Positions 1 to 28,613 are shown, counted from the stretch's first letter. The stretch is 28,613 nt of DNA from an uncultured archaeon (GCA_964510585.1 CAZECW010000079.1:1-28613); one strand, 5' to 3'. The notes: generated by a model from the sequence alone, not told the origin. Numbers and translations are program-made.

Positions 1-85
1 CTGCGTCTTGTTTAGCCCCTTAAGCCCAAGCCAAACCCTTCAGCTACCAACAACTATTTATATACCCTACTTTCAAATAAGCTTT

Positions 86-130
86 TTGGCGATTCATCCC
101 CACAACTAAAGTCGGGGGCTTTCTCGCCAA
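86..130. mobile_element. Imperfect hairpin resembling an IS200/IS605-family (TnpA/TnpB) element end or derived MITE
   Basis: TTGGCGA(86-92) pairs with TCGCCAA(124-130) around an inner CCCCACAACT-AA-AGTCGGGGG stem. The ATTCATCCCC...GGGGGCTTTCT pattern resembles IS200/IS605 subterminal hairpins. No transposase is in the window; it could lie upstream of base 1. Confidence 0.45.
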
Positions 131-326
131 GGTTCTGTAAAAAGGTTCTTGTGTCGGGGTAAAAATATATAAAAAATTTTCAAAAAATTAAGAAAAAATT
201 ATAAAAACAAAAATCTAATTCACTCGCATCAATTTAAGGAGTGTGGTGGCAAAAACGTATACTTCCCGTTTACGGTAAAAAAGGATAATAATCATATAAA
301 GCGATGATTAGATTGGAGGGCGTTGT

Positions 327-729
327 TTGGCTCAGCAGGGTTTTGATAGGATGATTGAACTCGTGGAGCTGAATACTGGTAATTGGAAGCCGGAAGCGGT
401 GGCTATAGTGGATGTAAACTAAAGTCTAGCGGAAGAAGGGAGATGTTCCAAAGAAGTTTATCGAATACTACAGGAAGTTTCCCCTATCAGAGATGAACAC
501 GGGTGACAGCGTCCACAGCGGCAACACTTTTCTCATGAAAGTTACAGACAAAACGGGAATCATAGTCGTTATGAGAGATTTACACATCGCTCGGCTCGCC
601 GCAATAAACCTGCGTGGGAGAATCAATGCCCTGTCAGATTTCTACTCTCTGGAAAAGTTCATAATGGAGAAAGAGAAAAGTTATGGTAGAATTCAAAGGA
701 TGAGTAATACTGAAAAGGATATGTGGTAA
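327..729 (+). pseudogene. Disrupted small alpha/beta protein, roadblock/profilin-like pattern
   Basis: GGAGG at 315-319 precedes TTG at 327. The frame reads MAQQGFDRMIELVELNTGNWKPEAVAIVDVN*SLAEEGRCSKEVYRILQEVSPIR, with an in-frame TAA at 420-422. A frameshift near 490-493 then joins the 493..729 ORF (MNTGDSVHSGNTFLMKVTDKTGIIVVMRDLHIARLAAINLRGRINALSDFY). The fold is inferred from the secondary-structure pattern only. Confidence 0.5.
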
Positions 730-1535
730 TCTTATCACTGTACGCGTCCCTCTTGCTAACAATTTCCGCTATCTCTGCGGTCCCTGCGGTTTACCTCGCC
801 AATCACTACCGAAAAAAGAAGCAGAAAATCACCCTGCTGTTAATCGCTTTTTTCGCTCTCTCTTCACTATTCTACTTCGGCTACTACCTGGATATCATAA
901 CGGTTATGCCCATTGAGAATGTTATGGTTATACCCTTCTTCGCTTTAACCGTCTTCGGAATTTTACTCTTGATTGCCATAGTGATGCTGGGAATAAGGGA
1001 AATCTACCTACTCCCGCCATTCATTGTATCGATTGCACTGATCCACATATACATTGCGAACTCCGCTCGAGAAATGATAATTGGAATCCTCCAGTACGTC
1101 TCATACGTAGTTACAGGCAGCTTGGTAGGGGAACCTTGGATAATAGCCCTGAAGGCCTTAAGCCCGGTCTTCGTGTCACTTACAAACTCCGAACCCTACC
1201 TAGGCATGCTGGCTAAAATTTTAGACCCACTATCAGCAATAATTCCACAGGTTTATTTACCCATTTTAGCTTTCTACATGATTGCAATCTCAACTCCTGC
1301 AATTATTGTCTTCCTATTCCTCGCTTGGAAGAATAGGAGTGGTAGGTCTCTGGGATTCGCACTGGGCATCATAGCAGTCAACATAAGCAGCCTACTGGGC
1401 ACCGACCAAATGACGCACGCCATAATAATGGTCGCGGCGACAGTGCTCTTCGCCTTAGGAATCTTCGGAGTACTAGACAAACTGATTCCGAAAAAAGAAA
1501 AAAACAAAGAAACCAACGTGAAAGCAGAAACATAA
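723..1535 (+). CDS. Polytopic membrane protein (about 7-8 TM helices), function unknown
   Basis: 270 aa with repeated long hydrophobic segments, a basic loop after TM1 (YRKKKQK) and a Lys-rich C-terminal tail. The GTG start overlaps the end of the upstream ORF. Confidence 0.75.
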   Translation: MVILSLYASLLLTISAISAVPAVYLANHYRKKKQKITLLLIAFFALSSLFYFGYYLDIITVMPIENVMVIPFFALTVFGILLLIAIVMLGIREIYLLPPFIVSIALIHIYIANSAREMIIGILQYVSYVVTGSLVGEPWIIALKALSPVFVSLTNSEPYLGMLAKILDPLSAIIPQVYLPILAFYMIAISTPAIIVFLFLAWKNRSGRSLGFALGIIAVNISSLLGTDQMTHAIIMVAATVLFALGIFGVLDKLIPKKEKNKETNVKAET

Positions 1536-2019
1536 AACAACAAAATCACACCCTTTTCTTTATTATAAAAGCTAAGCCCTAGTGAAAATATGTGCCAGAA
1601 AAAGAGAGTACGCCTAAACATGGAAGGTTTATTTCCCACTAAAAATATAATTGGAGCCATTCTGTGTCGGGTTGCTTATTGATGTGGCGCACCCATCGAT
1701 GTTCAAATATGAGCTTCCAAGAATCCCTCGACTCTTGGTTCAATGTCATTAAGTTATGGTGGTAGGGTTGTTTGGTTTTGGTTGATTCCACAGTAGTCCG
1801 GTGTGAATCGCGACTCATATAGGCTGTAAACCATATTGCTTCACCCCCCGACTTTTGGGTGTGGATACCATAAGTTTATAAATTTTAAGTTTTTACTTAA
1901 TACTGCTGAGTGTTGATACTAGGATGTTTGAGCGCAGGAAGAAGCGGGGCCTATTTTTGAGCTTTACTGGCTGCCAACAAGTGTAACTTTAGTTTCCAAA
2001 TTTAGGGAGCGGGTTTAAA

Positions 2020-2286
2020 ATGCTTAAAATAAAGATTGAGAGGGTAAGGATACTGAATCGTAAGATTGAGCGTTTGAAGATGTTGGAAAATGAAAAGAGG
2101 CTTAAAAACCTGAAGTGTCCCAACTGTACGAGTCAGAATATTGGTGTTTACTACAGGGAGGTGGATGGCTTTGTTCACTACGTTCCCTACTGTACTGAAT
2201 GCCACCATTCCTTTGATGATCACGTCCTCTTACTTGAGAGAGACCAAGAAAGTGTAGGAGGATCGCCGAGGAGGCTGAGGTTTTGA
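2020..2286 (+). CDS. Small Zn-ribbon protein with a basic helical N-terminus
   Basis: CPNC...CTEC knuckle pair, preceded by a Lys/Arg/Glu-rich helix. Confidence 0.6.
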   Translation: MLKIKIERVRILNRKIERLKMLENEKRLKNLKCPNCTSQNIGVYYREVDGFVHYVPYCTECHHSFDDHVLLLERDQESVGGSPRRLRF

Positions 2287-2533
2287 ACGGATAATTCTCC
2301 TCACACCAATGCACAAAGATTCTAAAAATGTGGGCTGCTCCTAGTTTGCATAGGCTTTCCTTTCTATTCTTCCTTTTTTGGTTGTGAGGGTTTATTTTCT
2401 TGGGGTAGGTATTTTTGAGCGTTGGGGCTGGAGGTTGTGTTGCTCTAAAATGGTTGCTGGAGTCTGATAGTTTAATTGAAATAATTTTCGGAAAAAATTA
2501 ATATACTATGTTTCTGATACTTTCACTTAACAG

Positions 2534-3424
2534 ATGAGGAAGGAACCAGAAGTGTACGAGAAGTTTCTGGGGGAATTCGAGGTCAATGTGAATGTGGATT
2601 GGGGCAAACCACTGAGCTTTTGGGATGGGGAAGGATACGTTGAGAAGCAGGCTCTAAATTTTCCAGAGGGCTTCTTGGCTCGCCTGATAATTTCTGAGTC
2701 TAGAGTATTTCTAATCACCGAGTTTACTCCCGATTTTGCCATGGGAATACTCACACCGACAGTACCGGGCGTGGAGAAAAAGCAGCGTTCCTTATATATG
2801 GAGTTGGCAATAGATAAATTGGAGAAGGTTTCCTTCGGATTAACTAAAAATGAAATTCTTTTCAAGGCTCATGGTCAACTGGGCAGAACAGTAATAGAAT
2901 TCAAGAATTTGCCTGAAAAGTCGAAAAAGGAAATTACCGAGAGCTTAGAAAAAGCCAGAGCCCTAAAGAGGCCTGCACCAGACGCGGGGATACTTTCCTC
3001 CGGTAGGCCCGTAAAGGAAATCTATGAGGAAAGATTACGCATAATTGAGTCTCAAAGAATGAATGTGTCAGAGTCGTCGTCGAGACCTGAATCCCAGGAA
3101 ATTTCTCCAATTTCAAAAATTGTTAAATCGATACAGAAAATAAAAATTATTCCACCCAAAAAGTTGAGCCCTTCCGAAACCGGCGAAACTGGTTCCTCAC
3201 CGTCTCAGCCGTCTCCTCAGGAAAGCGAAAAGAAGGAGTCCATAATAATAGGTGAAGAAATAGACTCATTGTACTCCAAGGGTGACGAAGAACCCGGTGA
3301 GACGGAGAGACGCGAGATAATTTGGAAATCCCTAATTCCTAAGGATACTATTTGTCCCTACTGTGCAAGACGTGTACTCTCAATAGATAGTAAGTGCCCA
3401 CACTGTGGAGCAGTTAACCTCTAA
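2534..3424 (+). CDS. Hypothetical protein: possible PH-like N-terminal domain, Ser/Pro/Glu linker, C-terminal Zn ribbon
   Basis: C-terminal CPYC-x10-CPHC. Low-complexity linker (SPSETGETGSSPSQPSPQES). The N-terminus has the pattern RLIISESRVFLI...LAIDKLEKVSF...ILFKA...IEF followed by a terminal helix, which is PH-like (inference). Confidence 0.7.
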   Translation: MRKEPEVYEKFLGEFEVNVNVDWGKPLSFWDGEGYVEKQALNFPEGFLARLIISESRVFLITEFTPDFAMGILTPTVPGVEKKQRSLYMELAIDKLEKVSFGLTKNEILFKAHGQLGRTVIEFKNLPEKSKKEITESLEKARALKRPAPDAGILSSGRPVKEIYEERLRIIESQRMNVSESSSRPESQEISPISKIVKSIQKIKIIPPKKLSPSETGETGSSPSQPSPQESEKKESIIIGEEIDSLYSKGDEEPGETERREIIWKSLIPKDTICPYCARRVLSIDSKCPHCGAVNL

Positions 3425-3717
3425 AACAATCCCTCAAAGGGTAGCTAAATTTTTTCTAATTCCCGCTTACCAAAATTTAGTCGAAGTCTGCGTATCCAAA
3501 TGCTCTTCTTAGGACAGAATCCAATTATTATGAAGTATGCTTTTTTGCAAGCGGGGTTCATTGGCAGGTTTATTATTGGCCTCAAATTTTGTTGAATCTT
3601 GTGACACTGAAAAATTTTTTAAATAATTTGGACTCTTAAATTTTATGCAATTTTTTTGGCTACTCCTTGCACTCAGCGGATTGTTGGGAGTTTATGTTAG
3701 GTTTTGGAGGTTTGGTT

Positions 3718-5979
3718 TTGTCCAAAGAATTATTTGTGGAAAATGGGTCTGTTAGGGTGAATGTTTCGGAGAAAAAGGGTTTAGTTCACGTAGTCTTCCT
3801 AACAAGAGGTCCTGGAAAAGATTGGATTAGGGTGCTGGAGAGTCCTAGCTCTAGCGGGATTTCTGAGCTTGGCTTCTTCTCTTACAGGAATGGGGGAAAA
3901 GTCTTTCACTTGAAGTATTCAGATTTGCAGAAGAGGGACGATAAGACTATTGTCTTGTATGGAGAGGACGAGAACCTCAGGGTTGAGACTACCATCAGTA
4001 CCCTCGGTGGTAATTATTGTTATGTTGAGAATGAGGTGCTGTTTAAGGAGCTAAGTGAGTTTGAATATATTTATTCTAGCCTCTTTGCAGTGTTTAATCC
4101 AGACGGCGAGTATGATTGTAAGTGGGTCCCCCATCTTAGACTTAGGGAGGAAAACGTTATTGCAGACTACATTTTTCGTTCCCCACTAGTCTATTTACAG
4201 AAGGGAACTGTTTCTGTGGGCCTTATTCCAAACGTTGAACTTCTTGAAGGCCATGGAGGCTTAAGAAACTGCATTAATTATGAGCAGAAACTAAAGAGTA
4301 ATAACTGGACTTGGATAGCTTACGGCTTCCAAAACTATAAGCCACAAGACCATGTGAGGTTCCAAGGTATTAAAACCAAATTGGAAGATGCAAAGAACCG
4401 CAGAGCAAAATTCGGCTACTACCTATATCTCCAAGGAAACTCAGATATAATAAATGGATTAAGGGAGCCGGTGAGCTTCATCTGGAAAAGATTTGCAGCC
4501 AAGTACTTGACTAGCCCCCTACCTCAGGTTGTGCCCTTCGACAAATACGCTAAATATGGCGCAGACTATTTCCTCAGAAAAGAAGAGATGTGGAGGGAAT
4601 TTGAGCTAAACGGTGTCCGTTGTGGGGGAAGCTACAGGCAAGAGTGGAAGAACAATCTGGCAAAATATTTGGAAGTGGACAATGAGCGTTTCGCCAAAAT
4701 AGATGAGCTCAACAAGAGTATAGATGAAGGCTTCAAGATGAATAAGATCCTCCCCGACTTTGGGGCGGAGCTGCTGGACACCCTAGATAGAAACTCTGAA
4801 GATCTTCTCCACGACGAGTTGAGGTGCGAGATATGGAATCAGACCTGGTTCTGCAATTTTAGAAGCGCCTACGGCCTATACTATTTCGGGAAAAAGTGGG
4901 GAGACAAAAAATTGGTGGAACGAGCAACACTCATGAAGAACCTAGCGTTAAACATGCCCGAGAATCAAGGGTTTTTCTCTGTGATCTGTTTCCCCTCAAA
5001 AGACGGGATAAACTGGGTAAATGGTTCCAAAGGCTTCCACTACTCAGACGCCTACAGTATACCTGATATGTGCTGGACTGCCTACTGGATGCTGAAATGG
5101 TACAGCAACCTGGAGAAGGATGAGAGGCTGCTTGAAAAGGCTAAACGGTTGGGAGAAACGCTGAAAAAGCAACAGTTGCCCTCAGGAGCTATCCCCACAT
5201 GGATAAGAGTTAAGGACGGAAAATTTGTTCCCGACGAGGACTTGAAGGAATCGACGGGTACCAGCGCAGCAGTTTACTTCCTAGCCGAGCTATACAAATT
5301 TACGGGAGACAAATCAATTATAAACGTTATCAGGAAGGGCATGGACTTCATAATAGAAAAAGTGATTCCGCGAAACATGTGGCTGGACTACGAAACCTTC
5401 TTCTCCTGCACAATATTGCCACTGGACACATATGACCGTTTCACAGAGCAGTATCCCAACAATAATATGTGCATTTTCTGGACCGCTGAAGCTCTCAAGG
5501 AAACCTACAAAATCACGAAAGAAAAGAAATACTTGGAATACGGGAAACGTGTACTAGACCTCCTCCTACTCTACCAACAGGTTTGGAACCCACCATACAT
5601 ATCCTTCTACGCATTCGGTGGCTTCGGCTGCCAGAACACAGACGGAGAATGGTCAGACAGCCGCCAGGCACTCTTCGCACTCACCCTCCTTGACTACTAC
5701 AAAATAACAGGGGAAGAGGAATACAGGGAAAGAGGAGTATACGCTCTAAGAGCCTCTTTCACATTGATGGTCATACCCGAAAATGAAAAGGTTGCAGCAG
5801 CAAACATTAAGAGACTCGGTCCCACAGATTATGGTGCAACACACGAAAACTATGGACACACGGGTTACGACCGAAGAACACACGGCTTCGTGTTTTTCGA
5901 CTGGGGAACAGGCAGCGCCCTAGCATCACTTGCCTATATCCAGCAGGTATTCGGGGAGTTGGTGCCCGACCTAAAATAA
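3718..5979 (+). CDS. Large hypothetical enzyme with a C-terminal (alpha/alpha)6 six-hairpin glycosidase-like domain
   Basis: The ORF track starts at 3667, but GGAGG at 3706-3710 favours TTG at 3718. Repeated helical-hairpin signatures (LYYFGKKWGDKKLVERA, LAELYKFTGDKSII, LKETYKITKEKKYLEYG, LLDYYKITGEEEYRERG) are typical of alpha/alpha toroid glycosidase-like folds. No signal peptide. Confidence 0.65.
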   Translation: MSKELFVENGSVRVNVSEKKGLVHVVFLTRGPGKDWIRVLESPSSSGISELGFFSYRNGGKVFHLKYSDLQKRDDKTIVLYGEDENLRVETTISTLGGNYCYVENEVLFKELSEFEYIYSSLFAVFNPDGEYDCKWVPHLRLREENVIADYIFRSPLVYLQKGTVSVGLIPNVELLEGHGGLRNCINYEQKLKSNNWTWIAYGFQNYKPQDHVRFQGIKTKLEDAKNRRAKFGYYLYLQGNSDIINGLREPVSFIWKRFAAKYLTSPLPQVVPFDKYAKYGADYFLRKEEMWREFELNGVRCGGSYRQEWKNNLAKYLEVDNERFAKIDELNKSIDEGFKMNKILPDFGAELLDTLDRNSEDLLHDELRCEIWNQTWFCNFRSAYGLYYFGKKWGDKKLVERATLMKNLALNMPENQGFFSVICFPSKDGINWVNGSKGFHYSDAYSIPDMCWTAYWMLKWYSNLEKDERLLEKAKRLGETLKKQQLPSGAIPTWIRVKDGKFVPDEDLKESTGTSAAVYFLAELYKFTGDKSIINVIRKGMDFIIEKVIPRNMWLDYETFFSCTILPLDTYDRFTEQYPNNNMCIFWTAEALKETYKITKEKKYLEYGKRVLDLLLLYQQVWNPPYISFYAFGGFGCQNTDGEWSDSRQALFALTLLDYYKITGEEEYRERGVYALRASFTLMVIPENEKVAAANIKRLGPTDYGATHENYGHTGYDRRTHGFVFFDWGTGSALASLAYIQQVFGELVPDLK

Positions 5980-5981
5980 GT

Positions 5982-6851
5982 TCACTTTATTCCGAAGAGT
6001 TTCGCCGCGTTTTCATAAAGTACTTTTCTTTTTATTTCTTCAGATAGAGGTAGTTTCAAGAATTCCTGTATGTTCTCGTGTATGCTTTGCACACCGGGAC
6101 CCGGCCAGTCGCTGCCGAATATGGCTTTGTCCGCTATCATTTCAAACCTTGGAAAATAGTCTAGTAGGCGGTGGGGAGGTATACTCGAAATATCAAATAG
6201 CATTTGTCTATGCCTCCTGAGGAGGTAGAAGGCGGTTTCCATCCATATCGGCCTACCGCCGTGGCTTAGGATTATTTTCATCTTTGGGAAATCTAGGGGC
6301 AGCTCGTCCATAAATATGGGGTCTCCGAATTTATTTCTCGCCCTGGGAAACATGCTGGTGCCTGTGTGTATCTGCATTGGTAATTCGTGGTCGCTTGCAA
6401 ACTGGTATATTTGCTCCAAGCTCTTCATGTCTCCCTCCTCAGGCCTATAAGCGTTAGGTTTAACAAGCTGGTGCACTGGGTGAAGTTTTAAACCCCTTAT
6501 CTCATACTTACTGTAAATTTCCTCCAACCTTGGTAGTGGATTTTTGTTCAGGCGGGGGTTCACTGACCCAAATTGGATTAGGCGGTCACGGTGCTCCCTC
6601 ACGTACTGGGCAACCTCATCCACCTGTTCGTCTCCGAATCCCATAACGTCGGGTGCAGGATAAGACATGATAACAAGAGCCTTCACTGAGTGTTCATCCA
6701 TATATTTTATGAGATTCTCGGGATTCTGGGAAATGAATCTATAGAATTCGGGGTCAACCCTCATAAGGCTTGCCACCGCTTTGAGCAAATCCTCACCATA
6801 AAATTTAACAGGAACTATGTGTGTATGGGCATCTATAAACTCCAAAAGCAT
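5982..6851 (-). CDS. Amidohydrolase family protein (amidohydrolase_2 / TIM-barrel metallohydrolase)
   Basis: IDAHTH, GLKLHP, IHTG, SHGG and FGSDWP motifs in the expected order. Confidence 0.9.
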   Translation of the reverse strand: MLLEFIDAHTHIVPVKFYGEDLLKAVASLMRVDPEFYRFISQNPENLIKYMDEHSVKALVIMSYPAPDVMGFGDEQVDEVAQYVREHRDRLIQFGSVNPRLNKNPLPRLEEIYSKYEIRGLKLHPVHQLVKPNAYRPEEGDMKSLEQIYQFASDHELPMQIHTGTSMFPRARNKFGDPIFMDELPLDFPKMKIILSHGGRPIWMETAFYLLRRHRQMLFDISSIPPHRLLDYFPRFEMIADKAIFGSDWPGPGVQSIHENIQEFLKLPLSEEIKRKVLYENAAKLFGIK

Positions 6852-6999
6852 ACCCTCTACTACCGTTCTTATAGCGAAACAGAATAATTTAAACAGAATA
6901 TAAGTCTAGCGCTGAAATTTAGCCTTACGACTACCCCTTTTAGGTAAGGATCCCTCCCTCCGCAGTCAGAAATTATTCAGAAAACTTACAACTATAAAT

Positions 7000-8247
7000 T
7001 TATTTTGGGGGCAAGTGTAGTAGATATTCGCAGTATTCGTTTCCCTCTGCAACACACTTGGTTTCCTCGCATTTGCAGTTTGAAAGGGTGAAGGTTTCTG
7101 CCACTCCCTCTACTACGCCTTCTATGAGGGCTCCCATCTTTTTCCCAATACCTTTCAGGGGGGTGCATATGGGCGAATTGTAAGTTCTAAGTAGCAGGGT
7201 TCCCTTTTCTTTATTGTAGTCTTGAACAACTATCTCCACAAATCCTACTAGTGCAAAGATACGGGTGTTTAGGAGAATCGCCTCTTCCAAACTGGAAATT
7301 TTTAGTTTGCTTTGAATATTCTTTGAGATTGAATATGCTAACTCTTTGCCTAATTGGTGGAGTATGTTGGAGCCTGCCTCGTAACTGTTTTTGTCAATTA
7401 GTATTTTGGAAATTAGTTTGAATGTTTCTGCGGGGATAATTGTCATCGGGGTTCCCAGAAGGTCTATGACGCCTTCCTGTCTCATTTTTAGATTCTGTTT
7501 CAAACTCTCAAATTCCCTCATTATTTCGGTTCTCAAACTTATTCCGCTTGGAGCAACCTCGTATGGCACCATATCATTTAAATAATTTATAAGGGGGGAT
7601 TTGGACACTCTCAAATATTTTTGGAAAATGTTTTCTTGCTCCACGACTCTAAGGTCAATCACATAATCGAATGCGTGTTCCAGCTTGCTCAGTGTTTTTT
7701 CATCCATCATTCTCTTATTAAAAACGAAAATCAGCAGCCCATACTGGCTCAGCATTATTCTGGTTTTATAGATGAGGTTTATTATTTTATCGAGCTGCTG
7801 CCCCTTGGCCAAAAATATGTTGCTTAGAAATAATGCGCCGCTGCACATATTTTTTGAATCCTCAATGAGGGAAGTCATATTGTAAATGTAGGAGTCAAGA
7901 TACACAATGTCTCTAGGATTCTCCAAAACATACTTCTCCTCTGTTGGCAAACTGCCATAAAGATTTGTGAATCCATCCACAACATAAAGCCTTCCCTCCC
8001 TCTCGAAACTCTCCAGATTCCATCCAAAGTACTTAGACCAATCCCTAATCCTCACAGGCGGAAAGTCCAAATCAAATATGAATCCCCTATCCCCATCATT
8101 AATCCTATTATTAATGATCTGTAGGGGGAGAAGTTCACCCATCGATCCAGTCTCTGTCAGCAGTAGAACAGGGGCGTCCCTTATGAATCCGCCGCCCAGA
8201 AGAAGATCCAAGTCGTACATGCCGGAACCAACGAGATTCATAAACAA
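7000..8247 (-). CDS. KaiC/RAD55-like (RecA-superfamily) domain with a degenerate Walker A, fused to a C-terminal V4R domain
   Basis: N-terminal SGMYDLDLLLGGGF, GWNLESFEREGRLYVVD and DYVIDL...YLRVSK are KaiC-like. V4R signature: GKELA...NSPIC...GVVEG...CEETKCVAEGNEYCEY. The start may be ATG 8241 (AGGTG RBS upstream). Confidence 0.8.
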   Translation of the reverse strand: MFMNLVGSGMYDLDLLLGGGFIRDAPVLLLTETGSMGELLPLQIINNRINDGDRGFIFDLDFPPVRIRDWSKYFGWNLESFEREGRLYVVDGFTNLYGSLPTEEKYVLENPRDIVYLDSYIYNMTSLIEDSKNMCSGALFLSNIFLAKGQQLDKIINLIYKTRIMLSQYGLLIFVFNKRMMDEKTLSKLEHAFDYVIDLRVVEQENIFQKYLRVSKSPLINYLNDMVPYEVAPSGISLRTEIMREFESLKQNLKMRQEGVIDLLGTPMTIIPAETFKLISKILIDKNSYEAGSNILHQLGKELAYSISKNIQSKLKISSLEEAILLNTRIFALVGFVEIVVQDYNKEKGTLLLRTYNSPICTPLKGIGKKMGALIEGVVEGVAETFTLSNCKCEETKCVAEGNEYCEYLLHLPPK

Positions 8248-8491
8248 ACACCTTCAGGAAAATGGAAAATGCTTCCTCACAAACAAGCAACTAACAGAAA
8301 CTGTCGCTGATAATATAGTTATATGAAAGATTTAAAAAATATATCCTCCAAAACTTATTTAAAATTTCCAGTTGGAGAGCCAGATGTAAGTTAAAGGAAA
8401 AATAAAGAATACATTTAAAATTATTTTCAGGAAAGATTATAGTTTGAAAATAAATGTTTTTTGATTCATAAGAATTTCTGGTGAAAAATGG

Positions 8492-8797
8492 TTGGCAGAA
8501 AAGTTTTTTGACTCCGTCTCAAAAGGTATGGTGGGAAGCAGGGTTACTTTGCTTGGTTTGGTTGTTAACTGCAAGTCCGGTCCCTGCCTAAAGTTGAAAA
8601 ACGATATCGTATATATTCCAGAACTTGAAAAATATGATTCTGAAAAAATTATGGGAAAAACTGTATTCGTCACAGGGATCCTTCTTGAGAAAAAAATAAT
8701 CCCAGACCCACAAACTGATGAGCGCGGAGCAATAAGCACCGGCGCATACGGCAACCAGCTAGTTTTAGAAAACATATCCAAAGTAAAAATTGTATAG
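8492..8797 (+). CDS. Small hypothetical protein, possibly OB-fold-like
   Basis: GGTGA RBS at 8480-8484 and TTG start. Beta-rich pattern (RVTLLGLVVN...GKTVFVTGIL). Confidence 0.6.
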   Translation: MAEKFFDSVSKGMVGSRVTLLGLVVNCKSGPCLKLKNDIVYIPELEKYDSEKIMGKTVFVTGILLEKKIIPDPQTDERGAISTGAYGNQLVLENISKVKIV

Positions 8798-8913
8798 ATT
8801 CTTTTTTTAAAAAAAGAAAACAGCAAACCGCATCCAAATCCGCTTAACATCAACCAGAGAGAAACAATCCTTTTCCCACATTATCCAAAAAGGTAATAGA
8901 CGCCATAAAAATA

Positions 8914-9219
8914 CTACAATTCTTCGTAGTGTTCCTTAACGTATTGGGCCACGTAGCTAGATCTTGTAGATGAATTATTGGGCAAATTGTTTTTTCTGCA
9001 GTACTCATTCAACTCGTCTATGTCAACAATCACTTCCACAACTTTTAATCCCAAAAATCTTAATGTATTAATCCATTTATCAGCATTTTTGCGCCACTCT
9101 TCCCATGTTGATTCCAAATTTTCTGAATCATCTGCTGTAGCTAAAAATTGTTCCCACTGATCCCGACGATAACACGCCACACCAATTTTAAACTCTCTAT
9201 TCCTCCTACGCCTACGCAT
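8914..9219 (-). CDS. Small hypothetical protein
   Basis: 101 aa, protein-like composition (IGVACYRRDQWEQF...TWEEWRKNA...VIVDIDELNEYC...SSTRSSYVA), with GATGGGAGA upstream of the ATG. I recall similar uncharacterised prokaryotic proteins but cannot name a family. Confidence 0.7.
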   Translation of the reverse strand: MRRRRRNREFKIGVACYRRDQWEQFLATADDSENLESTWEEWRKNADKWINTLRFLGLKVVEVIVDIDELNEYCRKNNLPNNSSTRSSYVAQYVKEHYEEL

Positions 9220-9348
9220 AAATCTCCCATCAAACAGTAATATTTTAACAAGTAAATATTTGGATTTTGCATCAATTGCGAACCCTACTTTTTGGAGGGT
9301 AGTAAGAGTCTTTTTATTGATTTAATTTGTTACTTATTGGTCATATTT

Positions 9349-10881
9349 TTATTCTATTTTGATTTGTGTGTTGTTTTCTATGTGTATTTCGTTTTCGCCT
9401 TTGGCACTTATTTTGACGTAGGCTCCCTTTATACTTATTTTTTGGCCGCTCCTGGCTTTGCTTATTTTTTCTGCGTTTTCTCCCCAGGCCACCGCAGGTA
9501 TGCTTCCGGTTTCATCGGCGAGTTGGAAGCGTATTACAGAGGAGGTTGAGCCGTTCTGCCTCTGAAACTCCTTTAGCTCCCCCAAATCTTGGATTGTGGC
9601 TTCTAAGGCTATTCCAGTCATATGAGGCTTTATTTCTTTGATGGCTATGGGCTCTGTGCTGAGTGGTGGGAAAAGGCTTTTTGGAATGTCTGGAGGATTC
9701 ACTTCGATTACTGCTCTGCGCCCAGCGTTTATGGTGAGTCCATACTGATCCTCGCGGGTATAAGCGTTGCGGATGCGGATTAGGTCTCCCGGCTTCACTT
9801 TGCCTATGGTTTCAGCGTGCTTGTCCCAGAGTGACACCCTAGCCCAGTTCTCTCCGTCTGTTAAATAAATGTCCGCCACAACTCCAGTTTCTCCAGAGGG
9901 ACGAGTAAACAGTCTGAGAGGGGTAACCTCAGCTACGCGGCCTTGGACATCAAATGAATCCATTCTGTGTCGAATTTCAGACAGAGGCACTGGGCGAGTT
10001 GTGGGCTTTGCATATGCCTTTTCCAAGGTTTTTATCTGGGTGGCCTTTCCCACATGTACCTCCACCTCACCTGCGGTGCCTTCACGTGTGTATCCGCTAA
10101 TTATTTGGATGCGATCCCCAATTGTGTATCGGGAGGCTTTGGGTGCCTGCTCGTCCCAGAAAACTACCCTCACTGTCGCCTCTTCATCATCAGTTAGTCT
10201 AAGGGTGGCTATGCGTCCTTGTGAACCGTTAGGCCTAGCGAATGCTCGGGCTGGCGAAGTTTCAATCACTACGCCTTCTATAGTGACGTCAGGCATACCT
10301 ACCTCAAGCTCTGTAAATGGTGTCGGCTCCATGGGTGGTTTGGGAAAGTTTTCGGGCTTAAGGTCTGGGGGATTTACTATGATTTTACCTAATCGTCCCA
10401 CATGGAGTTCCAGGTCTCCGTAAAGTCCTTTACGGGTGAAGCCCCGAATAATGCGTAGAAGATCCCCCTTATGGATTTTCCCCTTCTCAACCGCTTCGCT
10501 CTGTTCTTCCCAGAGGACTAGCCTTATTTCCCCTGTATTGTCCGCAATTCTCATGCTTGCCATTTGGCCCGCGGAGCCGTCTCTCCTTCCAAAGCGTTTT
10601 ACTCTGAGGATTTCCATTACCACCGCATCTAAAACCGAGACGCTGGTCATTCCTTCCTTAAGGTCCCTTATCAAAACCTTCTTTTCCGGCTTTTCTTCCT
10701 CTACTTCTCTTACTTCCACCCCCAAATCCACGGCCACAAGAACTAAGGCTCCTTCCTCTGTTGCTAGGCTGCCCAGCAACTCTTTCTTTTCAAGTATCCT
10801 TTTCTCCAGATCCTCTCGGGAAATACCAGTTTGCTCCATAATAATATTTTTGATCCGCTCGGGCTCCAAAGTTTTCAACAT
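9349..10881 (-). CDS. rpa: Replication protein A / ssDNA-binding protein with four OB folds
   Basis: N-terminal helical domain (TGISREDLEKRI...TEEGALVLVAVDLGV) and four repeats of the RPA OB motif (I.DL...V...G.V....F.R..G..G.......D.TG.I.V.LW...A). Confidence 0.9.
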   Translation of the reverse strand: MLKTLEPERIKNIIMEQTGISREDLEKRILEKKELLGSLATEEGALVLVAVDLGVEVREVEEEKPEKKVLIRDLKEGMTSVSVLDAVVMEILRVKRFGRRDGSAGQMASMRIADNTGEIRLVLWEEQSEAVEKGKIHKGDLLRIIRGFTRKGLYGDLELHVGRLGKIIVNPPDLKPENFPKPPMEPTPFTELEVGMPDVTIEGVVIETSPARAFARPNGSQGRIATLRLTDDEEATVRVVFWDEQAPKASRYTIGDRIQIISGYTREGTAGEVEVHVGKATQIKTLEKAYAKPTTRPVPLSEIRHRMDSFDVQGRVAEVTPLRLFTRPSGETGVVADIYLTDGENWARVSLWDKHAETIGKVKPGDLIRIRNAYTREDQYGLTINAGRRAVIEVNPPDIPKSLFPPLSTEPIAIKEIKPHMTGIALEATIQDLGELKEFQRQNGSTSSVIRFQLADETGSIPAVAWGENAEKISKARSGQKISIKGAYVKISAKGENEIHIENNTQIKIE

Positions 10882-11109
10882 CCCAACAATGTATAAATAG
10901 TTAAGTAAAGTATGACTAATGATTTATATAAAACTATGTATCGCTAATCATTGTTCGAGGCCGCAGCGATTAACGATGTTGTCCATTATCAGTTTTTATG
11001 GTTCCTGTGAAAGCCTTTTTGTGAGGTTTATATTTCACTTTTGCATTGATTAGCAAGTTTGCCTTATTCTGGTTGTATTTGGTTTTTTGGAGGCCTGAAG
11101 AGTTTTGTT

Positions 11110-11934
11110 TTAACTTGTTTGTGTTTGGGGTATGGTCGGGGTGTTGTTTGCCTTTTTTCGGTGTTCTATTTTTCGGGTGGCTCCCATGCCGCTTGTTCTT
11201 TTGGCTCCTGTATTGGCTGTTGTTGCATACCTTGTTAGCACGTTTATCCAGGATGCGTAGCCTTCAGTGCTTTTTAGGAGGTATTCTAGTGTTCCCGTGA
11301 ATCCGGCTATTTTGCGGGTTTTTCCAATGTCTATTTCCCGGGTTTGTAGGCGGTATATTTTGCGTACGTATACATTTTCTTCCACCCATTCGTGTAGTTC
11401 GTCAGTGTCAACCTGCAATTGGGCCGGAGCATACCTGTTCCAGAGCTGGGCTAGGCTTCCATACATGTATCTCGGATCTGGTAGGAGTAGGGGGAATTCT
11501 CTGGCTTTAATTGCAAATTGGGTGGGTGAGGTGAACTTAACGGTTATTATTTCTTCGGGTTGGGCTGTTTTCACCAATTCCTCATAAGTTGTTCTTTTAA
11601 GCTCTATTCTAACTGGAATGAAAGGGGTTTCTCCAAGTTTGATTTCCTGTCTGCCTTCCAAGATTTTTTGGAATGCCTTCTCTCCAATGCGGTCTTGCAG
11701 GAAGCCAGCGTGGAATCTTATGTGGTCTCCGGGTTTTATCCACCACAAGTTTTCACGTATGCTCATTGGCTGCCCTACAGGTGTGGCTGGAGTTACACTG
11801 TAGGGCCTGGGCTGGTGGGGTTCATGCAGGCTCTCCGCCAGTTCGGGATCAACATTCCTAATCAGGGTTAGCAGGGCCCCCCTTACCAAGTGTCCAGTGA
11901 AGGTTTTCAATCTGCCAGAATCATTGGCCACCAT
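11110..11934 (-). CDS. cas6: CRISPR-associated endoribonuclease Cas6 (RAMP), stand-alone
   Basis: ELAESLHE...PRPYSVTP, VKFTSPTQF, LLPDPRYMYGSLAQLWN, GFTGTLEY and the C-terminal Gly-rich loop NTGAKRTSGMG match the Cas6 motif series. Confidence 0.87.
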   Translation of the reverse strand: MVANDSGRLKTFTGHLVRGALLTLIRNVDPELAESLHEPHQPRPYSVTPATPVGQPMSIRENLWWIKPGDHIRFHAGFLQDRIGEKAFQKILEGRQEIKLGETPFIPVRIELKRTTYEELVKTAQPEEIITVKFTSPTQFAIKAREFPLLLPDPRYMYGSLAQLWNRYAPAQLQVDTDELHEWVEENVYVRKIYRLQTREIDIGKTRKIAGFTGTLEYLLKSTEGYASWINVLTRYATTANTGAKRTSGMGATRKIEHRKKANNTPTIPQTQTS

Positions 11935-12527
11935 TTCAATCCAGAGGTCGATTACTTCCTTTTCCCTCCATGGTTTCTATATAAAAAATTATTAACAAAC
12001 TTCCCTCTTTTATTTTCTTTGTTTCAGTCCTCTTCTCTAAACTCTCTAATTATGCTCATTCTACCTCCCCAGATGATTCTTCTGGAGAATTTATTTTAAA
12101 TTATAACCTTCGTACTCCCTACGGTGGGCCTCGTTTAGTTAAGTTTTGTTTTTTGGATTTGGATAATGTTAATTTTGATGGGTTGAAGAAATTTTATGAA
12201 GAATGGCGGGATTTCCAAGTTCGCTTTACCGAAGAAGATTAAGCCTCAAAAAGAGAGTTTTGTTGGGCTTCGGAAGAGTGGAAATAATATCTCCTGTAAA
12301 ATTCACCATTCACATATTATTAAAATTGAAAGAAAAGAGGCGATACATGGTTGGAAGAGGGAATAAAAGCCTCATTAAATCTCTTCGTCAGTGTCTTCTA
12401 GGTTGGACAGTTGTGTGCCCCAAAACTAGGCAATTAGAAGGGGGGATAGCAGTTCCCTCCCTTCTTTGCCAATAGTCACATTCGGTTTCGCATGAATAGA
12501 ATAGTAATCCTCTGGGCATTGCCCTTT

Positions 12528-13100
12528 TTAGGTTCTGATGATACCTTGCTCGGTAACCGTCTTCATGAGATTCTCAACAGCGATTCGAATGTACTCCTCC
12601 TTCTTGGCACCGGTGATAACCAGTTTACCCGTGGTAAAGAGCAGAATTACAACCTTAGGCTCCCGCATCCTGTAAATCAAACCCGGAAACTGTTCTGGCT
12701 CATAAATTACATCTGGGAGAGTATAAGCAGCCAACTCTAAGTTAAGCTCCGCACCCAAACTGGCTGAAGCCACAATATTCTGAATCTCAATCTCTGGCTC
12801 AATATTATCACCCAATACCCCCTCTTTCTGAAGCTCATCAACAATTTTACGTACTGCCTCATGAACTTCCTTTACAGACTTGGCTCCAGTGCAAACCATC
12901 CTGCCGCTACTGAAGATGAGCGTGGCGGTTTTGGGTTTATCTAATCTATAAACGAGGCCCGGAAACTGTTCAGGATCATATTCTGACCTAAGATTACTCT
13001 GAGCAATTTTTGTGAGGTCAATCCTTTGGTTAATCCTAACTGATGCCACAACATTTTCAATATTTATGAACTGAATTTTTGGCAAACTTCTTACCCCCAT
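12528..13100 (-). CDS. tbp: TATA-box binding protein
   Basis: Two direct repeats: IENVVAS...EYDPEQFPGLVYRL...LIFSSGRMVCTGAKS and IQNIVAS...YEPEQFPGLIYRM...LLFTTGKLVITGAKK. Confidence 0.98.
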   Translation of the reverse strand: MGVRSLPKIQFINIENVVASVRINQRIDLTKIAQSNLRSEYDPEQFPGLVYRLDKPKTATLIFSSGRMVCTGAKSVKEVHEAVRKIVDELQKEGVLGDNIEPEIEIQNIVASASLGAELNLELAAYTLPDVIYEPEQFPGLIYRMREPKVVILLFTTGKLVITGAKKEEYIRIAVENLMKTVTEQGIIRT

Positions 13101-13123
13101 TATGATTTTTACGCCCTTTTACC

Positions 13124-13146
13124 TATTTAAAGGTGAACCTTATAAA
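13124..13146 (-). promoter_or_regulatory. Candidate TATA box(es) of tbp
   Basis: Minus-strand TTTAAATA (13124-13131) lies 24-31 nt upstream of the ATG. A second TTTATAA is at 13140-13146. Confidence 0.4.
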
Positions 13147-13487
13147 TGCTATCCCTTTTCACATAGAAGGAAATTTTTAAACATTTATAAATAAATATTA
13201 CCCTCCCCAAATATATATGTAATTGTCAACCGATGTAAACTTCCTATGGTTAATGTAAAAAATTTGATTCAATCTTTATTTTTAAGCTTAAAATCGGAAA
13301 GGCCCTAAAATCACTCCTTTAACAGGGAAGATCAAAGAAACTTACCGATCTCATTATGGATGGTGAGACGCAAAAACACTCCACAAAAAGTGAAGAAAAC
13401 CTCCTTTTTCAGAAATTGAATTTTTGGCAATCTAAATTCTTCATTGTCCAATAAAACACTTTTTGGGGAAATCTTGTAAAATCCCTG

Positions 13488-14000
13488 CTATTCCAGATTT
13501 TGTTGCTTGTATTTTTGGGCCAGATCAGAATAAATTTTTGAGCCAACTGTTAGTGCTTGTATCTCGTTTTCATTTAGCTGCCTCATCTTTTTTGCAGGTA
13601 TGCCTGCAACCAAGGTTTTAGGTTCCACCTTCATATTCTCAAGTACAACTGCTCCCATAGCAACCACCGCGTACTCACCTATTTCAGCACCTGTGAATAC
13701 CGTGGCTCCAGACCCAATTATGGCACCGTTACCTATTCTGCAGCCGTGAACCACCGCGGCGTGACCTATTAGGACTTCGTCACCGATAGTTGTTTCGCGT
13801 CCTCCATGTATCACACAGTTGTCTTCCACAGCTGTGCATCGACCAATCCTTACAGGGGCAAAATCCGCCCTAATGACTGCCCCATACCAAACACTGCTTT
13901 TCTCTCCTATTTCTACATCTCCAATTATTGTCGCTGTAGGTGCAACAAAAGTTGTTAGGTGAACTTTTGGTCGTTTACCATTAAACTCCACTAAAGGCAT
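13488..14000 (-). CDS. Gamma carbonic anhydrase family / hexapeptide-repeat protein (YrdA/CaiE-like)
   Basis: FVAPTATIIGDVEIGEKSSVWYGAVIRAD, with three His in the expected metal-ligand positions (CVIH, IGH, VVHG). Confidence 0.9.
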   Translation of the reverse strand: MPLVEFNGKRPKVHLTTFVAPTATIIGDVEIGEKSSVWYGAVIRADFAPVRIGRCTAVEDNCVIHGGRETTIGDEVLIGHAAVVHGCRIGNGAIIGSGATVFTGAEIGEYAVVAMGAVVLENMKVEPKTLVAGIPAKKMRQLNENEIQALTVGSKIYSDLAQKYKQQNLE

Positions 14001-14404
14001 AGGTCTTCCTCCTAGAATGCATCAAAATAGCCATTTAAAAAATTAGTGGGATTTAGGCGCAATGTGACAAGTTTTTGATTGTTTTCTTTAGCATAAAAAG
14101 TTTTAGTTGTATTTTTTGGTTGGAGCCGGGATTTTCCCAAAAAAGGTGGCTTGGTCTTCAGCTGTGAAAGGAGCCATATGAAGGCTTATTTTGGCGAAAG
14201 GGGAAATAAAACGCAGGATCAAAATTACATACAAGGACGGTATTTTTAAGGAAACTGGAGACGTTCCCAACCAGTTTGAACCATAAACTTTTACGCCCTA
14301 TAAAGCCACGGGTTTATCTCTAATATGTTGCAGAATATTTGTTTAAAAACTTCAGGGAAGTCATAAGATAAGGATGTATGCGTGAAGCCCCCATCTTTTA
14401 TAGT

Positions 14405-14956
14405 CTATCTTCTTCTCGAGAAGCGCGGGTTGTACTCTAGTATTTTTTCTACTGCCCATCTTGCAAGGTCTCCGGTTACTTCTCGGCATTCGAATTTCTC
14501 TTTGTTGTCCTGCCACATTTTCATAAATTCCATTCCAGCTTTCATGTTGGTGAATCTGTAGGCTTTTCCCCAGTGGTGAAACTGAACCTCCTGACAAACT
14601 ATGTGTCCATATTTTTCCTGCATTTTCTTCCCAACTTCAGCTACGGCTCCACACAATTTTAACATTTTTGTGAGGTCCTTCTGAATTTCCTCCTTTGTGT
14701 AGCCGAAGCTGTAGCTTATTGCCGCGGTGGCTCCAGCCATAGCTCCACAGGTTCCAATAGCCATGTTTCCAGTGCCACCAGCCAAGCCCACGGTAGCCTT
14801 CCAAATCTCCTCAGCCACCGAATCATTCTGGTATCCTAGGGTGTCCATAACAGCTGCAAAAACGCTTGGTGCGCAGGCGCCCCATCTGGGCAAATAGTCA
14901 TATCCTCGACGGTACGCCTCGTCAAGAAGCTCTTTGTTCTTTGCAGTTTCGGTCAT
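14405..14956 (-). CDS. C_GCAxxG_C_C family putative redox-active protein
   Basis: GACAPSV, GLAGG, TCGAMAG, IVCQEV and ECREV motifs. The start is moved from 15109 to ATG 14956 because GGAGG sits just upstream and the extension looks non-coding. Confidence 0.85.
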   Translation of the reverse strand: MTETAKNKELLDEAYRRGYDYLPRWGACAPSVFAAVMDTLGYQNDSVAEEIWKATVGLAGGTGNMAIGTCGAMAGATAAISYSFGYTKEEIQKDLTKMLKLCGAVAEVGKKMQEKYGHIVCQEVQFHHWGKAYRFTNMKAGMEFMKMWQDNKEKFECREVTGDLARWAVEKILEYNPRFSRRR

Positions 14957-15473
14957 AACATATCCTCCTGATAATTTAACCCTCTCACATATGTTGCTAT
15001 GGGATAATAAAATTTCCGTTTGCTCTGAGAATTCAAAAATTTTCGATCCGACTAACAGTATTTTTGGAGAAAAATTCAGAAATGAATTTGGATTACGTCT
15101 TAAGAGCACACTTATGGTTGGAATTTTTCTCCCCTCTATCCAAAAAACTCCTAAATTGTGAAAGCTATAAACTTTTTACCAGAAGCATAGAAAAAGTAAG
15201 TTTTACCAATCAAATATGCTTTTCAGTCACACTCCTATGAAGATGGTGCCTTCCAAGTTTTAGCTAGGGTTTGCGAAACTGTGGAAATTTTGGGAATAAT
15301 CATAAATTTTAAGTGGTTATAATACGATTGGAATTAGTCAAAACCCTGTTAGTTTAGAGGCGTATAGACTCAGGCCACCTAAATTCTTATGGCTGTTTGG
15401 TTCCATGAATTGGGTTCCCATAAACTCGAATGTAGAAGTATGACCTAAGTGTGTTAGTAAATAGTAGGAGGAA

Positions 15474-16760
15474 TTGGAAATTAAGCTTATTTATGTTGTG
15501 ATAGATGGTATGGGTGACCTTCCCCACGAAGAATTTGGAAACAAAACCCCACTGGAATTTGCAGAAACGCCTAAAATGGACTTTCTTGCAAAAATTGGGA
15601 AAACCGGTTTGATGTACACCGTCGGAAAAGGAATCGCTCCCGAAAGTGATGTGGCTGTCATCTCCATTCTAGGATACGATCCCTTCAAGTACAGTACGGG
15701 AAGGGGAATTATTGAAGCAGTTGGAGTGGATATGAAAGTTAAAGACGGAGACCTTGCCCTAAGATGCAACTTTGCCACACTGGGACCGGGAAGACAACTA
15801 ATTGACCGAAGAGCGGGAAGAAACCTAACCACTGAGGAAGCCAGCGAACTGAGTAAGAGCATAAACCGGCTGGTAAAACTAGAATCCTACCCCGTGGAGT
15901 TCGAGTTTAAGAGCACCATAGGGCACCGGGGGGTTCTTGTCATAAGGAGCAAGAGAGAACCATTATCGAGTAACATAACAAATACTGATCCCGCCTACTC
16001 CAAGGTGGAAGGCTTGGGCGTGGCTAAGGAAAAAGTGGAAATGGTTCTTGAAAAGTGCCAGCCCTTAGACGAAACCCTCGAAGCCAAAATATCGGCGAAA
16101 CTTGTAAACGAGTTTACCGAAAAAAGCCACCAAGTTCTGGAAGCTGACATTGTGAACAGGAGGCGCGCTGCAGAGGGAAAACTGAAGGCAAACATCATAC
16201 TCTCCAGAGATGCTGGCCACCTCTTACCAAAATTCTTCAACATTAGTGAAAAATATAATGTTCGATTCGTCTCACTTACAGATATGCCCGTAGAGAGAGG
16301 AATATCAAAACTTGCAGGCATGGAAGCCGCCCTCCTACCCCCACCCTCAGCAGACCTCAAAAACGACTGCACCATTAGAGTTAACAAACTCCTTGAACTA
16401 TTACCCAACTATGACTGCTTCTACATACACATAAAGGGCCCAGATGAGCCGGGCCACGATGGGGAATTTGAAAGAAAAGCGGAACTCCTAAGCATAATTG
16501 ACAAGTACTTCTTTGAAAAACTATTGGACGAAATAAACCTGGAAAACTACATCATCTGCACCACCGCAGATCATTCCACTCCCTGCAAACTCAAAGCACA
16601 CAGCGACGACCCCGTACCACTACTCATATCAGGAAACAAAATCAAAGGCGACAAAGTCTCTAAATTCTCCGAGAAAGAATGCCGCAGGGGCAGTTTGGGC
16701 ATCATAGAGCACGGATACGAACTTATGCCTAAACTTATGAGTCTAACGAAAAACAATTAA
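15474..16760 (+). CDS. apgM: 2,3-bisphosphoglycerate-independent phosphoglycerate mutase, archaeal type
   Basis: VVIDGMGD, KTPLEFAETP, ESDVA, GRGIIEAVG, ALRCNF, IKGPDEPGHDG and TADHSTP motifs. Confidence 0.95.
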   Translation: MEIKLIYVVIDGMGDLPHEEFGNKTPLEFAETPKMDFLAKIGKTGLMYTVGKGIAPESDVAVISILGYDPFKYSTGRGIIEAVGVDMKVKDGDLALRCNFATLGPGRQLIDRRAGRNLTTEEASELSKSINRLVKLESYPVEFEFKSTIGHRGVLVIRSKREPLSSNITNTDPAYSKVEGLGVAKEKVEMVLEKCQPLDETLEAKISAKLVNEFTEKSHQVLEADIVNRRRAAEGKLKANIILSRDAGHLLPKFFNISEKYNVRFVSLTDMPVERGISKLAGMEAALLPPPSADLKNDCTIRVNKLLELLPNYDCFYIHIKGPDEPGHDGEFERKAELLSIIDKYFFEKLLDEINLENYIICTTADHSTPCKLKAHSDDPVPLLISGNKIKGDKVSKFSEKECRRGSLGIIEHGYELMPKLMSLTKNN

Positions 16761-16940
16761 ACACCCACCAAGAGCAATAAATAAAAGGAACCCATGGAGT
16801 AGCCACACAAGACAAAGGTCACTCAGTTACAGATTTTCCCAAAAACGGGTGGGAAAATATCTCTCATCCTAGGGGGCGATTAGCATCACCTTTTTTGATT
16901 GTTTCCTTATAGTGATGTTGAGCTTAAATCGTGAGGTGGA

Positions 16941-17096
16941 TTTACATAACTAATATAAATTTTCATTTATTTTTTTAGTTGTTTTTTTTGTTTTTTTGGT
17001 TTTGTGGTTTTTGCTGAATTGTTTTCTATTTTTCGTAAATATTTTCGATTTTTGGTAAAATGTTTGGAGGCAGTTTGGAGGCAACAAAGTAATACC
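16941..17096 (-). repeat. Left copy of a ~155-bp imperfect inverted repeat
   Basis: The reverse complement GGTATTACTTTGTTGCCTCCAAACTGCCTCCAAACATTTTACCAAAAATCGAAAATATTTACGAAAAATAGAAAACAATTCA aligns with 20884 onward. By hand there are about 10 mismatches and 2 gaps over the first ~86 nt; the A-rich outer half aligns more loosely. Confidence 0.9.
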
Positions 17097-17347
17097 TAGT
17101 TAAAAGTATCTACAAAACTAATTGTGTCGCCATCAATGATCCGCATCCCATCCCAGTTAAGCAGAGCAAGAAAAGTATAAAATAGAAGAACGGAACCTAT
17201 TGAACAATTCTGATTTTCAAACATGTTTAATCAAAGCAGAAAATTTTTCGTAAGAATAAAAAATAAAGATGGGCATTACCCTTTTTTCCTATTTTTGAAG
17301 TTGCCACCCACTAGCCCCTTCCCCCTTATTTTGGAAGGGAAATCTCC

Positions 17348-18160
17348 TTATCCTTTGGTAAGCACTTTTGTGTACATGGCGTAAACGAAGACAACCAATG
17401 CAATTATACCTATAATAATTTCAGTCGCTAGAATACTCATAAGGCCCACTACATATAGTACTGCGAATGCGTCAAGTATTATGTGAAGGAACACTGCTAT
17501 AAGGAAATATTTTAGTGTCTTGCCCCTAACAAGACCGTAACCAATTATTGCAGCTGTTGAAGCATGGAAAAGCACTGCCATCATCCTTTCATAGACTGTA
17601 ATTAAGGGAAGCCCAAATAGACTAGGTCCGAAAACAACAGATACCAATATGCTAATCTCTGAAATTAACTGTGGAAGAATGAAAAGGCCCATAAGCAAAC
17701 CTTCCATGCCCATCATAGTCATGGTTAAAAATATATCAAGAAGGATTAAGTCAATTGCCAAGGACAGTTGGTTAAGGAAGAAGTACGCTGCAGCTGAACC
17801 TAGCACCAGTATGGCTTCACCGCCTCCAAAACCTAAGCCGACCACTAAACCATAGAAGGCACCGTTCCCCTCACCAATTTTGGTTCTTATGAAGGGAATA
17901 ATTAGCACCAGTAGTTTAACTGCCTCCTCGATGAATCCCGTAGCTATGAGGTCAACACCGTAAAGAGCAATTCCGCCAAGAAACAGAATATAGATTTTCC
18001 TGAGATAGGCAAGGTAAAAAACCACAGCACCAAGCAGGAAAGCCGCAAAAAGAATACGATAGGGTTCCTCCGCAAATCTAAACTTCTTCACCAAAAACCA
18101 GATGACAAGAGGATAAAGCACAGAAAAAGCAATAGCAAACACTACTCCAATTCCATCCAC
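17348..18160 (-). CDS. PrsW family intramembrane metalloprotease
   Basis: Polytopic protein with GFIEEAVKL, GLGFGGGEAIL, LFHASTAAIIG and FLHIILD, matching the EE.K / GF...E / H / H motif order of the PrsW family. GTG start. Confidence 0.8.
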   Translation of the reverse strand: MDGIGVVFAIAFSVLYPLVIWFLVKKFRFAEEPYRILFAAFLLGAVVFYLAYLRKIYILFLGGIALYGVDLIATGFIEEAVKLLVLIIPFIRTKIGEGNGAFYGLVVGLGFGGGEAILVLGSAAAYFFLNQLSLAIDLILLDIFLTMTMMGMEGLLMGLFILPQLISEISILVSVVFGPSLFGLPLITVYERMMAVLFHASTAAIIGYGLVRGKTLKYFLIAVFLHIILDAFAVLYVVGLMSILATEIIIGIIALVVFVYAMYTKVLTKG

Positions 18161-18930
18161 TCAAAACCACCATTCAAAAATTTTATTTCAAACATGGGAT
18201 AACCTATGATATAAACCTTTTTAAACCATCAAAAATCCAAACAAACCCTACCACCACCCCTTGAGGCCCTCGAAGTCTAACCAGATAAAAAAGAAGCCTA
18301 AAAGACTGGGAATCAGACGTGTACCAAATTAAATAGGAAGTAACACCCAGAGACTTCCTATTTTCAGGAAGAACCAAAAACAGTTGCAAAATAAAAACAA
18401 ATTGAATTCATCACACACAGAGAGAAGCTCACACTAGAAGCACCAACATTTTTTCGGGCAGTATAGAAAAAATGTTAATTCCTGACTCGCAGTCTAGGCT
18501 ACGCTGGAGAAACTTTCCTACCACGCTAAAACAGCTAAAAATTCTCCCTCCCCCAACCTGCACTGAGCCACTAAAAACAGAAAGCGTCTACACCTTCTAT
18601 CACTAGTAACTTAAACTAGGAGAGTTAGGCTTCCTAAAAATTTGAACAGCATACAAATTATTATAAAAATCACGAAATCAAGTTTGAGGATCTACATCTC
18701 TAGTCTTAGAAAGGCATTTTAAGTCGCGTGTCACCAGCTTAGATGATTGTAAACAATGCCTGCGGTTATAAGTGGAAGGAACCTTGGGGGCGGGGTGAAT
18801 GAAGATTATACTAAGGGAACCACACTCTTCAGGGACACTTTAGTATAGGGGTTTTTGGGACTTCTTGTTTTGTTGGTGAAGTTAATAGTTAGTTTGAGCT
18901 TTGGAGGTGGGTGTGGGAGGAAAAATATTG

Positions 18931-18983
18931 ATGAAATGTTATCATGAATAACATTTACTTTTATGAAATGTTACCTTTAAATA
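18931..18983 (+). promoter_or_regulatory. Repeat-rich operator or recombination-like site plus TATA box upstream of the integrase
   Basis: Inverted repeat AAATGTTA-(7 nt)-TAACATTT at 18934-18956, direct repeat ATGAAATGTTA at 18931 and 18963, and TTTAAATA at 18976-18983. Confidence 0.5.
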
Positions 18984-19041
18984 GGGGATTCACTCATATA
19001 TTTTAGGCGTTCCAAAGGCACTTTTCCTAGGGGAAGAAGCC

Positions 19042-20073
19042 ATGAGAAGTAAAAAATATACCCTTAATAATAGTCAGCGTGAGCTCCTTAATAAATTTTT
19101 AAACGATAAAAGGGCGGAGACTCAAATTAAATCTGCCACACTCAAAAACTATGAGAAGTCACTGAGTATCCTTGCCTCCCAAGTCAAAAAGGATCTGGAC
19201 AAAGTTACATCCGCTGATCTTAAAAGGTTTTTTGGGGAACTCGAACGGATGAGGGAAGAGGGAAAAATTTCTGACGCCTCAATTAGACTGTACCGTGTCT
19301 GCATTCGCGCCTTCTACAAATGGCTGGATGGGAATAAGAAGAGTTCCCGGGTGGACTGGATAAAAGTATCCAGGGTTAGAACAAAAATAAAGTCAGAGGA
19401 CCTTCTTAGCGAGGAAGAAATTAGCAGGCTCATTAACAGTGCCAGAACTTTAAGAGACAGAGCACTACTAAGCGTATTGTTGGAATCTGGACTGAGGAGG
19501 GGGGAACTCTGGAGCTTGAATGTGGGCTCAGTAATTCCTGCAAATTATGGTTTTCTTCTCAGCGTGGAGGGAAAGACTGGAACCCGCACCCTACCCTTAA
19601 TCAGCAGTGCAGGAGTTCTTGGCGAGTATCTCTCCACGCTACCAAAAGTTAAGGATTCTCCTTTATGGCTTAGTTCTCGCGGTACACGCCTGTCACAGAT
19701 TTCCATTTGGAGAATTGTTAAAACTTGTGCCAAGAGGGCGGGGATAAGTAAGCGTACCTACGTGCACCTGATGAGACATATGAGAGCCACAGAGCTTTCA
19801 ACCAGGCTCTCAGACCAAACAATGAAGGGATTTTTCGGTTGGAAGCCCACAAGTAACATGCCAGGAGTCTACAGCCACATTTCAGGAAAAGAGGTGGTAC
19901 GCGAAATCCTGAGAGTCTCTGGAGTGAATCTAGATGAAAAAAATAATTCGTCTGGACTAGTGATTTGTCCTCGCTGTAAATTGGCTAATACATCAATTAA
20001 CAATTACTGTGTGCGCTGTGGTACGCCCCTTAAAGAAAGATTGGAAACCTGGCACGAGGAATTTTCGAAATAA
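19042..20073 (+). CDS. Tyrosine recombinase/integrase with a C-terminal Zn ribbon
   Basis: N-terminal core-binding helices (ATLKNYEKSL, SIRLYRVCIRAFYKWL). Catalytic set R (SGLRRGE), K (GKTG), H-x-x-R (HLMRH), W (FGW), Y (VYSH). C-terminal CPRC-x10-CVRC. Confidence 0.93.
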   Translation: MRSKKYTLNNSQRELLNKFLNDKRAETQIKSATLKNYEKSLSILASQVKKDLDKVTSADLKRFFGELERMREEGKISDASIRLYRVCIRAFYKWLDGNKKSSRVDWIKVSRVRTKIKSEDLLSEEEISRLINSARTLRDRALLSVLLESGLRRGELWSLNVGSVIPANYGFLLSVEGKTGTRTLPLISSAGVLGEYLSTLPKVKDSPLWLSSRGTRLSQISIWRIVKTCAKRAGISKRTYVHLMRHMRATELSTRLSDQTMKGFFGWKPTSNMPGVYSHISGKEVVREILRVSGVNLDEKNNSSGLVICPRCKLANTSINNYCVRCGTPLKERLETWHEEFSK

Positions 20074-20175
20074 ACTTGAGTGAAATAGGAGGAGAGAAGA
20101 ATCAATTGAACGGCTATAAATAAGGTATATATTATTGAATTACAAAGAATTTAGGGATAATTGGGATGGTGGTTC

Positions 20176-20838
20176 ATGTTGGAGCAGGAAGGAGTGGACA
20201 AGGTTTGGCTTTTTCAATTGTTTTTACAGATCGCGGGCAGAATTCAAAAAATTTTGGGAAAAGACTATATGCGCATAGCTCTATTCCACATGGGGAACTA
20301 TGTTAGCAGTAGAATTGGCGAGAAAACGCCTGACCTGGATTCTTTGGACAAATTTAGGGTCTACGTTTTACAAAGATTGGGGAAGGTTGGGGATCCCTGG
20401 AATTCTGTGCTTTACGGGATCCTTGAGGCTGATAGGGATTATAAAGCCTCCCTAAAAAGAGGGGAAAGCGGATTCGACAAAGTAGTCAGACTAATTTTAG
20501 AATCCAGCACTGTGGGAAAAGAGCCCATCAAGACTCAAAACATATACGAAGCTACCCAGAAATACTTTGACCTTCTCAAATCAGTTAGGCTTGACATTCT
20601 AGCCTCCATCCAAGAGGTTGACGCAGACACCATAAATGTGGTAATTAGTGACTGTTTATGTAAGGGTTGCTGCAGCGCAGTTCAGGCAGAGAAACTATTT
20701 AGAGACGATGGAACGCCTTTTTGCTGGGCTTTAAAAATAGGCTGCGCCGGAATTTATCAATCGTCTCACAGCCCCTCGGAATACAGGTTACTTGAATTTG
20801 ACAAGCCCCACTGTAGAGGAATAATTCTCAGAATCTGA
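20176..20838 (+). CDS. Hypothetical protein with a Cys-rich C-terminal domain (possibly V4R-like ligand/metal binding)
   Basis: The ORF track starts at 20161; ATG 20176 is an alternative start. The C-terminus has DCLCKGCC...FCWALKIGC...HCRG after a helical N-terminal region. Confidence 0.6.
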   Translation: MLEQEGVDKVWLFQLFLQIAGRIQKILGKDYMRIALFHMGNYVSSRIGEKTPDLDSLDKFRVYVLQRLGKVGDPWNSVLYGILEADRDYKASLKRGESGFDKVVRLILESSTVGKEPIKTQNIYEATQKYFDLLKSVRLDILASIQEVDADTINVVISDCLCKGCCSAVQAEKLFRDDGTPFCWALKIGCAGIYQSSHSPSEYRLLEFDKPHCRGIILRI

Positions 20839-20883
20839 ACTTTTCTTTTTTTAAACTACACTAGTATTTCGGCCACCCTGATT

Positions 20884-21040
20884 GGTAATACTTTACTGCC
20901 TCCAAAATGCCTCCAAAAATATTTACGAAAAATCGAAAAAGTTAACGAAAAATAGAAAACAACTCACAAAACACAACAAAGTAAAAAAATAAAAAGAAGA
21001 ACTAAAAAAATAGAAAAAAATAAAATAAAAAATATGTAAA
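20884..21040 (+). repeat. Right copy of the ~155-bp imperfect inverted repeat
   Basis: GGTAATACTTTACTGCCTCCAAAATGCCTCCAAAAATATTTACGAAAAATCGAAAAAGTTAACGAAAAATAGAAAACAACTCA..., with shared outer anchors AACTAAAAAAATA and TATGTAAA. Confidence 0.9.
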
Positions 21041-21140
21041 ATTAAAACATAACATGAACAGTCTGAAAAAATTTTTGGGCAACCCCTAACCTCCACCAAT
21101 ATTTTTGAGGTGACTTATCAAGTTTTAGGTAAATGGGGGA

Positions 21141-23162
21141 TTATTTTTCTTGGATCTTATCTAGTTTTTGGATGAGGTCTAGAAGTTCTTTTTGAAGTTT
21201 TTGTTTCTCCTCAATATCTGTGGAGGTTATGGTGCCCTGCATTTCCTTCTTTTCTAATTCGTCTATTTTTGCCTTTACTTCGAATAGGCGGTTCTGGAGT
21301 TTCTCCATTTCTTTTGCGAATTTGGGTTTGGGCTGTGTTGATTGTGAGGGTGTTCTTTGTAGGAAAAGGCTGGCATAGATGTAGTCTTTCTGAACCTTGT
21401 CGTATCGTTCCTCAGTCTTGTACCTTTCATAAATGTATTTTTTGAAGTCTATCTCTCCTGAATCGTACTTGGACTTTAGCTTCTCCAGTTTTTCTCCATA
21501 CTCATTCACTTTCTTCTGAAGTTTTTGTCGGTTCTTGGAGAGTTTCATCACTTTTTGCATCTGAAGCTTGTGTACCTTGTCCAGGTTGATTATTGAGGCG
21601 AGAATAACTGGAAAGGCTTCTGCGAACTGGGATACTTCACCCTTCCATGTTTCAAGTTGTTTTCCGTATTCTTGCTCTATTCTTACAAGGAAATCGTGTA
21701 GCTTGCCCCTAATCCATATCTCCTCATCCAGTCCTATTGCTCCGGTGATGCAGGTTGCAGTGAGCAATTTGCTGTCCTCGCGTATAAATGTGCCAAAATC
21801 AGTTCCCAGCCTTTTCAGACCACCAACCCTCATCTCCTCTAGGAACGTTTTAATTGCAGACATGAAGCCTGAAATTAGTGTCACGTCCTGCTGCATAGAA
21901 ATGAAATCAAGGGACCACAGCGTGGCTCCTGTAGGGTTATGGTCAACAATAATGCTCTCCAAGTTTCTCATGGCATTTAGGGGAACTTTTCTCCTCCTAT
22001 AAGCTGTATAGCCCGAAGCGCCGGCAACAGAAACAGCACCAATTACACCAATGATTAGAAAGTTGCGGAATCGCTCCTGGTTCTGAACCAAAATTGTGAA
22101 AGCATAGATTTGGGAGAACCTCGCAATTAAAAGACTCATAAAAAGACTGGTGCCCTGAACATCGATGACCAAACTAAAAGTGACAGGGTCAAACCATGAG
22201 GAATTAAAAGAAAAGGACAAAACATCTGTGGAGCCCACATTACTAATATTACAAAAACCACTATTCTCACCCGCATCCTCCACATTAAAAATACCGTTAT
22301 CACTAATAACTTGTAAGCCTATCTGGGAAGGACGAGGATGCTCCGGAGTTCCATCCACACAGGCACTCACATATAATCTCATAGAAAAATCTACACTCAA
22401 AGGTTCCAAAATCAATGGTGAAATAGAGGTTAAGTTGTAAGCGGGCCCAAAATCTTCTTCCTCAGAATCATTGCGGTACATCCAGAATAACTCTTTGTAA
22501 GTTGAATCTTGTTTTAAGACTAGGAAAAAGGTGGCATTATCAGTCTGGCTCACATTTAAGGCAACAGTGCCTCCAAATATTGTTAAAATGTCTATTTTTT
22601 TCCATCCAATCTCCCTAATTACATCATACCCATTTATCCATTCAGTGATGCTTTGGCTTGGTTCAACTCTTTCCTCTGTGGGATTCCAGCTAGCGTTATA
22701 AATGGCGAAATCAATCTTTTTTGCGGGTACACCACCAATCAGGTATACGCTAATATTGTATAGGTAACATGTTTGGCTCAGGTTGAAGGACATAGCATAT
22801 GTTTGGCCCTTCAAAGATAAGCCATCGCTTGGAGTCTCCGCAGTACGTATAGTATAATTTCTAGCTTGAACATTTGATATGTTAAAAGTTACATTGTCAA
22901 CCTGTGAGAGGCTCGGCAACCTAATAGTTAATATGGTTCCAGTTGTTACACTGGGATACTCCACATGGTATAATTGGTCTTTGGAAATCAGAGAGTAATC
23001 CTGACAATTTTGGCCCGCAATCCAGTAAAAGTTTGAAAGCTGAGGTGGCATCAGAGCGTCGCGAAAACAAGTTAGGGGAAAAGCTAAGGCGCACACAAAA
23101 AGCAACGCAAAAGAGATTAAAACTATTTTTCTAGCCCAAAAGTTGTTCGCCCTAAAAGTCAA
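21141..23162 (-). CDS. Single-pass surface protein: glycosylated ectodomain, TM, cytoplasmic longin-like domain, C-terminal coiled coils
   Basis: N-terminal hydrophobic signal, many NxS/T sequons confined to the N-terminal half, and a TM (FLIIGVIGAVSVAGASGYTAY-RRRK). Longin-like pattern: LESIIVDHNPTGATLWSLDF...DVTLISGFMSAIKTFLEEM...KLHDFLVRIEQEY...WKGEVSQF. TTG start. Confidence 0.75.
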   Translation of the reverse strand: MTFRANNFWARKIVLISFALLFVCALAFPLTCFRDALMPPQLSNFYWIAGQNCQDYSLISKDQLYHVEYPSVTTGTILTIRLPSLSQVDNVTFNISNVQARNYTIRTAETPSDGLSLKGQTYAMSFNLSQTCYLYNISVYLIGGVPAKKIDFAIYNASWNPTEERVEPSQSITEWINGYDVIREIGWKKIDILTIFGGTVALNVSQTDNATFFLVLKQDSTYKELFWMYRNDSEEEDFGPAYNLTSISPLILEPLSVDFSMRLYVSACVDGTPEHPRPSQIGLQVISDNGIFNVEDAGENSGFCNISNVGSTDVLSFSFNSSWFDPVTFSLVIDVQGTSLFMSLLIARFSQIYAFTILVQNQERFRNFLIIGVIGAVSVAGASGYTAYRRRKVPLNAMRNLESIIVDHNPTGATLWSLDFISMQQDVTLISGFMSAIKTFLEEMRVGGLKRLGTDFGTFIREDSKLLTATCITGAIGLDEEIWIRGKLHDFLVRIEQEYGKQLETWKGEVSQFAEAFPVILASIINLDKVHKLQMQKVMKLSKNRQKLQKKVNEYGEKLEKLKSKYDSGEIDFKKYIYERYKTEERYDKVQKDYIYASLFLQRTPSQSTQPKPKFAKEMEKLQNRLFEVKAKIDELEKKEMQGTITSTDIEEKQKLQKELLDLIQKLDKIQEK

Positions 23163-23419
23163 TCCGCATACCCCGCCACGCCGTCGTTTTTACTATAAAT
23201 TAAACAAAAAAGCATTATAAAAGTTATCCAAAAGATGTACAAAATATCCGGGGAGATAAACTATGTTTTTTGGAACCCTTTACGTGGGAAAAACAAAATA
23301 AGGGCGTAAAAATTTTTAATGATGATTAGAAGGGAAAAATTGGGAAAAACTTTCTCCCCTCATCTCATACGCGGTTAAAAAAGAAAAGTGTTTGATGGGG
23401 ATGGGTTTTGCTGTCCTTT

Positions 23420-26400
23420 CTACTCTTCTGGTTCTTCCTCACTCTTTTTTGGGAATACGGATTTTTCTGTTTCCTCTGTTCCCTTTTCTTCCTCTGATGG
23501 TTCTTGTGGTTCGGGTTTTTGTAAATCTTCGGGTTCTGTTTTTTCTGTTTCTTCTTCTGCTGTTGTTTCTTCTGTTTCTTTTGGTTCTTCTAGTTGTTTT
23601 ATAGGTTTCTTTAGGGCTTCCCTTCTTTCTTCGTCTTCCTCAATCATTTGTAATACTTTGGCGCTGATTTCGCCTGGTACGCCTACTGTTTCGAGAAGTT
23701 TTTCGCGTTCTGTGGGTGTGGCTTTTTTCAATTCTAGGATTAATGCGTGTGCTTCGTCGGGATTCATTCCTGATTCAACTAGTAGGGGTGTTATTAATTG
23801 CTCCAATTCTACTGTGACGTAGCGTTCCTCTTTGGGTTCGATGCCGACAATAGCTAATTCCTGGCGGAGAACAGCTTCTACCACTTGGATTCTGGGTATG
23901 AGTTTAACTGTGATCTTCTCTCCGCGGCTGATTTTTGTTATAAGTTCGTCTATTCTTTTTATAATGGCAGGTATTCTAGCCCTCTTAATGTATGCATAGG
24001 TTGTGAAGGAGATTGTAGGTATAGCGACAGCTGAAACCACAAGTAGGAATGTGGTCTTTGGAATTCGAACATTAAGTAGGGGTATAAATATTGAGGTCTC
24101 CCCTACTGAGAGGAATATAGGGGATTGCTGTGTCTGGTAATTGTTGTAGCTGGCGGTAATTACTCCAAACAGGTTTCCTGGTGGAAGATTGTATGTTGGA
24201 ATGAAGGTTAAGTAGACTCCCGGCATAACTTCAACTAGAGTGAATATCATTGAGCCGAACTGCAATGTCACATTGGCACCAGTTAGTGGCGAGTGGGGAC
24301 CGGGTGTGTGGTAGTAGAAGATGATGGGGGTTAGAGGAACAGAGTTTTCAACCTGGATGTACGGTCCAAGGTATACTATTGCGGATGAGGCGATTGGTGG
24401 AATGAGAAAAGCATCTCCCAGAATGGTTGGAGCACCAAGAACACTGAGGATCGTGCTTTCCTCCTTAAACTGGTAGTTGGGTTTACTTGCTGAAATTTCA
24501 AGCGTGTAGCTAGTCGCAGTCAGAACAGTGGTGTTTATCTGAGCAGTATAGTTACCACTTCCAATATATGTCATAGAACCGGCATACTCGGTGCCCTTAA
24601 TACTCCAAGTGAGAACTGCGCCATCCACCGGCCCCTCGGGGGAGATTTGGGTATAAACAGCGTATATTGTTAGGTTCTCGCCCCAATAAATTTGGAACGT
24701 TAAGGAAGTTTCAAGCTTTGTCTGAACGTATTCGATCTCCAAGCTGATGGCGACTGAACCAGCAGTGTGGTTATCCCAGGAGAGACCAATTGTAACAGTG
24801 TAGCTACCAGCTGACAACTGTCTTAAGAATTCGTAGGAAATCTCATAGTTCCCACCGGTCTCATTCATAGTGCCAGAAAAGCCTCCGGGCGAGATGGTAA
24901 AGCTTAGAGGCGCTCCACTAACAGGCAGATTGTTATGTGTATCATTTAGGCGGGCTTGAATGCTGAAACTTGTATTCCAAGTTACAGTAATGTTTGTGCT
25001 GCTTGGCAATATTTCCAACGGAAGGTTATTCAACGGACTAATATACAGTGTTAAAGGCGTAGGATAAGTGTAATTGGCAGTTTCACTGGGTTCTGCAGTT
25101 ATCACAATGAAATAGTTCTGTCCACCATAAATTGTTCCGAAGTCGAATGTTATGCTCCATTTGCCAGTAGTTGAAGGATCCTTCGTCATTTTTGCAGGTC
25201 CGTAGAGGACATGTTCGGTGGTGTTTTTCAACGTGAAGTTCATCCAGTTTGCATCTATGCCTTGACCATTAGGATGCTTTATCCAAAACACGAAGGTAAC
25301 GCTGTCATTCCAGTAAATGTTAGTGAAGAAAGTACCGTTACTACATTCAAGACGCGGAGTAACTTGACCTATCGACCTATTCAGCGTTGCCAGGAAGAAC
25401 TTGGAGCTACTCATATCCACTAAGCGACCCAAACCACTAAGTGTCCCCTCAGGTTTGCTCTCGTTTACGTTCCACAGGGAGAAGTTTTCAGGATTAGGTG
25501 GATAACTGTAGGTGGTGTTAATAGTAATGTTTACTTCCTCGTTGGCGTAAACATAAAGGGTTATTTGTGCTAAGTACTGGTCTACTGATTGGTCAGAAAT
25601 GTTGTAGTCTGAAAGGCTGGGGTTCGTGTAGTTCACTGAAACTTGTGCCTTCTGCACATAGGTCCCATAAAAGTCCTGAACCAGTAAATATAGTTTGGTA
25701 ACATTCATCTCAATGTCAAAAGTCGAGCTATTAACCCCGGGAACCCATGCATAATCCCACCGCCAAACATAAGTCCTATAGGGAGTGGTGAGATTAGCCT
25801 CAATCCAGTACCCATCGGTTTTCTCAAAAAGTTGGAAGTTGCACCTCCCACTGGAGTCTGTAGACCCGGAAGCATTCACACCGTCCCACGGCGTATTATA
25901 AATTGTGACGGTAACATTTTCCGTGAGAGGATTGTCAAATGGGTCAGTAACTGTGATGTTAAGATCGAAGAAAACCTTTTCCTGAGTAGCGTTAACACTG
26001 ACGGTGAGGGCGTGGTTTCTCTGCATCATTTCTGCAAAGGTTTCAAACTCGTCTATCCCGTTAGCTCCGTTCCACATGTAGTTTGCAAACTTTTCATAGA
26101 TTAAGCTCCCAACGTCCACAGCAGTACTTGGCCACTGTCTATCCCAGTACTCATAGTATGTGTAAGAGGGCTGGTGTACTAGATAGGACCATCCAGAAGT
26201 ACTAACCACACTGTACACGGGACTTATTAGATCCACTGTTCCCATTGCTTCTTTATCGCTGGTGTCGTAGAATGCAAACCATAACGCTTTCCCAATATCT
26301 CTATTTTGGAACTGAGTCCACCAGTTGGTATAAGTGATTTTTTGTCCCGCTTCTGTCTTGTAGGTTAAGGTGGGCATGATTTTGTCATTAAAGACCCACT

Positions 26401-27304
26401 CATTGTTCCTGTATAGGGCGCTTCCATATGCTTGGTAAAACGTGGAGTTTGTTTCACAGATCCATCCCCACTCGAAAAATCTGTAGGTTATGTTGGTTGT
26501 GGCGTTAACCGTACCTCCCAGTCTTGCCAGTGTTGTGTATGTAACAAATAGGGGGCCATCGCTTAGTATTCCATAAGATAGTGGAGGATACTTTGAGGTA
26601 GAATCATAGTTGGGATAGTCGGGGTTCCAGTGGAAACCATAGCTTGTAGCGGGTTGTGATGTCCACCATGTTCCAGATATTTTGTTGTAGCTGTTGTATA
26701 GTTTTCCACCCTTGGCGGTGAGTGAGCAGTAGGCAAGATAGTTTGATGTATTAAATATGTAGTTGTTGCCATCGGTGGTGTAGTTTACGGTGTCTGTGTA
26801 GCTGGGCATCCAGACTGGGGCTGAATCATTATAGTAAATGTAATAGGTGGCTGTGCTACTTGCTGTGACGTTAACGTAAAACGTTATGGTTGCGGACTGT
26901 AAATAGTTTGTTTGGGGGTAGAGTGTGGTGTTCCAGACCTGGCATGGTATGGGGCCAGTCATCCAGCCTCCAGTCTCATTGTAGCGGTACTGTGGAACCA
27001 GTATTGAGCCATTATAGCACGTGCCTGGCTCAAAGGTTAAATATACGTCAACCAGATTATTTATTCGATTAATACCGTTTGTCTCTGTAAAGTTGACCTG
27101 CGTTCTATAACGGAATGAAGTATTCCACCATGAGGGCTCATAAGGGCTTTTTGTAGATATGGGCTGAGAATATGCAGAGGAGGGAAAAGTGTAGGGTGAA
27201 CCAAGAAGAGGCGGCGTTATGAACAGTGGGATCACCGTGGCTAGTAGTAGAGCGAGAAGAATGACTGTTGCGGTAAGGGGAAGAAGTCGCCTTCTCAGAA
27301 ACAT
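23420..27304 (-). CDS. Large cell-surface glycoprotein: DUF2341-like N-terminal domain, Ig-like beta-sandwich repeats, one C-terminal TM, cytoplasmic domain with acidic tail
   Basis: GGAGG RBS and a hydrophobic N-terminus. WWNTSFRYRTQVNF...VDVYLTF...ITFYVNV...TYYIYY resembles DUF2341. Thr/Tyr/Asn-rich repeats (TITVTWN...RLNDTHNNLPVSGA; IYWGENLTIYAVY...PVDGA), dozens of sequons, TM (FLLVVSAVAIPTISFTTYAYI-KRAR), and a Glu/Pro/Thr-rich tail. Confidence 0.8.
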   Translation of the reverse strand: MFLRRRLLPLTATVILLALLLATVIPLFITPPLLGSPYTFPSSAYSQPISTKSPYEPSWWNTSFRYRTQVNFTETNGINRINNLVDVYLTFEPGTCYNGSILVPQYRYNETGGWMTGPIPCQVWNTTLYPQTNYLQSATITFYVNVTASSTATYYIYYNDSAPVWMPSYTDTVNYTTDGNNYIFNTSNYLAYCSLTAKGGKLYNSYNKISGTWWTSQPATSYGFHWNPDYPNYDSTSKYPPLSYGILSDGPLFVTYTTLARLGGTVNATTNITYRFFEWGWICETNSTFYQAYGSALYRNNEWVFNDKIMPTLTYKTEAGQKITYTNWWTQFQNRDIGKALWFAFYDTSDKEAMGTVDLISPVYSVVSTSGWSYLVHQPSYTYYEYWDRQWPSTAVDVGSLIYEKFANYMWNGANGIDEFETFAEMMQRNHALTVSVNATQEKVFFDLNITVTDPFDNPLTENVTVTIYNTPWDGVNASGSTDSSGRCNFQLFEKTDGYWIEANLTTPYRTYVWRWDYAWVPGVNSSTFDIEMNVTKLYLLVQDFYGTYVQKAQVSVNYTNPSLSDYNISDQSVDQYLAQITLYVYANEEVNITINTTYSYPPNPENFSLWNVNESKPEGTLSGLGRLVDMSSSKFFLATLNRSIGQVTPRLECSNGTFFTNIYWNDSVTFVFWIKHPNGQGIDANWMNFTLKNTTEHVLYGPAKMTKDPSTTGKWSITFDFGTIYGGQNYFIVITAEPSETANYTYPTPLTLYISPLNNLPLEILPSSTNITVTWNTSFSIQARLNDTHNNLPVSGAPLSFTISPGGFSGTMNETGGNYEISYEFLRQLSAGSYTVTIGLSWDNHTAGSVAISLEIEYVQTKLETSLTFQIYWGENLTIYAVYTQISPEGPVDGAVLTWSIKGTEYAGSMTYIGSGNYTAQINTTVLTATSYTLEISASKPNYQFKEESTILSVLGAPTILGDAFLIPPIASSAIVYLGPYIQVENSVPLTPIIFYYHTPGPHSPLTGANVTLQFGSMIFTLVEVMPGVYLTFIPTYNLPPGNLFGVITASYNNYQTQQSPIFLSVGETSIFIPLLNVRIPKTTFLLVVSAVAIPTISFTTYAYIKRARIPAIIKRIDELITKISRGEKITVKLIPRIQVVEAVLRQELAIVGIEPKEERYVTVELEQLITPLLVESGMNPDEAHALILELKKATPTEREKLLETVGVPGEISAKVLQMIEEDEERREALKKPIKQLEEPKETEETTAEEETEKTEPEDLQKPEPQEPSEEEKGTEETEKSVFPKKSEEEPEE

Positions 27305-27853
27305 TAAACAGCTTCCTCCAAACAGTGTTTGGGAACACTTTTGTGTAATCGCTTTCCACTAAATTAAAACAACTATTTACATTACTTAATTATATAGTCT
27401 GAAGGCGAATATAAGTCTTACTTATGAGCTTTTTGACCTCGTATTAGCTATGTGGTTTGCCTTTTAATCGGCGTAGAGTATGCCTAAATTACCTGTTTTT
27501 TAGGCTTCAAAATAGGGAAGGAGTCCTAAATAAGAGCTCCCTTTTTTTGAGACGACCAAACATTTGGCTACACAGAACCACATAGTGGATACAATGTCTC
27601 GAACTTTTGGAGAGCAGTATTTCTTAGGTTTATTTGGTTTTACTTAATAAGGGGAAACGCGTTTTTGAGTTCTAAAAGCGCGCTTAAAACAAGAGGTGGA
27701 ACAAAACAAATTATGGGGGATCGGCTCTGCGGATATGTGAGAGTTTCATTTCACTTCTATTCCATAAAGATTTTCCATGATTATTAAAGTCTAGTTCATT
27801 TTTATGCCTCAAAAATAGTGGGTTGAAAAAAGTGGGGGGAGGGGATAGAGATT

Positions 27854-28612
27854 TTATTTTTGAAGTTTGTCCAGTTTTTCAATGAGTTTCATTAATTCCT
27901 TGTAAAGCTTGTCTCTGCGTTTAATGTCCTGTGAGGTTATGGTGCCATCCAATTCTTTTCTGCGTAGTTCCTCTATTTCCATTCGAATTTTAAGAAATCT
28001 GTCCTGGATTTTTTCCACTTCTCTTGTAACTTCTGGTGTGGGCTTCCCCGCTTCCAGTCTTGGTGGTACTCTTGAGAGGCAGAGGCTTGTGTGAATGTAC
28101 TCCTTCTGAACCTCGTCATATTTTGGTTCAATCTTGGCTCTTGCAGTCTCATACTTTGACTCACTAATTTTTCCCGACTCCGCCTGCTGAGTCAAATCTT
28201 CAAGCTGGGAACCAAGCTTGTTAAGTTCCATTTGAAGTTTCTCTTTGCTCCTTTGCAGCTTTGAGATTCTTTTCCGAACCAACCTCTCAGCCTTATCCAA
28301 ATCAATCACCGAAGCAAGAATTAAGGGAAGCGACTCCCTGAAAGTTTGAACGTCACCCCTCCAATTTTGGAGCAGGTCCAAGTGTTGCGACTCAGCTTCG
28401 GCTAAGAAGCTCCGTAGCTTCCTTCTAATCCACTCCTCCTCTTGAGGGGTGTTGCCACAAGTAATGCAGGTTGCCGTTAAAAAGTCTCCGTCTTCCCTTA
28501 TGAAGGTACCAAGCTCAGTTTCCAGTTTTCTTAGACCACCCTTTTGCATCTCACCCATAAATGACTTAACCGCCGACATAAAACCAGAAACCAGCGTCAC
28601 ATCCTGCTCCAT
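27854..28612 (-). CDS. Partial (5' end outside window) paralog of the 673-aa longin/coiled-coil protein
   Basis: The frame is open to the window edge. QDVTLVSGFMSAVKSFMGEM..GGLRKL..E.GTFIRED...LTATCIT is collinear with the 21141..23162 product through to the C-terminal KLDKLQK. Confidence 0.8.
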   Translation of the reverse strand: MEQDVTLVSGFMSAVKSFMGEMQKGGLRKLETELGTFIREDGDFLTATCITCGNTPQEEEWIRRKLRSFLAEAESQHLDLLQNWRGDVQTFRESLPLILASVIDLDKAERLVRKRISKLQRSKEKLQMELNKLGSQLEDLTQQAESGKISESKYETARAKIEPKYDEVQKEYIHTSLCLSRVPPRLEAGKPTPEVTREVEKIQDRFLKIRMEIEELRRKELDGTITSQDIKRRDKLYKELMKLIEKLDKLQK

Positions 28613-28613
28613 C

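Follow-up and report, generated by a model that had tools for sequence, protein, structure and literature searches.

A single-copy tyrosine-recombinase locus between inverted repeats in the Asgard genus Freyarchaeum, tentatively read as a chromosomal Xer/dif-type module

In the genome of an uncultured archaeon of the genus Freyarchaeum (Jordarchaeaceae, Asgard), an intact tyrosine recombinase gene lies between two long inverted repeats, and the question that this arrangement raises is whether the unit moves, flips, or forms a settled part of the chromosome. The locus, 4.1 kb in length, was analysed within a window of 28,613 nucleotides, i.e. the whole stretch of DNA under study. A first, sequence-only reading took it for a transposon-like or invertible unit and leaned towards mobility. 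The interpretation preferred here, plausible if not quite probable, is that of a single-copy recombination module of the chromosome, passed on by vertical descent, that is neither a transposon nor a phase switch. The features of the locus, counted from the first letter of the window, are as follows.

16941-17096, + strand: left inverted-repeat arm, matching the right arm in inverted orientation
16941-17012, + strand: outer, T-rich part of the left repeat (sequence, T-run counts)
17013-17096, + strand: conserved core of the left repeat (10-copy and 16-copy alignments covering 8 lineages; nhmmer)
17348-18160, - strand: YhfC/PrsW-like polytopic membrane protein, a putative intramembrane metalloprotease (Pfam PF10086)
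18161-18929, no strand: long, poorly conserved divergent intergenic region (7-species alignment, gene tables)
18930-18975, + strand: palindrome with a third arm, conserved in 7 species, a candidate dif-like core site and/or autoregulatory operator
18930-18942, 18943-18947 and 18948-18958: left arm, spacer and right arm of the palindrome
18963-18975: third arm, in direct orientation, abutting the TATA box
18976-18983, + strand: putative TATA box of the recombinase gene (TTTAAATA; sequence)
19042-20073, + strand: tyrosine recombinase, 343 aa (Pfam PF00589, NCBIfam and PDB match)
20176-20838 (alternative start 20161), + strand: Cys-rich protein, 220 aa (translation, clade-restricted clusters)
20884-21040, - strand: right inverted-repeat arm, matching the left arm in inverted orientation
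20884-20967, - strand: conserved core of the right repeat, the mirror image of 17013-17096 (alignments, nhmmer)
20968-21040, - strand: outer, T-rich part of the right repeat (sequence, T-run counts)

The inverted repeat of about 155 bp is genuine, and is neither a chance resemblance nor a dispersed repeat. The two facing copies first described are recovered as ungapped pieces (119 nt at 72% and 68 nt at 74% identity), in a gapped alignment (mean column identity 82%) and by BLAST (83% identity over 138 nt, E 6.8e-33). Searches of the genome of origin (G000; 3.78 Mb in 217 contigs) with BLASTN and with an nhmmer profile of the core return these two copies and no third, the remaining matches being short T-rich stretches only, and the complete genome of a relative (G005) holds two full copies and one partial copy 1.8 kb off. 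The alternative raised at the outset, a dispersed terminator repeat, is refuted because the repeat has just these two copies. Each arm consists of an outer part and a core. On the strand that transcription reads as it enters the module, the left outer part has oligo-T runs of 4-8, and the right one is T-rich on the - strand, which is the strand of transcription entering from the side of the 673-aa gene; T-runs of at least four number 5-15 on the inward-reading strand in 16 of 16 repeat copies, and this T-richness is retained in an outer sequence less conserved than the core. The left core spans CTGAAT to GTAATACC and holds two TTTTCG-AAA units of about 20 nt as well as the tandem 11-mers TTTGGAGGCAG and TTTGGAGGCAA (17063-17084); cores are 54-87% identical between species, and the surrounding intergenic DNA is unalignable. 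At the inner edge homology ends abruptly. Outwards, the arms grade into T-rich DNA in which no base-exact boundary can be placed; no flanking direct repeat (target-site duplication) is evident outside the arms, nor is one definable, because the outer ends are fuzzy. We propose that the two repeats serve as conserved polar elements marking the boundaries of the module, in which the oligo-T tracts on the strand read from outside would stop incoming archaeal transcription, the core of about 85 bp with its internal direct repeats, lying inward of the T tracts, is probably bound by a protein, and the mirror-image placement would make the polarity equal on the two sides of the module.

The arms enclose exactly three genes, for a YhfC/PrsW-like protein, the tyrosine recombinase and a Cys-rich protein. 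Gene calls and Pfam agree here with the PrsW protease, intact integrase and Cys-rich protein originally named, the PrsW match being borderline: the product of 17348-18160 scores 24.5 bits against YhfC (PF10086; gathering cut-off 24.2) over 210 of 222 profile positions, and it matched no PrsW-specific family. Orthologues of this protein in relatives are 62-84% identical. The Cys-rich protein has five invariant cysteines and a sixth that is nearly so in the alignment; its 14 clusters in all belong to Freyarchaeota/Jordarchaeia save one record labelled Lokiarchaeia, a Pfam search assigns it to no family, and a fold search returns no informative match (the AF2 model is poor). The Xer/dif-type reading set out below does not account for what the PrsW-like gene or the Cys-rich gene contributes. 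Both transcription units begin centrally, as had been proposed, with conserved TATA-like elements there (at about 18207-18221 for the YhfC/PrsW-like gene; at 18976-18983, read as an archaeal TATA box from the established promoter consensus and kept as TTTAAATA or TTTATATA in 7 species, for the recombinase gene). They end at T-runs before the repeats, one seen about 85 nt past the YhfC/PrsW-like stop as an A-run on the + strand (T6 on the gene strand), the other a T7 run past the stop of the Cys-rich gene, ahead of the right repeat. Inversion would therefore switch nothing obvious. The divergent region includes a 61-aa ORF (18204-18389) that is not conserved, and in some relatives a DUF5658 gene occupies it. 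In the genome of origin both arms do lie between convergent genes, and the absence of a tRNA is borne out by a tRNA and Rfam search that was negative across the whole 28,613-nt window.

The recombinase comprises a SAM-like N domain, a PF00589 catalytic domain (60 bits) and a C-terminal CxxC...CxxC zinc ribbon. Its catalytic set (R, K, HxxR, W/H, Y) is complete, the motifs GLRRGEL, GKTG, HLMRH, GW and VYSH aligning to the catalytic positions of P. abyssi XerA (4a8e), which is the best PDB match (E 1.6e-17); XerA of P. abyssi and of Thermoplasma are the closest solved relatives. An identity as an XerA orthologue was considered and rejected, since the NCBIfam equivalog XerA_Arch (NF040815) has a cut-off of 220 bits and the recombinase scores 124 bits (121-127 in genus relatives). 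Canonical XerA, at 233-285 bits, is found in 8 of 41 Asgard relatives and is absent from this genus, in which the recombinase alone matches the family, at about 125 bits. The nearest relatives outside the genus, 33-39% identical, are ordinary integrases of integrated elements, about 400 aa long and several with zinc ribbons, and the recombinase probably descended from such a family of mobile-element integrases. In every lineage of the genus the gene is intact and evolves under purifying selection, and in G000, G005 (complete), G004 and G002 it is the lone PF00589 gene, that is, a single-copy, conserved chromosomal recombinase gene of the kind looked for in an Xer system.

The order repeat, PrsW, recombinase, Cys-rich gene, repeat, with exactly two inverted copies, recurs in at least eight lineages of the genus, so the repeats and the three genes do behave as the single unit first supposed; it is present in G000, G004, G005 and G002 and in the metagenomic contigs L077-L080, L097-L100 and L143-L145. 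Each adequately assembled genome of the genus has one module, whereas in G001 (87% complete) and G003 the locus is broken at contig ends, where module fragments lie, and no recombinase gene was found. An empty site, with apgM joined to the 673-aa gene, was sought in relatives, and none occurs among the genomes searched; this supplies half of the refutation that the first reading had set for itself, the other half concerning rearranged reads. Divergence of the recombinase (91, 77 and 74% identity in G004, G002 and G005) is in step with that of the host, as judged from apgM (92% in G004, 80% in G005). G000/G004 and L077/L099/L100/L097/G005 have their left-hand genes (C48-MFS-159 aa-146 aa) in common. 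The right-hand neighbours, which vary between species (apgM, a GHMP kinase or a C193 block), are accounted for by local inversions and inserted variable genes in a setting where synteny is generally poor. From the sequence-only reading, the varying orientation and the co-evolving arms discussed below thus stand, and mobility does not, given a single copy at every assembled locus of the genus, diverging at the pace of its host beside a constant left neighbourhood. A single-copy module that holds the sole tyrosine recombinase and is kept by every relative is, therefore, better taken for a chromosome-maintenance locus than for a jumping or switching element.

A candidate target for the recombinase lies upstream of its gene, at a distance of 60 nt from the start codon. 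This palindrome has arms of 9-11 nt, a spacer of 5-7 nt and the pattern TTA-N7-TAA, and overlaps the promoter. In G000 it scores 36.9 bits vs 25.1 for the next inverted pair, G005, G004 and G002 each contain its pattern a single time, at the recombinase gene in every case, and in G005 and L080 a symmetric A..T to C..G change in the arms is compensatory. Conservation, an outstanding score and a single occurrence per genome are the criteria by which archaeal dif sites were found (PMC2958812); the classical dif format used for comparison is 11-6-11 with TAA-N6-8-TTA, the latter being the typical archaeal signature (PMC11840125). Because of its overlap with the promoter, the palindrome may be no more than an operator. 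The repeats contain no hit to a weight matrix built from the palindrome arms, and a direct link between recombinase and repeats is therefore missing.

The complete genome of G005 places the module on a chromosome. Its Orc1/Cdc6 genes lie at 1.637, 1.681 and 1.684 Mb, the cumulative GC skew has its maximum at 1.675-1.68 Mb, and it is from this point that long ORFs diverge; the published skew of this genome fits bidirectional replication (PMC11291895). The module, at 3.474-3.478 Mb, is 5.4 kb off the antipode of the Orc1/Cdc6 pair and within the skew-minimum plateau, which is broad (280 kb, from 3.40 Mb to 0.10 Mb); the best skew change point (3.516 Mb) is 40 kb away. This placement is that of a single genome with weak skew. 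A k-mer skew trained at the origin gives no clean switch at the module in G005.

Taken together, these observations are consistent with an Xer/dif-type module that is complete in itself, as XerS-difSL is, a reading that we advance with some reserve. In the XerS-difSL system of streptococci and lactococci and the XerH-difH system of epsilon-proteobacteria, a single recombinase works in place of the canonical Xer, and its gene sits beside its own unique terminus site (PMC2958812, PMC2731167). The present locus resembles these systems in its one recombinase, its unique palindrome upstream and, in G005, its position in the skew-switch zone, and differs in an archaeal host without FtsK, a recombinase with a C-terminal zinc ribbon, and the presence of 155-bp inverted repeats and two further genes, so that the likeness is drawn without a claim of orthology. 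Among archaea, a putative dif lies upstream of the xerA operon in H. volcanii. In Thermococcales, xerA is not beside dif (PMC2958812). The dif site of T. kodakarensis occupies an intergenic stretch of 1.9 kb that is rich in A-tracts and separates convergent genes, with SMC stalled on both sides (PMC11840125), and the candidate site described here is similarly flanked on both sides by T/A-tract elements. The archaeal XerA/dif systems of P. abyssi, Thermoplasma and T. kodakarensis share with this locus the aligned catalytic residues and one unique conserved intergenic palindrome; on the other hand, the NF040815 score is too low, arm and spacer lengths differ, TAA-N-TTA is absent, and the repeats, each with a specific core that is conserved, are separated from the palindrome by about 2 kb.

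Of the alternatives, the one that survives best, though unlikely, is that the parts are functionally unconnected, the recombinase being a fixed remnant of an old integrated element with an autoregulatory operator, and the repeats a relic of the inverted duplication of a terminator, kept only for termination. Such a history would fit the mobile-element integrases that are the nearest outside relatives of the recombinase, the overlap of the palindrome with the BRE/TATA region, the T-runs of the inward-reading strand and the ongoing duplication, in G005 and L145, by which the PrsW gene and a part of the repeat are copied in inverted form. Unlike element integrases, the gene has no element genes, tRNA target or direct att repeats around it and belongs to a module fixed in the genus. 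Against such a history, the recombinase is intact, under purifying selection everywhere and the only one in its genome, and a relic should be missing in some species, whereas every assembled locus has the module. A plain oligo-T terminator, moreover, needs no non-T-rich core of about 85 bp with a sharp inner edge in both arms across 8 lineages. Flanking genes converge on the module in G000, G004 and G005, as termination would have it, but they are not all module-directed, for example in L077, L099, L100 and on the right side of G002.

It is quite improbable that the locus is an invertible cassette, in which the recombinase (site-specific or homology-dependent) or host homologous recombination would flip the 3.8-kb segment. 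The recombinase gene does lie within long inverted repeats, as in invertons, and the Hin/hix system of Salmonella and the Flp system of the yeast 2-micron plasmid (599-bp inverted repeats) are invertible segments with their own recombinase; a palindrome with a third arm also recalls FRT. Unlike these, the locus has no outward promoter or switched gene, and flipping would neither connect nor disconnect a promoter or coding part; its repeats lack a dyad-symmetric core-type site and a match to the palindrome arms, and its FRT-like site, unlike that of 2-micron Flp, is central and outside the repeats. Int-pTN3 of Thermococcus nautili reportedly recombines homologous sequences of about 100 bp and can invert the DNA that they enclose. 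Homology-dependent recombination by this integrase (PMC5495485) offers a precedent. Co-evolution of the arms within some genomes is supported: they are homogenised in G005 (88-94% identical), G002 (91%) and L080 (90%), with at most 82% identity to other genomes, and such homogenisation requires physical exchange between arms, but arm identity is just 68-69% in L077 and L079. The module also points opposite ways, as seen from the shared left flank, in G000/G004/G005 and in L077/L097/L099/L100, and the whole repeat-bounded module of L145 is inverted relative to LF and adh_short/RF when compared with its close relative L097. These differences arose via larger or composite inversions, however: that between G005 and L097 spans 8.1 kb including two neighbouring genes, with one breakpoint off the repeat, three large genes are on the inverted side in G000/G004, and the history of L145 is composite because it carries an additional PrsW copy. 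No flipping at the level of populations was seen: all seven contigs with the identical recombinase, from seven samples, show one orientation, as consensus contigs that hide minor forms.

A compact transposon, with the inverted repeats as ends and the tyrosine recombinase as transposase, is largely refuted and very improbable, for although repeats of about 150 bp with internal direct repeats recall some transposon ends and the right-hand neighbours vary, there is one copy per genome (complete G005 included) in every assembled genome of the genus, with a shared left neighbourhood, host-following divergence and no empty site.

Under the preferred Xer/dif-type reading, strand exchange would take place at the palindromic site (18930-18975) beside the promoter of the recombinase gene itself. 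Many of the Asgard genomes searched have no match to the XerA family, and an Xer system may therefore be dispensable. In Freyarchaeum, the predicted outcome of such recombination would be the resolution of chromosome dimers, with the recombinase standing in for the canonical XerA that is absent from the genus.

The two facing copies of one non-coding sequence described in the sequence-only reading form a true inverted repeat, whether compared by BLAST (138 nt at 83%, E 6.8e-33), by gapped alignment (mean column identity 82%) or over ungapped pieces (72–74% match). The genome-wide BLASTN proposed there, together with an nhmmer search using a profile built on the repeat core, returned these two copies alone and no third in the organism's own genome, G000 (3.78 Mb, 217 contigs). 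Exactly three genes lie between the arms, as had been claimed; tRNA genes and Rfam families are absent from the entire window. The genes encode a YhfC/PrsW-like membrane protein (a borderline Pfam assignment, 24.5 against a cut-off of 24.2), a tyrosine recombinase bearing a zinc ribbon at its C-terminus, and a Cys-rich protein of 220 aa. The elements of this module are:

16941-17096, + strand: left repeat arm
18930-18942 and 18948-18958: inverted arms of a palindrome, spacer 5–7 nt, immediately before the TATA box of the recombinase gene
18963-18975: third arm, in direct orientation, beside the palindrome
19042-20073, + strand: recombinase gene
20884-21040, - strand: right repeat arm
Within each repeat, about 85 nt, CTGAAT to GTAATACC: repeat core, from an alignment of 16 copies

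The order repeat–PrsW–recombinase–Cys–repeat, comprising exactly two repeat copies in inverted orientation, occurs in three relatives' genomes, namely G004, G002 and G005 (the complete genome of Ca. Freyarchaeum deiterrae, 3,576,204 bp), and the same order recurs on metagenomic contigs L077/L078, L079, L080, L097/L098, L099, L100, L143/L144 and L145; in two further relatives, G001 and G003, contig ends break the locus beside or within the module. The stretch itself is present in eight hot-spring metagenome runs. The Cys-rich protein is confined to the Jordarchaeaceae/Freyarchaeota clade and belongs to no family in Pfam or NCBIfam; its AF2 model has a pLDDT of 55.7, and Foldseek searches of AFDB clusters and Atlas gave leads that are unnamed or weak (V4R, RdxA_C and MJ0207 at 0.85–0.88). 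Its gene is seemingly degenerate in relatives of Ca. F. deiterrae (L097 9117-9606 and L098 6980-7162, where only 42–60-aa ORFs are called) yet intact in G005 itself, and therefore may be dispensable; L145 has no called gene in the interval from the recombinase to the right repeat. Some species, seen in L080 (1534-1860), L097 (7429-7740) and L145 (8409-8744), have a small DUF5658 gene separating the PrsW-like and recombinase genes; it is missing from G000 and G004, whose 880–940-nt intergenic region can be aligned at both promoter ends only.

The recombinase is the sole PF00589 gene in G000, G005, G004 and G002. Canonical XerA proteins of other Asgard families score 233–285 bits, and within the genus this recombinase is the one match to the XerA family, at about 125 bits against a cut-off of 220. 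The closest solved structures are XerA of P. abyssi and of Thermoplasma, with all catalytic residues aligned. Because its nearest relatives outside the genus (33–39% identity) are integrases of about 400 aa within integrated elements, the recombinase was probably recruited from such an element family; the loci of those integrases lack PrsW, the Cys-rich gene and any comparable gene neighbourhood. Seven species keep the palindrome, and in G005 and L080 it shows a symmetric A..T to C..G change; among inverted pairs of its kind in G000 it scores far above the rest, and its pattern occurs exactly once each in G005, G004 and G002. Properties of this kind were those that identified archaeal dif sites (PMC2958812), although the known sites have an arm and spacer geometry unlike that of the palindrome, whose inner TTA-N7-TAA also deviates (PMC11840125). 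From these features we infer, tentatively and with confidence just short of even, that the module is a self-contained system of the Xer/dif type which replaces XerA in the genus and in which the repeats serve as polar boundaries. The recombinase and its own site would then stand in for XerA by analogy with XerS-difSL.

The anatomy of the repeats bears on their proposed role. The aligned copies are formed of two parts: an outer part, less well conserved and T-rich in every copy, and the inner core, which holds two ~20-nt TTTTCG-AAA units and one or two copies of the 11-mer TTTGGAGGCAN, and at whose inner edge homology ends sharply. In each copy, the strand that transcription entering from outside would read carries 5–15 runs of four or more T. 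Since oligo-T is a termination signal for archaeal RNA polymerase, these tracts would block incoming transcription, and the conserved core is probably bound by protein; acting in this manner, the repeats would be polar boundary elements of the module. Between species the core is 54–87% identical amid otherwise unalignable intergenic DNA, and is therefore under selection. Within G005, G002 and L080 the two arms have been homogenised, which is not so in L077 or L079; the G002 repeat is too diverged for a BLAST match to the window copy, and its own two arms are 82–91% alike. Folding z-scores of the repeats (-1.3 to +0.7) give no significant RNA structure, Rfam gives no match to them, and a scan with bacterial promoter and terminator models, which are not applicable to archaea, stayed at background level. 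A link between the palindrome arms and the repeats through the 12-mer TGARWTGTTWYC (four of its 20 genomic matches lie in the module) failed a weight-matrix scan, in which 665 genomic sites but no repeat position reached 9 bits.

An unlikely alternative, although one to be weighed, is that the parts are unconnected, the recombinase being a relic integrase with an operator and the repeats being of terminator type, left by an inverted duplication. A plain operator role is allowed by the palindrome, since it overlaps the promoter. Additional copies of module parts were observed in G005, which has a partial third repeat copy, and in the related contig L145; in both, a second PrsW-like copy lies just outside the module, inverted relative to the inner one. 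They are located as follows, and look like an inverted duplication in progress:

L054 5063-5947: second PrsW-like copy
L054 6155-6231 (G005 3472155-3472231): partial repeat
L145 11212-12003: second PrsW-like copy

Orientation of the module varies between species. A cassette-only inversion between G005 and L077 was dropped, because L097, a closer relative whose recombinase and that of G005 share at least 90% identity, reveals a single larger inversion of 8.1 kb, comprising the module plus ferritin-like and adh_short genes, with one breakpoint not at a repeat. In G000 and G004 the module is inverted, and three large genes lie between it and the left flank. In L145 the whole repeat-bounded module is inverted relative to L097 within the same outer flanks, but L145 also has the extra PrsW copy. 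The seven contigs that share the identical recombinase all have the module in a single orientation. That the module is an invertible cassette, flipping from repeat to repeat, is conceivable but doubtful.

Symmetric inversions are common at the replication terminus, and recurrent inversions taking in the module would fit such a location. The origin of G005 is marked by the coincidence of Orc1/Cdc6 genes (1.637, 1.681 and 1.684 Mb), a maximum of cumulative GC skew at 1.675–1.68 Mb, and the divergence of long ORFs from the latter region. The module, at 3.474–3.478 Mb, is 5.4 kb off the antipode of the Orc1/Cdc6 pair and inside the plateau (3.40 Mb to 0.10 Mb) that forms the cumulative skew minimum; over 1.2 Mb the skew passes from -0.030 to +0.019, and the change point that fits best is at 3.516 Mb. 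A k-mer test of strand skew, trained on the origin region, was noisy and gave no clean switch. Support for a terminus position is moderate, coming from a single genome whose skew is weak and whose k-mer signal is noisy. The skew of G005, with its maximum at the divergent Orc1/Cdc6 pair and its minimum opposite (1.48–1.88 Mb and 2.88 Mb–0.5 Mb; loci L103-L186), inverts the bacterial convention, in which the minimum lies at the origin, so tools that equate the two would mislabel this genome. The published skew analysis of G005 is consistent with bidirectional replication, which is reported for this Asgard lineage (PMC11291895), and in T. kodakarensis SMC is stalled to either side of dif by the surrounding A-tract DNA (PMC11840125). 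On that precedent the module could be a compact terminus organiser, in which opposed polar repeats halt replication forks, or loop extrusion by SMC, on each side of a non-canonical dif-like site and a mobile-element-derived recombinase replaces XerA; this extended version is a long shot.

A transposon, finally, is highly improbable, and the mobility favoured by the sequence-only reading is not supported: the module is found once per genome, in every assembled locus and in a common neighbourhood, and the empty site sought in relatives was not found. G005 is uninformative on this point: there apgM and the module are ~485 kb apart, and none of the genes that neighbour apgM in the window turned up within some 10 kb of it in either direction. 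The idea of three unrelated insertion sites was dropped, as G004 contig C153 joins C79 (the window), C21 and C48 of G000; these contigs are adjacent, and G000 and G004 therefore share their left-hand neighbourhood with L077, L097, L099, L100 and G005. The module is thus not transposon-like in behaviour, and its locus is inversion-prone. Aloposons, which have giant genes and tRNA targets (PMC8813620), are unrelated to it.

Collinearity with C153 also joins the window end (27854-28612) to the end of C21 (reverse) and then to C48, and continues a partial 252-aa ORF as C21:13721-16287; the protein would exceed 1100 aa and is paralogous to the 673-aa gene beside the module. The 673-aa and 1294-aa genes (21141-27304) are large, fast-evolving paralogues with only a weak Pfam match (EAD11, 18.5 bits); the 673-aa family has 3–8 matches per genome of the genus, with one member interrupted by stops and truncated in G003 (C111:31390-31836) and one cut to 189 aa in L082. 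Elsewhere in the window, a solitary Cas6 gene (11110-11934), with no accompanying array in the window, is flanked by an OB-fold/RPA-like gene and by TBP, an arrangement repeated in L082 and L143.

An intact "integrase" flanked by long inverted repeats need not mean that a locus is mobile, and mobile-element callers relying on tyrosine recombinases would mislabel this core locus. If the dif-type reading is true, the module would be the first concrete candidate for chromosome dimer resolution in an Asgard lineage without XerA. It would also exemplify non-orthologous replacement, by a recombinase that derives from an element and whose gene carries its site along with it, and its conserved mirror-image repeats would represent a novel type of accessory or boundary element flanking a dif-like site.

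Follow-up and report, generated by a model that had tools for sequence, protein, structure and literature searches.

The longin fold is used in eukaryotes for docking small GTPases, and to our knowledge the partner of every well-studied longin or roadblock platform is a small GTPase or a longin/roadblock protein. Mon1-Ccz1 and TRAPPC1-C4 are paralogous longin heterodimers. In Ragulator (LAMTOR1-5)-Rag and in SR-alpha (SRX)-SR-beta a longin/roadblock fold is held at the membrane, tethered by lipidated LAMTOR1 or by the TM helix of SR-beta, and neither system has an ectodomain. The longin R-SNAREs (Sec22, Ykt6 and VAMP7) combine a longin fold, a helical region and a membrane anchor in one chain, in the order longin-SNARE-TM. 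In Asgard archaea, eukaryote-like small GTPases and longin/roadblock proteins number in the dozens, and the Ras/Rab/Arf/Rag-like GTPases lack a lipid anchor. Published Asgard longin fusions involve GTPases, TRAPPC3 and two-component domains, with no TM-anchored form mentioned, and an early review of Lokiarchaeum stated that its longins have neither a coiled coil nor a SNARE domain (PMC4917890). Our full-text literature search, which has incomplete coverage and is no proof of novelty, found no description of a TM-anchored longin domain behind an ectodomain.

The locus studied here belongs to a hot-spring Asgard archaeon (Jordarchaeia/Freyarchaeia). Its genes A and C very probably encode proteins of this kind, consisting of a signal peptide or anchor, a sequon-rich beta-sandwich ectodomain, one TM helix, a basic juxtamembrane motif, a longin-fold domain and two helical hairpins. 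The window, that is the whole stretch of DNA analysed (contig C79, 28,613 nt), contains gene A, a giant protein gene and gene C, three open reading frames that a sequence-only reading had proposed and that are indeed present, all on the minus strand (Table 1). The TTG of gene A is the first in-frame start, and the database protein P0004 is 99% identical to the gene A product and of equal length. The remainder of gene C, which that reading had asked for, was found on contig C21, the two contig ends overlapping by exactly 141 nt, and the joined gene encodes 1061 aa. Database protein P0040 spans this joint and matches the joined product with 100% identity from residue 123 to 1061; the gene C module corresponds to P0040 residues 650-939. 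The sequence is contained in seven DNA sequencing runs, all of them hot-spring metagenomes; no RNA run is listed.

Table 1. Coordinates of the three genes and their features (positions in the window unless marked C21).
Feature	Residues	Position	Strand	Remarks
Gene A		21141..23162	-	673 aa, TTG start
Gene A, N-terminal signal peptide or anchor	1-31	23070..23162	-	hydrophobic core 13-31
Gene A, ectodomain	32-365	22068..23069	-	N-glycan-sequon-rich
Gene A, single TM helix	366-388	21999..22067	-	hydropathy 1.73, then R-R-R-K
Gene A, juxtamembrane motif and longin-fold domain	389-525	21588..21998	-	
Gene A, four helices	526-673	21144..21587	-	turns at S-G-E-I-D-F and G-T-I-T-S
Gene A, stop codon		21141..21143	-	
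Giant protein gene		23420..27304	-	1294 aa
Giant, ectodomain	26-1085	24050..27229	-	40 sequons, Ig-like/CarboxypepD_reg-like repeats
Giant, TM helix	1086-1104	23993..24049	-	hydropathy 1.77, then K-R-A-R-I-P
Giant, cytoplasmic tail	1105-1294	23423..23992	-	helical region, then acidic low-complexity end
Gene C		27854..28612	-	252 aa in window, contig end cuts gene
Gene C, longin part in window		28304..28612	-	equivalent to gene A residues 423-525
Gene C, helical-hairpin region		27857..28303	-	collinear with gene A residues 526-673
Gene C, stop codon		27854..27856	-	
Gene C, first 809 residues		C21:13721..16285		upstream part of joined gene

The N-terminus of gene A has a hydropathy of 2.61 (Kyte-Doolittle, 19-residue window). 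Its ectodomain has a beta-sandwich (jelly-roll/lectin-like) core at about residues 100-270, modelled by AF2 with a pLDDT of 75-92, followed by a membrane-proximal amphipathic stretch. Foldseek matches of the ectodomain were generic beta-sandwiches, namely phage receptor-binding proteins, the Cwp84 lectin-like domain, DUF4082 and F5/8C, so that no specific ligand can be inferred. The ectodomains of gene A, the giant protein and gene C hold 12, 40 and 39 sequons, against 3.7 ± 1.7, 16.6 ± 3.6 and 14.5 ± 3.3 in composition-preserving shuffles (a 2.4-3.2-fold enrichment), while the cytoplasmic parts of all three hold none. Among 28 homologues the sequon density is 4.1 per 100 aa outside and 0.14 inside.

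TM helices were called by hydropathy, and the evidence on topology is computational throughout. A weaker hydrophobic stretch at about residues 329-353 precedes the TM helix, with a mean hydropathy of 1.28 as compared to the family mean of 1.83 for the TM helix itself (Kyte-Doolittle, 28 homologues). The mean net charge in these homologues is +4.9 after the TM helix but 0 between the two hydrophobic stretches, and 5 of the 28 carry a sequon between them. Based on these three observations, we favour a topology in which the protein crosses the membrane once and ends inside the cell, with a small doubt left by the second, weaker stretch, and we infer that the tail is cytoplasmic. Signal, sequons, one TM helix and positive charge on the inside were thus all found, as in type-I single-pass N-glycosylated surface proteins, which agrees with the glycosylated ectodomain and single TM helix read from the sequence earlier.

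Directly behind the TM helix lies the conserved juxtamembrane motif [KR]-R-R-x-[IV]-P-x-N-A-[LM], then a helix, ahead of the longin-fold domain. An AF2 model of residues 385-548 (pLDDT 86.2, pTM 0.82, order bb-a-bbb-a-a) shows a five-stranded antiparallel sheet with the b1-b2-a1-b3-b4-b5-a2-a3 order of the longin superfamily. Its elements are b401-408, b414-419, a432-447, b451-454, b457-463, b467-473, a478-504 and a511-524 (E17-24, E30-35, H48-63, E67-70, E73-79, E83-89, H94-120 and H127-140 in the numbering of the model). When 48,161 PDB representative chains were compared with VIA-align, ranks 1-35 were all longins (Z 8.2-10.9, 106-138 aligned residues), including SRX (Z 10.8 and 9.3-9.6), Sec22 (10.6) and VAMP7 (10.2-10.4), and the Lokiarchaeota longin 8yqg scored 9.4. 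Roadblock/MglB scored lower (Z 6.9-7.3); among solved structures the predicted domain thus resembles longins more than Roadblock/LC7 or other alpha/beta folds. The longin subfamilies differ by less than 1 Z unit, so the fold rank does not discriminate between them. The top Foldseek matches in PDB and Swiss-Prot were AP sigma, zeta-COP, Mon1, VAMP7 and Sec22b, with a probability of 1.00. The longin-like domain behind the TM helix, for which the sequence-only reading had suggested an AlphaFold/Foldseek check, is thus supported by the AF2 model and two fold searches.

This is corroborated by homology to seven soluble longin proteins that the genome also encodes (HHalign 99.8%, E 1.5e-27). The soluble protein on C187 reaches 30.4 bits on Fuz_longin_1 (cut-off 26.1), and another, on C118, is a fusion with a Ras-family GTPase. 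Invariant residues mark the beginning of helix a1 (D..L.SGF.SA..F..E), and the soluble longins have the same motif and W.G. No match to the curated longin families of Pfam (Longin, Fuz_longin_1, Intu_longin_1, Sybindin, Clat_adaptor_s) was obtained for the gene A protein, its domain alone or 89 TM-anchored members, and a profile search of PDB sequences gave chance-level matches only; the fold therefore rests on prediction, and the link to Pfam is indirect, via the soluble paralogs. The full-length AF2 model, built with 28 close homologues, had a mean pLDDT of 58.7, falling below 50 across residues 332-525, and was usable only for the ectodomain core and the terminal helices. In an ESM Atlas feature search, the longin part gave scores below 0.9 throughout, and one Fuz_longin_1-bearing cluster at 0.82 serves as a lead only. 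Longins belong to a wider alpha/beta superfamily with ligand-binding domains (PMC4917890), and this, together with the lack of a direct Pfam longin match, would suit a domain that is no functional longin but a generic small alpha/beta sensor, PAS/GAF/roadblock-like, for a small molecule in the cytoplasm. We consider such a sensor highly improbable, given the all-longin top 35 structural matches, the lower Roadblock scores and the strong homology to proteins passing Fuz_longin_1.

The domain is homologous to the soluble Asgard longins (asCOG Roadblock/longin; PF19036; 8yqg) and has their motifs and predicted fold, but differs in the TM helix directly upstream, behind a glycosylated ectodomain of 330-770 aa, and in matching no Pfam longin family by itself. 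It resembles Ragulator and the SRP receptor in that the fold would be held at the membrane, whereas here the TM helix is in the longin protein itself and the GTPase partner is a candidate only. Regarding the longin R-SNAREs, the earlier reading pointed to a reversed order, TM-longin-coil. The order holds, with the TM helix (366-388) ahead of the longin domain (401-524), but no Synaptobrevin or SNARE motif was matched in gene A by Pfam at E<=1, and the protein is not a reversed SNARE. Because of this, the comparison is one of domain order only; the longin domain here adjoins the membrane, the bulk of the protein is outside, and the helices are predicted to form hairpins.

The long coiled coils expected behind the longin domain were confirmed as a helical region, but their predicted shape is that of four helices in two hairpins, 527-568/573-602 and 613-642/647-672 (AF2, pLDDT 72-86). 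The helices match SHOCT (PF09851; 14.9 bits, cut-off 27) and EAD11 (PF19964; 18.5 bits, cut-off 26) below threshold, and an ESM Atlas feature search of the region gave nothing usable. An internal duplication of the two hairpins was rejected (HHalign probability 46% over 23 columns). The double-hairpin part was found only in Jordarchaeia.

Genes A and C share a C-terminal module of about 250 aa, with 49% identity (E 2e-81), collinear over 251 residues (423-673 in gene A), which bears out their proposed paralogy. Five genes of this genome carry the full module: gene A, gene C and copies on C191, C27 and C125. Two 132-aa open reading frames close to the C191 and C21 copies are unrelated to each other and match no Pfam family. 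In the tree, A-type and C-type modules form separate clades (support 98/99 and 99/97), and genes A and C thus appear to represent two old paralog types, a short A-type and a long C-type, of a Jordarchaeia-specific branch. An A-C neighbour pair is also present in Freyarchaeum deiterrae. Mean identity among homologues is 33% in the ectodomain, 73% in the longin domain and 58% in the helical hairpin part, so that the comparison proposed in the sequence-only reading shows the ectodomain to vary and the cytoplasmic module attached to it to be conserved.

The giant protein has a 34% identical counterpart of 1422 aa beside the receptor pair of F. deiterrae. The tail of the giant contains a conserved helical region of about 130 aa that is not a longin and belongs to no Pfam family; the 29 homologues of this tail, all Jordarchaeia-type, have a mean column identity of 72%. 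A giant paralog is encoded on C174 of the same genome. The three genes are co-oriented, all three types are adjacent in F. deiterrae too, and the A- and C-types are distinct old clades staying neighbours, like Mon1-Ccz1 and TRAPPC1-C4, all of which would fit the suggestion of one surface complex, in the stronger form that its subunits are obligate and expressed together. However, the three genes are arranged in a different order in F. deiterrae. The gaps between the genes here measure 257 and 549 nt, every stop codon is followed by T-runs and every start codon is preceded by an AT-rich stretch, so that each gene looks separately transcribed. The paralogs on C191, C27 and C125 are solitary genes, GCA_041862095 carries a syntenic locus in which two A-type genes occur without a giant, and no longin receptor is encoded near three giant paralogs. 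The trio does recur, but we regard an obligate complex as improbable. The giant's position, flanked by A and C here and next to their pair in F. deiterrae, may also indicate a built-in sorting adaptor, sigma/mu-adaptin- or SRX-like, that reads motifs or helices in membrane-protein tails (the giant's tail would be an example) or a targeting GTPase, so that surface proteins are sorted or clustered into membrane domains, protrusions or vesicles. The best structural matches, AP mu/sigma N-terminal longins, SRX and Sec22, would suit such an adaptor, but the fold ranking does not separate longin subfamilies and the giant-free syntenic locus and receptor-free giant paralogs count against it as well; we give it a rather small probability.

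The whole module was found only in Jordarchaeia, in 1-9 copies per genome, within a family of 194 representatives at E<=1e-3; at E<=1e-8, 89 of the 201 genomes of the phylum have a match. Lokiarchaeia and Helarchaeota have TM-anchored longin domains as well, preceded by ectodomains that reach about 2,700 aa. In the 60 remote matches tabulated, from Lokiarchaeota, L. ossiferum, Helarchaeota and Promethearchaeota, most longin parts lie immediately C-terminal to a strong TM helix, and the proteins reach 2,774 aa; the L. ossiferum member WP_371805894.1 has 2640 aa. The modules after the longin domain vary among the other Asgard lineages (TPR/MIT-like helices, a KaiC ATPase, or nothing), so the output need not be uniform in the family. 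Going by these sequences, we seem to have found a large and apparently undescribed Asgard family of single-pass surface glycoproteins with a longin tail. Eukaryotic type-I adhesion receptors such as integrins likewise cross the membrane once and have a glycosylated ectodomain that varies and a cytoplasmic part that is conserved, but here the tail itself is a folded adaptor-type domain, and the likeness is one of general logic, with no sequence or fold relation claimed.

In the mechanism that we propose, the fast-evolving N-glycosylated beta-sandwich ectodomain would face outward, and the TM helix and conserved basic juxtamembrane motif would hold the longin-fold domain against the inner membrane face, followed in the Jordarchaeia branch by the two helical hairpins. 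The tail would thereby form a membrane-anchored longin platform, at which a cytoplasmic partner would be stationed beneath one particular surface protein. We consider this the most likely function and the best explanation overall, at slightly less than an even chance. By analogy, the partner would most likely be a small GTPase of the Ras superfamily or a further longin/roadblock protein, and a GTPase platform in particular is tentatively suggested. This coupling rests on the role of the fold elsewhere and on the longin-Ras fusion on C118. Candidate partners exist, with at least 23 matches to Ras-family GTPases in the genome, none of them on C79, C191, C125 or C21; C27 has two, each more than 15 kb from the paralog there, and the scanned neighbours of the paralogs include no Roadblock or Ras Pfam families.

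This lack of a GTPase gene nearby would also be expected if the proteins were structural anchors, that is, parts of an irregular, S-layer-free Asgard coat without a role for GTPases or signalling, in which longin domain and hairpins only oligomerise laterally or tie to a sub-membrane scaffold or the actin cytoskeleton. The many paralogs with divergent ectodomains are compatible with such a coat, as are the different but equally conserved tail of the giant, expected if several tail types enter one scaffold, the 'complex surface proteins' of cultured Lokiarchaeia, which lack an S-layer (PMC9834061), and the core fold that profilin has in common with roadblock/longin (PMC10933270). On the other hand, a simple anchor has no need of 73% identity over a 137-aa globular domain with invariant a1 residues, and soluble homologues with the same motif exist, one fused to a Ras-type GTPase. 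We therefore hold a purely structural anchor to be somewhat unlikely; in the longin platform, information may flow from outside to inside, or the tail may act only as an anchor.

An extension of the platform reading is that A-type and C-type pairs form a longin dimer under the membrane, which would recruit and perhaps activate or inactivate a GTPase upon ectodomain binding. This is unlikely at present, and a co-fold of the gene A and gene C modules scored 0.00, which speaks neither for nor against binding. If true, such a device would be a prokaryotic counterpart, and possibly a forerunner, of Ragulator and the SRP receptor, and would explain how Asgard GTPases find membranes.

In many Asgard lineages, among them L. 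ossiferum, which is in culture, the family would position a longin fold immediately beneath the plasma membrane, behind large surface glycoproteins that diverge rapidly. It offers concrete baits for partners of Asgard GTPases as well as candidates for the irregular surface proteins that cryo-tomography has shown. Should a GTPase dock on the tail, these proteins would connect outside to inside in a simple way, with components that eukaryotes came to use in trafficking; if the tail docks none, they would still constitute a major, as yet unnamed component of the Asgard cell envelope.

Genes A and C share the collinear cytoplasmic module that the sequence-only reading had proposed (49% identity over 251 aligned residues, E 2e-81). 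The window comprises an entire contig (C79) of a 3.78 Mb assembly that is 96% complete, and gene C is cut off at its end. An exact 141-nt overlap joins this end, in reverse complement, to another contig of the assembly, C21, within the stretch of gene C that encodes the longin domain. The contig break probably arose there because the paralogs have this conserved stretch in common. The joined frame encodes 1061 aa, and its residues 123-1061 are 100% identical to the database protein P0040 (939 aa), which spans the joint. From this join and P0040, the complete gene C encodes an ectodomain of ~720 residues, one TM helix and a tail as in gene A. Close homologues are all annotated as hypothetical proteins, labelled Freyarchaeota, Jordarchaeum, Jordarchaeaceae or, loosely, "Lokiarchaeia", and the source DNA is present in hot-spring metagenomes.

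Features of the receptor locus and related loci in the same genome (aa, length of the encoded protein)
Feature	Location	Strand	Remarks
Gene C	window 27854..28612	-	252 aa in window, truncated by contig end
Overlap of contig ends	C79 28472..28612; C21:16147..16287		reverse complement
Giant surface protein	window 23420..27304	-	1294 aa
Giant, cytoplasmic tail	window 23423..23992	-	related: C174:1784..2797
Gene A	window 21141..23162	-	673 aa
C191 copy			677 aa
C27 copy			954 aa
C125 copy			334 aa, ectodomain almost absent
Genes downstream of gene A	window 17348..20838		
KaiC-V4R protein	window 7000..8247	-	415 aa
Longin-GTPase fusion	C118:13150..14166 (L014:853-1869)	-	339 aa
Soluble longin protein	C187:79456..81507 (L009)	+	684 aa

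Gene A has a hydrophobic N-terminus (residues 13-31) and a TM helix at residues 366-388, followed by R-R-R-K. All of its 12 N-X-S/T sequons lie upstream of residue 321, and the last 285 residues contain none. Ectodomain sequons of gene A, the giant and gene C are 2.4-3.2-fold more frequent than in composition-preserving shuffles (z about 5-7), while none occurs in any of the three tails. The 28 full-length homologues have 4.1 sequons per 100 aa outside vs 0.14 inside, and the 15 residues after the TM helix carry a net charge of +4.9. A weaker hydrophobic stretch precedes the TM helix (mean 1.28 vs 1.83), connected to it by a short, uncharged link with a sequon in 5 of the 28. These computational data favour a single pass with the tail in the cytoplasm, and agree with the glycosylated ectodomain and one TM helix postulated earlier.

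The architecture and the longin fold of the tail are well supported, the latter by structure prediction. Residues 385-548 of gene A were aligned with 88 relatives and the alignment was folded, giving a predicted model (pLDDT 86.2, pTM 0.82) with the order helix, β-β-α-β-β-β-α-α. In an exhaustive comparison with 48,161 PDB representatives, ranks 1-35 (Z 8.2-10.9) were occupied by longins only, namely AP mu/sigma, SRX, Sec22, VAMP7, synbindin, Fuzzy, Mon1-Ccz1, the TRAPP core and the Lokiarchaeota longin 8yqg, whereas Roadblock/MglB scored lower (Z about 7). Foldseek against PDB and Swiss-Prot agreed. The domain sequence matched neither Pfam longin models nor PDB chains, but HHalign showed clear homology (99.8%, E 1.5e-27) to seven soluble proteins encoded in this genome. 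One of these, on C187, passes Fuz_longin_1, and others have sub-cut-off matches to Longin, Sybindin or Clat_adaptor_s; a soluble match on C113, outside this alignment, has Robl_LC7 below cut-off. In the C187 protein the longin is N-terminal (Fuz_longin_1, 30.4 bits) and ~550 further residues include long helical regions; this protein may be related to the receptor tails or be their partner in the cytoplasm.

The sequence-only reading had placed long coiled coils behind the longin domain. The last 150 residues are predicted as four helices arranged as two hairpins, with sub-threshold Pfam matches only and no SNARE motif in the Pfam scan. The two hairpins showed no significant repeat relation to each other.

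A variable ectodomain is combined with a conserved cytoplasmic part: mean pairwise identity among the 28 homologues is 33% for the ectodomain, 44% for the TM helix, 73% for the longin domain and 58% for the helices. The genome-wide count gave five full-module genes, namely A, C and the copies on C191, C27 and C125. The first ~300 ectodomain residues of the C79, C21, C27 and C191 copies are distantly related (26-30% identity) and are predicted to form a jelly-roll/lectin-like beta-sandwich with generic structural matches only. In the maximum-likelihood module tree, gene A belongs to an A-type clade (support 98/99) apart from the C-type clade (99/97) that contains gene C. Searching 1.84 billion representatives with a profile yielded 28 full-module matches (E<1e-30) among 194 at E<=1e-3. 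The weaker matches cover the longin part only. In most of them it directly follows a strong TM helix close to the C-terminus of a sequon-rich protein; these proteins reach 2,774 aa and come from Lokiarchaeota, L. ossiferum, Helarchaeota and Promethearchaeota. Among 201 genomes surveyed across the phylum, all five others of the window's own family have the full module (3-9 matches each), as do 5/5 genomes of a sister family within the order (1-3 matches), and the longin part alone occurs in 89 of the 201 (E<=1e-8). In other lineages the longin is followed by TPR/MIT-like helices, a KaiC ATPase or nothing. The remote family member P0083 has the order TM-longin-KaiC, and the window itself encodes a KaiC-like RecA-family ATPase with a C-terminal V4R domain, which has been related to TRAPPC3/Bet3 (PMC10933270); KaiC-type ATPases thus recur beside both TRAPP-like folds.

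The proposal that the co-oriented trio could form one surface complex is weakly supported. Freyarchaeum deiterrae likewise has adjacent, co-oriented C-type (965 aa), A-type (681 aa) and giant (1422 aa) genes, the giants sharing 34% identity overall and far more in the tail. Its gene order, however, is C-A-giant vs C-giant-A in the window, and the gaps of 549 nt (C/giant) and 257 nt (giant/A), T-runs after each stop and AT-rich stretches before each start suggest separate transcripts. At a syntenic locus in GCA_041862095 there are two A-type genes and the giant is absent, and no longin receptor lies close to three giant paralogs of other genomes. The giant represents its own Jordarchaeia family, with a conserved helical cytoplasmic tail of ~130 residues (72% column identity, 23 invariant positions, no Pfam family) and R-x-x-I-P directly after the TM helix; the longin receptors have a similar R-rich/[IV]-P motif in the juxtamembrane position. 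Gene A is followed immediately downstream by genes for a YhfC-type intramembrane protease and a tyrosine recombinase (Phage_integrase, 60 bits) and by a Cys-rich ORF, where two related genomes have DUF7130 and PAC2 directly after the receptor/giant cluster. The C191 paralog and its F. deiterrae orthologue are both preceded by two LURP-one-related (LOR), scramblase-like genes flanking a small ORF without family, a conserved LOR-ORF-LOR neighbourhood (C191:16417..18177 and L019).

Published work covers Asgard longins as well as fusions of them with GTPases, TRAPPC3 and two-component domains (sources including PMC10933270), and an early review reported Loki longins without a coiled-coil partner domain (PMC4917890); our literature search turned up no account of a longin that is TM-anchored and lies behind a surface ectodomain. 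The tail may have a purely structural or sorting role, consistent with the variable modules downstream of the longin and with the lack of a GTPase gene linked to the receptors: none of at least 23 Ras-family GTPase matches in this genome lies near one, and the flanks of the other paralogs contain LOR, PadR, HepT and Fe-S genes, with no Roadblock or GTPase family in a Pfam scan. In three Lokiarchaeia loci (L023-L025), a cation P-type ATPase, ATP-grasp_5 and a giant TM-longin protein occur in conserved order, followed in two by RadA and a Roadblock/LC7 gene; one has an Arf/Ras GTPase two genes upstream. In the C118 protein an N-terminal longin of the receptors' subfamily is fused with a Ras/Rab-like GTPase (Pfam Ras, 154.6 bits); nowhere else in the genome is this longin domain linked directly to a GTPase. 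Longin/roadblock dimers are established GTPase platforms (PMC10933270). Given this role elsewhere, the strong purifying selection on the longin domain and its soluble homologues, one of them GTPase-fused, the best single explanation is that the membrane-proximal longin tail would serve as a membrane-anchored docking platform.
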